Assembly (NCBI RefSeq): GCF_024521635.1
Contig: NW_026250419.1
Span: 558,001 to 622,000, forward strand
Origin: Tricharina praecox
Lineage: Eukaryota
Length of the DNA stretch: 64,000 nucleotides
Reading direction: 5' to 3'
Shown: piece after piece, positions 1-64,000 of the stretch
How the letters are laid out: each line of letters starts with the position of its first letter
Numbering within the stretch: position 1 is the stretch's first letter
Position numbers and translations under genes: made by a program
Notes under the pieces: model-generated
The model's database searches: none
The model's input: the letters and a program-made list of their open reading frames with translations, nothing else
Told to the model about the DNA's origin: nothing

Positions 1-1441
1 TATCTCCTTTCCGTCCGCGCTTAGGTGCCGCAGCGTCAGGAAGAGATCGATGTCGCTGGGAGTGGGGCCTGTGGGGTCCGGCGTGACGGAGACGTTGAGG
101 TGCGCGACCACGTTGCCGGTGATTTCCGTTTCGGTCTCGAACGGCGCGGTGGTGAAGTGTAGGAACTGCGGGGACTGGATGCTTCCCAGTGCGGGGTAGG
201 AGACTTTTTGGTGGTGCGAAATCGTAGGGAGTTCCGTGACGAGGCCCAGGTCGTCGGGAGTGAGATGGTATTGTTGCCAGATGGTGCGTGCGATAGGCCA
301 TTCGAGCTCGGTACGCCGCGTGTAGGCCTTTTCGGCGATGGCGTTGTTGAAGCCTACGTCGCCTTTGCGGAGGACGAGATCGACCGGGGGCACCTTGCCG
401 GGGACCGACCAGCCGACGCGGTCATCGTCTTTGAGGAATGCGTCCAGAAAGCTCAGCTGGACTTCGACCTCCTCGTCGTAGTAGAAGGGGAGATCGTGAC
501 GGCCGGTGATGAAGCGCAGGTACTTGAGCTTGCTGCCGGCATGAACCCAACCCTCCACGTTCCCGCGGAGATGAAGTAGTATCCCGCCCCAATTGGCGAC
601 GGATAGCAGCGGAACAGTAACATCCTCCATGCTGTACTCCTTGCTCGCATAATACTCGTCATCACGAAACTTATTATTGCGGTTGTCGATATTCTGATCG
701 CGCCTGTTCTCTTCGAGCTCCTGCTCGCTCAATTCCCCACGGCCGTGCTGATTGACGACCACCTGTCGATTCCACCAAAACTTGATGAAGTTGTTCGCCA
801 GGATGCCGCCATGCCTGCACCGGTCACGATAGTAGTCACTCATTCCCTCCCAGGGCACAATCGCGGCGAGGCCCTTGGGCTGGCGCGCAGCAACCCGCCA
901 CTGCGAGCCGGCATAGTAGCTGATCCCCAGCAACCCGACCTTCCCGCTCGACCATGGCTGCTCGGACGCCCACTCAACCACATCGAAGAATGCCTCGGCG
1001 GTGCCGCGGGACATGGTATTCAGCCGCCCGGGGGACGCTCCGATGCCCCGCTCATCGCACCGGATCACAACGTACTCCTTCGACGTCCAGAATCCGGGAT
1101 CTGGCGTCTCCCATGCGGAATGTTCCGAGTGGTGCTTGGGGTTGACCTCTTGATACGACGGGAGCCGGAAACTTCCCCCATTCCGTTAGCACCACTTTCC
1201 AACCTCACAACCACAGCACAGGGACTCACTCGCGGTAGTGGATATCCTTCCCGTACGGGCCATACGTGACTAAGACGGGGAACTTCTTCCCCTCGGCGAT
1301 TGAATGCGGGAGGTAGATATTCCCCCGAACCATCTGCTGCGCACTGGCGTCCGAGGTCTTGAGAGGGATCGAGACATTCTGGCGGTAGATGTATGGGAAG
1401 CTCGTAGAGTCTTCGGTCGAGATGTCAGCGTGCGAAGACAT
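1..1441 (-). CDS. CocE/NonD family hydrolase (peptidase S15-like alpha/beta hydrolase); 3' end runs off the window
   Basis: Exon 1 1441-1230 (…KKFPVLVTYGPYGKD), intron 1229-1172 (GTGAGT…GCTAAC…AAG), exon 2 reads HSAWETPDPGFW…DERGIGASPG…GKVGLLGISYYAGSQW…AAIVPWEGMSDYYRD, containing the GxSYxA nucleophile motif of CocE/NonD enzymes; frame stays open to position 1. Confidence 0.9.
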
Positions 1442-2994
1442 GGTGGGCGGTGGTGATGATGGTAATAATACTGCGGCGAATTCGACACTTCCAACGCGGG
1501 GAAGAAGGAGGTTTAACTACATGAGACATCTACAGCTTCGGATGTGGGGGACAGGGATCTGGACCTTCCCCCACATGGGCCGACGCGGATGCAGATCTAA
1601 CGGGAACCGAAAACGGAGAACTGCGAGTGATGATCCTTAAGTCCGCATGAACCCAACAACCGAACCCCCCCACCTCCGAATGCGGACCGATGCGGATTCG
1701 GAGATAATGGCTTCTGCAGCCTTGTCGGCGTGTGTTGCGGAGACCGAGCCGAGTCGATGTGAGTTCGGCCATCACCCTTCTGATTGGGCTAACTGGCACT
1801 TGGAGGTGTCGGTATGTGTGAAGACTTCTGAAATTCTGCGGGGCCTTCGGTGTCCATCACGGACTGCATAGTAACGGTGGTCGGTATTTACTGCCTCATG
1901 TCACCATCATTGCGTGTCTTTCGAAGACTCACGACTGTCACAGCACAGTTATATCATGCATGTAGGTAGTTGCAATTGCGTGTTGAATAAACGAGCTACC
2001 TAGATCGTGGACCTTGAGGTAGGTGCGCCATCGCTGAGAAGCGCGCAGGTCTCCTTCGAGTTCTGAACTAAAGTTACCTACTCCCCAATGACATACTCAC
2101 ACCCCCCAGCCCCAATCCAAACTTCATGTAGCTGTCGCTTCCCCACATCCACCAACGCGCCAGACCCGAACGTTTCCTTCTCCCCAGATTCTAGCGATAT
2201 CGTCATTTCGCCGTCCAGTATCAGATGGGTCGTCGCAGTGGCATGCGTGTGCGGTGGGTAATGCGCGTTCCTTTGTCCGCCCAGTTAGCGAGTGCGACGG
2301 AGAGAGGGGGCGGGGCGGCGCGGGCGGGAAAGAGAGAGAGAGAGAGATACGGTGAGTCGCGCCACGTGTAGACATGCTTGTAGCCGAGATTTCGGACAGT
2401 CGATTCGGCTTCTTTGCAGGTGGGCATGCTCTCTGTGTTGTGTCCGCGGGGTAGTATTGAGAGGATACGATGCGGAGCTCGGGGTGGTTCACCGTTCATG
2501 ACGTAGACGTGGGATCAAACGCTTGTGCGACGGCAACACGACGCGCATGCTACTATCCGTCACCGGCGTGATCCCAACACGGCCTGCGGGCTCGCCATAA
2601 CTTCGTATCGAATGGCATCTTTCGGCGAGAACGTGGGCGGGGCCGGCCCCTGAGCTGCTTCTGTCGGGATCCACGAAACTGGTGATCAGACAGTTGCACG
2701 TGCTCGGAACTTCCGATATCGGCAATTTCCTACGTGAAGATGGCGAAGGGCAAGGCAAGACATCAGGGCCAACTAAAAAGACCCCGCAGACCAGACGGTT
2801 GCCAGATGGTTGGAGTAAGTAGGTTGAAGGTAATTCGATGATGAAACAAAACCAAGAATCGGTTGGCTGACTGTGAGCTTCAGGAACCTCCGTCCAGTAC
2901 TCGCACTACTAGCGTCGCACATCGGATTTCCAGAGGTGCAATTTGCACACCGAATCGAGGGACATTCCCGTGAAAGCACTTTCCGTATTCCCTC

Positions 2995-3262
2995 GACTGC
3001 CGACTCTTCAGTACCTGCAGGGGCTTTTCCACATTCCCTCGGGAACAGCTTCCCTCAATTGCAGCTTCCATAAACTTTCGGCTCTTTAGCACCTCCAGGG
3101 GCTTTTTCACACTCCCTCGACTACAGCTTCCCCCGACCTCCGACTCTTCAGTAACTTGAGGGACTTTTCCAGTGTCCACATTCCCTCGAGAACAGCCTCC
3201 CCCGACTAAAGCTTCCCTCGACGTCCGACTCTTCAGTACCTCCAAGCTCCAGTGGCCTTTCC
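2995..3262. repeat. Degenerate minisatellite, about 4 units spaced 62-85 bp
   Basis: Core CGACTCTTCAGTACCT-like sequence recurs at ~3001, 3079, 3141 and 3226, the first three followed by TTTT(C)CAC(A)…CCCTCG…ACAGC. Confidence 0.75.
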
Positions 3263-6200
3263 ACCGTCTCCATCTCCGTCTCAATGTCTCCACGAAATCT
3301 CGAGAGTCAAAAGGCCAAACTGCTATCATAGTAGACTTCCATCCATCCGAACTTCCCCTGTCCGATCCGTTCTGTTCTGTTCTGTACATACCGACTCGCA
3401 CCTACCTAAGTAAGCGACCTATGTACACCAACATGAAACACCCCGCCTTTTTTTCTCCGTTTCGTTTCGATGCACCGTGCATACATACGGCTTGCAGATG
3501 TCAAACAACCACCTACTTGGTTAGCTTCTTCCGACGAGGTGGTGGGGTGGAGAGGTGGAGAAGTGAGGTGAGGGGAGAGGGGGCATAGTTATGCACCGTA
3601 TGGGGTGTCTGCGTCTGTGCCTGCGTCTGTTCTATGTGTATATTGTGAGGTTCTGAACTTGCGGCGGGTGTTGGTTGGCTGTGGGCCTGTGGCAGTGAGA
3701 TGCGGTTGGACGGAGAGCAAGACATAGAACAGCTATTGCAACTTGCAGGATGACGATTGAGTTGGGAATATGCCATCGGAAACATATGTAGGACCGTAGG
3801 TATCCAGCTCTCTTAACTACATATTCTGGAGTTCCCACCCTTTTCTGGAGCCGACAATCAGGCCCACATATGCAGGTAGATAGGGATACCGCCGGATTGC
3901 CGAAAAGGAAAACGGTGACAGTACTGTTGCCGAGGTGGTTACTCAGGAATCAGTACTGCCCGTGTATATACTCTACAGCAGTACGCAGCCTCCGGGGGTT
4001 AGTTAGCGGTGGCCGTGTGCCGCCTGGCAGCCTGGTACATACCGGTACTACATAGGAAGATGCTATTCCGCGCTCCAGCGGCTGCAACAGTACGATTCGT
4101 TCCCGCCGTGCTCCAGTAAAAGCGCTGATGCTGCTCAGGAATGGTGACTGGCTGACAGCCTGACAATAGTAGACCGTGCGGTTAATGATAATGCAGGTAT
4201 CGTGATTCGAATCGGCTCAAGCGGGTGGGCTGCGCTCAACTGGCTGGCCCATTCCAGTCTCCAGGGCCCAACAACTAATCCTAGAATGAGGATGTACGGT
4301 ATCCCTATGTAGAGCGAAAATTGCATCCCGAGGGATCAAGCCTCAAGGTACCGATTTGACGTGTGTGTGGCGCGCTATGTAGATAACCATTTGGACAGCC
4401 AAAACCTTCACAGCTCTACGGTACCTCACGCTTTACCGTAATCCGTCTTCCTAAGTTCCTATGTATCCAGGGTCTCGACTCTCGACACAAAAGAAAGAAA
4501 TAGCTTCCTCTACATACGGGGCACCGGGGCGTGTCCTCCATTCATTCTTCGTTCGCCCTTTCCAGACGCGACTAGAAACGGGGAGGAGGCGAATCTGAAG
4601 GAGTTGCACCGCAACCGCTGCTGTGGGGTGTCGGGGGGAGGGGGATGCAACAACTCACGAGGCGAAACGCGAAAAGTCTCACGCAGCGACCCCGTGCCAA
4701 TGGATGCCCTCCCTCTCATTCTGCCTCAACCGCCGTGCCCATGTCCCCTCATCCACCCCCCTCCTCCCCCATGGGATTCGCAAGAACTGGATCACGGACG
4801 AAGAAGGAAATAGAGAAACCCCCTCCAGCTGAATCAATAGGGAGAAAAGAAGAAGAAAGCAGAAGGGGATCGACAGGAATAGTTATGCTCGCGACGTGTG
4901 CGAATTAATTGGAGTGCTCGGTGCGGCTAGGCGGACCTCGCGCGATCGAAAATTCTCCTAGTTTTTTGTTTTGCAAATGTGAAACAACGGTTCGAAGCTC
5001 TTATCCGGGCTGCCGGGTCGCGCGATCAGCGTGAGAAGACGATTGGCTTTTTCTTTCCGTCGCGGCTGAGATGCGGGCGCCCGTGGGCGGGGGAGGCTAC
5101 TGATAGAGGCAGTTGGAGCCCCATTTCCCCGGCGGCGATACATATGATGTACGCAAGCCAGCAGGGGATGTTGCGGCTTCGGGCAGGCGGCCGTGGTTAA
5201 CGGCAATTCGTGCTAGGTTAGGTACCAGTACATGGACTGCGGTGAAAATCCTGTCAGTCTTGGGGGGAGAACTCAGAACACTGCGTGCTCAATCGGTCCT
5301 GTCTCCTTTGACTTACCGCTGTGCCCCCCTCCCCTGTGTTGTCTTGATACTTTATTTCCAGCTGCCACTGAAAATGGGGCTCATAGAAGTAGCCGCCAAT
5401 CAGAAGCCGCTGTTCAAGAAGGTACATGATACATCTTGTAGCACAACCGACCAGCTTGCCGCCGTGCAGGCGCATCCGTCGGGAATGGTCTTTTGTCTGC
5501 GGATGCAGGAACAAAACGTGAAATGCTCACTGCTCACTGCTCAGCCGCAGTCGTGTCGGCCCTTGTCGTCCTCTCGGCCACTCACGGCGCTGCGACGATG
5601 GGAGTTGCGTGCAAGGGCAAGGGCGAGAGCGAAGTGCCAATGGCCTTTCGCTCACTAGTGTGGTTGGTCCGATTCGCATCCCGGCCTAGCTCACACACTC
5701 CGTGACGTTTCAGTGCTGTCTACAGTTTGTGAGGAATTGGTTGGCTCACAGTGAGAGCGCCAACCAGCCGATATGTTCGAGGCAGCAAAGCGAGATGCGT
5801 ACCCCCTCCCGCCGCCTAGAATCCCATGTGGGGTTTCTACTTAACACACCGCTTCGGCACCCCGATATCGATTCGATTCACTCTCGACATTCACAGCCGT
5901 TCTCCCTCACATTTCCTTCTCTTCTCCCCCAGGTCCTCCCCAACTGTGTTGGCGGCCACTTTTCTTTCTCAGTTACATATTTCCACTTTCAATTCTCGCC
6001 TTCTTTCCACCCTTTTCGGGACTCTTGCCTCGTCACACTCTGCGAGTGATAACTGTTTTGGGGATAACCTATTGAACCACCTTACCTACTCGTTTCAACC
6101 ATTCCATCTGGGTCTCGGGTAGATCACGGTTCCTTCCTTCTCTTCTTCCTCTTCCTCGACATCCCACTCTTTCCCCACCTCCCCATCCCCCTCAATTCTC

Positions 6201-6514
6201 GACGAGCAAGTAGTCTCTTCATCACCTTCGTTCCTGATACTCCCCGGTCCTTCGCCTTGCACACATTCTTTTAACACCTCCGCAATCATTCCTACACTCG
6301 GAGCAACTTGAAGCAAGCCGTTGGCCTTCCTTTCTTTACCAGAAAACCCGAAAATTCTTCCCAGAGCTTTGAGAGCTTGACCCATTCTTTGAAAAACAAG
6401 AAGAAAAAGAAACAAACAAACAAAAAAGGTGTGTTTGCACGGAGTGGGCTTCGTTGTGGAGGTGAAAATGACTGACAAACATCAAGGACTTATATATACG
6501 CACCCTTCGACATC

Positions 6515-7992
6515 ATGAAGTTCACTCTTTCTTCTGCCCTCGTGGTCTTGTCCGCGGTCGTCTCGACCGTACTCGCCGCACCACACCCGGCTTCTGCTAG
6601 CAGTGTTGCCACCTCTACTGCTGGTAATGCTCCAGCTGCCAGCAGTGCCGCTGCTACCAACGGCACGGACGAGGCCGTCGAGCAGGAAACTCCCAGCACA
6701 TGGACCGTCATTGTCGACAATGACGACCCCCGCACGCTGGAGCAGATGATTGCCGATATGGGGGACGTCAAGGTCAACCGCATCTACAACAACACAGCGT
6801 TCAAGGGCTTCTCCTGTTCCATGGCCTCCAACAGAGCCAGCGTCATGTCGATGACCGGGCTCAAGACTTTCGAGCGTGATATCGAGATCAAGGTCGCGGG
6901 ATCCCAGGTGAACGCACCGTGGGGTCTGCAGAGGTTGAGCCAGGGACAAGCCATCCAGTCCGCTGGTGGTCTGGATGAGGCGAAAATCGCGGCTATCGAC
7001 TTTACGTATCAGTTCGAGGGTGGACTCAATCAGACTGGGGCCCTAGGCAAGGACGTCGATATCTACATCATCGATACCGGTATCAATGTGGATCACGTCG
7101 ACTTTGATGGCCGTGCTAGCTTCGGATTCACTATCGACGACGAGACCGACAGTCAGGGACATGGGTATGGTTGCATCATTTGTTTTTGGGTTGCACGGAT
7201 ACTGACGTACAATTAGAACTCACTGTGCTGGTACTGCGGCTTCGACCACTTTCGGCGTCGCAAAGAATGCAAACATCATTGCCGTCAAAGTCCTCGGACC
7301 GGACTCCGGTTTCACTTCCGATATCCTGGCCGGAATCGACTGGATGATGCAGAACCACGAGAAGCGCATGAAGACTGGAAACTTTGCCGGCTCGGTCGCA
7401 TCCATGTCCCTCGGATCCCTCGAGCCCTCGACGTCCCTCAACGAGGCCATCGCCCAGGCCAACGCGAACGGAATCCACTTCTCCGTTGCCGCCGGAAACG
7501 AGGAACGTGATGCATGCCTGGGCAGCCCCGGCTCGGCAGTCGTCAACGATGCGAGCAATGCCATCGTCGTTGGTGCTACTACCATCACCGACGAGCGTGC
7601 CTCATTCTCGAACTTTGGCGACTGCACCACCCTGTACGCACCCGGCCAGGACATCACCAGCACCTGGGTTGGAAGCACGAACAAGATCAACACTATTTCC
7701 GGAACAAGCATGGCCTGTCCTCGTACGTCCCTCTTATCCACTTCCTTCTTCTTATAAACACATACTAACCGGTCCCTCAGACGTCTCCGGCCTGATCGCC
7801 TACACGCTCAGCCAGAACCCCTCGCTCAAGACCGACACGAAGGGAATGAAAGCGTTCCTCGTACAGAGTGCGCAGGATCTCGAGATCACGGAGCCCTCGG
7901 GCGACACCGTAACCGTCAAGTACGCAAATAACGGCTTCATCGCCCCCCGCACGGGCGCGAAGCTCCTCAAGCGTACCTTCTCGCGTCTCTAG
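6515..7992 (+). CDS. Secreted subtilisin-like serine protease (S8, proteinase K-like) with I9 propeptide
   Basis: Signal peptide MKFTLSSALVVLSAVVSTVLA; APWGLQRLS; catalytic triad IIDTG (Asp), GHGTHCAG (His, spliced across intron 7165-7216), GTSMACPHVSG (Ser, spliced across intron 7723-7780); AAGN oxyanion motif; probable 5'UTR intron 6429-6486. Confidence 0.95.
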
Positions 7993-9506
7993 ACTCGTCC
8001 CACCCTTGCCGCGGCTGTATAGACATCTTTTCATTTTTTTTCTCCTTCATAGTACTCGGGGCTTGCATTGCATTGTTGGGGAAGGCTGGGGGGGCGTCAT
8101 TTGCTTTCGTGTTGTTTTTTTTGCTTCTTGTTTTTTTCTTCTGCTTCTTGGGGCAGGGGGGGGGGTGCGATGAGGAGGAGGGGGGGACAATGGGACTGCG
8201 ACGGTGATGGTGAAAACTCCCATAGGTACTATGGGAGAGACAGGCCGAAAGGGAAATAATAAGTTCATGTATTCACACCCTGTATAGTATTATTCATACA
8301 CGGAAAAATATGGAACTATGGACAAGGCCTGTTTGACTAGATAACTGTGTTCATTTGTCGACGAATTGATGCGGGTCTGATGTGGTGAGATCATGGTCTT
8401 TCGTGAATCGTGACGTGTGGAAATAGGTGGTAAACGGTTGGGGCGCGCTTAGTAGACTAACTAGTAGTCTGCGATCGTCGTAGGCCTTTCCGGGTGAGGA
8501 TGGGCGGCGGCGGCTGCGACTGTCTAAGACTGGTGGGGACTGGTGGCTTTGAGGTTGGGCGTAGGGTGGGCGGCTATCTGCATCCACGCATCAACCCTCG
8601 AATTGTCTGTCGCGCGAGAGTGGGGGCAAGTTCATGCGCATAAGGCATCGATTTCTTCTTCGATTCACACAAGTTATCTGCTCGCGAGCTGCGACAACAG
8701 TACTTTTTTTCTTCACATCAACTCACTCCTCTAGAAGTTGAAACCCTCGAGCTCCGCTCTCCAACCGATCGGCAAGTCATGTGATAAGCCCCCCCCCCCC
8801 CCCACTCGGCACGGTAGAAGAACAGGGCCATCAGCACCTGCTGTCATACAGAAAGTGGACGGGAGGTGGGCGGGTACACATGCGTGCTTCGGCTTTTTGT
8901 TCTTGAATCTTGTCCTCTGCTCCGAGCTTTACAGATGGCGAGTGATAACTCATATTACACGTCGGCACTTCGTGTTGAAAGCGACACCATCGAGTACGAA
9001 AATGCCCGAAAGCAATACCCACCCTGTGGGTTGACGGACCTTGCTTGAGACAAGACTAATGAGCGGTACCGTGACTTTTCGCGGAGAGACTGGATTAGCC
9101 TTCGGCTTCGGATCTTCGGTTTCCTGGTGTTCAACTACTGTGCACTGTGCACTGTGCAGAGGCTGTATTTGTTTTGTTTCGCTCTATCATGCTCCCGATT
9201 CGCTGGGTCATCTAGGTTGTGGCGGCGTATGGTCGTGATCACCTCCATTTCGTCGTATGTGCCAAGGCAGTTGCTCTTCACACAGAATCTCACAACATCT
9301 CACTCATTTTGCTGCAACCGACGAGTGGATGGCCTTCTTGGGACTAGTCACGTGTACAGCCGTAGTGGAGGGTGTTCACGACTTGTTTCCTCCTTGTACT
9401 TACATTTTCCCCTTCCTGTTCACAGTTCAGGTGATTGACTCGGTGTGGCACTACCTATCACTACCACAATACCTCGCCACATCTACCACAACCATAGTAC
9501 CATACA

Positions 9507-11137
9507 ATGCCGGAAGCTATAACGTACTACGACACGTGCAGGATGCTGCAGCAACTTCCGTCCTTCAGTTTTACTTTGTATTTCCATACAGCAAACTTCA
9601 TGAAGGCCTCAAGCTCTGCCGTCAATGACGTCGCTGTTACTTCATCCTCGTCCAGCAACATACCCTCCAGCCAAACTATTGCTTCCACGGCCTCCCAAGC
9701 CTCAGCAGCCTCCTCATCTGGCAGTCCCACCCATGTCCATTCGGACCTGCAAACATTGATGAAGCACGATGATGCCACCCAGAAGACTCCTCCTGTCGGC
9801 ATCCCTTGCTCTGAAGTATCGACCTTCATCAACGACCTTGACGCCAAACACGGTGTCGACGACAGGGTTTACGATCCCAAGACATGTCTACACCGGGGAG
9901 AAGAGCTAGGAATCCGTATCGGAACAGGTCAATGGTTGGTCGCCCATATGACACAACAGGGCCATATATTCCCTATGAGACGGTGGGAATACTATATGAT
10001 TGTTCGTGGGGAACATCCCATGGGTTCACAGCTGCCGCTTCCTACAGTCGCCCTGGTCGGCGATGTCCACTGCATCGTTGCCTACGACCACACAATGCAG
10101 TTCCAGTTCTTCTTCCGCAGCGAACCGTGGTGGGACATTCGTTGGAACGCCTGTCCCATCAGTGAGTCCGAGGAGTAAGTGAAGTGCCTTCTGTGGCGTG
10201 TATTCTCCCTTTGGTTATTCTGACAGTGGTTAGATTCGAGCAAGGCATCCGTTCCGCCACCAACCGCCTCACCCTATTTACCGCTGCTATACGTTAGGAG
10301 ATGTGCGATTCCTCGCAGAATCAGTTATGGAACGGCATCGGTGAATCCCACGCCGATGAAATCCTGTGGGGGGCCAGCATCTTCCCGGGCACACCTACCA
10401 ACACCGTCTTTTTGGACGCAGCTATGCGGGAGCGTCTACTAGATTCCATCAGACGGTTCTTTGCCCATGTTCGCAGCCGCGAATACACCGCCAAAGTTTC
10501 TGCCAAATCCACCTCTCCCTGGGCCTTGGACATCCACCAGCGTATCACAGAGTTCCATAACAGCTTCACGCAGGTGCACAGGAAGACTGTCGCCCGGTGA
10601 CACACCGCCATGATTCCGGCCATCAGAGCCCAGGGTTAAGATGTCCAGTTCGTTGTGGAGAAGGACGTACCGCCGGCTGCCAGTGTGGATGCAGTCCCTG
10701 CACAGCCTTACCCTCTCACCTGGTTCCCCAAGGAGCCCTACCAACTCGTCAAGGTGTTCTGCTACGGCAAGAAGAAGCCGAATGGTGGCGGTGGTGGCAT
10801 TGCCGTCGCGCGGCTCTCCACCGTCATGAAGCCCAGCGATACGGTTCTGGAGGAATTGCAGCCGGAAGAGCTGTCTATCGAGGAGCTGGACCGTGACGCG
10901 GACAGCGCCGGAATTCCCGGGCTGGGCATTGGCAGCTTCCACTACTTCCTGCAATGGAAGGAGTGCAAGGGGGAGAACGAGCAGGCGATACCCGAGCAGT
11001 TGCACGGCCATGTGGGCGGAAAGATGAAGTTGGTGCGTACGGGAGCGGTGGGAAGACCCCGCCGAAAGATGAAGACGGCCCTCAATGAGGCAGTTCCCGA
11101 GAAGGAAGATGCCCACAGGGATAAGAAACATCGTTAA
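9507..11137 (+). pseudogene. Divergent Fpg/Nei-family DNA glycosylase-like gene with three in-frame stop codons
   Basis: N-terminal MPE; HRGEELGIRIGTGQWLVAHMTQQG resembles the Fpg RGK-x-L…HLGM-x-G strand; intron 10175-10233; H2TH-like NQLWNGIGESHADEILWGASIFP; ORFs 10301-10600 and 10655-11137 share one frame; stops TAG 10295, TGA 10598, TAA 10637. Confidence 0.7.
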
Positions 11138-14100
11138 GATAAGCATGGAACGCGGAGGAAGTAGAGGGTCTGAAAGGAAGAGTGTAGATCAGTGCCTAGG
11201 ACTGCACGGGGCCAGATAGACAAGTCACAAGTGTCTGTTTTGCAATCGAAAATTGAGGATCAAGTTAGCACCCGTCTTTTGGTCGGCCCCGGATTTGAGG
11301 TTGGCCCGCCGTGAGGCCTCCCATAGAATGGTGGCACCGGTCAGAAACATCGAATGGACTTGGAGCACTGCTAGGAACCTCAGAAAACACCGTGAAAAAG
11401 ATTGATTCTTATGTACAACGACAGCCCCGCAGTTAGCCCAATGTGGGTAGCCAGCCATGACGCCTTCTATAGAATACTGCCACAGGCCAGAGACCTGGGA
11501 TGGACTCAGAACACATTTTGGTTTTTCTCCCATCATACAAGCATCCGCTTGGCGAGTGAGACCTCATGAAAGCGCCGCCGTGTTGAAACACGGAAATGGT
11601 GACTACATACGAGTAACGAAACCGCTGCAACCAAAAGAAAGTATAGGTACCTACTGCTTTCACTGCGCTGTGCATAGCCCTCGATTTGTGCTATCGTGAT
11701 AACTACTGGGTATTGGATTCTGGCGGGGTGGTTTGGTGGTTTGGTGGCGGCGTCATCTTGTCTTACCTCAAGTACTCCTGCAATCTTACTTGATTTTCAC
11801 TCGCCCCCAAGCTGCAGTCTCCTATATGTCGGAACGGTGCAGCTCCTTGGGAGACTAGTTTGTGATCCTATGGGCAGTTTCCAGTTTTCCAAGCTGGCTG
11901 GCCATCGTTACCCTTGGGCTGCACGGTTTGTGGAGTATATACCGGGCTGGCGGATAGGTTCCCACGATACTCTTACAACGATGTGCAGCAGGACTCAAAG
12001 TCCAACGGCTCATATCTCCAGAGATATATACCCAAATACCTAGTGGAACTGCAGAGCAAGAGGTACTCGTCATCTGTTACCGTATTTTAACTTCAGAGCT
12101 CAACTACAAACGGCTCGAGTGCCGTGGGGTTAACTAAGAACCTAGGCTTTAGAACCGGATCCAAACCCATCGCCGCGTCTCCGATTTGTCGTGTCTCGCC
12201 TTTTTCGACTAGAGTAGTCCCCCAGCACTAGTTACAGCGGGCGGAACTGGCGCCTTTTCCCCGTTACTGGCCGGTAGCCGGCCGGATCTACCAATCGAGT
12301 CTTTCTGTGCGCCGTGCGCCGTGCGGGGGGCGTTGAGTGGATTGCGTGCATGGGTCAGTAAGCGAGGATACGATAGTCAACTAGAGTAGCTGTCAGTTTG
12401 GAGATTGGGATCGACATCTTCAGCCGTTGAGTTTTTACATGCTTAGGTGGGTGCTGCTTGGAGGAACTACGGCCTTGACTATCGTAGTGTAAAGTATGCA
12501 CTTGGGCTGCGGACGCCGGACGCCGGGCGGACGCTGCTTCTTCAGGGAAGGAGATGTCTCCGGGGGTCGGAAGTCTTTGATCAGCGCTATGTACTGGCAC
12601 ATACATATGATGCATACACGCCGGCGACAACTGACCAGCAGCAGTCCGCCTTGATAGGTACCTATCCACCTGTCCACCTACATACGGTCTTTACTCGTGG
12701 ATTGGTCAGTATCTCCGGTCTTTGCTCGTGTATTGGTTAGCAGCAACGGGTCTGACTACGCCGCGCCTAGTTATGTACAAATAGAGTGTATAGGCTCACT
12801 CCCCTGCTCCAGATGTTGTTCGTTTTCGCCTTCGTTTACCCAGCGAAGCGTTCCGCCGCCGTGGACCAGGAAGCCCAACCAACTGATCAGGATAGGCCTG
12901 CAGCTCGCACCCTTCACGGTCATGTCGTACTACCGTACACACTACACACTTCTGGCCCCAAGAATTTTGGCTTTCACGTTCCCTGTTCCGACAACTGTTA
13001 TTCCCTCCCTCTCTCCGGGCTCCCCGCCCCTTTGATGTTCACGCTCCTACTCTACAAATACCCCGCAGGCCCCGGCCTGAAAAAACCACCACTGCCCCTG
13101 AAGCCTCACATCGTCCCTCACGCCTCGGATTCGAATCGAAGTTCAACATTCTCCTCCCCCCACGGGCTCACGTGTATTTGAAAACCTTGCAAGGATGCAC
13201 CCAGAACATCCGTTCCGCGAGGCGACTTCTGGAGAGTCCGTCGTCTTCATCCGCCTCTCACTCTCACCGCGGACACCACCCCCATCATCGTCATCGTCAT
13301 CGAATCATCATGGACTACGAGTGCTCACAGGATCCGAGGGGGGAGAAAGAACATCACTTTGGGGGTCTCGTGGGATGGGGATTGCGGCAGAGACCAATAC
13401 ATAACCATCTATTACTACACCACTATCCATACTCTCAATTCTCGCCCACGGTGGCCCCCGTCTACTCTGCTCTGCCGCCGATCCTGCTCATAACCACCGG
13501 CTTTTCGGTCCTACCGGGAGACCCAATACATTCGACTGATAGCGACGGGCCCATAGGTCCAAGGTAGATACCTATCCTTCGGCGATTGTACTCAAAAGCA
13601 CGCCCCCCTCCACATCCTGCGTTTGCTCGCCGAGGACTCAAAATCGTACATATTCCGAAAGACCATCCTGCTAATTGGTGTTTGAAGAGAGCGCAAAGTC
13701 ACTCTCGTGGATACATTCCTACTTGCTTGCATAAGCCTTGCATAAGCAATCTTCGGTTTTGTTTCCGAAGTATCAGCGTCTCCATCATGTCCACTCCCCC
13801 CTCGACGACGGCGCCGACACGTTCACCGGACCCGGCATCCCACGTCTTGCTGCACGACATAGGCCATTTCGACGTGGGGCCGATGGTGGCGATTGTGGCG
13901 ATGGTGGCGATGGTGTTGGTCTTTCGGAGATGCAGTTTCAATGTATAATACGAGAGTTCTGCATCCGCGTTATTCTCCTGCACCGGATGTCACTCACTAT
14001 CCATATATGCATCCCCCCGGCCTCGTCGGGGCTGTGATTGGCGCAAATGTTGTGCTCGCATTGCGCTTGTACCGAAACGAGAAGTTTAGCCGAAGGTGGA

Positions 14101-14371
14101 GCCGAAGACACCGTTGATTCAACAGCACCCCCGCACACCAATCCTGGCTGATACGACGGACCCACGGCGGAGGATGCAGGTCGAGAGCCTGTGCGAAGGC
14201 TCGGTGTGTGGCGCGACCACATGAGGGCCTGCCTCTGCTCATCACATCCAACACCTTTCTCCCGCACAACCTTCCGCGCCCACATTCCGCCCACACACGC
14301 GCTTCTCCACCTCGTGCTAAAGTGCTGCCGCAAAGTGACGGTCAAAATTACAACGAGCCACCCAATCGCGC

Positions 14372-17312
14372 ATGGCGGATCAACAACCGGGCGGACCGAC
14401 GTTGTCTGGAGGAGGAGGGAGTGCAGGCGTGCCCGGAGGGGGCGGCGGGAGTGGAGGTGGTGGTGGAGGTGGAGGGAGTGGTGGTGGTGGTGGTCTCTTC
14501 CAATGCGGCGACTGTGGCCGGTCGTACACCCGTGCCGACCATCTGGCTAGGCATGTCCGCTCTCGTAAGTTTCTTCCTTATTCCCGGAGAGAGATCTCTC
14601 GGTGAGACCTCGCTGATTCACTATCGATACAGATACGCAGGAAAAGCCTTTCCCCTGTACCATCTGCCTCAAGCGGTTTTCACGCGCGTAAGATGTTTCC
14701 CGATCCGTGTTGCACTGGGTGTCGTTGACACGAAGCCCTTTTCCTTAGCGACCTCTTGAAACGACATTTCCTCAACCACGACGAGAACAATGACAGCAAG
14801 CGGCAGCGACGAGCTCGATCACCGACCGCTCCGGGACGAGTAACGCAGGCATGCAAGGCATGCGCAACCGCGAAGTTGAAGTGCGAAGAGGAGAAGCCTT
14901 GCCATCGGTGCGAGCAGAAGGGGATGAAGTGCGAATACGTGCTGCTGGAGGCCGTCAGAAAACTTCCGAAGGGAATCAAACGAGGTACGGAGGATCCGAC
15001 TTACCGGTGAGGTGATTGCGGCACAGGAGTCGAAGCTAACATCTTCAGAGTATGACGATCCTTCGGATGGCGGCGTCTTGCCGAGCCAACTTCCGCTAAA
15101 TCCGACCAGTGCACCGCACACGTTCCATGATGCCAGCCATATCACCACCACCTTTCCTGGAACCCAAGCACCTACCCCCGAAACGATGTCGAATTACTCG
15201 GTGCCGGATCATTCGGGCGAGACACAACAGTATGTGGTGCAGTACGGGGGCGGCTACAGCGGAGATCCGATGCATGCCGCGAATCTCTCGGCGGGACGCA
15301 ACTTTGTGCAAAGCATGCACCACATCACGGCTCGCCATCCAGCGGCTCGGGATCTGCTCAACTTCGGGATGATGAATGACCTGGAGCTTGATGAGATGGA
15401 CTTTGGATTGTTGGATACCTACAACGAGATGTTTGTTGCGCCTGGGGCCATTCCTTTCGACTTTACGTATCCGCACATCCCGGCGCAACACATCACCCAC
15501 CAACCAGAGACTACATCACCTCCACCAGCAGGCACGAAGCAACTCGCGCTTGGTGTAGAAGCGTTCAAGCGATCGCATCTCAGATGGTCTCCTACCCATG
15601 AGAACCGGGGGAATGCGGAGCATGACGGACTATCGATACCGTCCGATGCGAGCCCCCGCATACAAATGAACTGGCGTGCAATTAACCTCCGCTTGGATCA
15701 CAGCGCACGCGATAGAGTATTGGCGGTGGTTCTCTGCATGTGCGATTTCAATAATCGGCTTCAAGCAGTTTCCAGCTTTCCCTCCGCGGAGATGCTGGAT
15801 AACCTTATGAACCTTTATTTTCATTATCAGCGGGAGTCGTCCGGCGCTTGGATACATCCTGCTACCTTTAACCCTTCCACTGCGAGCCCTGAGCTGTTGA
15901 CCATCATCGTCGCTGCCGGCGCTGTCTTGACCCCGGTTCCCGCTATACGGAAATTGGGATACTCATTGCAGGAAGCAGTCCGTAGTTCGCTCGGTCAATT
16001 GTTCGAATCCAACAACTCTGCCACGAGGAACCTAGAGACACTGCAAGCCTTCATGTTGCAGCTCGAAATCAGTCTCTGGTCAGGCAACAAGCGGAAGATA
16101 GAAATCGCCGAGTCTTTCCGGCAGACCATCACTACGATGCTGCGTCGGGCTGGAAAATTCAAGCGGGCCCAGTATCCTCCTGTGATGCTGCACCCCGGTG
16201 ACAACGGCGAGATATTGGATTCACGGTGGAAGCAGTGGATCGAGCAGCAGCATTATATACGGCTGGTATTCCAGCTCTTCCAGCACGATTGCCAGGCATC
16301 GATGGCGTATCTCGTCAACATCATCATCTCCTATGCCGAGCTATCACTCCCACTCCCCGAGAGCCGCCAGCTATTCTTTGCAGCTACAGCTCAAGATTGG
16401 AAGGCTTTGTACCTCTCAACCCCTGGGAACCCCAACATAAGGACTCCCAGCTTTACCGACAGTATCCATGACTTCCCCGACCTCAATATCCCCCAAAACT
16501 TCAACAGTGGCCGCATAGACCTTGAATTGACGGAACTCAACACCCTATTCGGCCTTTGGGGTCAACTATGGGATTACCGTCAGCGCCAGTCAATCCGACG
16601 TACGGCGGAACGCCCCACCTCACCGCAGCCCGACCAACTCAACAAGAACCTACTCAGCCCGCGTTACCAGTCGCCGCACTGCCGCTTCCTGCTCGAGCTT
16701 CTCGGCATGACCCTCTACGTCTCACTCGAGGACCTGCAGGCGTTTGCGGGCAAGGAAGACGAGGAGGAGAGCATGCGCGCCTACCCCATCGTGCAGGGCT
16801 GGATCCAAGGCCCCGAGTCACGCCTGGCGGTATGGCACGCGGGGCAGCTGCTGCGTGAAGCACGCACCTTTGGGCCCGGCGGCCTCCGCGAGTTCTGGGC
16901 GGTCGGCGTGTACCACGCCGCAATCACGCTGTGGGCATACGGCGTGCTCCTGAAGCTGCCGGCCCCGCAGATGATGGACTCGGGGATGACGCACAGCAGC
17001 GGCAGCAGCAACAGCGCCTCCGCCACGCCCGAGGCGCATCTCGCCGGCGGCAGCGACGAGGACGTCGTCTACATCGACGGCGTCGACACTCAAGCGGCCG
17101 GGCGCTTCATCGACTACAACCGTGGACGCCCGATGATCTGTGGCTTCACCGGCGAAGTCGACGTGCGCTCCCCCGGGCGCGTAATGAAGGCTGTCGCCGA
17201 GCTGCTCCGGAGGAATCATGCCGTCACGTCGGAGGAAACTACGCCGCCGCCGCTGGTGGAGAATCTCGTCGAGCTGATGGAGGAGCTGGGCGAAGCGGCG
17301 GATGCGCATTGA
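14372..17312 (+). CDS. Transcription factor with two C2H2 zinc fingers, a Zn(II)2Cys6 cluster and a fungal TF middle-homology region
   Basis: FQCGDCGRSYTRADHLARHVRSH|TQEKPFPCTICLKRFSRADLLKRHFLNH after splicing introns 14565-14632 and 14688-14748; ACKACATAKLKCEEEKPCHRCEQKGMKC; intron 14985-15048; long exon with WIHPATF and LPLPESRQLF motifs. Confidence 0.93.
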
Positions 17313-18309
17313 GGTACCGATGTAGCTAGCTGGCATACACGTGGAATGATGGCGTTGATTTCTGTTCTTTTTGTTCTTTCTGATTTCGCGCGCTGAAGGG
17401 GTGTTTGTGCATATTCGCGTTTAATATACTGTGCTTGTTTTTTGCCTCCTACTCTACTCTCCTTTGGTTCTGATCAGAACCCCCAGTGTTTCTGTACGGT
17501 AGTTGCGCTTGTATTGTATGTATGATGCGTGATGATATGCGTGATGATTATTTACCTGCTGTAACGGCCGAACCCCTATGATAACTATGCGATTTCTTTG
17601 TGCTGGAGGATGGAGGGGGAGGGGGAGGAGGGAGGGTGTTCATGTAAACGGACTACCTATCTACATGGTAGGGGAGCGGTCCTGGGCATTCAAGCGGGCA
17701 TGGGCGGGCGGGCGTTGAGGGGCGCCCGGGGAGGGGGAGGGGGGGGGGAGGGGGGGCGTCGTAGGGGGCGGTGATAGATACATCCAACTTCCAAGTAGGA
17801 GGTATGTAGTCACAAGTACATACGATACGATACGAAGCACTGGCACTACTCTGTTCTTCTTTTTCTTTTCGTACCATCTGCGATCGCGAGATCTACGGTC
17901 GTGAGGGCTATGTATGACTCCTCGACTCGTCTCAGGCTTCAGGTCGTTAGGTCGTTCCTGACCCGGAAGTCATCACAAACATAAACACCCGCCCACGTAC
18001 GACGCAGGTGCAGCAGGTACAGCACGACCCAGGCCCGTGCGGCTTTCCATGACGTCGTCGTCGTTGTCGGGGACTCAAATGACGGTCTGGGTGTCCATAC
18101 CACATGTACCATCTGCTGGAGGGGGAGGGGGGGGGGGGGGGGGGTGAGCAGGACGAGGCGCAGTGAAATGAGGGAGGGACCGGAATGAGAGGTATGAGAG
18201 GTCGGGGGAATCATCCGCATCTTAAATGTCAGAGATGGCAGAGATGGAGAGGGCAGGGTCGGGTCCCGTGATGTTGCTAGACGGTGGGGGAGGGTCACAC
18301 GGGGTATTG

Positions 18310-18560
18310 CTTATTCTTGTCTGGGTTCTTGTCTGGGTTCGTGCCTGGGGTTGAGTCGTGGACTGTTGGGTCGTTGACGGTTGACGTCAGGCTGGCCTTT
18401 TGTGTTGGTTGGCCGGTGAGTAGGCTACAGCCTTAAATATGAGGATCTGGGCGAGGATCTGGTTGGGGTCTGGTCGCGGATCTGGTTGGAGCCTGGTTGG
18501 GGACTGGGTACGGATCTGGTTGGTTACCTAAGATGTAGATGCCTATCTATATGAGGATCG
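18310..18560. repeat. Degenerate GGATCTGG(TTGG) / TTCTTGTCTGGG minisatellite
   Basis: TTCTTGTCTGGG occurs twice in tandem, followed by 6-7 GGATCTGG/GGTCTGG/GACTGG units at 18443-18525. Confidence 0.6.
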
Positions 18561-20664
18561 ATTCAACCGTTAACGGTCGGGATGGATCGTGGAGGGGTTA
18601 CATACATAGGGTTGGGGGGTTGGAGGGTTCAGCCTTGTCGAAGTGGGGGGTTAGTTCCCAAAGTATGTCGTTCGGTTCCGCATTATGTAGGAGCGAGACG
18701 AAGTGAGGATCTGAGCAGTAGGACTGGGCTGTTATGGACTGCGGGCGCACCCCAGAGAAACGTCGCGAACAGTGTGGGAGCATGGGAGTCCATCCCGAAA
18801 GCTTCCGACTCGATGTGATGTTCTCGAACGAGTGGGGGGTTACCAGGTAGTATGATAGTAGTTATCGCCATCACGTGCCCCTCCCCCGCCCCCGTGCGCA
18901 ACGGCAACGGCCACACGAGTGACGAGTACGAGCCGCCCGAGCGCTGCTGTTCGCACTACGCAGTTGAGATGAGTACGGGATAGGGACACCTGGATACGGT
19001 ACAGTCATACCCCCCTGGTGACTGCGAGCTCCAGCTGGTGGAAGTATCGGCAGTCACGAGCTTTCTGTGGCTGTCTGGCTGTCTGGCTGGCTGGGTGGCA
19101 GAAGACAGCCACAGCTGCTTCGTGCCTTCTTTGGGCTTCGTACAAAACGGCGTAGAGGCCCCTCGCAAACAAGCAACGGTTTTATCGATTCTTGCTTATT
19201 CTGATCCTGATGCTTCGCCTCCTCATTCTGCAGGTCCTCTACACTACACCACACTACGCGATTCGGGAAGAAACGAACGACTCACGCAGCGCACTCACAT
19301 CCTTACGCACGACACATCCTTAGTTTGCAACATAAAAGCCACATCGGGAAATTTACGAGTCATACTCCACATAGTTAACTACCCGTCAAGACTCAAGAGC
19401 AGAGACAACTCGGAACGGAACAGAACAGAACAGTCACACAGTCGCAACCAATCACAGCATGGCAGGATTCACGATGGCTGGGAGTGCGGAAGTCTTCTTA
19501 ATGAGCGGAATCCGCTGCTACTGGTGTGCGGTGCTGAGACTGGGACTGGGAGTGGCACTTCTTCTTTGTTTCCTCTTTGTTCTGAGACTGCTCTGGCTAG
19601 TATCGCACCGTCATCACCCCAGGAAAGAAGAAGAAGCTCTGGCGGTACGGGATTCGGAAGTCGGCGGAGGAAGCGGCGGAGGAAGCGGCGCAGACACAGA
19701 TACAGACGCAGATACCACAGGCACAGACACAGACGAAGAGCTGGAACTAAAGCTCTCGCCTAGCTTGCTGCTGCTATCGTCATCTACACCGTTGTTATTG
19801 TCATTGCTCGAGGTGGGTTCCGATCGTTCGCTGCTGTTCTTCCGTCCGTTTCATCCATCTCATGACCACACCTCCCACCACCACCCACCACCACCACGCA
19901 ACCCCTCCCCCCGACCGACTCCGACCGCGCTCACCGACGGAAGAGAAAAGAGAAAGAGAAAGAAGCGGACGAGCAGACTTGGGACAGACCTTTGCGGGCT
20001 TCTCTTTCTGGCTCTGGCCATGCTTTCTCCAGGAAAAAGAAAACACCCAGAAGCAGTAAATTACCGTATTGGGATTAGCCCGCATAGCTTCGACGAATCA
20101 CGGTGCGCGTGAGGCGGCGACGAGGGGGGCGGAGGGGACTTTCTGGGGGTGGGGTGGGGGATGGCGGATGGTTGACCATGGTCCATGGGAGGGGGGGAAC
20201 GGCCTCCGCTTAATCGCAGTTCACTGCTAACCATCAGATAGTCCGACCAGCTTCGTGCATGGCAGCTTGGTGCAGCTGCTGCACCCACATCCTCCTGTAG
20301 CTCCCACTTTGATCCCTCCTCTTCCTACTCGTCCCCGTCCGAATCCTCCTTCTCAGGAGGCTGTTGCGGGGTTCGCTGTGAGGTATTACAAGAAACGTCT
20401 CTCCCCCCCCGGTCACCGCTGCTACCACTGCCACCACCCCCTCCACCTCCACCACCTCCACCTCCACCACCACCATCGCTACCCCCCCATCCTCCGCTTC
20501 CCCTCACCGATCGCCTTTACTACTACGCCGCTCGATTCACAAGTACCAAAATCTCCAACTCTCAATATCGCGACAGCCAGCTCGTAACCGAAACCCACCT
20601 GGACTATCCCAACAGTGACGCCGAGCCACCGCCCCCGCGACCGCGACCCCCCGAACCTCAAGAG

Positions 20665-23039
20665 ATGCGAATGCGCACCTCTCTTGAGCTACCACAATCA
20701 CCTTCGCCGTCCCCGCCACTACACCGCAGCTTGGGAATGCAAACCTCGCACAAACAACCATCGCTGCCGCTGAATCGAATGATGCATCTGCCCACACCGC
20801 CCCCCTCCTTCTCGTCGGAGACCGACTGCTCGCCGCACGATGCGACCAGTGGGTCGGCGCTCTGGTCCAGCTCGACGCCAACCAACAGATCGCACGACGA
20901 CTTGCGATCATCACCCACACCTATGCGCCTGCCGCCACTCTCGGACCAGGAGGTCGCCCGTCGCCACCTGCGACTGTCCATGTCGCCGGAACCCGACTTT
21001 CCTCGACTGCCGCCGCCTGGCTCCAATCGCGCGACTCCGGATAGAGAGATGGGCGGCCGCGACTCGAGGGAGTCGTCGCCGGCTACGGGGCGGACTCCGT
21101 CGCCAGACCCCTTTGACGGCGATCGGAGTAGGAGCAACTCGCCGGAAGACACAATGCGACCGCCACCGCTGCGGGCGCTGACGGAACAGAACTTGAACGC
21201 CAAGAACCATCATCGTGCGGGCTCCAACGGCGCGCGCTCCGTCATGTCGGCGTATGATATGATTACGAGCTACATTGGAAGCGACGGAAACCCGCAGCCG
21301 AATAAGCGCCGAGGGACGTCGACTGGGTTCCAGCCGAACGCGGGACTGTCGAAGCCGATCACGCCGAGCTTTATCAGGGACTACAACTCCACTACATCCG
21401 TACGAAACCGACGGGCGAGTAATGCGCGTGACTTGTCGCCGGAGATTGAGGACAACAGGAGAGAAGAGGGACAGGGGTCGCGCATATTCCAGGGCAGCTT
21501 GGTGCTGTCGAATACCTACGGGAGTGACGGAACGGCGACGAGCCAGTCGGGGGATATGTTGCGCATGAGCGAGCTGTCCCGACAGCGGCAGGCAATGGGT
21601 TGGAACTATTGTGGTGGGTAGCAGCAATTCCCTTCCTTTCCTCTTCCTTTCCCGCTCCCTGCACTTTCACGCCTCCTCCCCCCCCCCCCCCCCCCCCCCC
21701 CCCTCCCCCTCCCTTCATTTCTTGTACTGAGCCCCTCTGTTATATCTTTCAGCCCAAATCCCCGAAAGCCGTGTTCGCCATGAAATCATCACCTCCCCGA
21801 CCGCGTCATTGACCCATGAAGGAAAGGAATCTCTGTCCACAGTTTACTACAAGGAGTTTTCGTCACAGATCGATGCATTCGCGCGGAACCTCAAGAAGCC
21901 AGTCGTCACGTTTGTGCTCGTCATGATAATACCAGTGCTATTATCGCTGGGAACATCACTTTTCACTGGATCGCGGAGCACTGTGGGGACGAGTAACTCG
22001 ACATTCGGCGGCAACATCGATTTCCCGACGCTCATGAGTATCGAGGCATCATTCGAGCGGGTGGTGGACTCCGCGGCCGGTGGTTCGGAACTCGCGCGAT
22101 CGCTAAAACAGAGCGAGATGGCAGTAGCGGACCTCAGCACGGTAGTCAAGTACTCGGATCTCAACTGTCGCGAGACATTGAGCACGCGGTTGGAGCAATT
22201 CGCCATCGACGCACGCGACAACGTAGTGGGGCTGCTGGAGTTTTCCGCAAAAGTTGGGGGAGTTCTAGACGAGTAAATTTGGCTTCCTCCCCACGCCCCG
22301 TGTGAAACATGGGCGCTGATCTTGCGGGCTATGTAGGCTACTGTCGGTGAACCAATACGCGCTGCGCGAATTGACGTCATTACACATGGAGCGTCTCGAG
22401 GGCCGAAAGACACTGCTGCAGCGCATACCCTTCCCGTGGCCGCTCTCGTCGCTCGCGCCGTCGCCCGCCACCATCGCCCGCGCACGCCTGGCACAGACAT
22501 TCGACACGGCGGTCGAAGTGCTCGAAACCAACCTGCGGCTACTGATCGCGCACGGCACGATAATACAAGCGGGGTTGATGGGGCTATCGCAGCAGAACGG
22601 GCCGATCCGCACGGAGATCGTGCGGGAATTCGCCGACATACGCCGCGGCGAGGCCGAGGCCATGTCGTCGCTGTGGGCGCGCATCAGCACGCACTCATCG
22701 AAGCGCCAAAACTTTAAGGAGAACGAGCGCCTGCTGCGCGAAATCAACGTGTACCACGATAAGGCGCGCGGTTACGTCGAGGTTACCCTGCTAGAGCTCG
22801 GACGCATGACGAGCGAGCTCGATAATCTCCGCCGGAGAGTCGCGCAGCCCCTCCTCGTCGAACGGAAGACCCAGGATATAGGCATGCAGGATCAGGTCCA
22901 TGCTATACAGGGCAGCGTCGATGCCCTCCTCAAGAAACGAGGCGATAGAGATGAGAGGCAGCGCATGTGGAATCGGATTATTTTGGAGGGCGCGGTGCGC
23001 GGTCAGGAGGGGGGGACCGTCGAGGGCCCGAGGTTTTGA
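20665..23039 (+). CDS. Hypothetical protein: disordered Ser/Pro/Arg-rich N-terminus, one transmembrane helix, C-terminal helical/coiled-coil domain
   Basis: ORFs 20665-21621, 21809-22276 and 22347-23039 join in frame via introns ~21614-21752 (contains a poly-C tract) and 22273-22336; TM segment VVTFVLVMIIPVLLSLGTSLF. Confidence 0.75.
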
Positions 23040-24320
23040 CAGCACAGCACATAGGCTGAGGTTGTTGGGCCGGGGGGAGGGGGGTGGATAAGGGTGGATA
23101 AGAGTGGATAAGGAAGAGCCAGGGTGAATATGCGGGGAGGCCTGGGAGGGAGGGAAGGGGAAGGGGCAGGATGGCATGGATGGCGTTCTCTTTTTTTTAC
23201 TTTTCCTCCCTTTTTTATTTTTTCTTTATCTGGATTCTGTTCAAGGCTGGCTGGCTGAATTTTTGTTCTGTTCCGTTTCGGTTGGCGTTTTTTCTTTCTT
23301 TTTCTGTCTTCTTTCTTTTCATTTCCTGTCTTCTTTCTTTTCATTTCCTGTTTCCGGTTTGGTATGAGTATTTCTGGGAGTACATTGGGGGAGTACGTTG
23401 GTGTCGGGTCTTGTATCGGGTCTTGTATCGGGGTTTTTCCGGGGTTCTGGCTTCTAGCTTTTTGGGCTTTTTTGAGCTCACTCACCAACTTCGGAGTTTC
23501 TCTCTTTTCTTGTGTACTTTTTGGCGGGGCTGGGTTTTTGTTCGGCAGCAGAGGGGGAGAGGGGAGGGGGGGGGGGGGGGGGGATATGGGGGGTTATTGG
23601 TGTTTTTTGATTCTGGGCTGGAGGGTATCTGTTTGATTTTTGTGTTTCGGTTTTTGTGTTTTGTGTTTGGTTTTGTGGATGGGTTGATCTGGATGGTGTC
23701 TGGATGGTTGGGGTATCTGGATGGTGGGAAATGTATGTACACACCTCTCCTCGTCTCTTTCCGTCTCGTCTCGTCTCTTGCCTTTGCCTTTATTTTGTGT
23801 TTTGCCTTTGCCTTTGTTGTTAGTGTCTGTCTTCTGCTTTTGTTTTTTGTTTTTTATTTGCTGTTTACTGTTGAGTCTTGTTTGTTTTGCTTTTGGGCCT
23901 GCTAAAGCGTGTTTTCCGTTGGGGGAATATTACCAATTGGAGGGGAATGTATTTGGAGCGGCGGGAAGTGATGGCGCACAGGGGATGAGGGGCGGTGGAT
24001 TCAATTCTTGGAAATAATATACATACGGCTTCTTTCTAGTGTTACCTACTTGAAAATTCCCTTGGGCGGGTGGAGATGTGAGATGTGCGGAGATGTGAGA
24101 TGTGCGGAGATGTGAGATGTGCGCGGGTTGGTTGTGTGCGCGGGTGGGTTATGTGCGGGGGTGGGTTATGTGAGTGCGGTGGAGATGATTGCGGTGATGG
24201 GGTGGGAATCATGCGATGCGGGGATGGGATGGGATGCGGTGGTATGCGGTGGAACGGTGAAGGCTCAAGGGGCGGTGATCCTGGGAGGTGGGGGAGCAAA
24301 GTGGGGGGAGGGGAATAGGT
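23040..24320. repeat. Strand-asymmetric T/G-rich low-complexity tract with microsatellites
   Basis: TTTG/TTTC runs, GGATAAG(A/G)GT x3, TCGGGTCTTGTA x2, 17-bp GGAGATGTGAGATGTGC x3 at ~24072-24122. Confidence 0.8.
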
Positions 24321-24767
24321 AGAGAATGTAGAGAGCATCCCGCTGCATCGCTGCAGGTCTCGTTTCAATGAGCCACACACACACTCTCTCTGTGCAGAAC
24401 GTAGAGAGTACATAAAGGCGTGCCGGATCTTCGCATGTAAGGCTGGGACTGGGACGGAAGCACAGAAACTCACTCGGCAGCAGCCACGGCGCAAGAGTAG
24501 GTCGATGTTCCCGACGCAGGAGCCAGGACACGGGCCGATGTGCCATGATGTGCGAAGCCAGTCAGCTTATAGGAGGGAGTACTCACTCAAATACCGGTAT
24601 GTAGGAGTCAAGGACCGTTATGTCGTTCCTTTCGATTTTCAAGCATCAAGACGAGAATCGAAGCGCATAACTATCAACAGCACGGAGCGTGGCGATTGAG
24701 ATTACAGATCACAGAGGACAGAGGACAGACGGAAGTTGGAACTCCGCTTCCACATCTACCTAGTACC

Positions 24768-25548
24768 TACTGTATACTTAGTGAAGGGGGGGGGATAAGA
24801 TATTTGGCAGCAGTACAATGCGTAACCAGCACTGGTGCATATTCTCAACAGACTACATACTATGTAGGTACTCCAACACTACGTATCGATACAGGTCACA
24901 GCGTGTTTTTACTGCTTTGACACATATTTCCACGAATAAGCCGTGCTACAACCTGCGGCGAACTCCCACAACGTATTAGGGATACGTATCCAATACTGTA
25001 TAGTCAAGGGGGGAGGGTAAAAAAACATTGTTTCCAGCTGGACGCATATTGCTATTGTATCAGGGCACAGAAAAACACGTATTTTGATCGTACTGATACG
25101 ACATCCCTAGCATTTTTTTATAAACCCCCATTTGACTATACGGTACGTATCGAGATTCAATATGCGTGGCAACATACTAACTACCACATTCTTATACTTA
25201 TACGTTGCGGGGAAAGGAGTGACTGTATCCTGGATACACGGACGTATCGATATGGTATATACCGGATACGTTGTTTTTTGATCCGCGTAGCGATATCGTT
25301 GTGCTTAATTGCATTTGTATTACAACGTATATCTTTCAACAATACGTTGAGCTTTCTTTGGCGATACTATTTCTCCGTGATGTATATAGTACACCTGCAA
25401 TACATAGCCAAAGTTCTACGTATCAGATTATCTCTGTCATAGCGCCTGCAGAAGTACCTAGCGGTACCATATTCTAGCCCGACACGCAGTAATTCGGGAT
25501 ATTGTAGTGCTGCATACCACGTTTTTTACCCCCCTTCACTATACAGTA
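24768..25548. mobile_element. MITE-like non-autonomous element (outer), TA-flanked
   Basis: Left end TACTGTATACTTAGTGAAGGGGGGGGGATAAGATATTTGGCAGCAGTACAAT; right end reverse complement TACTGTATAGTGAAGGGGGGTAAAAAACGTGGTATGCAGCACTACAAT; AT-rich interior with no convincing ORF. Confidence 0.7.
24994..25145. mobile_element. Short MITE-like element nested in the outer element
   Basis: TIRs TACTGTATAGTCAAGGGGGG (24994) and TTGACTATACGGTA (25132-25145; reverse complement TACCGTATAGTCAA); interior is homologous to ~63261-63360. Confidence 0.7.
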
Positions 25549-27810
25549 AGTACCCCGGTGTAGTCGAGGGTTTCCCCAACCACACCGTTTCCGGCGGGGC
25601 AGTGTCGTCGTTTCTTGCTCCCGAGGAACGAACCCCTCTGACCAGGTGAGCAGCAGCAGAAAATACGGTAACTACGGGTAGCAGTGTTGCCGGACAACCA
25701 CTGCAGTCTCCAGTGACCAGTTCGCAGGAAGTGCCATCGCCGCACACCTGACGACCATTGACAGGCGCCGTCGGATTCGGGACTCAGGACTCGGCAGCCG
25801 GCATCCGGCGTCCGGTCAGAGTGATATCGCATGACGCTGGCGATCTCTTCTGGAAGAAAGCTGTTACAAAACCCTGTCGGAAACGTGGAAATGGGGGACT
25901 CAGAGTGCATGGATGCTGCTAGACATGCGAGATATGTAGGTTCGATAACGCACCTGAATGTACTAGAGTACCTAGTAGGTGCTGGGCGTGGTGAATAGTG
26001 ATCGAGCGCCGCGCTGGCGGCTGTGGCTCGGAGAAGGGCGGAGGACGGACAATATTGCTGCCATCTTTGTGGGCCAACTTCCAAGAGCACGGTAATCGAG
26101 TCACCGCTTTGCATAGTCGGAGTATGTACGCCACTCGACTCGATACTTCAGTGCCCAGTCTCCATCATCATAGGCATCATCTTCCGAGTCCCGAGTCCCA
26201 ATCCCGTCGCCTTCCGGGAGCACTGTGCAGGTCTCACCGAAACCCTACAGAAACCCGACGTCGTCGGTCCTCTAGCTGTAGAGAAGTCCAGCCCGCTGAG
26301 CGCCTACAAACCAACCAAACAACTACTCCAATCGCGAAATAGATATATGTGCCGAGTTCTCCGTAGATATGCCATCTGCCCGGGTGGCTGAAAACCTTAA
26401 ACTTACGCCATAGGAATACCCAGGCCCATCATCTCAGATTCTCCACACGCTCATCTTCCATCCAAACACCCTAGGTATGTAGAGTACATATCTCACTCCT
26501 TCCATCCATTCCAGAACACCTTCCTGACGATCCCCGCCGAGGCAATGATCGATTATGATCCCCTAGTATCCGGGTCCGGACGAGTGGCATCACAACCACA
26601 ACCGCCAGCAGAGGCTGGGTATATCTGATCATCAGACACACCAATCTTCCGACAGCACCATTTACTCCAGTAGTTGCCTAGCCACTCGCGCCCATCCTTC
26701 CCGCCGCCGCCGCTGCTGCTGCATCGCCGGCCGACGTCCATCCTACCAGCCCACCATCACCGCCATCCCACCGCTTATGGTAAGTGTATCCGTCTTGTAG
26801 GCACTAACTTCCCAACTTCCCACTCTAAACCTTCCCCCCCGCCACCCCCAGCACCCCCGGCGTCCGCGCCTCCGAAAGCCACGCTCGCAAAAACCTAACT
26901 TTCCTACTTCGACTCTATATCGACATCCGAGACGGATAATCCGGTAGCGGGTCTTGGAGTTACAGAACCGGTGCTAAAAGCTACAAAACAGTGCTAAAGG
27001 AGGAAAGAAGTTCCGCTGCCCCAACAAGCAACGGGGTGTCTCACTGTTGCCTCCCACCGTCTCACCGTCGCACATTTCTCTCGTCTCGTGCTGCCAAGGC
27101 ACGGGCACGGCACGGCAGAGACTGGAGCAGCGCCGCAGCAGCGGAGCAGCGGACCAACGGTTAACCCGGGCTCTTTTTTCCGGGGGAATTTAGTTTTCCC
27201 AAAGGGGGAGCGTTGCGCGGTCACGGGTAACTATCACAATCTTATGCATACGGGCTTGGATACTCTAGATGGGTGGCTGGTACTCTGCATACCGGGTGAG
27301 AGGAAATGAGCGGGAATTTTGTTCCTATTCCTTCCGGCGCTGGATCCCTGATGCTCTTGAAGAGGGAGGCGAGGTTTAACTTTCAACTCTTATTCCTTCT
27401 GGCTTTGATGCAAGGGAGCAGCGGCGAGTGTCGTTTCAAGAGTTGAGTGAGTGAGAGAGATGGATGAGGAAAAAACATTCGTTTTCTTGTTACAACATTC
27501 CTAACTAAAATTAAAATCCGAACCACCAGCCACCCAGACATTACAAGAAAGAGAAAGAAAAAAACAGAGAGAAAAACGTGAAGCCATCATGATATCCCGC
27601 CGCCCCGCCCAGCCCATCCCAACATAGCAAACATGAATCATCATATCAAACGTAACCGCAGCAGCACCACAACCTCCCATGGCAACACACACACAAGGAA
27701 AAAAAACAGTGGTAAAATCGGTATATACAACCCCAGAAGTGAAAACGCGCAGTGGTATAGTGGTGTAGTGACGTAACTACGGCCAAACGATTAAGTCATG
27801 CATCCCCTTC

Positions 27811-29480
27811 TTACAACTTCTCGTCGGCGATGCTGCTGTGGCTGGCGCGCTTGCGGCTGACGTCCTCGTCGCTGGACAGGCCGGAGGCCATGGGCGCCTC
27901 GAGGTCGGGGACGGGGTTGGAACCCTTGTCGGTGAGCTTCCAGGCGTGGGTGGTCTCGTGGAAAAGGGTGTCCAGCTCCTCGAGCGTCTTGCCGGCAGTC
28001 TCGGGGTACAGGAAGTAGATGATCGGGACGAAGGCGGCGTTGAAGCACATAAAGATGAGGAAGAACTTCCATCCGAGGTTCTCGGCACCGAGAGGAGTGA
28101 TCTTGACGACGACGACTAAGGAGATGTTAGTGTGAGGCTCACAGAAAGAACAGCGGGGGGGATCTTACAGTTCCAGAGCCAGTTAGCAGAGGTAGCAAGA
28201 GCAGTTCCCTGGTTGCGGAAACGGAGCTCGTTGATTTCGGTGGGGTACAACCAGGGAGTAGCGACCCAGGCGAAACCGGAGTAGGTGGCGATGTAGACCA
28301 TGACAAAGACGACTCCGGCAGTACCGGCGGCCTTGTTGTTATCCTCGACTGAGAGCTTGACACAGACAGCGATGACGGCCATGGCAATAGCCTGTCCAGC
28401 GGCACCGAGCATCAAAGGCTTGCGACGTCCCCAGTTGTCGATGAAGAGAATAGGGATAAAGGTGAAGACGAAGAAAGTGAGACCAGTGCATCCACCGACG
28501 ATCAGAGACAGCTCACGGTCGAGGGAGAGAACGTTCTCGAGGAGGTAGGCGGAGTAGAAGATAACGGCGTTGATACCAGTCAGCTGCTGCATCATCTGAA
28601 TGCAGTAACCCAATGCCAGACGGCGGAAGGTCTGCTGCTTTCCACCCTTGAAGTAATCCCTCCAGACGACAACACCGTTGTTGTTGGCCATGTTCGCGGC
28701 CAGAGCAGACTCGATTGCACGGTACTGCGACTGGACCTCGGTGGAGTGCTTGTCCTCACCCTCGAGAGCGGCAAGGACCTCGAGGGCCTCTTCCTTCTGG
28801 TCGTTGGCCATCAGGTAACGGGGAGACTCAGGAAGACCGAAGAGCATGACGGCGGTGATGGCACCGAAGACGACCTGGAGGAGAATGGGAGTGCGCCACT
28901 GGAGGGTCGCGTCCTCAGAGAACGAGGTACCGTAGGTGATCCAGTACGAGATGGTGATACCGATGGTGATGAACCATCCCTCGATGGAAATCATACGTCC
29001 ACGGGAGCGGGCTTTGGTGGTTTCGGCCTGGTACATGGGTACAGTTGAAGTGTTGATACCGTTACCGACACCGGTGACAATACGACCGACGATCATGTGT
29101 GCGACACCGAAAGCAGAGGCCTGGAGAGCAGTACCGACGAGCATGATAGCCAAACCGAGCCAGATAGCCTTCTTGCGACCGAGACGGTCACCGATGTAGA
29201 ATGTGAGAATAGCGCCGAGAAAACATCCGATTTCGTAGATAGCAGTGATTGTTCCAATTGTAGTAGTGTCCGGGTTGTTGAATGAATCTTAATGAGAATG
29301 TCAGTCTTGAGATCACTACGAGCGCGAGGGAGAATGGCGCGTACCCTTGAATGCAGAGCCTCCGATGAGACCGGCGAAAACTCCCTGATCGTATCCGAAC
29401 AACAAGAATGCGGAAGACGAGGCGACCGACACCATGATTCGCAGGGCGGCACCCCGCGCATTTCCCCAAGTCCGTACCAT
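27811..29480 (-). CDS. MFS sugar porter family transporter (candidate levoglucosan/anhydrosugar permease)
   Basis: Exons 29480-29345, 29287-28169, 28115-27811; motifs LLFGYDQG, DRLGRKK, GRIVTGVGNG, PMYQAE…RGR, PESPRYL, QQLTGINAVIFYS, DNWGRR, WLYPTE, PETAGKTLEE. Confidence 0.95.
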
Positions 29481-31065
29481 TGTTGTGAGAGTAGCGAGAG
29501 ACTGTTCTTGTCGACTGTTCGTGCTATGTGATGGAAACCGAGCAGTGGCCGCGAACACTGGATGTGGATGGTGATGATGAGAAGCCCAGGGTTGGAGGAC
29601 TCACGAACTTCTTATATCCAGAGGAGGTGAAATCCCTTTGCCCGGGTAGCTGCGATGGAATTGGCGAAGGATTCAAGTCTTCGCTGCATGAATATTCGGT
29701 TCCCCATAGTTAGTGTGGCGCGGCCTGGTCTGGCTGGTTTGGCTGGTCCTGGTTGTGGGGACGGTCATTGTGGGGACTAGCTAGCGGCGAGAACCCATTT
29801 CCCTCCCCACCGCTTGCCTCCACACGAAACCAACCAAGAGTGGGTGCGGGGCGCTTGTCTGGGGTAATCGCTAAACCCGTAAGAGCTCAAGCGGATTACG
29901 GGGAGTCCTTCGGGATTTCCGATGTGTCCGTCAAACTGAAACCGTGCGCCCGATCCGGCAACCAGACTTCTACCACAGCTGCGAACGGTACGACCGTCCT
30001 GATGATAGCGTAACGGCCAGCTGGTAGAGTGCTGAAGGGCACGAAGAAGCAAAATCCATGCTTCCGAACGTACCCCGAATGATCGCGTGAGTACGGTAGA
30101 GTTGGGACGATGTCGGTTTTCTGCACGCTATGCACGAGGGGTTTGCCGTGAGAGCGCGAGCCTGACCTGACCAACCGCTAAGGGTATGTGCCAGACCGTT
30201 GGAGCGTTGGAGATCACATGGCAGCTGCAAGCTATGCCTTGACGGCCCTTCACCATGGGTCGACCAGACGCTCCTTTGTGGGCTGCATGGCGCGGAAGAA
30301 TGGATGATCCGCCGTGCGAGGGCATCGCGAGTCGCGATTTTCGACGCGGTCGTTGTCGCGGTCAAACTTCAACATCGTCAACCTCATCGACGGAGAACAG
30401 CTTTGCGGGGTCTTCAGGCATAGTAGCGCCATACCCAGAAAAAGCACTTACCAAGTTCCATGGCAGCGCGCTCCAGATTCCCAATCATCCCGCCTTCCCC
30501 GCCCGTCCGTGGGCCGTCTCCACAGTGATCCGAGTGTTTGTCGACTCTTGGTGTTTGTCGCGTGTCTGTCCAATGAGAGCAGGCATCCCGATCGGAATCA
30601 CGAGATTCATCATGTGCGGCTGGTGGTTTTCTGGAAAAAACATCTAGGCCTGTCGGGTTGAGCCTCGATCGCTGGTCGGGGAGATGGTCGGCTTTTCCGA
30701 TGCGCCCCTGGTGCCGTGGCAACCCCAACCCCACACTTCTCGCGTGGCCATTAACCACTGCGTAGCGCGACTGCAGGGAATTTTTCCGCCCGGGGAGTAA
30801 TACGGAGAAAGATCGCCATCTCATAATCGTCATCAGAATCTTTCTTATCGCCGGGGAAATCAGCGGCGTTCAGACGGCCGTGAAGAGCGGGGCAGCGGCG
30901 AGAGAGTGGAGCCTCCAAGAGCTGGGGTGCTGAGCTCCGCAGCTCGCCATATTAATAGGGAGGCTTCTCGTTCGTCCTCCTCCTCCTGCTCCACAAAGCT
31001 GTACGATATCGTGAACTGTGCAGACTCTTACTACCTATTCTACCTCCATTACCCACTTCACAAAC
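29481..31065. promoter_or_regulatory. Bidirectional promoter between sugar porter and levoglucosan kinase
   Basis: Head-to-head genes; TATA-like boxes at ~29612-29617 (minus strand) and ~30950-30957 (plus strand); CGG-N5-CCG elements at 29911-29921 and 30689-30699; SYGGRG clusters at 29755-29864 and 30887-30940. Confidence 0.65.
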
Positions 31066-32470
31066 ATGTCTACCACCAACGGAACCACTCCCAGCGGAGG
31101 CCTTTCCCTTCGCGTGCTCGGATTGAACTCCGGCACCTCCATGGACGCCGTCGACTGTGTCCTCTGCCACTTCACTCAGAAATCCCCCTCCGAGCCCCTC
31201 CACCTCAAGATCCTCAAGTTCGACGACATTGAGCTTCCCCAGAGCATCAAGAAGCCGGTCTTCAACATCATCCGCTCCAACAAGACCTCCCCCGAGGAGC
31301 TCTGCCAGATCAACGTCCAGCTCGGTGACGTCTTCGCCGACTCCGTCGAGGAGTTCTGCCGCCGCCACGGTTACGATCTCGAGAAGGACATCGATGTCGT
31401 CGCTTCTCACGGACAGACCATCTGGCTCCTGTCCATGCCCGCCGACGGTCAGACCCGATCCGCCCTTACCATGGCCGAGGGCTCCATCCTTGCCGCCCGC
31501 CTCGGCAAGACGGCCGTTACCGACTTCAGAATCTCCGAGCAGTCGGTCGGACGCCAGGGTGCCCCCATGATCGCCTTCTTCGACGGATTAGTCCTCCAGC
31601 ACCCCACCATTCCCCGCGCTTGCCAGAACATCGGTGGTATCGCCAACGTCTGCTTCATCCCACCCACTTCCCAGGAGAACGGCGGTATGTCCGGAATCTA
31701 CGACTTCGACACCGGCCCAGGTAACGTAAGTAAAAATGACTCCCAGCTCAAGATTGAAGCTTCTCCTCTTCAGAAACTGACGAGCTATACAGATGTACAT
31801 TGACTTCGCCATGCGTCACTACACCGAGAACAAGATGGAGTACGACAGAGACGGACACTTCGGTGCCGCCGGCACTGTCAGCCAGGAGATCGTCGACGAG
31901 TACCTCAAGACCCTCCCCTACTTCTCGCTGCCTCCTCCCAAGACCACCGGCCGCGAGCTTTTCGGCGACCAGCAAGCGTACGAGCTCATCCAGCTCTGCG
32001 AGTCGAAGGGTCTCTCCCCCCAGGACACCGTCGCTACCATCACCCGCATCACCGCGCAGGCCGCAGTCGAGGCGTACCGCAAGTACGGACCTAAGACCGC
32101 CGACGGCAAGCTCGACATCAAGGAGATCTACATGTGCGGAGGAGGAGCCTACAACCCCAACATCTGGAAGTACATGGAGGAGCAGTTCAAGCCCGACGGT
32201 GTCCGCATCACCATGCTCGACGAGGCCGGTGTTCAGGGCGGTGCCAAGGAGGCCGTCACCTTCGCGTTCCAGGGTATGGAGGCCATCCTTGGACGGCCCC
32301 TGGTTGTCCCCCAGCAGGTGGAGACCGATACCCCCGTCATTGTCGGCAAAGTCAGCCCTGGAAAGAACTACAGGGAGCTGATGAAGATGAGCGTCGGTTT
32401 CGGTGGACACGTTGAGGGAGACTATCTGCCTGCTGTGCGGGAGATGGTCCTCAACTCTGTTGCCGAGTAA
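31066..32470 (+). CDS. lgk: Levoglucosan kinase (anhydro-N-acetylmuramic acid kinase AnmK family)
   Basis: Exons 31066-31725 and 31793-32470; [40 protein letters not shown]…[70 protein letters not shown]. These match, from memory, the fungal (Lipomyces starkeyi-type) levoglucosan kinase more closely than bacterial AnmK. Confidence 0.9.
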
Positions 32471-34658
32471 ACCAGCACTCACCTCATAAAATAATGTCTT
32501 GTTTATTTCGATAGATTTTTTTGGGTTGGCCGAAACATGGGGATGATGTAAATATTGAAATGTGCGGCCAGAAGCGGAGGATATTTTCTTTTTTCTTTCT
32601 TTCTTTTCTTGGGTGTTTTGTATAGATTTGAACTGGGGGCATGATGTATGATGAAATAGAAACGACGTTCACAGTACCTTTTCAAGTTTTTTTTAGTAAA
32701 TTATGCATCGTGATGTTTCCTTTTGCGAAAATCTGTACGACTCTTTCCTCGTGGTCAATCGCGACCGCCACCTCCGTCAGCGGCGACTGTGGGGTGCAGA
32801 GAACATGAATCGTGCGACATAATCGAGACTCCAATTATCGCGGCGCGTCATGCAATGGCAGTCCACACCGGCGTCCTGAAGTATGAAGGGAAGAGCATCG
32901 ACGCGTTTGTGTGTTAAATCCGACGCTCCGAGATGCTAGATGAGTTGACTAGTCTCGAATCGTTTCCCGATGCATGCAGTAGCGGCGTTGCTGGGCCAGG
33001 TGAGTGCTTAGAGGTTAAGTATGAAATAGGGGCATGGCCCAAGACTCCAAGATGCCGAGAAGATAAACAACCTGAGCAGTGAGGTGTTTGTCGGGCGGAA
33101 GATGTCGCTCCTATGATTCGTGGGAGAGGCTGTTTGTAGAGTAGAGTACTCTAGCTGTGGATCAGTCACTTGGAAGTTGGGACTTGATCGATCACTCGGC
33201 AATTCAGTTCAGTTCAGGGGAAGTGATGCGATAGATCTACGATTCGGACGGATGGCTGATACATAGGTAGCTGATAGCTCTGATGTATAGTGAGACAGTC
33301 GAGCGTACTAGTAGATGTCAGCTGAGGAGCCACGTTGAGCGATTTCGGCCCTTCGTTTTTGCGGTCATTCACAGATTATCACTCAGGTCAGCTCATCCTA
33401 GCAAGCCATCAACAGCAATCCGAGGTGACACTAGTCGATGGGCGGCGATAGACTGGGATAAGGTACGGGCAAGGGCTCAAGAGAGAAGGAAGGCCGAATC
33501 AGGGAATGGGGAACCAGAACGGTGCTCGGAGAGGGATGAAGAACTGGATGCAATGGTGACGATAGTTAAGCGTGGAGCGGTTTCTAGGCCCGCTCGTTCT
33601 CACTTTCCTTCCTCCCTTCTTTCTTTCTGGCCTCCCTTCTATCTCTCGTTCTCTCTGTATGTAGTTTTCTAGCGGCAATCGAGAGAGGGATCGGGCGGAG
33701 GGCAGAAGGGAGCCCGCTCCGAGCTTGTGGCCAGAGTTCGGAGACAGTGGGCCGGAGTCGGACACGTAACTGTCTTGATCTGATAAGATCGAATGAAATG
33801 ATGATTAAATGGAAAGATAAAAAACAAACACGAGATGCACCGGCGTACGTTGGCGGGCCGCGGCTGGCCGTCTAGTGTGAAATATTCTTGTCCCTCGTAC
33901 CCGTCGGCACGTCGGCATTGATGAATACGGGTGCAGAGACAAAGAATGTACCCGAATACAGACCCAAAGATGCCTACATGCCCGGTTTAAATGCAGTCCT
34001 ACAAGGTTTTCATTAGCATAACACCTACATATGGATACGACCGACATCTCATATGTGCCGCGGCTCGATCGTGTGAGGGGCCCAAGTCTGCTTACTTCCG
34101 AGACATTTGTCATTCAACCCTTGGCAGTCCTCACATGCTGATACTCCGCTAGTGATACCGTATCGAGGCCTCATCGTGATCAACTATAGAAGGTTATATG
34201 TCCCGAATGTTTCGCCGAAAATGAAGCCGTATGGCGCAGGTAAACGGGATTCAAAATCGGTACTTGGTAGGGCGAACGCAATACGTCCGGACATGTCACC
34301 GAGAGTCGCTGCTGTCGTGGCTTTTTTTTTTTCACTCGCCCCGTTACGCTAGTCACACAGCACCGGAGCCGCACCTTAAGTGAACGTCTCCTTCACGCGT
34401 CCCCCGCCCTTCGCTTCCCCATCAAATCGATCCCAACCCCACAACGCAATGACGCTTAAATACTCCGCATTCCCCATACCAAGTATCTAGCAGCAAAAAG
34501 CAGACCATTGTGGCCAGCCTCCATGCATAATCCCAGCATTGACCCAGCTTGAGCCCAGACAGCCTTATGCGATCTCCACCAGTCCGCGCTCCCCCCCCTT
34601 CAGAAGTGTCGCGTTTATCGCAGCAGCCTCCTCATCGAATCAATATCCCGCGCTCGAG

Positions 34659-37148
34659 ATGACCTTGAACTACCGCCTACACCAACAGCTGCCAACAGAA
34701 AATAGTGCTCCGCCTTGCGCCCCTACCGCCAACATGACCACCCCCTCCTCGAATCCGGATGACAGCTCAAACTCCGTCGCGGGCACCGAGCGTGAGCGAG
34801 AGCCGCCACAGCACAAGTCGAGCCCGGATCACCGGGGTATAAAGCGAACAAAAACCGATGGTAGGTAACATGCCTAGTCCATTCGACCTCGCCGCCCGTA
34901 ACCCCTATCTCGTGATGGCGGTTCTCATCGAAATCAAGCACACGCCGAATCTTGCCACAGCGTCACTAAATGTGCGTGTCTCCGGCTACAGGGAAATCCA
35001 CTACAGCTCCGAGAAAGAGAGTTCCCACCGCATGCGAGAACTGTCGACTGCGGAAGACGAAATGTGATGGCGTCAAGCCGGTGTGTGGGAGTTGTGCGAG
35101 GATGGGGGTGGAGTGCGTTGGGGGCGACGAGAAGGAGTTGAGCTTGTACGTTGACCTCTCTGACGAGCTTACTTCCTCGAGTGCATAGCTGATTCGTGTC
35201 GTTGCATGTCAGGTACGAAAGGACAAGCTTGCGTATTCTCGAGGGTATCGACCGCATCGAAGGAATCCTTCGCACTCAGAACGCCCCGCCACCTAGTCCT
35301 GCCGGCACGGCCAACAACCATTGCGCTGCTATTACTACAGTGAACACTATGTCAAGTCCTGCCGCTGCTCTTAGCAACCTCTGCGCAGCAGCAGCAGCAA
35401 ATTCAATGTCTCCCCCCGGGGTATCACCTGCCATGGCGGTGTCACCCGCTCTCTCCTACCAAAGCACGGCCAGCATCGTGACTGCGATGCACGAGGCTCC
35501 GAGTCCCTTGCCAGCGATTCACACACTTTTTGACTCCAACTCGACCATGCCGGGCACAAGCAGGATCAAGACGCCATCAAAGCTTGACCGGATTCTAGCA
35601 TGGAGTGTCTTTCCCAGGACGTCGCCCTATTGCGGCCTTGTCTCCAATGGAAACTGGAGAGAGAGCCTGGGGGAGGAGATGCATCTGGGGCTGGACGAGG
35701 TGAGAGTATTACACATGCGGTATCTCGAGCGGTTTCACCCCAACTACCCCATAATAAACATCGAATCTCTCAACAAGGCAATATGCTCGACGTTGGAGGG
35801 CAAAGGATGCGGGTGGGATTCCGAGGCCTGCTTGATGCTCCTTTGCTGCGCGCTTGGAGCGGTCGCAGACGATTATTTCGAGCACTTTTATAATCGAGAG
35901 ACGACGAGAGATCCACAGAGATCGCGGCTCGAGAGGATAGCGAGGGCGGAGGGGTACTGGTGTATGGCAAAACGTAGATTGGGGATTGTCATGTTGGAGG
36001 AAACGGAGTTGGCGGGGCAATGTCTCGCTCTTGCTGGGTACGATAGCTCTCCATCGCCCACAACGTGTTTTCTAATCCATATCCACCACAGGTTTTGGTA
36101 TCTATACCAGCTAGATCCTATATCCGCCTACAAGATGTTCCACTCCGCCTGCTTGAGCTGGCAAACCCTTCACCTGGCACAGGGTCGCTCGGTCGACGTC
36201 TCACGGGTGGAGGTCGATGGAGTCAGCTCGGGAATGAGCCACCCTCAATACCTCAAACAACGCCTTTACTGGACTTGCCTCAAAGCGGAGTTTGAACTCC
36301 GCGCAGAGCTATCCCTTCCCGTGCCCACAGGAGCACAGCTAGAGTACCCCCTCCATTTCCCTAGTCCTCCAGCGTCATTTGGTCCTGCGCCAGGAGGCGC
36401 CGTCTACTTGGACACCGAACGACTATGGTATTTCTACACCGCCGAAATCTTTCTCCGCCGACTCCACAACCGTCTCGTAGACGAAGTCACCTCCTTCGAA
36501 GCCTACCTCCTTGACCCACAAATGACGCTAACCGAAAAGCGCCTCACCTCTCTCATCACCATCGTGCGAGAATACGAAGTCTACGTGTCGCAATGGCACG
36601 CCTCTCTCCCCGTCTCCATCCGCTTCCCAGACCCAGCCATATCACAACAACCACTTCCCGACGAGCGCCAACAATTCATCCGCAAACGCTTTTTGGATTG
36701 CCACGAGCTGCTCTATCGCCCCTTCCTCAACCTTACTCTCAACTACCCCGGCTGGCCAGGCTACATCGTCGCGCCACACCCAAAATCATCCCGCAATCAA
36801 CCGCGGGACCCCGTTAAACTCGAAGCCGACGTGCGCTTGTTCTCCACACTCGCACTGCAATACACATACTGGAGCATCGCGGCCGATCGCGGCGTCTGGT
36901 TCCAGCACTCCACCACCGTATGGCGTGACGTACGGAATCGCCTCGCAGATGTGTTAGTCCTCCGCGCCGCAGCAAAGGCGGGCATGGAGCTGCCAATGCA
37001 CTGGGAGGAGGTCGTGGAGGATGCTGAGGCTGTGCTGCTCTATTGGTGTACCGGCGATGGGGAGGATGAAAGCGTTCGTGACCGTAGGAGGAGGGCCGGA
37101 CTGAAGGGGTGTGCGGAGGTAGTTACGTGGGCGAGGGAGATTATGTAA
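34659..37148 (+). CDS. Zn(II)2Cys6 transcription factor
   Basis: PRKRVPTACENCRLRKTKCDGVKPVCGSCARMGVEC; introns 34861-34991, 35146-35212 and probably 36038-36091; middle-homology region with FHPNYPII, RLYWTCLKAEFEL and WYFYTAEIFLRRLHNR. The start codon is approximate. Confidence 0.9.
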
Positions 37149-37605
37149 GACGATGCCTGTATATATTCGCACTGCGATAGTGGGCGCGGGGACGCTCAGC
37201 GTACAAATGGGTTTGAAGCATTGCTTTGTTTATGGCTTCGTTGGGCCAGTGTCGCTTTGTTTGGGTTTCAATTGACAGCATGTATTAATAGTTGGATTCG
37301 TGACTAGTGAAGCTTCCTTCGATTGAGATCTTTCCCCGATTGCTTAATGCTTTTTTGCGATTGGTCTCGTGGTGACCCCAACTATCGAGGCCTATTGGCC
37401 TTCATGCCGGCATGAGCGACTCGCGGGGAACAGGGAGACCGTCCCATGCAGCTCAAAATACTTACCGGAAGGCTAGCAATATCAATTGGTTTCCGAAAAC
37501 CTTTTGTATCCATGTTCCCGCAACTCAACCTACATATCAATCCTGACTGCAGTCGATCTATCTTTCGGGATCCGAACCCGCGCGTTAGTTAGCAGGCTCG
37601 GGCTG

Positions 37606-37651
37606 TCGATATCAGTGACCGGTGCCTATCGATATCAGTGACCGGTGCCTA
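37606..37651. repeat. Perfect 23-bp tandem duplication
   Basis: TCGATATCAGTGACCGGTGCCTA occurs twice in tandem. Confidence 0.85.
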
Positions 37652-38003
37652 CATATAGCCACTCTATCTGCACGAACATTGCTCTGCTGGCCCTCACGAT
37701 CCTACATGTGAATCTTTCGGCCGGTTTGCAGAGTTCCGCAAAGCCGGCAAGTCCATGCAGATCACGGGAAACCCATATCTCGCAATCCCTAACCCTCTGT
37801 CGACTCTCAAGGTGTCCTGCAAAGGGAATGTGCACCCTAAAGTGATCTGCAGCTCGGTTGTCAATCCCGATGCAGGGCGTACCGCGATGCGTTGTTCGGT
37901 CTTGGGTGACGATATGGTATAACTGTTATCTTCCCCTCCTCTCCGCTCCCTCTCGCTCTTTCTCTTCCTCCAAAGAAAACGGACACAGCAGACAGATAGA
38001 AAG

Positions 38004-39020
38004 ATGGCACCGCCAGTTCCGCCGCGCATGCCCACCCGCTCCGGGCCTCCGCCGCCTCTCCCACCGCGCCCACAGCCACCGCCAATCCCACCAAAATACA
38101 CGCGGCCTGCACCACCACCGCTAGCACCAGCACAACCACCAGCGACACAATCCCACCAATACAACCACCTAGCACCCGACCAAGCCGATTTCTTCCTCGC
38201 CAACGGCTACGTGCACCTTCCCAGCGTCTTCGATCCCGCCAAAGCCGCACCATGGCTATCAACACTGTGGCCGCGCCTCGGCTACTCGGCAGACGACCTT
38301 AGCACATGGAGCAAAGAGCGGATCCACCTTCCCGCGACGACGCGGGAGCTCGCATCGACATTTGCGCCACTAGCGTGGGGGGCGATGTGCGATCTTCTCG
38401 GCGGCGAGGACCGGATTGACACGGCCACCGGCTCGTGGAGCGACGCCTTCATCGTCAACCTGGGCGTGCCCGGCGCCGAGCCGAAGGAGGGGACGAACCG
38501 CGACGGGAGGAAGATGTGGGATTGGCATGTGGATGGGGATTTCTTCACGCATTTCTTGGACTCGAGGGAGCAGGGGCTGCTCGTCGTGCCGCTGTTCTCG
38601 GATATTGTTGAGGGGGGCGGCGGGACTGTTGTTGCCCCAGAGAGCATCGGCGTCATCGCCAGGTATCTCCACGCTCATCCGGGAGGCGTGCCGCCGGGTT
38701 TTGGAGGCGGCAGGTGGTTCATCGAGCAGGCTCATGCATGCTCGGAGTTTGTGGAGGTTACTGGGAAGGCCGGCGACGTGGTGCTCATGCACCCGTTTAT
38801 GCTCCATTCGGCGAGTAGGAATTTTTTGAGGACGCCGAGGGTGATCACGAATCCGAGGGTCGGGTTGAAGCGACCGTTTATGTATGGGCGGGATGGGAGT
38901 GCCCTGAGTTTGGTCGAGAGGAAGACGCTGCTGGAGTTGGGGGTGCAAGGGGAGAAGCTTGATTGGGAGATTACAGGTGAGAGAAAGGGGATTGTGCCGG
39001 AGCGAGAGAGGAAGAAGTAG
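38004..39020 (+). CDS. Phytanoyl-CoA dioxygenase (PhyH)-like Fe(II)/2-oxoglutarate oxygenase with proline-rich N-terminus
   Basis: FFLANGYVHLPSVF, HxD motif WDWHVDGD, GGGTVV, GKAGDVVLMHPFMLHSASRN (distal His), PRVITN; intronless 338-aa ORF. Confidence 0.85.
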   Translation: MAPPVPPRMPTRSGPPPPLPPRPQPPPIPPKYTRPAPPPLAPAQPPATQSHQYNHLAPDQADFFLANGYVHLPSVFDPAKAAPWLSTLWPRLGYSADDLSTWSKERIHLPATTRELASTFAPLAWGAMCDLLGGEDRIDTATGSWSDAFIVNLGVPGAEPKEGTNRDGRKMWDWHVDGDFFTHFLDSREQGLLVVPLFSDIVEGGGGTVVAPESIGVIARYLHAHPGGVPPGFGGGRWFIEQAHACSEFVEVTGKAGDVVLMHPFMLHSASRNFLRTPRVITNPRVGLKRPFMYGRDGSALSLVERKTLLELGVQGEKLDWEITGERKGIVPERERKK

Positions 39021-40425
39021 AAATTTGGCGAAGTAGAATGATGTTAATATATTTGGCTTTCCTGCTCTTACACTGGACGGATTAGAGTGAAGGATTGGGG
39101 GGGTCGTCGATCCTATTTCGCATATAAGCCTGTTAAGACTAACGCGAACGCCAGAAACACCAACCTAGATCCGCCCGCGAGTCTAGCTATGCGGATTTCC
39201 CTTTTGCTCTACTGGACAATCAATGGTGATCGTATAGAACACTACCACTATCATCACAACTCTTTTTCCACCTTCACCGATTCATCTTGCTCCTTGGTAT
39301 TAGACCTATCATGTCCTTCCTCCCATTTCTCTTCTCTTGTCTTCAGAGCGAATGATGGGCTATTATACCGGACACTCATACCGCTACAGCGGAGAGGGAT
39401 GAGTAGTCCTAGACAGGTGATATGTTCGCAGCTAATGGGTGAAGGATTGACTGGTACTGGGCAGCCGCAAGGACATGAGGGTAACTGTCCGGGACGGAAG
39501 TATGACCTCAAATATGGAAAAGGGCAAGTGGTCGTTCACGTGAACCGACATCTAGCGCGGACACAGCTATGAGTAGGACTACGTGAAGTGCTACACTATG
39601 TTTAGCTGGATGAAAATGATCACTCGACATATCTTGATTGGGTATAACCCTCCCCCTTTGTTCTCAACAACAATTGTATGTATTACTCGGTGAAGTTCCA
39701 CTTGCAGGAAGATGAGATAACAAACCCGCAGTGTCACGTAGGGCTTCGAACCCACCCCGCAGTCACAATCCCATAGTCACAATCGCACAACACAAACCCA
39801 CACCCCTTCGAACCTTCCCCGCAACCACAACCACGCACCGCTTCAATCCACTCCACATCACACCAACATTTCAGCCATCCGTGGCATCCTTTCTTTATCA
39901 CTTTTGAACATGTGTGTTCCTACTCCATGAGGGTTATAAATGCAGGGAGGTTAGTATTATTCCTTTGAGATTAATCTGGATCAGTGATTCGAAATCTCGC
40001 TGACGCTGTCTTCTACACTGAATGCAGACAACATTAACTTGTTGTATCCCTGCTGCCCAATTCGATTACTCTGAAGCTCACGCAGCGGGTCTACCATTTG
40101 ATCCCATCACCCGCTCAGCTGCGCCTTCATTGGTGGTGGCGGGTGGGGGTGCTGGCAGCATCGCTGGATTCCCCACATTTCCGGAATGCAGCGGCCTCCA
40201 TGACCGTCAGAAGACGGTTCAAGGAAGTATTTGCCTTGGTAAGCCAAAGCCCGAAAGGGAGAATATGGAGGAGCGAAACTAATCCGAGCAAGCAACAGTT
40301 TGGGAGAGCGAGTGTAGCAACATTCCACTTGCTGCGTGGGTGCCTCTGGTGGAGCGACATACACCTCCGGAGGACACTCTCCGTTCGAACTGAATCCCAA
40401 GAGTGCTATGCGTCACGATACAGGT

Positions 40426-40601
40426 GGCGTCTCTGCCGACCAATCGAAGGATTCGGACGTCGTACGGGAGGCGTCTCTGCCGACAACTCGAAGGATTCGG
40501 ACGTTGTACGGGGGGATCGGGAAGCGGCCGGCCGAGGGAGTCGAAGAAACGATCACTAGATGCCTCTAGTGAAGCACGGAAGCGGCCGGCGGAGGGAGTC
40601 G
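40426..40601. repeat. Local duplications (44-bp tandem x2; 23-bp direct repeat x2)
   Basis: GGCGTCTCTGCCGAC…TCGAAGGATTCGGACGT(C/T)GTACGGG at 40426 and 40470; GAAGCGGCCGGC(C/G)GAGGGAGTCG at 40521 and 40579. Confidence 0.8.
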
Positions 40602-41814
40602 CACAGCATGTTCGGGGGGGCGTACGAAGAGAAGACCCGGTAGAGAGATGATGAGATAGAGCGTTGCAGGACAGGAGTCTCGATGTTGTATTGGCTATCT
40701 GACTTGATGAAAATGGGATGCGAAAGGGCATGCAATATGAGTGGTTCATATAGAAGAAGTAGAAGAAATAGAGGCATACAATTTCCTTACACATGTCGTC
40801 CGTCTTGAATTATGTCGCTCTATCTTACTCGTCATCCTTTAGGTTATTGGGATACTTTGATCGGACGCATATTTCTACAAGCCCATCAGGAAAAAAAAAT
40901 CTTGAAGTACGTAGTCGGCTGCGAGTATAAGATTTACCTCATTGTTGGTGGGCATGGTGGGTTCGACCAAGTGGGGAGGTGGGAGACTTAAGCTGGGTCC
41001 CGCGGGGGTTTCTTCTTCTTCTTTCTTGATCATCCTCTACAGAATAGACGATCAAATTCCTCCCCCTCCTCTTTCTTCTGTGGGTGCACTCCTCTCGGCG
41101 CATCGCCGGCCTGGAGGGGGGTTGGCAAAAGAGCCATTTGCAAAAGGGGGCTGTCGAAGGGAGTTTATCTTCATACTACTTCATGGCGGATACTGTACAG
41201 GAGCGGGCGATGGACAATGACCATGGACAATGGGTTATGAAAGGTTGACAGTTGGCAGGAGGCCGTTGATATCCCGTGTATGGAAATTAATGTTCCTGTC
41301 CTTTCTCCCTTTTCTTCCATAGTTTCTCTCGTCATATCACTCGTGGGAAGAGGGGAAAAGTTTAAGAGTGTTCCATTATCCGGCGCCGGAGTTAAACCAG
41401 CCAATGAAGAGGAGAAAGGACTTCAACGGTAGTCGAAAGATTGTATGTGATCCCCACTTACAGATTTCCTCTGGGAAAGTTGGAACAGTATCTCTGGCGT
41501 GACTAGGTAGGTTGCCCATAAATAGCTTTGCCACGCAGATCGTCGATATAGGCATGTGCCATCGTGTTCTCCGGAGTCACCGTGGGGGCCTAACGTTAAC
41601 CTAATGTCTCGCTACTGCGACCAGGGATGAGGCGTTCGAGACGTCCCACAGCGACGGGGTGCCTGACCAAGAATTGAGAGTAGATAGCTTCCCAATCAAT
41701 CTATTTCTTCGCGTACGATATGGTCCATGACTCAACGGCAACTCCGAGGTGAATATAACTAACCACCGAATGCCGGAATGGGGGCTACGAACTTCAAACT
41801 CATGAATTGCAACC

Positions 41815-43470
41815 ATGTCGACCGCCGAATCGTCCTCAGCGGCCGCTGCTAGGGTATGCATGTTGGTTGCTCAACTGTGGATATAGTTGCTTTGCTGAGT
41901 CCACAGGATCCTGACAGAATCGCACCTGCGGAGTACTTCGCACCTCCGGCTTTCCATACGGCTCTACCGGCGGCATATGCGGGGAAGAATGTACCAACGC
42001 CTCCTGCGGTGGTGGAATTCTACGCTCCGGCGGCATCTACGACGCGCAGATGGAACGGCAGACTCTCAGCCCAAGCACAGGCGGGGCCGACTCGATGGAA
42101 GCGGAGGAAACGGTTCGGTTTGATGATTCTGGTGATCGCCCTCCTGGCTGGTATCACAGTCGGCATTACCGTTGGTATTACTTCGCGTAAAAGGTAAATA
42201 CATTCGAGTGGGCTCCCGGAGGCGAGTAGTTGTCGTTGGCTAATGGAATACCTAGTCGCTCTGGCTCGGAGGAATCGACGGAAGATCCTAGGATCAAGGA
42301 GGAACACAGAATGCCGGAAGATTCTGCACTCGCCAGCGCAGGGCTAGATCTGTATTACCAGGTGGCCAGCGGGAAGATCATTCAGAGGGCACTGTCGTCG
42401 GATTATTTATCCGAGAACTGCACCCGTGAGCTTCCTCTCTCCGTGCCGGCGAAAAGCGGGACTCCTCTGGCAGCACTAGAATGGGGGGCGGATGTTAGTT
42501 TACAATTCCTCCTCCTCGTGTACTAATTCCTAATGTTACCCCAAGACATATGTGTTCTACATCTCGGGAGACGACCGCATCCAAGAGCTAAAAATCACGT
42601 CCGAAGAAAACGACTGGCATCTCGGTCCACTCTCATCTCTCGATATCATTGTACATCCACAGTCCCAGCTGGCAGCGATGCCGTACCCCGTTGGCAAGAT
42701 TTCCCAACTACGTCTCTACGCGCAACTCCCCTACGGTACTCTCCAAGAGTTTAACTTCAACCGCGGCAGTGACAGCCACCCCGCATCCGGCAACTGGAGT
42801 GTCATTACCCCCGTTGAACCACTTCCAAGAGCAATACCAGGGTCCGGACTTGCTGCGGTGACATACGACGATAGAGAGTATTTCGATAACCAGATCAGAT
42901 TGTATTATCAGGCCGAGGACGAACGACTGGACGAGCATTGTTGGCCGGAAACGCTATTCGTTAACATCAACGATACGAAATGGGACAGACCCGAGTACGA
43001 GAAGTGGATTGAATGTGTGCCTTCTCTTCCCAGACGACTTTATTGTGATGTCCAACTAATGCGCCTTCGCCACCGCCCACGGAAAGCTCACCGCACTCAC
43101 CGCAGCAGAGGTACCACACACGGAACGGCGAACAATCATGGTCACCAGCCAAGCCGGCAAAGAGGACGAGATCAAGATCTTAAAATGGGACGGCTCGACA
43201 TGGACGGAGCAGCCGCTACCCAGCAATCCGGACTACAAACCGATGGCAAAGAACGGAAAGCTTTCGGTAGCAGATCCTATCGAGTTCTACAGAGGGACGA
43301 AGGAAGTGATAAACCTAATGAATGGAAACGAAGAAAGCGGGACCAGCAGCGACCCCGACTCACCGCAAAACCTTACATGGCTGGCGGGGTCCGGCCAAGG
43401 GCTGGTGACGAATTGGGGAGCTTGTGTATACTTGATCCCGAACGATACCTGTAGCCTAAGGGAAGGATAA
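41815..43470 (+). CDS. Membrane-anchored fungal fucose-specific lectin-like (beta-propeller) protein
   Basis: Introns 41854-41906, 42194-42255, 42494-42545 and an uncertain one near 43015-43105; basic stretch plus TM helix RRKRFGLMILVIALLAGITVGITVGIT; propeller repeats GTPLAA…YVFY, SQLAA…LRLYAQ…LQE, GSGLAAV…IRLYYQ…EHCW. Confidence 0.7.
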
Positions 43471-43576
43471 TATGTACATGCATAACGAATGGATATGAAA
43501 TATACCCGGGTCACACGGTATAATGGAATGAGTGAATTCTTACTGCTGCGCTTTCTCTTCCGCTGGGGTGCATAAA

Positions 43577-45074
43577 AAACCTCATCCCCTCGCATTCAGC
43601 CAGGAGGATGATGTTTTTTATAAGGAAACCCGCAGGAAAAAAACCTCGACCACGTTTGGGGCGTTGTTTCAGTCCGCTGTGCTCTTTCCACTGCTATGTG
43701 CTTGCTCTTTACTCTTGCCACTGCTGTTGTGCTTTGCTCATGCCTGTGCTTGAAGAGAGAAGATGGAAGGAGAGGGGGGTGAGGGAGTTTTATAGATGTC
43801 GCCGCCGGATTTTCAGCTAGCTAGTGGCGGTATTTCTTGCCCTTTGAAGGGTAGCCCTAGTTAGGGCTCCTTCTTCCGCCGCACACCTTCTACTTACCTT
43901 CCTTCCTTCTCTTCCTCTTCCTCTTCCTCTTCCTCTTCCTCTTCCTCACCACCATCACCAATACCAACACCAACACCAACATCAATCGGTAATATTCTTT
44001 CTACAAAGGAAGAAACCATCCGACTAGCACCAGGACACCACTACCGGCGCGGATCGAAAAGTACACAAACACTCGCCCATACGTCACATCTTGGTTTTCA
44101 ATACCTTGACTGTGACAACGTGAGCTGATGCGAACATGGGAATGTTTGCGGTGGGAATCTGGGGACCAACTGGACCACGCGGCGGATAATAATGGACCAG
44201 CAGCAGCAACCAGGGATTTTTGTGGGGAGGAAGTGCGGACGTAATGCAGGCCGCACAGAAGACCGACAAACGGGATCACGTGCCCGCGCATACGGCGGAT
44301 TAACCACGCGGCGGGCACTAACAGACCAGCAGCAGCAATCTGGGAATTTTGTGGGGAGGAAGTGCGGACGTAATGCAGGCCGCACAGAAGACCGACAAAC
44401 GGGATCACGTGCCCGCGCATACGGCGGATTAACCACGCGGCGGGCACTAACAGACCAGCAGCAGCAATCTGGGAATTTTGTGGGGAGGAAGTGCGGACGT
44501 AATGCAGGCCGCACAGAAGACCGACGAACGGGATCACGTGCCCGCGCATACGGCGGATTAACCACGCGGCGGGCACTAACAGACCAGCAGCAGCAATCTG
44601 GGAATTTTGTGGGGAGGAAGTGCGGACGTAATGCAGGCCGCACAGAAGACCGACAAACGGGATCACGTACCCACAATTAGGCGGATCAACAAACCAGCAA
44701 CTCGACTATCCGGCGGACACCAACCGGACTCACGAAGATCAATGGACGTATATCAAAGGTGCATCCTTCCACCACACCTCAGTGTCTAATACTTTGATTG
44801 TGATGGAAGCGAGCATATGCAGATATGCCTTCATTCAGGGAACTTATGTAGTATGTAATAGGATCGTGAATAGAAACCATTCGGCCAATGTGGTTGGTCA
44901 AAAACCAATCAGTTCGTGCTGATACAGCTACTGCCCATGGACTGGAACATTAACTTGAGATTAGCCCGTCCGGGGGTGTGGAAGGGGACTGTAAGAGGAT
45001 TTAGATCGCAGTCCACCGAATAAGCATCCTGAAGCCTGGCTACACATATACTTGGATGTACTTTCTTTCTTTAT
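43577..45074 (+). repeat. Left arm of long inverted repeat (contains the 129-bp tandem array)
   Basis: Collinear reverse-complement match to 46468-47526, from AAACCTCATCCCCTCGC… to …CTTGGATGTACTT.CTTTCTT. Confidence 0.9.
44174..44669. repeat. Tandem array of about 4 x 129 bp
   Basis: Units start at 44174, 44303, 44432 and 44561; units 2-4 are near-identical, unit 1 slightly diverged, unit 4 incomplete. Confidence 0.95.
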
Positions 45075-46091
45075 ACACCGTGGGGTCGAAACTGAAGTCG
45101 ATGAACTATCCCAACCAGCAAGCTGGGAATTTCCAGGTTACGGCGTCCGGAGCACATGAAGGATATCTCCTCATTCCCGCTGTACGGTGGTGGTGACGTT
45201 TCAAGAAGCACGGTTTTGAAGGAGTCAAGGATTCGGTCATGCAAACTGTATCCGGAGGAGGAGATATGTTCTGCTGTCTGGTCTCGCCGGCGGGTCTATC
45301 TCGCAAGATAGACATATTCTGTATATGTAGAAGGGTACCGGCCCGGGGTAGAAGAAGCAAGCAACAAAAGAGTTCTAACTTCTATATTCCTACCAATCCT
45401 CCTATCTATCTCGATACATTTGACAGGAATTTTCATTTGGATGAGGCGTAAACTACTACAGGCCGCAGTGCGACTCTACAACTATACAAAATTTTACTAG
45501 ATTAGGCTTATGCTTGAGATCTTGAGAGTCGAGACGAGGGCGGAGTGCGCGGCAGCGGGAAGTCACAAGTGGCGGTTGCATTCGACATGCTACCCAGCTC
45601 GCTGTCATTTCTCATTCCTCTTCGCTGGCGATTCCTTCAAGAACGGTGATTTTATTATTGATGAAATATCTGTCACTCGAGTCAAACGGTCTCACACTCA
45701 CGCTAGACCCTGCTACTTTCCTAGAGAGAGAGAGATCTTCAGTTTATTTCGCATGCAGCCTATCTTGACTATGGCGAACCGTCGCACTCCTTTCCTGCCC
45801 ACTCTGGCCGGCCGGGGTGCTGCTTTTTGTTTTTTATTTCATCGTCGTAGCATTCGACCTTTGCAGATCATGGCTGTGTACACGTCCGGTTTCACCCCAC
45901 TGTCTCCGACCGCTGGCCACGAGCCCGATGTGGGTTCCCTATTGCCCGGCCGGGGTGCTGCTTTCCCAATCCACCGGTCAATATACGCGGTAGGAAACAG
46001 ACGAGTGAGCGATGCTGAATCCCATCTCGACCTCATGCCACTGGGCATGATATGTGCATTCCTCGCATGGAGCCGACTAATGAACCACAAA

Positions 46092-46292
46092 AAACCTTGC
46101 CTCTTCGCATTGCAGCCAGGAAGGTGACGTTTTATAGAGGAAACTCGAAGGAAAAAACCTCGACCACGTTTGGGGCGTTATGTCAGTCCGCTGTGCTCTT
46201 GCCACTGCTATGTGCTTGCTCTTCACTCTTGCCACTGATGTTGTGCTTTGCTCATGCCGCTGCTTGGAGAGAGAAAAGAAAGGGAGTGAGGG
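46092..46292 (+). repeat. Partial third copy of the arm sequence, in direct orientation to the left arm
   Basis: AAACCT…CGCATTGCAGCCAGGA…AAAAAACCTCGACCACGTTTGGGGCGTT…GTCCGCTGTGCTCTT…GTGCTTTGCTCATGCC matches ~43577-43780. Confidence 0.85.
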
Positions 46293-46467
46293 AAGGAGCG
46301 GGAGAGGGGTATTTATGGAGAGGGCGGGTGCGGCTCGGAAACTCCGCTAGTGCGTCCGAGGCTAATCCTGTGGCATAAAGCTTATTTTGACTCGTTGGAA
46401 AGTGAGAAAGGCGTAGGGCTTGGTGGAAAGCAAATCACTAACCTGCCGGGAAACCCTCGGAAGCCGA

Positions 46468-47526
46468 ATATCAAGAAAGGAAGTACATCCAAGTCTATGT
46501 GTACTAGCCAGGCTTCAGGATGCTTGTTTGGTGGACTGCAATCGAAATTCTTCTTCATTCCCTTCCACACCCCCGGGCGGATCTGTCTCAAGTTACTTTT
46601 CCAGTCCATGTAGCAGCACCGGTACAACCTGATTGGTTTGTGACTAGCCACATTGGCCGAATAGTTTCTATTCACGATCTACTGCATACTACATACGTTC
46701 CCTCGAATGAAGTTATGTCTGCATACTCTTGCTTCCACCACAATCAAAGTATTGGACACTGAGGTGTGGTGGAAGGATGCATCTTTGATATACGTTCATT
46801 GATCTTCGTGAGCTGGCTTGGTGTCCGCCGGATAGTTGCCGAGTTGCTGGTTTGTTGATCCGTCGTGAGGTCGCCGGGTACATGATCCCATTTGTTGTCT
46901 TCTGTGCAGCCTGCATTGTCCGCACTCCCTCCCCACAAAGCTCCCTGGCTGCTGTAGGTCCATTAGTATCCGCCGCGTTTGTTGTCCAGTTGGTCCCCAG
47001 GTTCCCACGGCAAACGTCCCCATGTTTGCATGCCCACGCTGTCACAGTGAAAGTATTGAGAACCAAGCTGAGACATGTGGACGCTTGTTATTGTACTTCT
47101 TTTCGATCCCGGTAGTGTCGTCCTGGTGCTGATCGGATGGTTCCACCTATTAAGTGTGGTGTTGGTGTCACTGTTGGTGATGGTAGAGGAAGAGGAAGAG
47201 GAAGAGGAGAAGGAAGAGGAAGAGAAAGAAGGAAGGTAAGTAGAATGTGTGCGGCAGAAGATGGAGCCCTAAATAGGGCTATCCTTCGAAGGGTCGAGAG
47301 ATATCCTCACTAGCTAGCAGAAAATCCGGCGGCGACATCTATAAAACCCCCTCACCCCTCTCCTTCCATCTTCTCTCTTCAAGCACAGGCATGAGCAAAG
47401 CACAACAGCAGTGGCAAGAGCACAGCGGACTGAAATAACGCCCCAAACGTGTTCGAGGTTTTTTTCCTGCGGGTTTCGTCATTAAAAACATCATCCTCCT
47501 GGCTGCAACGCGAGGGGATGAGGTTT
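46468..47526 (-). repeat. Right arm of long inverted repeat
   Basis: Reverse complement matches the left arm but has only one copy of the 129-bp unit region. Confidence 0.9.
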
Positions 47527-49852
47527 GATTGGTCCCGTCTTTCCGCCCTCCCGATGAAACCGTCCCGATGCCGTGGCTCTTAAGGGTGTAGAGATCCTGA
47601 TGCCGAGAGAGGAGGTGCTTGCCAGAGCCGTGAAGATAAGACCAATCGACTGCGGGATGAAGCAAGGGTTCTTGTGGCTCTCCCCGAAGATCGGTGGGAG
47701 TCGGGAAGCGTGAAGTGGCGCTTCACGCAGGGAGGCTCCAGTTAAACGGCTTAAGCACGTACATGTCGGTTCGGCAGCAATGGTATTGAAGAAACTGCTT
47801 TGCACCCTCACGGAATCCTCGCTTCACTGTCATTCGGGAAATCACCTTGGATCGAAAGCCATCATCGCAATTTTTTCCTAAATCTGTACATCAACGCACC
47901 TTCTTTCACCGCCGGGATTTACCGCCGCAAAACCACCTGTGGAAGTATGGAACTCGAGACACGTACCAGAGTAATCGGTTCACAATCTTGCTTTTCCACT
48001 TCACCCCGACTTCCAGTTGCCCCGTAGTATGTTTCTTTCTCGGAAGGCTCCACGACTCCCTCGTGTGGGACTCTTGATCGAAGGTGAAGGAATCTGTCAG
48101 CGCGATGCAGGGAAGACAGATACATGCTATTCCACCCAAGCATGAGTCCTACCATTTGATCCGATCAGTCGACTGGCTTCTTCAAGATGAGGATTCTCTG
48201 CTGATAATCCGTACACATGTCGTCGTTAGGGATATCGTTGGTGAAGCCAGTGACCGACAACCGTCGGAGTGAGGAGTTGATAGGGACTCCCTCGACGAGC
48301 CTGACGAGACGATTCGTCCTGTTGGCAGCGGTCTAGACGTAGCCGGCATGCCGCAGGTGGAGTTCTCGAAGCCGTAGATGTACCTGAAGTTGGTGTCGTT
48401 GCAGCCGTGGATACACGTTGCTCGAAACAAATCCTGTCACATCTGGATAACATTATCAGTAAGTTCCGGGAGAAGGAGCGGAAAGTTTCATCACCCACCG
48501 GTGCATAGTACCTCAATAGTGTGAGTGATTTCATGTCTCTTCGGGCCCATATCAAACGGATAATCGAGATTGTGCGTAGAATCGGTAATCAATTAGTCGA
48601 AAGTGGGAAGGATTTCGAGCTCGTGAGTACTAGCATTAGGCGTAAACGGAGAGCATGACGGGGTGTTGCAAGTATTATCATGTAGCATCTGGTGAGATAC
48701 CTGGCGAAGACATGCAAGTAGACGCTCAAAACAACCTCGACGTGGCCATAGAAGGCGTGGAGCTAAAGCGACTCAGGTTATCATCATTCCAATTTCTCAA
48801 AGCTAGTATTTGGAAGGTGATCAATATACCTGGAGCCACGGAGCATTTCAGTGGCTAAATGCTGGGAGATCCGATACTCTGTCCACAGACCATTGGTGGT
48901 GAGGTCAAAGTATCCGACTAGGTGCTCCGCTATCGTTGGAACAGGCTGTAGATCTGGCGCCGAGTACCAATAGGCACTCTCACGACGTGAGAAATGATGA
49001 TATACCGAGAGCACACCGAGAGAGACCGGGAATGGGAGGGGAGGAGATACATAGCCAGGCCAAAAAGAGTAGATGGAGAGGAAAATAGAAGGGAACGGAT
49101 GAAGAAAAAGAAACTGAATAGAGGAGAAGGAATAATGAACTCATGGCCAAGGGAGAACGAATATATATGGTATATGCTCAGATTACCACTCTCAAGACTA
49201 GAAGGTGAAAAAACGATGTGTAGTTGTTTGAACAGATGGGTTCGATCGAACGGAGCAAAGCAGGGACGGTGGGTGGAAGTGCTCTCTGTGAACTCGATTA
49301 GGAATGGCGGCAGAAACTGTTCTGTCCTTTGAGCCACTTACGCAGGATCGGGGCCCGTGGCGGGTAGCCAGTGAGACTTCGCTGAATAGTACGAAATGAA
49401 CAAATACATGATATTAGAAGTTAAATCTCACCAGGAAGGTTCTCTCATAGTATCTTGGGTTCCTCGAGCATTGTGAACAAGTTCGGGGTGTTTTATCAGT
49501 TTGATGTTCTGTCTGGCTGTCCTAAAACGTACAGTCAATAGAAGGAAGAGGAGGGTAGAATGGCCGGGAAACATCTGCTTTTGAATAGCTGCGTCTATAC
49601 AACTACCACAACCCATCCGCTCTCTACCCAGCCCACCCCTTCTTTGCTTCTACCCAATCCACCCCTCCTCCTTTGCTTCTGAAATTCATCCATCTTCCCC
49701 CATCGTCCCTCATCATACCCTTCTGATCTTCTCTTCCATATCTTTGCTAGTTGTTCTGATCAACAGCTCTCTGGTTCCTTCTAGCTACCGTCCGAGATTG
49801 TTCATCCAGGCTTTTCGATTCCCGGTCTCGGACACATCCAACTGCTTTCAAG

Positions 49853-52008
49853 ATGGCTGAACACTCTGGCAATGGTGAGTTTGAGATGAACGAACTCCCT
49901 ACCGGCCATTATCATGGCATTGAAGTTGAATCCGAAACGAACGAACTCCCTTCCGGAAACGCTCATGCTCAGGCTCATGAGGACCACCGCCCCCGCCACC
50001 CCCACGGCACTGGAACCTACTCGTTTGTTATGAGAGTCAACCGACCGGCAGCCAACTTCTCCGAGAACGTTGCTCACCCCCCAGCAACAATTGACCCGCA
50101 GCAGGACAGAGCCCGTCCTCGGGTCCTCTATATGGGTTACGATCCTGCTGACAACCTTGATCCGCTGAACGTATGATCCATTCATTCTACCCTGCGGATT
50201 TATGTTCTCCCTCAGGCCCATCTGCTAACTCCCACAGTGGCTGAGAGGCAGGAAGTACCTTTTTCTAGCTACTATATGTTTCATGAGCTTTCTCACGGAC
50301 TTCTTGTCCGGATATGGCGTATGTTCACTCTAATCCTGCAATGTGGTTTCGCTACGAAGAACTCATGCTCCAGGTGCCCATGATGCTTCCGCAGAGCCAG
50401 GAGTGGGGTGTTTCCCTCATCGACGTGACCCGTTCCTTGACGGGTAACACATTCGTAAGTTGATCTTGAATAGTACATCGAGGGGACAGGTATCTAATTA
50501 TTGTTAGACTCAGGGACTTGGCAGTGTACTGACGATCCCCTTTGCTCAACGCTACGGAGTGTTCGTCTCTCAAGCCACAACTCGTCCCGAATGATTACTG
50601 ATGATTATTAGCTTACCTGTTATGTTCTGGTGTACTTCGATGACGCTCATGTTCACCATACTCTGTGCGGTTTCTCCGAATTGGATTGGCTCCATCGCCA
50701 TCCGTGTACTTCAAGGATTCTTTTCCTCGGCTCCCCAGGTCCTAGGACTAACGATCATCCAAGAGATGTAAGTAGGGTTCACAACATTGCGTTGGACTCT
50801 GTTCATGCTGACTCATTTGAGGTTTATTTTCGAGGAGCATGCCAGGATGATTGGTATTTGGGGCTGGTCTGTTCTGGTAAGCTGCCTGAAGATGTCAACT
50901 CCGGACGGTACACTGACTGAAGATACCAGATTGGTCCATACTTCGGACCCTTCATGGGTTCGTTCATCCTGAAGGCACTTACCTGGCGTCAGGCATGGTG
51001 GGTTGCTGTCGGCTTAGTTGCCTTTGGGCTTCTTCTGGTCATTCTGATCCTCGAAGAAACGGGTTATGACCGTGTCAATCGGTTCAATAATCCCCTTCAC
51101 CCTGGAGGCTACTTTGAAGACAAAGTGTTCACCCTCTCGGGGATGATGGGGTACGAGGCCGGAGGCCGGAAGAAGTTTTTTCAGGCGGTTCATGACATCT
51201 GGCTGGTCTTCCGGCAGCCACAATTTGTCTTGCTATGTGAGTGCTCGTCAACTATTTGATTTCTGAAGAAAACTGACGTCTTCTGCAGTCATTTACCACG
51301 GTACGACGTACATGTGGACTGTAGGGCTCAATGGAACTTTGATTTCATACCTGGTACCCACAGTTTCAAAAGGGGGGTACGGATTTGATACGGTCGGCCT
51401 TGGGTTGATCTACTTTGCGCCCATTGTGGCGATAATTCTGGGCGAGCTCTTCGGCCATTTCGTATGTCACATTCTCGTCCCCTTCAGTTCGTAACGACAG
51501 GGCTAACATCATCTTCAAGTTCAACGAAGCGCTGCAAAACCGTTCTATTCGGAGGAACCAAGGGATCTTTAAGCCCGAGGACCGTCTCTGGGGACTGTAC
51601 CACGCCTCACCGTTGATGACCCTCGGACTGATCCTCGTTGGCTTCTCGCTTGAGAGGCATTGGCACTGGTCCGTGGTCGCTGTCACTTGGGGTCTCTTCG
51701 TCTTCGCTGCGATGACGAGCACCGTTGTGATCTCCGCATATGTCCTGGACTGCTTCCCCGAGCAATCCGCAATCACCGCTGCGCTGCTCAACTTCAGTCG
51801 CGTGTTCTTTGGCTTCCTCGCCCCGATCTTCCAGAAGACTTGGAGCAACAAGGTTGGAGCCGATTGGAGCTTTACAACCCAAGGTTTCATCTGCTTGTTG
51901 GCTCTGCTATTGGTTATTACTGTCCAGCGCTTTGGAAAGAACTGGAGAACCAAAGGAGAAATGGGACCCTCCATGATTATGCTTCAGCACGGAGCTACGG
52001 CTCGTTGA
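49853..52008 (+). CDS. MFS transporter (DHA1/drug:H+ antiporter-like), multi-intron
   Basis: DPLN|W…RKY, FAQRYGVLPVMFW, IRVLQGFF, FEEHARMIGIW, GPYFGPFMG, LEETGYDR, GGYGF, KPEDRLW, AYVLDCFP, NFSR; about 8 GT-AG introns (for example 50171-50236 and 50455-50507). Confidence 0.88.
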
Positions 52009-53107
52009 TCGGTTGTGCCTGCGTTGCGCGCAGTTGATGAGGTTGACACGATATGATGTTGATTGGTTGATTTGTGTTTTTTTCCCCTGAATTTCTTTGA
52101 GAGGGAGTTCATTTGTGGCACGCTTTTCAGTCTTTTTTTTCCTGTCTTTTCCTGAACAGCCCGGAGAGATTCGTTGGTTAGGTTGTTTTATGGCCTGACT
52201 GAATCGTTTTCCGAGTTCCCGACGTCTTCCGAGATCCTTTCGAGAGGATGGCAAATACAGAAAGGAACTAGTTCCCCTCACCCCTCAGCCCCGCAACATC
52301 TAGCTCTCAGCCACGGTCAAGTTTGGCTAGGATTAGATTTTGTCTGCTTAAGGATTGACGATAGGATGACCGGAAAAGTTTCTGTGCTTTCAGAAGGGGG
52401 ATGCGTTTGCTTTTTACTTTCGGGAAGGGGGATGCGTTTGCTTTTTTTTACTTGGTTGAAATATTCTTGATGACAATACTGTACGACACGATGGGAAGAA
52501 CCTGGACTGCAACATCTCGAATTCAACATGGTTGCACACTGCGAATTTTTACGATTGAATGATGATCAAAGAACTTGACTCTGCACATAATTGCTCGGAG
52601 AACAGAACTTCGGATACGAGCTTCGGTGTTGCGTGGTTTTGATGATACCTACGTGCATTCTAAGTAGGTATTGAAAGCAGAACTCACAATACCTATCTCA
52701 TCTGTCATGCCCTAAAGACTCGCAGAGAACTATAATTTCTCGAATTGAATCCAGTTCTCTGTGCTAGTGATGAAGATAAATCAACGTGCATCAGCCTTCT
52801 TCTATTCTCCTCCCTCAGTTTTCACCAACTTAAACCTTAAGCCTCCAGGCTGCAGCACTAGTTAGAACTCCCACCTACCTAGATAGTACGCACACTACTG
52901 TGAGCGGCCCGAGCTGCATCCCAATTTCGCTTCGCCCTTGTCATTTCCATCCAGGAGGACAGCCGGGTTTTTCTAAACAAGGCCGAGCAGCAGCAGCGGT
53001 GGAAACTACCACTCTCCAGCTGGCAGACACTCCCTCCCTCCTCCCATTCACTCGACGGGGACAACACAAGAACAACAACCCAACGACCCACCACCACGGG
53101 AGCAAAA

Positions 53108-53816
53108 ATGTTCAACACCCTTCTCGACCTCCTCAAAACCTCCCCCTTGAACTTCTGCTGCATCGGCTCGCCTCCCGAATCGCCGCGGCTGACCCCGCGA
53201 GTCGTAATCACCCGCTCCCCCTCCCCAGAAACCTGCGGAAAAGCGACCACGACATCCGCAGTTCCCAGCAGCCGCCGGCGGCTCGACCCTCGCGGAGCCC
53301 GTGGCCCCTTCCCCGTCACCGTCGAGCACCTCGAAGATGTCATCGAAGACGTCGTGATCGCGCCCGGCGTGGCCGAGGCGCAGCGGGCTGTGGTCGTTGC
53401 GTCGCCTCCTGCCACGGCAAAGGGGAGGAGTGTCAGCGAGAACAACATCACTGCGAACGCTGGGAAGAGGATGAGTGGGATCGGATGGCATGGCCGCCAT
53501 TCTAGCAGCGACTCCAAGATGACAAAGCCGAAAACTCCTAAGACTCCAAAGACGCCGAAGAGGAAACATGCCAGGGGCGTGTCCGCGGCGAGCTCGAGGC
53601 CGCCTATCACACCCGTCAGGCTCAATGGTCATGCTAGGCAGATTAGTAATGCTTCCATCACGAGTATGGGGAGTGTTTTGGGCGAAGAGTGGGTTTCTCA
53701 TCTTTCTTCTACATGGTTGCTGGTGCTGATAAGGAATTAGGATGAAACGCGGCTATCTAAGCGCCATCTGGATGCTGGAGCGAGATGATCAGGAGGCCGC
53801 CGCCCTGGGGCGGTAA
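53108..53816 (+). CDS. Hypothetical protein (Ser/Pro/Arg-rich, probably disordered)
   Basis: ATG in AAAATG context; intron 53689-53740 restores the frame to …EEMKRGYLSAIWMLERDDQEAAALGR*. Confidence 0.55.
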
Positions 53817-54764
53817 TCCATACAGCTGGCTGTCTGTTGGGGAGGGGGGAAGTGGACGGTGATTAATGGACAGGTCCGGCACGTGGAGTTCGGCGTGGGA
53901 GGAGTTTGCAATTTCTTAACGGCGGCATTTTCATTATTAGATACTTATCGAGACTCGAAACCCCCATCATCCCCATCCCCCTCCATTCCCCACACCGCTC
54001 AAGCAGCAGCCCATTTTTGTATAATACGTTCGTTTAATCCTCAATTTACAGTAGTTCGTTCAATTCGTTCACATCTCCCTCTCTCCCCTCCATCCTCTCC
54101 CCCCTCCACCGCGGCCATAAAGCTATAGTTTTGGACCAACAGCACTCTTGCCACCAGCAGGGTTCCACACATATCCCTCAGCAACAGGGCTCGTTCTCAT
54201 TGAGGAGTCGACAATGGTCCCACGCATACCACCGAAGGCAACGCCCGGCTTGCCGAGCTTATCGGTGAAGAACACAGGGTGCAGGATTGAGGGATTGTAG
54301 CGTTGCTGCTGCTGGGACGTGTTAGTAAGGTCAGGAGACCAGAAGGGCAGGAACCGACGACGGTGGGTGGGAGGGGGAACGTACGCTGGGAGTGCCGGAG
54401 GCGGTGGGACGGTGCGAAGGGGAGGTTAATGTTGTGAACATTGTTTTGCTGGAGTTCTTTTCGCGTTTTCGTGCGTATGTGGTTCGTGGGGGAGGAAGTG
54501 ATCGTGGTGAGACGCGTCGTGGACTCTGGAGGTGAGGTGAAGCTGTCAGCTGTAGCTTGGGGACGCGAACAGGTCTGCAGTAGCACAGCACGAGTCCGAA
54601 CCCTTACCTCGGCATTCACCGGCAGGGGCAGGCAGGCTGTGACATCATCTTCACTCGAAATCATTCGATTCGAAAAATATCGTCAAAAATATTATTCGAC
54701 TGAGGTCTTTTTATCGTCGCAAATTATACCCCTATACATTCACATTACATGGTCCCCTCCTCCC

Positions 54765-56492
54765 TTAAAATTCACCAAAGACCGCTCCCTCCTTCCCTCC
54801 TTTCTCGCCCAGCCTAATGAATCTATCAATGCCCTCGGGCACCTCCTCAGATACATGACTTACAACGACCATAGCCTGCCTTCCCTCATCCCATCCGCGC
54901 TCGGTCTGCAGGAGACCAAAGCACCGCTCCCGCACCTCCTTCCGCATGCCACTGAACGCCTCATCGAAGATCGTCAGATCCCGCTTCGGCGCCGTAGCTC
55001 GCAGAAATAGCGCCAAACGCTGCGTGCTCATGTCTGCGTCGCCAAATGGCATATCCCAGTCTCCCACTAGATCTTGAAACTCGGCGAGGATGGCAGTGAG
55101 GTGCTCGCGCTGCGAGGGTGATATCTCGGGTATTGTGAGGAATGTGGCTGCGAAACCGGATTCAACGCAGCGACGGAGGGATAGGTGCCGTGGGAAGAAG
55201 GAGTGCAGTTCTGGTGATGATAGGCCAATCCGGGATTGTACCTCAAAGACGCTGATGCCGCGTTGGCCAGGTTCGGGAAGGCGCGGACGGGAAAAGTGCT
55301 TTATAGGCAGGGAGTAGGTTAGTGGATGATCCGATGTGAGGAGTGAGGTTAATGTTGTCTTGCCGGAACCTGAGTGTGGATCAGTATGTGTGGTTGGAAA
55401 TCATTGGGACATAGGCATACCGTTCGGTCCGAAGAGACCCCACTTCTCACCGCGTCGGATCGTCCACGAGAAATCGGATAAGATGACGTTGTCGTAGTAG
55501 GCAATCTTGATGCCTTCCATTTCGACGAGAGGTTCTGCGAGTTTCTTCTCTGGTGGAGATGATGGATTGAGTTTCCCTATTCCTGCCCATGCCTTTTCAA
55601 CCACTCCAAGACCTTCACGATCTTCGTCGCCTTCTAGGAGTATTCTCTTGCCCTGATTCTTGACTTCCGAGATGACGTTTTCCTTCTCGCCCAGAGAGAC
55701 CACCTTGTCATCTTCCACATACACCAGATGCGTCGACCACTTCGGCACCGGATCCTGCGGCCTCAGTCCCAACGCCACTGGCGTGGCACTTCCACCCGCT
55801 GCTGGCGTCGAAACGCGATCCAGCAACTCCGACAAAAGTGTATGACCCTTCGGATCCAACCCCATAAACGGCTCATCAACCAGGAGTAGCTCTGGGCGTT
55901 TCAAAAGTGCCTGGGCGATCCTCGCTCGCCTCGACTGCCCATTACTCAGCGTCATAACCGCCTGGTCCTTTAGCTCCACCAAGCGCAGCTCCACCATCAC
56001 CCGATCCAGTAACTGTTTATTCTCTTCAGCCTCCTGCGCCTCCTCTGCCAGCCGCTGCGACGTCGCGCTTTCGTACGGGTTCAGTCGCGACTCGATGCTA
56101 GATTCTAGCCATTCAAAGAGTGTCTGGTCAAATTGTTCACGCAGCGTCTCGTAGCGCGCGGAGATGTAGCCGTCCCCACCGGTGCCGCCATGGAGCATTC
56201 CCTGAGTTGACCCCCCGCCGAAGGAGACCAATTCGATGGAATTGTGTGGCCATTTCTTGTGTGCGGAGAGGAACGGGTAGCTACGCGAGTTGGGCGGCGA
56301 GGCGAGGAGGGAGCCGCGCAGGATCGAGAGGAAAGTTGACTTGGAGGGACCGAGGATTGCCCATTTCTGTGTGGGCGTGGAGGTAGTGGATGCGGGGAGT
56401 GTGAAGGTGGTGTTGGCGAAGAGTGCGGCGGAGGTGGGGGTGCGGCGGAAGGCGGCGGTGCGCAGGGAGATGAGAGGAGGCGGCCTAGTCAT
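54765..56492 (-). CDS. Soluble twin-NBD ABC ATPase (ModF / yeast YDR061W-like), no TM domains
   Basis: LSNGQSRRARIAQALLKRPELLLVDEPFMGLD; intron 55370-55420 splits GPNG|SGKTT; LLTSDHP, SPELHSFFPRHL, IFDEAFSGM, VVVSH. Confidence 0.88.
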
Positions 56493-57009
56493 CGTGGGTC
56501 AGTCTTTGGGTATCTCTGTAAATCTTTTTCTAGCTGTTTGATTCTCTTTCTGTTTTCATTGAAGTAGGAGGAGGTGTGGATATGACTGACCGGAGATATG
56601 GAAGGTGAGTAAGTAACAGCTACCTACCTAGAAGAAAAGACCGGTCGGGGGTGAGGTGGGGAGAACGGCACATCTCATTCCGAGTCGATTGTATGGCTGT
56701 TGGCAATACCATGACTCCTCGAATCTGTGACGATTTACAGTTGCAAGCAGAGCCAACAATTCTTGATGGCAATTGAATCCGGACAGTCCGTAATGAATCC
56801 ATCGTCAGAGGCAACCATTCTCACGTCACACAGCAAAAACACACCGTGCATAGACGGGAAACTGAAACCATAACTAACCCCCCATCCTTGCCTCGAACTG
56901 CGACGCGCTACAGATCGCGAACCCTCGGTCGACATCATCTCAAACCCACCACCTTCCAACACCTCCATATGCGAACCAACCTCCCCGCCACGCTCGAACC
57001 GATACCCAA

Positions 57010-59255
57010 ATGCTCCACGAGCTCTTCCTACTACTCTCCGGAAACCCATCGCCGCTGCTCACCGCAAATGGCCTCCTTAAATCCTTCCCCCTCGTTTCGC
57101 CCTCGGAAAGGTACCGACCCCCTCCCCGCCGTAGCGGAGCAAGCACCAACGCATCTAACTCTCCTTCTTCACTAGAGCTCTATTAGATAACTTCTCGAAC
57201 CTCGGCCACCTCCATATCTCTCTGCGACGTGCTTGCTCCAGCATCACTACCTCGCACCCCTCAACGATCGCGCGCGCAGTAGCAAGCGGCATCGAAACAC
57301 ACCATCTGCAGCGCTTTCGCACGCGAATACTGGCTGTCGAGGAGTCTATACTGAAGCGACAAACCGGGATTGTCGATGGTTATGATATCGTGTCACTAGC
57401 GAAAGTTATGAGCGGATTTGACGGGTGGGATAGGATACTGCGGTATCTTAGCGACCTTGTGGAGGCGATCGCACCGAGTAAGGAAAAGGATGGGGTCCAT
57501 ATGTCCGGCGCGGAGATTATAAACAGATTGCGGAAGGATATTTACACTGGTTATCCGTCGCTGGAGGAGGCATCGTTGCACCTACTCGAGATCGCTGAGA
57601 CAGCGTGGTTGCGGGAGATATCGACGTGGGTGCTGTACGGTCGGCTTCCGTCGTCATCCACATACGGGAGCAGTAGCCCATCCACGGACTTCTTCATCAC
57701 GGAGGTTGAGGGAGATGTAGTGCAGAACCCAGGCGGTGAGGAGGAAATGGGCGTGCTGAAGGAATACACAATCAACAAGAGACTTCTTCCCGGATTCGTC
57801 ACGGCACAGACTGCTTCGTCGATCGTGTTTATCGGGCGCGCGCTATCGATGATCAGGCTTCGTGGTGGATTGGCCGCAACAAACGAGTCGACCGCGGCTG
57901 TCGCATCACCTGAGATGACACTGCTACCGATGCATCTGACGTTCTTGCAATCCCTCAAATCACCACTCACGCCACAGAAGCTCACAAACGCCATCGCGGC
58001 AATAAGATTGTCGCTGTCGAGACATACCCTGCAAACTCTCCTGCCAGCGGAGAAGGTTCTAGACGCCATCCATGTCCTGCGCGAGTTCTTCCTTCTCGGC
58101 CGTGGAGAATTCGCACTCAACCTGATTGAGCAGTCTTCTGAGCGTGTTCGCAACCGATGGCGTCGGCCCGGTGCATTGAAGGCTCCCACGGGCGGTGTAC
58201 TGATCAAGGAGGGCGAGGTATCAGCGATTCTAACACGCACCTGGGGCGTTCTCTCCTCCCTACAAGGCGAAGAAGTGATCGACGAGCGTCTCGACACGGC
58301 ACGAGATCTACTATTCCTTTCCCTCTACCAGCCACCAGCATCCACGCCAGGCAAGAAATCTGGGGACAGCTTTAAAGATATCCTCGTAGGCGTGCCAATA
58401 TCTCTCAATTTCCACCTCTCTTGGCCGCTGGAGCTATTTCTACAGCCTACCGATCTAGAGGATTACGACTCCATCTTTGCATACCTTATCGCGGTGCGGA
58501 AAGCACAGATGCGTCTACAGAGTCTTTGGCAAGGCCGGCGGCAACCAGTGCAAACCCATGTCACCAAAGAAGAACGCATCAGCCGCAAAGCCGTCTTCCG
58601 TGAGCGCGAAGCCAAAGAGAGGAAGATCTGGGCCACCGCCTCCGTCACGATATTCTTCCTCGAGACCCTAGTCTCCTACTGGCAAGGCGAGGTGATCGAA
58701 AGTGCTTTCAAATCACTAGTCGACATCGTCTCACCGCCACAGGCAACTGCCGATGACGACGATGAGGATGAAGGTGATATCTGGCGGCATACATCAACCA
58801 TGCTATCGTCGTCTTCGCGCCCCAGTATTGATGAGGCCACTCTCCAAGACATCGACCACGACCAGAAACAGCAGGATCCCGAAAGTCTCATGCGAGCCCA
58901 CTACGCGTACCTTGTCTCCATCCGGAGGAATCTTTTCATGGAGGATATTGTCTTCGCTCCGCTCATCAAGAACCTCCTGCAGCAATGTGATGTGATGGCC
59001 GGCGGGATAGAACGACTGAGACATCGATATACGATACAGGATTTGGACGTCCAGAACCTCATGATGGGCGATGAGGAGTCGGCTAGGCAGGCGGTGCTGG
59101 AAAGGTGTAGGGGGGTCACAGCACTACTAAAGCAGTTGATGGGGAGACTGCACCGGATCGACGAGGAACGGGAAGAGTGGGATGATGGAAGGGGGGAGGG
59201 TGCGAAGGTGGATCGATTGCTTATGAGGATGGATTTGGGGAATCTGGATGCGTAA
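57010..59255 (+). CDS. gcpD: Gamma-tubulin ring complex component, Spc97/Spc98 family, GCP4-like
   Basis: MLHELFLLLSG start typical of GCP4; intron 57111-57175; W..YG.LP, LPGFV…ASSIVFIGR, LREFFLLGRGEF, WPLELFL…Y..IFAYL, LMRAH..YL, DRLLMRMD. Confidence 0.85.
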
Positions 59256-59447
59256 ACAGCGTGGAGGGAGTGAGGGAGTTTGGAGTTAGGGGCTTTTTGA
59301 TTACTGGCGGAGCAGGATTGTACTTCGCGGCTGTTTACATCATTCGGATGAGGTGAAGAAAGATTGAATTGCAGTAACACGTCTCTTCCAGATATCCAAA
59401 TGATTGCGTTTTGCTTCTTTTCACTACATACCACTCACAAACTAGTC

Positions 59448-60251
59448 CTAGACCATCATCAAGTTTCCACCCCCCACCGCCAGCACCTGTCCCGTCACCC
59501 AGGCGGCCCCCGGACTGACTAAAAACTCGATCACTCCCGCCACATCATTAGGAACCCCCAACCTCGGCGCCGCAGGATTCTGCTTTGCCTTCGCCTCCCA
59601 GAACTCCTGGCGGTCCTTTGGCAGCTGCTCGTACAAATCCGTGCGCATCATGCCCAATGCCAGGGCATTGACCGTCATCCCGCCGTACTTCTGCCCCAAC
59701 TCCACCGCCCACGTTCTCGTCATACTCTCGAGCGCCGCCTTGGACGCACTATACGCGGTGGTGTTCGGCCGGCCGAGATGCGAGCCCTCGCTGCTGATGT
59801 TGATGATCCTGCCCGTTCCCGACGTTGAGAAATGCGGCAGCAGCGCAGAGACCAGCAGCGCGGGGAACAGTGTGTTCGCCGTTAACGTCGGCATGAGGGT
59901 CTCGGCGAAATTCGCGGCCGACAGCGAGGAGAGGGTGGATAGCCCCGCGTTGTTGACGAGGATGTCGACCTTCCGCCCGCCCAGCGCGGCGAGGATCTGC
60001 GCGATGGAGGGCTCCGGCGTGAGGATGTTTGCTGATACGCCGGTGAACGACGGGAGAACCTGCGTGAGACGCTCGGCTGCCGCGGTGGAGGTGTTGTATG
60101 TGCCGATCACCGAACAACCCAGGGAGGAGAGGGCAAGCGCTATTTCGAGCCCGATGCCGCGGGTGGCGCCGGTGACTATGGCGACACGGCCCGAGAGGGT
60201 CTGCGGCTTGTTGGTGTCTAGCTTGAAGGTTTCGGCGAAGATGTTGGTCAT
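59448..60251 (-). CDS. Short-chain dehydrogenase/reductase (FabG-like classical SDR)
   Basis: VAIVTGATRGIG, DILVNNAG, GRIINISS, YSASK, VTGQVLAVGGG. The ATG at 60251 was chosen; the ORF extends to 60317 only from a non-ATG codon. Confidence 0.92.
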   Translation of the reverse strand: MTNIFAETFKLDTNKPQTLSGRVAIVTGATRGIGLEIALALSSLGCSVIGTYNTSTAAAERLTQVLPSFTGVSANILTPEPSIAQILAALGGRKVDILVNNAGLSTLSSLSAANFAETLMPTLTANTLFPALLVSALLPHFSTSGTGRIINISSEGSHLGRPNTTAYSASKAALESMTRTWAVELGQKYGGMTVNALALGMMRTDLYEQLPKDRQEFWEAKAKQNPAAPRLGVPNDVAGVIEFLVSPGAAWVTGQVLAVGGGNLMMV

Positions 60252-60734
60252 TGTGGCGATTGATTTCGATGGTTGAGGGAGGTTGGATGATAGGAATGGC
60301 GATATACGGCTGAACAATGGCTTGAGGTTTCATACAAGCGGGGGGTTCGGGCGGTTTTTATACCCCCTCTCCATACAGCTCCCCACGGCCCTTATGATCA
60401 ACATACCCGAAAGGCGGGGGAAGTTACCACGACAAAAGCGGGGCAGTCGGTTCAATCGAATAATCTACCGTATTTGACCCCCATAGTAGTTACCTGCACG
60501 ACAACGTGTAGCCCCGCTCTAACGCAGAACCATCAGCTGGAGCTCTCTTGGGCCATTGTGACTCTTAGTGCTGCTTGCGGAACATCGGGATTTGGGTTTT
60601 GACCGCAGGTCGCATATGCGTAAGGCAGACAGACGAATGTTCCATCCACCATCATTGGCTGCCGCAGCTGGGCGTTTACCGGTCATGAAAATAACTCGTT
60701 TCGGGGGATTGCACGTGGAACTCGCGTTCATATT

Positions 60735-61847
60735 TTACGGCGCACGAGGCCTGCTATCTTCCAGCGAAAACCGCCCGTGTTCATCCAGGGGCATCATCGG
60801 ATCAGCATCCTTCATGGCATTGGGAATATCCCCCGTGCCAAGTCTCCTGACAACCTCCCGCTCATCGCCGCCACACATCACCAGCATCCGCGAGAGATAC
60901 CCGTCTCCATACTTTGCCGGTATGTTATTGTGTATGAAATCAATCTTTGCCCGCTGACGGAGCGTCGACGAGGAGATCTTTGAGGGATGCGGATCTAGCA
61001 GATGCAGCTGCGTACGCGGCGTGATCATACCCGAGGGCAGCGGTATCATGCTTGGTCTGAAGCCGGGAGAGATTGCATGCGGGATCTGGCTTGGTATGGG
61101 GCCGGGAGAGAGAGCGGAAGGCTTGATCGGGGCGAGCGGGATCTCCATGAACTCCGGGGTGATTGGTGTCAGCGCATGTGCCGGCGGCTTCGCCTCTTGC
61201 TCGTCCCGTCCATCAATAAGCTGTCTCTTCCGACGCTCGTGACGTTGTTTGTTTTTCAGTCGCTTCTCCTCCTTCTCCTTGGCGTCGGCTGAGGCCTTCT
61301 CCTTAGCGTCGGCTAACGGCGAGCGCACTCTCGCCTTTCCTTTGCCCTTCCTGTCCCCTCTCCCCTTTCGCTGGGATTTTCCGCTGCTACCGCTCGTGAC
61401 CGAGGATGCTTGCCTCACACTGGTACCGCTTGGAACTTGCGGCTTGTACACATCGTCCGGAACAGTGGGCTCATGCAATCTCGGCTCTACCGGGGGCTGG
61501 TGCTGGTGCTGGGGCTGGCTATTGCTTTGCATCCTGTCCCTCTCCTCCCTCTTCGACTGCTGGATCCTCTCCCACCTATCCTCTTCGATCTTCCTCTCCC
61601 TCCTCTGCGCTTCCCCCTCTTCCTCTCCATCCTTTTCCACCCTCTGTGGAGACGCCCACGGATTCTTCGCGCCGTAACGGTTCAGCTTCATCGGCGCGTT
61701 TGGCCTGACTCGTCGCTTTCCAGGCCCTGCTGTGGGTGGCTGAGGGTTTTGAGGGGTGAGTGTTTGGAGAGGTACGACGGGAGGTGGAGGTGGAGCAGGG
61801 GGATCCGTGGGAAGACAGCAGCCTAGGAATTCTCGGAAAGCTTCCAT
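60735..61847 (-). CDS. Hypothetical protein (low-complexity charged/Pro-rich, small helical C-terminus)
   Basis: 370-aa ORF with a CACCATGG start context and natural-looking composition; no recognisable domain. Confidence 0.55.
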   Translation of the reverse strand: MEAFREFLGCCLPTDPPAPPPPPVVPLQTLTPQNPQPPTAGPGKRRVRPNAPMKLNRYGAKNPWASPQRVEKDGEEEGEAQRRERKIEEDRWERIQQSKREERDRMQSNSQPQHQHQPPVEPRLHEPTVPDDVYKPQVPSGTSVRQASSVTSGSSGKSQRKGRGDRKGKGKARVRSPLADAKEKASADAKEKEEKRLKNKQRHERRKRQLIDGRDEQEAKPPAHALTPITPEFMEIPLAPIKPSALSPGPIPSQIPHAISPGFRPSMIPLPSGMITPRTQLHLLDPHPSKISSSTLRQRAKIDFIHNNIPAKYGDGYLSRMLVMCGGDEREVVRRLGTGDIPNAMKDADPMMPLDEHGRFSLEDSRPRAP

Positions 61848-63253
61848 GGTGGTTTGATACGGGGTATTTTAGAGGACGCGAGGATGATACAGAACTGGAG
61901 GGGTATTTCTAGACGAGCGGGGAATGCGGGCATCTTGAGTGCAGAGGGATGGGACGTGTTGAAGATCCGCGTGTGAGGGTTAGAACTAGGGTACTCAAGG
62001 CAACCGTTCCTGCCCGCAGAGTCTTATACCTGCGGCCATGTCACCGGTATGCTTCGCTTTTAGTGTATGTATGGGTAGAACACTCATGGCCTCTGTTTCG
62101 TAAAATCATCACAGGTCACTCGTCAAGCGTGATCACGGGATGTCACATGACCTCTTGGCAGCATGAAACCGACGGCATTATTCAGGATCACCTGAGCGCT
62201 CTACGCGCAATACGTCATGACTCCGTGACTCCATCGGTGACAAATACACAGGTTCCTTCACGTCGAAGAGTCTTCGCGTTTTCATGTAAGGGCACAACCC
62301 ATGCCATCGTATTACATGATACATGATGCTTGCAGGAGGTCTCCCTGCGATGACTCCTGAAGAAGTAGTTGTCGCTCCGGGTTAGTCCGCGAACGCAAAG
62401 ACATCTTCTCAGATGTAGAATTTGTAATGTTTGCCTGGAGGACGACATGATTTCGAAAAGAGGAACAGATTGTTGTTGAGTGACAGAACAAGATTTATCT
62501 TGGAGCCATTAAGGCCTTTGGTCTGTGGGAAACCGGGGATAATAAGGATGAGAGAAATTTAAATTTTGAGTATCTGATTTCACAACCGTGAGCGAAACAG
62601 GGAAGAGTGACGATAAGGTTATTGAGGAGAACTCTTGGTAGAGAAGGTGGCAGTTATGGTTGGTTGGTCAATTTCGGAGGCTGAGGTATGGCTAAACCAA
62701 CCGTGGTGATCATAACAGGGCCAAATATTGGCTTACAACTACTTGGGTGCTTCGGCGAAACCGGAAACATCGCTTAGGAAGAACTGCTCGGGAGTAACAG
62801 CCTGCGATGAACCATGGTATTTGGTGGGTTGGGCCAGTTAACAACGGTTATTTTTCTGACTTCACCAGCAATCATTCGCTATCCGAAGTTCCTGTCAATT
62901 CTTCAGCTACAATGCAGTGGTCGAAGATCTCATGCAACCGTGATGACAGAGAGAACCCAGCCCGTCTCGAGGTTTTTGGGTTCATCACTCGAACACCTAT
63001 TCCATACGATCAATGAGTGAGGAAAGTAGTGAAACGCTGAAGGTAGGGGTCTCGGACGGCTACTAGACGAAGATAGAAAATGCAGCACGAGTATAATGAA
63101 AACAAATGGTTCATTCAATCTATTACAAAGGTGGATAATTGATATACCGAATGCTGAATTAAGGCCCTGACTTATGTATGAGCTGCTGGTCAAGTTCTTA
63201 CTACCTAGCTCTTTAGAAATGCGGTTATATTTAAGGGAAACAATTTCACCTTA

Positions 63254-63430
63254 TACTTCCTATCAAAGAGGGGGTATAAAAAGAACGTTATTTCCGTTGG
63301 ACGAATATTGATATCGAATCAAGGCGTATTGAACAACACGTATTTTGACCGTTTTGATGCTGTCACAACCAATTGTCCAAAAATACTGTAGTAATACTAC
63401 AGCTTTTACCACTCCTTGCATTACGCAGTA
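63254..63430. mobile_element. Diverged second copy of the short MITE-like family
   Basis: Interior GGGGTATAAAAAGAACGTTATTTCCGTTGGACGAATATTGATATCGAATCAAGGC…AACACGTATTTTGACCG aligns with ~25001-25095; right end reverse complement is TACTGCGTAATGCAAGGAGTGGTAAAA. Confidence 0.65.
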
Positions 63431-64000
63431 ATAATACAGGTAAATAAGGCTGCATCAATTGGTATTGAATTTCTTCCGCGGCATTCGTTATTTAACCATT
63501 CACCGCAAAACCGGCGTGCCCGGCGGTCCACAGTAATTATGCCCAGCTCGCAATCGGAACATCGTAGCCGAAAATATCGTCACGGCGATAGCCAGCTGCC
63601 AATTTTCCAGCGCGCAGTAGCAAAGCTTGACTTGGAGTAGTCGCATGTTCGTCCTAAAACCCGCCAGGCTGAGGTTACACGCCCAACCCTCTGCATTCCA
63701 CGCATCCCAAAAATCACCATCAGATATCGGCGATAACCCGAGTGATCGCTTATGTATATCCGAAAGAAAATACCTCGACGGCCCCCACTCTGAATCCTGA
63801 TCTACCTTACTTCTCGACCGGGCAAGCCCGCATTTGCACAGAGAACTTCGCTACTGTAGATTTTCACTGATAAGTTACCTGGGTAGACTCACAGGGAGGC
63901 AGGGACGTTCAGTGGGTGGAACTGGCTGATGCGGTTTGGGAATAAGACAGACGAAGGCGAAGACGAGGACGAAGACGTAATATATGCTGCTGCTGCTGCT

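What the first reader, a model, noticed from the sequence alone, without database searches (positions are those of the whole stretch)
27811..37148. Putative levoglucosan (pyrolysis anhydrosugar) utilisation gene cluster: transporter, kinase and Zn2Cys6 regulator
Seen: a sugar porter and an AnmK-family kinase head-to-head across 1.6 kb, followed directly by a Zn2Cys6 factor, the typical layout of a fungal catabolic cluster. Established: fungal levoglucosan kinase converts 1,6-anhydro-beta-D-glucose to glucose-6-phosphate in one step, so uptake plus kinase is a complete pathway, and levoglucosan arises from cellulose burning. Inference: a self-contained inducible module for using fire-derived carbon. 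I know of no characterised fungal levoglucosan transporter or regulator, so those two components may be undescribed. An alternative substrate is anhydro-MurNAc or another anhydrosugar.
Basis: partly seen in the sequence, partly recalled or inferred. Interest (0 to 1): 0.9.

Follow-up and report, generated by a model that had tools for sequence, protein, structure and literature searches.

The report
Fungal levoglucosan uptake-kinase-regulator gene cluster
A fire-following cup fungus keeps a sugar transporter, a levoglucosan kinase and a DNA-binding regulator side by side, and the same arrangement recurs across many fungi, which points to the still unknown natural importer and switch for this smoke-derived sugar.

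Summary
Window 27811-37148 holds three expressed genes whose spliced products are identical to annotated Tricharina praecox proteins: a sugar porter, a kinase and a Zn2Cys6 factor.

The kinase matches the solved Lipomyces starkeyi levoglucosan kinase at E 5.7e-160, against 6.6e-37 for bacterial AnmK.

Linkage is conserved. In 11 annotated Pezizales assemblies of six genera the orthologues carry consecutive or near-consecutive accession numbers. Porter and kinase are also adjacent in Saitoella. Among metagenome contigs from other ascomycete classes, 19 of 25 distinct kinase loci have a divergently oriented sugar porter upstream. Twenty of 47 loci also carry a Zn2Cys6 factor. Those porters and factors belong to other lineages than the window's.

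A repeated site, CGGGGAR-N5-CGG, occurs four times in the shared promoter here and four times in an orthologous promoter.

Induction by levoglucosan is untested. In the one relevant dataset the Pyronema orthologues are not induced on char or burned soil.

My searches found no described fungal levoglucosan transporter or regulator.

Verdict: a real, conserved catabolic module; its substrate and regulation are inferred.

The parts
27811..29480 (-). Sugar porter (MFS, Sugar_tr) CDS of 519 aa. Exons 27811-28115, 28169-29287, 29345-29480. Candidate levoglucosan/H+ importer.
   Evidence: Pfam PF00083 E 4.9e-90. The spliced CDS equals P0121, annotated as T. praecox 'sugar transporter'. Introns are confirmed by RNA contigs. 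The closest solved structure is the Arabidopsis STP10 sugar/H+ symporter, E 2.5e-41.
29481..30612 (-). Long 5' UTR of the porter transcript, containing an 85-nt intron at 30367-30451. RNA contigs end at about 30525 (X2) and 30612 (X1).
   Evidence: Spliced contigs of runs X1 and X2, with adapter letters at their loose ends (tables 5, 7, 8). Contig ends are not mapped transcription starts.
29481..31065 (.). Divergent intergenic region between the porter ATG and the kinase ATG (1585 bp); shared promoter.
   Evidence: Coordinates. The same head-to-head layout is seen in 26 of 31 informative metagenome loci.
29899..29913 (+). Site 1 of the repeated motif CGGGGAR-N5-CGG (a CGG-N9-CGG direct repeat). 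It lies inside the porter 5' UTR.
30677..30691 (+). Site 2 of the motif, between the 5' ends of the two transcript contigs.
30791..30805 (+). Site 3 of the motif, inside a 21-nt block that is 20/21 identical in the orthologous promoter of locus L034.
30852..30866 (+). Site 4 of the motif, 61 bp after site 3. The same 61-bp spacing is seen in L034.
31066..32470 (+). Levoglucosan kinase (AnmK/LGK family) CDS of 445 aa. Exons 31066-31725, 31793-32470. Transcript contigs span 30778/30801 to 32634/32663.
   Evidence: Pfam PF03702. PDB levoglucosan kinase 4yh5 E 5.7e-160 over residues 10-441, against AnmK 3cqy E 6.6e-37. The CDS equals P0254. The intron is confirmed in three runs.
34659..37148 (+). 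Zn2Cys6 transcription factor CDS of 745 aa. Exons 34659-34860, 34992-35145, 35213-36037, 36092-37148. Transcript contigs span 34422/34439 to 37189/37294.
   Evidence: Pfam Zn_clus E 5.2e-11 at residues 80-114. The CDS equals P0301. Three introns are confirmed by RNA contigs. The C-terminal 516 aa resemble Fungal_trans regulators by language-model features (0.97) and predicted fold (TM 0.71-0.77).

Best explanation
This is a three-gene catabolic module for levoglucosan (1,6-anhydro-beta-D-glucopyranose).

Proposed mechanism:
1. The sugar porter imports levoglucosan, probably as a proton symporter. This step is inferred.
2. The kinase opens the anhydro ring and phosphorylates it to glucose 6-phosphate, which enters glycolysis. 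This is established for close homologues and inferred here from about 63% identity.
3. The Zn2Cys6 factor binds the four CGGGGAR-N5-CGG direct repeats in the shared divergent promoter and drives both genes when the substrate is present. This step is inferred.

The module is inherited as a unit in Pezizales. Other ascomycete classes have a module of the same layout, built from a different sugar-porter lineage and a different Zn2Cys6 lineage.
For: Kinase identity:
- P0254 matches L. starkeyi levoglucosan kinase structures at E 5.7e-160 over nearly the full length. The best bacterial AnmK scores 6.6e-37.
- The aspartate in the DFDTGPGN stretch, and that stretch itself, are invariant in 26 fungal homologues.

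Linkage in named genomes, read from consecutive accession numbers or locus tags:
- T. praecox: porter KAI5849172, kinase 173, factor 174.
- Morchella importuna: LAJ45_09842, 43, 44.
- M. sextelata: H6S33_011780, 81, 82.
- M. snyderi: KAI5844619, 20, 21.
- M. conica: RPB11333-36.
- Pyronema domesticum: KAI5799448, 49, 50.
- P. omphalodes: KAI5816613, 14, 15.
- Wilcoxina mikolae: KAF8250487, 488 and 490.
- Geopyxis carbonaria: factor KAI5791935, kinase 936.
- Trichophaea hybrida: factor KAF8540225, porter 226.
- Saitoella coloradoensis: porter YB2330_004936, kinase 004937. S. complicata: GAO48298 and 299.

The factor stays linked although it has diverged to 38-40% identity.

The flanks are not collinear. 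In the two Pezizales metagenome loci, only porter and kinase match window ORFs.

Linkage outside Pezizales:
- Of 47 fungal kinase loci from metagenomes, 31 have at least 1300 bp upstream. Of these, 26 show a Sugar_tr gene upstream on the opposite strand: 23 full hits and 3 fragments.
- After merging loci with at least 90% kinase DNA identity, there are 25 lineages: 19 with a porter, 2 with a fragment, 4 with none.
- 13 of 13 porter pieces tested are Pfam Sugar_tr.
- With the same model, only one porter gene not next to a kinase was found in 516,391 bases.
- A mutually homologous Zn2Cys6 + Fungal_trans factor lies in 20 of the 47 loci.

Cis element:
- The pattern gives 5 matches in the 64-kb window against 0.49 expected. 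None of 100 shuffles reached 5. Four of the five lie in the 1.6-kb intergenic region.
- The same pattern hits 4 times in L034, all in its porter-kinase intergenic region. It hits only twice in the other 79 loci.

Expression: all three genes are transcribed and spliced.
Against: - No experiment links any of the three proteins of this clade to levoglucosan.
- In P. domesticum RNA-seq, the kinase (gene_4101) has similar values on sucrose, water, burned soil and 750 C char (CvS_FC -0.98, p.adj 0.0056). The porter (gene_4100) is listed among genes down on char only (CvS_FC -2.06, p.adj 7.5e-5; soil versus sucrose -0.44, not significant). So pyrolysed substrates did not induce them. The factor's row was not visible because the stored file is cut.
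- The motif was derived from these same promoters, so the window statistic is partly circular. Only the L034 replicate is independent.
- Two of the four sites lie inside the 5' end of the kinase RNA contig, and one lies in the porter 5' UTR.
- The factor's position varies, and it is absent within 10 kb of the kinase in L034.
- Some lineages keep the kinase alone: L020/21, L029, L036, L040, and L028 with only a porter relic.
- The porter keeps the ordinary sugar-porter motifs and is annotated by sources as STL1-like or as a myo-inositol transporter.
Confidence: 0.62

Rival explanations
1. The module is a real uptake + kinase + regulator unit, but its natural substrate is another 1,6-anhydrosugar. 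Candidates are mannosan, galactosan, or cell-wall-derived anhydro-amino sugars such as anhMurNAc or anhGlcNAc. Levoglucosan would then be only a side activity.
For: - The family is named after anhMurNAc kinase (Pfam PF03702).
- A 2023 paper, of which I read passages, notes that many fungi encode both levoglucosan-type and anhydroMur-type kinases and may recycle bacterial peptidoglycan (PMC10570956).
- The genes are not induced by char or burned soil in Pyronema.
- A second set of fungal kinase loci, at about 50-57% identity, exists in metagenomes.
Against: - The window's kinase is far closer to the characterised L. starkeyi levoglucosan kinase than to any AnmK: E 5.7e-160 against 6.6e-37.
- Enzymes of this fungal clade from Aspergillus, Rhodotorula and Lipomyces are reported to have levoglucosan kinase activity (PMC9476349 Background).
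- The partner is a neutral-sugar porter of the Sugar_tr family, not an AmpG-type muropeptide permease.
Confidence: 0.15
2. Only porter and kinase form the functional unit. The neighbouring Zn2Cys6 gene regulates something else and is linked by descent within Pezizales, not by function.
For: - The factor sits on different sides of the pair in different genera, judging by accession order.
- It is not within 10 kb of the kinase in L034.
- No factor was found beside the Saitoella pair in my look-ups.
- No expression data for the factor were visible.
Against: - The orthologue stays within 0-3 gene models of the kinase or porter in 11 annotated assemblies of six genera, while diverging to 38-40% identity.
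- It stays next to the kinase in Geopyxis, where the porter orthologue is missing.
- An unrelated Zn2Cys6 lineage is linked to the kinase in other classes, in 20 of 47 loci. Independent recruitment is what functional coupling predicts.
- A CGG direct repeat of the kind such factors bind (recalled) is repeated in two orthologous promoters.
Confidence: 0.15
3. Chance neighbourhood: three unrelated genes that happen to lie together.
For: Sugar porters and Zn2Cys6 factors are large fungal families, so some adjacency is expected by chance. A second Zn2Cys6 gene lies at 14928-17309 in the same window.
Against: - Linkage recurs in two subphyla and at least four classes.
- 19 of 25 distinct lineages have a porter, against a background of one stray porter in about 516 kb scanned.
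Confidence: 0.03

Closest known systems
Levoglucosan kinase of Lipomyces starkeyi (PDB 4yh5, 4zlu, 5bsb and others)
   Same: Same family (PF03702). A full-length alignment at E 5.7e-160, roughly 63% identical. The DFDTGPGN stretch with the aspartate is conserved. The expected reaction is the same: levoglucosan + ATP to glucose 6-phosphate.
   Different: The activity of the Pezizales enzyme is untested. The published enzyme was studied in isolation; in the papers I could read, no genomic partners are described.
Fungal substrate-specific catabolic clusters with permease, enzyme(s) and a pathway-specific Zn2Cys6 activator, such as the quinate qa/qut, proline prn and ethanol alc clusters (recalled, not searched)
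   Same: Co-located transporter, catabolic enzyme and Zn2Cys6 factor. Divergent promoter with repeated CGG-type sites. Linkage conserved while the flanks change.
   Different: Minimal one-enzyme pathway. No inducer is shown. The transporter and factor lineages differ between Pezizales and other ascomycetes.
Bacterial levoglucosan dehydrogenase operons (lgdA-lgdB1-lgdB2-lgdC with ABC importers; PMC7676230, search listing and abstract only)
   Same: Dedicated uptake and catabolism genes for the same smoke-derived sugar, encoded together.
   Different: Unrelated chemistry (oxidation, elimination, hydration, reduction), unrelated proteins and operon organisation.
Bacterial AmpG permease + AnmK in peptidoglycan recycling (recalled; AnmK per PMC10570956, passages)
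   Same: An MFS importer feeds an anhydrosugar to a kinase of the same family, which opens the 1,6-anhydro ring.
   Different: The substrate is anhMurNAc or muropeptide. The permease family differs. The window's kinase is much closer to levoglucosan kinase.
Engineered Gal2p Q341A / W455A levoglucosan uptake in S. cerevisiae (PMC9476349)
   Same: A sugar-porter-family protein carries levoglucosan. Transport is shown to limit its use.
   Different: That is a mutated hexose carrier. The window's porter is a natural, kinase-linked protein of another subfamily. Its nearest named relatives are STL1-like at about 42% identity.

Membership tests
Fungal levoglucosan kinase (LGK clade of the AnmK family, PF03702) | Full-length AnmK/LGK domain | tested here: met
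   PF03702 covers both exons at profile positions 2-190 and 190-366 of 367.
Fungal levoglucosan kinase (LGK clade of the AnmK family, PF03702) | Closer to a characterised levoglucosan kinase than to anhMurNAc kinases | tested here: met
   4yh5 at E 5.7e-160 against 3cqy at 6.6e-37 and 8bre at 7.5e-28.
Fungal levoglucosan kinase (LGK clade of the AnmK family, PF03702) | General-base aspartate. That it is Asp212 of the L. starkeyi enzyme is recalled. A protein aspartate as general base is stated in PMC10570956. | tested here: met
   D215 in the window's DFDTGPGN aligns with D212 of 4yh5. It is invariant in 26 fungal homologues.
Fungal levoglucosan kinase (LGK clade of the AnmK family, PF03702) | ATP-dependent conversion of levoglucosan to glucose 6-phosphate | not testable with these tools
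   Needs an enzyme assay.
Sugar porter family (MFS, PF00083) | Sugar_tr domain over the whole protein and sugar-porter fold relatives | tested here: met
   PF00083 at E 4.9e-90 on the main exon plus the C-terminal exon. STP10, GlcP, GLUT3 and XylE score E 2.5e-41 to 2.2e-31.
Sugar porter family (MFS, PF00083) | Transport of levoglucosan | not testable with these tools
   Inferred only from conserved adjacency to the kinase.
Zn2Cys6 (Gal4-type) fungal transcription factors | Zn(2)-Cys(6) binuclear cluster | tested here: met
   PF00172 at E 5.2e-11, residues 80-114 of P0301.
Zn2Cys6 (Gal4-type) fungal transcription factors | Fungal-specific regulatory (middle homology) domain PF04082 | tested here: inconclusive
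   No Pfam hit in P0301 or in three orthologues. The Atlas features (0.97) and predicted-fold matches (TM 0.71-0.77) point to Fungal_trans proteins.
Fungal catabolic gene cluster with pathway-specific regulator | Conserved co-location of transporter, enzyme and regulator | tested here: met
   Consecutive accessions in 11 Pezizales assemblies. 19 of 25 distinct metagenome lineages carry a porter.
Fungal catabolic gene cluster with pathway-specific regulator | Co-induction by the substrate | not tested
   No levoglucosan transcriptome was found. On char, kinase and porter both go down.
Fungal catabolic gene cluster with pathway-specific regulator | Regulator binding sites in the cluster promoters | tested here: inconclusive
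   A repeated CGGGGAR-N5-CGG candidate is present in two orthologous promoters. Binding is not shown.

The most novel reading that the evidence does not exclude
Fungi built a levoglucosan cluster (porter + kinase + Zn2Cys6 factor) at least twice, from unrelated porter and regulator lineages: once in the Pezizales/Saitoella line and once in the other filamentous ascomycetes. The Pezizales-type porter was later passed horizontally into the fire-following mushroom Crassisporium funariophilum. If so, uptake of this smoke-derived sugar is under direct selection in post-fire fungi. Both porter lineages would be the first natural levoglucosan importers, each with its own regulator and cis element (CGGGGAR-N5-CGG versus tandem CGGYTAAR).
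Probability: 0.35. Interest if true: 0.8.

Novelty: new member of a known kind. Interest (0 to 1): 0.72.

Why it matters
Levoglucosan is the main sugar released when cellulose burns or is fast-pyrolysed.

In fungi only the kinase is known. A 2022 study shows that uptake limits engineered yeast and states that mining a transporter is still a challenge (PMC9476349).

Conserved linkage now names concrete candidates:
- two natural porter lineages;
- two regulator lineages;
- candidate promoter elements.

All of these can be tested with ordinary yeast complementation, uptake assays and reporter assays.

For fire ecology, it gives a defined genetic marker for the use of pyrogenic sugar. It also corrects the idea that this trait is special to fire fungi, because the kinase and its cluster are widespread. 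The one fire-linked twist is the porter of Pezizales type found in a fire-following basidiomycete.

Tried and rejected
- No whole genome is held for the window, so no genome-wide motif or paralogue search was possible.
- The metagenome record behind L034 could not be extended. The factor fragment P0245, which sits on a contig of the same length, could therefore not be placed.
- tblastn with six Pezizales factor proteins found no orthologue in any of the 47 metagenome loci. It gave only DNA-binding-domain matches in L003.
- Profile-profile comparison of the Pezizales factor with the factor linked to the kinase in other classes matched only the zinc cluster, at probability 27%. I therefore do not call them orthologues.
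- I considered that natural levoglucosan porters might lack the bulky Gln and Trp that block levoglucosan in Gal2p (PMC9476349). The window's porter keeps the usual QQLTGIN stretch and the Trp before YPTEI. Which Gal2p residues these correspond to is recalled, not aligned, so nothing is concluded.
- The paper on the L. starkeyi kinase structure is not held. Active-site details beyond the aspartate are therefore not used.
- Earlier notes of this scan held nothing on this genome or these proteins. The word search returned only bacterial dehydrogenase-pathway loci.
- No motif of the window's type was found in L028, which also lacks the porter and the factor.
- The RNA contigs cannot rank expression or map true transcription starts.
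- Run X3, a metatranscriptome, covered only the kinase. I draw no habitat conclusion from it.

Full report
WHAT IS THERE

The window is fungal DNA. Stop-to-stop ORFs, Pfam and splice-site reading give three genes.

- A sugar porter lies on the minus strand. Its CDS is 27811-28115, 28169-29287, 29345-29480.
- An AnmK/LGK-family kinase lies on the plus strand. Its CDS is 31066-31725, 31793-32470.
- A Zn2Cys6 factor lies on the plus strand. Its CDS is 34659-34860, 34992-35145, 35213-36037, 36092-37148.

In a script, the spliced CDSs translate exactly to three annotated Tricharina praecox proteins. These are the porter KAI5849172 (P0121, 519 aa), the kinase KAI5849173 (P0254, 445 aa) and the factor KAI5849174 (P0301, 745 aa). 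They have consecutive accession numbers and sit on one 869,811-bp contig. T. praecox is a post-fire cup fungus (PMC12773724, passages).

Contigs of two runs that hold spliced transcripts carry all six coding introns and one further intron of 85 nt in the porter's 5' UTR. The porter transcript reaches about 30525-30612. The kinase transcript starts at about 30778-30801. So the 1585-bp ATG-to-ATG gap is mostly porter 5' UTR, and the two 5' ends are about 170-280 bp apart. Contig ends are not mapped transcription starts.

WHAT THE PARTS ARE

The kinase matches the solved L. starkeyi levoglucosan kinase at E 5.7e-160 over residues 10-441. The best bacterial anhMurNAc kinase scores 6.6e-37. The DFDTGPGN stretch with the aspartate is invariant in an alignment of 26 fungal homologues. 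That this aspartate is the general base is recalled; a protein aspartate in that role is stated in PMC10570956. Proteins of this fungal clade from Aspergillus, Rhodotorula and Lipomyces are reported to have levoglucosan kinase activity (PMC9476349, Background).

The porter is an ordinary member of the Sugar_tr family. Its best solved relative is the plant sugar/H+ symporter STP10, at E 2.5e-41.

The factor has a Zn2Cys6 cluster. Its C-terminal part gets no Pfam hit, but it resembles Fungal_trans regulators by language-model features and predicted fold.

IS THE LINKAGE CONSERVED? NAMED GENOMES

Homologue searches with the main exon of each gene, followed by exact look-ups, show the following.

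- The three orthologues carry consecutive accession numbers or locus tags in T. praecox, Morchella importuna, M. sextelata, M. snyderi, M. conica, Pyronema domesticum and P. omphalodes (strain CBS 100304 shows porter CCX08469 and factor CCX08471).
- In Wilcoxina mikolae they lie within four consecutive numbers.
- In Geopyxis carbonaria the factor and kinase are consecutive. The best porter hit there is only 42% identical and lies on another contig.
- In Trichophaea hybrida the factor and porter are consecutive. No kinase appeared among the 120 rows listed, which does not prove absence.
- In the yeast-like Saitoella (Taphrinomycotina) the porter orthologue (65% identity) and the kinase (70%) are adjacent in two species.

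Adjacency here is read from accession order and shared contig lengths, not from coordinates. The order implies that the factor sits on the kinase side in Tricharina, Morchella and Geopyxis. It sits on the porter side in Pyronema, Wilcoxina and Trichophaea.

The factor orthologue group is confined to Pezizales in my searches. There were 10 hits at E<=1e-10. In an exhaustive profile search, scores fall from 1000 bits or more to 297 bits. The next hits are paralogues in Geopyxis (on other contigs), Rhizina, Clonostachys, Colletotrichum, Ilyonectria and Fusarium.

IS THE LINKAGE CONSERVED? METAGENOME CONTIGS

One scan with an alignment of 26 fungal kinases returned 80 loci. Forty-seven encode fungal-type kinases at 48-89% identity. 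Thirty-three encode bacterial AnmK at 32-39% and were left out of all counts below.

I searched six-frame ORFs with an HMM built from the porter hits.

- Sixteen of the 47 loci have under 1300 bp upstream of the kinase and were left out.
- Of the 31 others, 26 show a sugar-porter gene upstream on the opposite strand: 23 substantial, and 3 fragments only (L024, L025, L028). Five show none (L020, L021, L029, L036, L040).
- After merging loci whose kinase DNA is at least 90% identical, there are 25 lineages: 19 with a porter, 2 with a fragment and 4 with none.
- Thirteen of 13 porter pieces tested are Pfam Sugar_tr.
- With the same HMM, the only porter not next to a kinase in 516,391 scanned bases is one gene in L026. 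The window itself has no other porter.
- Judged by best kinase match, the porter-bearing loci resemble Helotiales, Aureobasidium-like and other Dothideomycetes, Penicillium, black-yeast lineages and Pezizales.
- A mutually homologous Zn2Cys6 + Fungal_trans factor (28-48% identity between groups) lies near the kinase in 20 of the 47 loci, on either side and in either orientation.

TWO CLUSTER TYPES

In a tree of porter sequences, the kinase-linked porters of the non-Pezizales loci form their own clade (support 97). It is separate both from the window's clade (Pezizales, Saitoella, three metagenome proteins) and from the STL1-like proteins.

The factor of the non-Pezizales loci shares only the zinc cluster with the Pezizales factor in a profile-profile comparison, at probability 27%.

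The kinase tree broadly follows this split. Pezizales, Saitoella and Trichomonascus form one clade (support 100). The other filamentous ascomycetes form another (support 95).

So the same three-part layout exists with non-orthologous partners. This is what one expects if the partners were recruited for a shared function.

In two Pezizales metagenome loci, nothing but porter and kinase matches the window's ORFs. The linkage is therefore not a by-product of general collinearity.

CANDIDATE CIS ELEMENT

A short-word comparison of the window's intergenic region with that of L034 found a 21-nt block that is 20/21 identical. L034 is a Wilcoxina-like metagenome locus whose kinase is 89% identical to the window's.

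Listing CGG pairs showed a preferred CGG-N9-CGG direct repeat with the consensus CGGGGAR-N5-CGG.

- The pattern occurs 5 times in the 64-kb window against 0.49 expected. None of 100 shuffles reached 5.
- Four of the five lie in the porter-kinase intergenic region, all on the plus strand: 29899, 30677, 30791, 30852.
- In L034 it occurs 4 times, all in the orthologous intergenic region. It occurs only twice in the other 79 loci.
- The last two sites are 61 bp apart in both species.

The pattern was derived from these promoters, so only the L034 result is an independent check.

The non-Pezizales promoters show tandem 8-mers CGGYTAAR instead. The exact CGGYTAARCGG doublet occurs in 7 of 80 loci. 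Six of these lie in or next to the porter-kinase gap, and one lies before the downstream porter of L024. Its likeness to AraR/XlnR-type sites is recalled, not tested.

EXPRESSION AND INDUCTION

All three genes are transcribed.

The only relevant condition series I found is P. domesticum on sucrose, water, burned soil and 750 C pine char (PMC8579045; passages and supplement Table_1).

- The kinase (gene_4101) has similar values in all four conditions (CvS_FC -0.98, p.adj 0.0056).
- The neighbouring porter (gene_4100) is in the sheet of genes down on char only (CvS_FC -2.06, p.adj 7.5e-5; soil versus sucrose -0.44, not significant).

Pyrolysed substrates therefore did not induce them. The two genes moved in the same direction. 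That 750 C char holds little levoglucosan is my inference. The stored table is cut, and the factor's row was not visible.

No fungal transcriptome on levoglucosan turned up.

COMPARISON WITH WHAT IS KNOWN

The kinase is a member of a known enzyme clade. The layout of permease, enzyme and Zn2Cys6 activator is the classic fungal catabolic cluster (examples recalled).

What I did not find in print is a fungal levoglucosan transporter, regulator or cluster.

- Searches for 'levoglucosan kinase' with transporter and fung*, levoglucosan with gene cluster and Aspergillus, 'levoglucosan kinase' alone (49 papers), levoglucosan with pyrophilous, levoglucosan with transcription factor and fungal, and levoglucosan with transcriptom* gave none.
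- PMC9476349 shows that transport limits engineered yeast, and it calls transporter mining a remaining challenge.
- The 2026 comparative genomics paper on pyrophilous fungi does not mention levoglucosan (PMC12773724, term search).

The library lacks most subscription journals, so absence there is not proof.

FIRE ECOLOGY

The kinase is widespread: 3168 proteins at E<=1e-20 among the candidates scored, in many non-fire genera. The module as a kind is therefore not a fire adaptation.

The Pezizales-type porter and factor were found only in Tricharina, Wilcoxina, Trichophaea, Pyronema, Morchella and Geopyxis (factor only), plus Saitoella (porter). Several of these genera are known fire-followers (recalled). 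No Tuber or Ascobolus protein appeared in the lists. These genera are related, and I could not verify which proteomes the collection holds.

One porter breaks the pattern. The basidiomycete Crassisporium funariophilum has a protein 80% identical to the window's porter.

- It falls inside the Pezizales clade with 99/99 support.
- A tree that keeps Pezizales and Saitoella together without it is rejected (p-AU 0.014). This group was chosen after seeing the tree.
- The explanation is either horizontal transfer or contamination of that assembly. Its contig is 1.4 Mb, but I could not see its neighbours.

VERDICT

Shown:
- gene models and transcription;
- kinase family placement;
- conserved linkage;
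- a repeated promoter motif in two species.

Inferred:
- levoglucosan as the porter's substrate;
- the factor as the module's regulator;
- the motif as its binding site;
- inducibility.

I put the whole model at 0.62. It is a new member of a known kind of system. It has practical value as a source of natural levoglucosan importers and of a matching regulator-promoter pair.

Noticed in passing
Protein P0125 (Crassisporium funariophilum KAF8150749), relative of window 27811-29480: A fire-following basidiomycete carries a porter 80% identical to the window's. It nests inside the Pezizales clade (99/99). A tree that excludes it from the ascomycete clade is rejected (p-AU 0.014, post hoc). No Pezizales-like kinase or factor from that species appeared in my lists. 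This is either horizontal transfer or assembly contamination.
   Followed up: partly
Loci L001-L047 (for example L003 5788-11257, L006 2-5315, L012 8101-13725, L017 804-6418): Other ascomycete classes have their own kinase cluster. It has a different sugar-porter clade, and a mutually homologous Zn2Cys6 + Fungal_trans factor placed on either side. Their promoters carry tandem CGGYTAAR 8-mers.
   Followed up: partly
L028 6092-6390 and 6946-8375: A Pezizales metagenome contig keeps the kinase (84% in the best segment). Upstream there is only a relic of the porter's C-terminal quarter. No factor lies within about 7 kb. This looks like decay of the module to the kinase alone.
   Followed up: partly
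Protein P0056 (Lyophyllum shimeji kinase): In the kinase tree this basidiomycete protein sits beside Thermoascus, inside the filamentous-ascomycete clade, not with the other basidiomycetes. This is a possible second transfer. The tree was a quick one with weak local support.
   Followed up: no
window 29481-30612: The porter mRNA has an unusually long 5' UTR of about 1 kb, with its own 85-nt intron (30367-30451). One copy of the promoter motif lies inside it (29899).
   Followed up: partly
window 30974-32660, run X3: A metatranscriptome labelled seawater holds spliced contigs nearly identical to the kinase mRNA only. There is no cover on the porter, and 22 letters on the factor. I draw no habitat conclusion; carry-over between libraries is possible.
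   Followed up: no
window 14928-17309 (+): A second, unrelated Zn2Cys6 + Fungal_trans transcription factor gene lies 10 kb upstream of the cluster (Pfam PF04082 E 1.2e-13; zinc-cluster motif at 14852).
   Followed up: no
window 37923-39020 (+): The gene directly after the factor is a weak PhyH-like dioxygenase (Pfam E 2.3e-4) with a proline-rich N-terminus. In P. domesticum the gene after the kinase is a methyltransferase instead, so this gene does not travel with the module.
   Followed up: partly
window 22001-24000: Strong strand asymmetry in composition (GC skew 0.197, AT skew -0.246), with overlapping long ORFs in several frames and no Pfam hits. This is probably low-complexity or repeat-rich sequence.
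   Followed up: no

Follow-up and report, generated by a model that had tools for sequence, protein, structure and literature searches.

A sugar porter gene divergent from a levoglucosan kinase homologue in Tricharina praecox, a candidate levoglucosan importer

The 64,000-nucleotide stretch of Tricharina praecox analysed here (hereafter the window) is fungal DNA and carries a sugar porter gene head to head with a homologue of fungal levoglucosan kinase (gene lgk, protein LGK). We propose, with a probability of roughly 0.65, that this porter supplies LGK with levoglucosan taken up by proton symport, the substrate being assigned by association. The porter would take up levoglucosan (1,6-anhydro-beta-D-glucose) across the plasma membrane, proton symport concentrating the sugar, and the divergent LGK would open and phosphorylate the anhydro ring to give glucose-6-phosphate, which would enter glycolysis. 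The common intergenic region, whose conserved CGG elements the adjacent Zn2Cys6 factor probably recognises, would co-induce both genes. Levoglucosan, the main sugar that cellulose pyrolysis releases, occurs in bio-oil and after wildfires. In the literature searched (papers available without subscription, to which the genome papers of these fungi do not belong), we found no native fungal levoglucosan transporter, and the on-topic work on levoglucosan transport concerns engineered E. coli or yeast. The locus provides a short list of natural levoglucosan-carrier candidates from several lineages, testable in existing transporter-null yeast. If levoglucosan is indeed the substrate, the porter would be useful for fermenting pyrolysis oil, as pointed out in the original prediction, which had been made from the window sequence.

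The porter, the kinase homologue and the neighbouring probable regulator gene

The porter on the minus strand is followed by lgk on the plus strand and then by a Zn2Cys6 gene. The features of these three genes are the following.

27811..29480, minus strand: sugar porter coding sequence, 519 aa, three exons (29480-29345, 29287-28169, 28115-27811)
29288..29344, minus strand: porter intron 1, 57 nt (joint 29287/29345 in runs X1 and X2)
28116..28168, minus strand: porter intron 2, 53 nt (joint 28115/28169 in runs X1 and X2)
31066..32470, plus strand: levoglucosan kinase homologue (AnmK/LGK family; P0259), 445 aa, two exons (31066-31725, 31793-32470)
34659..37148, plus strand: Zn2Cys6 transcription factor, three introns (Zn cluster at 35009-35143; start codon judged by eye)

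The porter product corresponds to the database protein P0001 ('sugar transporter, Tricharina praecox', 519 aa), with 100% identity across exon 2. It belongs to the sugar porter family, judged by a profile match over the full length (Pfam Sugar_tr, PF00083, residues 18-470, 365 bits for a cut-off of 22.3, E 7.9e-109), an MFS helical fold and invariant PESPR and PET motifs. The protein has 12 helices and its introns are skipped in RNA contigs, confirming the intact sugar porter of the original prediction; the upstream region that it assigned jointly to porter and lgk is also found, the divergent start codons lying 1585 nt apart. A pseudogene or an artefact was considered for the porter and ruled out by the spliced RNA, the full length and the conservation.

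Spliced contigs show that the porter and lgk are both transcribed; such contigs cannot rank genes by expression. Runs X1 to X3, whose growth conditions are unrecorded, were taken as RNA by guess, and their contigs are spliced; those of X3 covered lgk only, and X4 gave next to nothing. The lgk intron is confirmed in contigs of X1, X2 and X3. Codon usage was tallied manually on partial stretches of each gene. C-ending synonymous codons amount to 91 of 178 in the porter (29285-28721), 103 of 159 in lgk (31069-31557) and 40 of 149 in the transcription factor gene (35562-36036), while A occupies the third position 15, 8 and 28 times, respectively, in the same samples. The bias toward C-ending codons that had been seen by eye in the porter and lgk, unlike the transcription factor gene, thus holds in these counts and is greater in lgk; it would be consistent with high expression of the two genes.

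The window kinase is a member of the AnmK Pfam family and is encoded by a single-copy gene in the genome (G000). It aligns end to end with the LGK of Lipomyces starkeyi (PDB 4YH5, 5TKR) at E 5.7e-160, as compared with E 6.6e-37 for the best bacterial AnmK. LGK D26 and D212 have their aligned counterparts in D27 and D215 of the window kinase, so that both aspartates are kept; we take D212 to be the catalytic base. Given its closeness to the Lipomyces enzyme and these aspartates, the gene is a candidate fungal levoglucosan kinase, predicted to phosphorylate levoglucosan. According to the available text of two papers, D26 is a Mg ligand (PMC10570956) and fungal LGK makes glucose-6-phosphate in one step (PMC10066097). 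The window kinase falls in a Pezizales subgroup marked by small insertions, with 84-92% identity within the subgroup and about 53-64% to other LGKs.

The Zn2Cys6 factor is the probable regulator of the cluster. An Aspergillus gene model (P0139), in which LGK and a fungal transcription-factor domain are fused, was dropped as support for this role, being non-homologous to the window factor; it suggests that a different regulator lies beside LGK there. Directly past the transcription factor gene, at window positions 37923-39020, we observed an ORF for a PhyH-like dioxygenase (Pfam PF05721, at the cut-off).

The porter clade and its linkage to lgk across fungi

Among the best 120 of 2004 porter homologues (E<=1e-20; 8000 candidates scored), 16 besides the porter itself share 57-87% identity with it and the rest 44% or less. 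A profile built from 19 clade members and run against 1.84 billion 50%-cluster representatives gave two clusters that scored 995 and 756 bits, the next one scoring 534. Whether lgk-linked porters form a clade had been proposed as a check of the original prediction, and both gaps indicate that, by sequence similarity, they make up a small and discrete group. In two alignments with nine outgroups each (one sequence common to both), the clade differs from the outgroups by a one-residue insertion in TM10, and Trp150 in TM5, absent in the aligned outgroups, is found in all clade members except one gapped gene model. The nearest outgroups are labelled STL1-like or 'myo-inositol transporter', the STL1-like ones (labelled proteins, not yeast Stl1 itself) showing 40-44% identity. 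The ESM Atlas gave generic sugar-porter clusters only.

Clade members occur in 13 named species among the matches listed, and in 10 of the 13 the porter and LGK have consecutive accessions. We read consecutive accessions as adjacency; their order does not give orientation. These pairs (porter/LGK) are as follows.

Tricharina praecox: KAI5849172/173
Wilcoxina mikolae: KAF8250488/487
Pyronema omphalodes: KAI5816614/615
P. domesticum: KAI5799449/450
Morchella snyderi: KAI5844619/620
M. importuna: KAH8146152/153
M. conica: RPB11336/335 (sequences same as in M. importuna)
M. sextelata: KAH0610255/254
Saitoella complicata: ODQ50812/811
S. coloradoensis: BFZ63804/805

No LGK of Sphaerosporella, Trichophaea, Crassisporium or a second Pyronema strain appears in the best 120 of 7447 matches (a search queried with the Lyophyllum LGK) or in the best 120 of 1245. 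A metagenome scan yielded eight porter loci (L001-L008), and in seven of them the opposite strand upstream of the porter carries three LGK motifs; the eighth, L001, has an upstream sequence of only 643 nt. Judged by identical offsets, the seven linked loci represent three types (L005, L006 and L008; L002, L003 and L004; L007). Linkage extends to porters just 55% identical (L007), and the L007 kinase has the same Pezizales-type insertion as the window kinase. The linked pair spans about five lineages, namely Pyronemataceae, Morchella, Saitoella, the L003 type and the L007 type. A general lack of linkage between orthologues and lgk had been named beforehand as an outcome that would speak against the prediction; instead, the porter and lgk are linked wherever both genes are visible (10/13 species, 7/8 loci). 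These comparisons strongly support a partnership of the porter with LGK, and the locus would be a catabolic cluster of transporter and kinase in which a sugar porter serves as the transporter.

The L007 locus also has a Zn2Cys6 gene beside its porter, and this gene is homologous to the window transcription factor (E 4e-29 and 6e-14). The top match of the L007 regulator in the genome is the window factor, at E 3.9e-22 versus 1e-9 for the next protein. The ORF lists of the 6-kb flanks of L005 and L003 contain no homologue of the window factor. Beyond the Zn2Cys6 gene of L007, at positions 8276-9672 of the same cluster, lies a second sugar porter, which belongs to another subfamily. In Geopyxis, a Pezizales-type LGK is present and no porter was seen. 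Fungal LGKs gave at least 1200 matches, most of them from groups without a member of the porter clade, indicating that the clade is not required for the use of levoglucosan.

Sugar-site residues and alternative substrates

The AlphaFold model of the porter is all-helical, with a mean pLDDT of 81, and its top Foldseek folds are STP10, GLUT3 and XylE, with TM-scores of 0.76-0.79. Porter residues D31 and R114 align with D42 and R142 of STP10 (TM1 Asp and TM4 Arg), which we take to be the proton-relay pair; judged by these residues, the porter would be a H+ symporter. Q279, Q280, N285, W391 and N414 align with the STP10 sugar-site residues Q295, Q296, N301, W410 and N433. The fold, the proton-relay Asp and Arg and most sugar-site residues of the C-domain are thus common to the porter, Arabidopsis STP10 and E. 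coli XylE, although the solved sugar porters are only about 25% identical to it and its STL1-like neighbours 44% at most. Unlike STP10, the porter has the TM5 Gln and the TM8 Asn replaced (Q177 by G149 and N332 by F317), so that the full canonical glucose site is not present, and the TM10 insertion is specific to its clade. Presumably, Q177 and N332 contact O1, O5 and O6 of glucose, the atoms that are tied up in levoglucosan, and the loss of these contacts would fit a 1,6-anhydro sugar. Such replacements are a family trait rather than proof of specificity, since unlinked STL1-like outgroups have similar ones.

Engineered Gal2p of S. cerevisiae is a sugar porter that moves levoglucosan. In the available text of PMC9476349, the alanine mutants Q341A and W455A raise levoglucosan uptake, and uptake limits the use of this sugar in yeast. 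However, Gal2p is an engineered hexose carrier rather than one native to levoglucosan, and the window porter keeps the equivalent residues unaltered (Q279 and W391, mapped by motif spacing). The same text describes fungal proteins annotated as AnmK that gave levoglucosan kinase activity in yeast, clear for R. toruloides only. In bacteria, lgdA-lgdB-lgdC clusters contain ABC or MFS transporters presumed to import levoglucosan, according to the available part of PMC10066097. There, as in the window, the first catabolic enzyme has a transporter clustered with it, whose substrate is assigned by neighbourhood; the lgd clusters are bacterial and serve a dehydrogenase pathway, whereas the window is fungal and its pathway starts with a kinase. 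For the fungal LGK pathway, no partner transporter or gene cluster is named in the literature searched, while the window pairs the kinase with a porter.

The porter could also feed the linked kinase with another 1,6-anhydrosugar as its natural substrate, such as anhydro-N-acetylmuramic acid from bacterial walls, mannosan, galactosan or cellobiosan, levoglucosan being secondary. LGK is said to have a high Km for levoglucosan, which counts for this explanation, as do the membership of the kinase in the AnmK family and the retention of the pair in Saitoella, which to our knowledge has no status as a fire fungus, and in metagenome fungi. The available part of PMC10570956 speculates on peptidoglycan recycling by such kinases in fungi and presents the natural substrate of fungal LGK/AnmK as debated. 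However, we consider a different anhydrosugar unlikely: the kinase resembles characterised LGK much more closely than it does bacterial AnmK, the neighbouring ORFs scanned (part of the window ORFs) include no N-acetylglucosamine or muramate catabolic gene and no glycosidase, and the deposition of levoglucosan on soils in general, described in the available text of PMC10066097, accounts for holders that are not fire fungi.

That the porter is a general STL1-like glucose/polyol symporter, standing beside lgk through common carbon-starvation regulation or inherited synteny and having no special role for anhydrosugars, seems quite improbable to us. It would agree with the labels of the closest outgroups and database entries and with the core hexose-site residues that are kept, and yeast Gal2 already moves some levoglucosan (available text of PMC9476349), so that a dedicated carrier is not strictly necessary. 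Against it, the porter-lgk pair persists in the window, L005, L003 and L007 although the genes that flank it differ among them, so that general synteny does not account for the pair. The pair moreover spans Pezizomycetes and Taphrinomycotina, and the many other porters of the genome are all at most 38% identical to this one across long matches. Import of levoglucosan for LGK remains the reading that we prefer.

The intergenic region and the distribution in post-fire fungi

The region between the porter and lgk contains the following features.

29481..30612, minus strand: long 5' leader on the porter RNA contig, about 1.05 kb spliced (to 30612 in X1 and to 30525 in X2; contigs give neither true starts nor isoform ratios)
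30367..30451, minus strand: spliced leader intron, 85 nt (joint 30366/30452 in X1 and X2)
30325-30128, 30059-29970, 29768-29673 and 29707-29612, minus strand: at least four ATG-started leader ORFs, 29-65 aa
29607..29644, minus strand: porter-proximal promoter, with a TATA-like box at 29617-29607 and, at 29644-29632, a block of 13 nt, each found unchanged in L005
29911..29921, minus strand: CGG-N5-CCG inverted repeat, inferred Zn2Cys6-type site, which recurs between porter and lgk in L005/L006/L008 and in L007
30789..30809, strand not given: lgk-proximal element with two CGG half-sites, 20/21 nt identical in L005

The porter contig that reaches 30612 points to an isoform whose leader is about 1.05 kb long, and each of the upstream ORFs starts upstream of the conserved TATA-like box, which together with the 13-nt block lies about 130-165 nt ahead of the porter start. 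A reasonable guess is that the long isoform is translated poorly and dampens an inducible promoter closer to the porter. On the other side, the lgk contigs start at 30778-30801. In comparison with the L005 intergenic region, each end is conserved on its own, and about 600 additional bases lie between the two ends in the window. CGG triplets are sites of Zn2Cys6 factors. The CGG-N5-CCG motif, derived post hoc from three loci, is weak evidence and unspecific to the locus because it is common in the genome, and its count in the window was reached in 7 of 100 shuffles of the window. Genome-wide, CGGAAWWYCCG has 169 hits on both strands versus 42 for a reversed control, an excess that possibly reflects a general regulatory element.

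T. praecox is a post-fire fungus, and the available part of PMC7055920 includes a table of pyrophilous genomes with seven ascomycete species and four basidiomycetes. Among the matches listed, the linked pair is found in five of these seven ascomycetes, Geopyxis having LGK only and Peziza echinospora neither gene, and the porter in one of the four basidiomycetes, Crassisporium funariophilum. Tuber and Ascobolus have no entries among the matches listed. The association with fire is inflated, as pyrophilous Pezizales have been sequenced on purpose. In the literature searched, which had the scope given above, no papers were found on levoglucosan together with pyrophilous fungi or with Pyronema, and the available main text of two post-fire genomics and transcriptomics papers (PMC12773724, PMC8579045) does not mention levoglucosan. 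With the porter-lgk pair, post-fire fungi would have a concrete metabolic trait.

The Crassisporium porter lies on a 1.4-Mb contig and stands in its own 90% cluster. It shares 78% identity with the Tricharina and M. snyderi porters, 66% with that of Saitoella and 42% with an STL1-like porter of Agaricus. The 78% to Pezizales versus 42% to the agaric protein suggests a horizontal transfer from Pezizales, to which contamination and hidden paralogy are alternatives. Separately, an LGK labelled as from the basidiomycete Lyophyllum shimeji (P0176) shares 91% identity with the Thermoascus crustaceus enzyme and 86-89% with those of numerous Eurotiales, which looks like another transfer across phyla, here of LGK, or contamination.

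A broader scenario, which we put forward tentatively and hold to be rather doubtful as a whole, is that the clade represents a dedicated eukaryotic levoglucosan/H+ symporter within a mobile 'burnt-sugar' module of porter, kinase and regulator. This module would be kept by fire-following Pezizales, its porter would have been transferred across phyla into Crassisporium funariophilum, and the Tricharina porter might be repressed, until levoglucosan is sensed, by a long transcript laden with upstream ORFs that runs over the proximal promoter.

Finally, two other parts of the window can be mentioned. Positions 24840-25560 form an AT-richer island of about 700 nt, rich in TA steps and with seemingly related inverted ends by eye, possibly a small RIP-mutated transposon remnant. 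At 44001-44705, an ORF translation contains three to four exact copies of a unit of about 44 aa, which in the DNA corresponds to a tandem repeat of about 132 nt.
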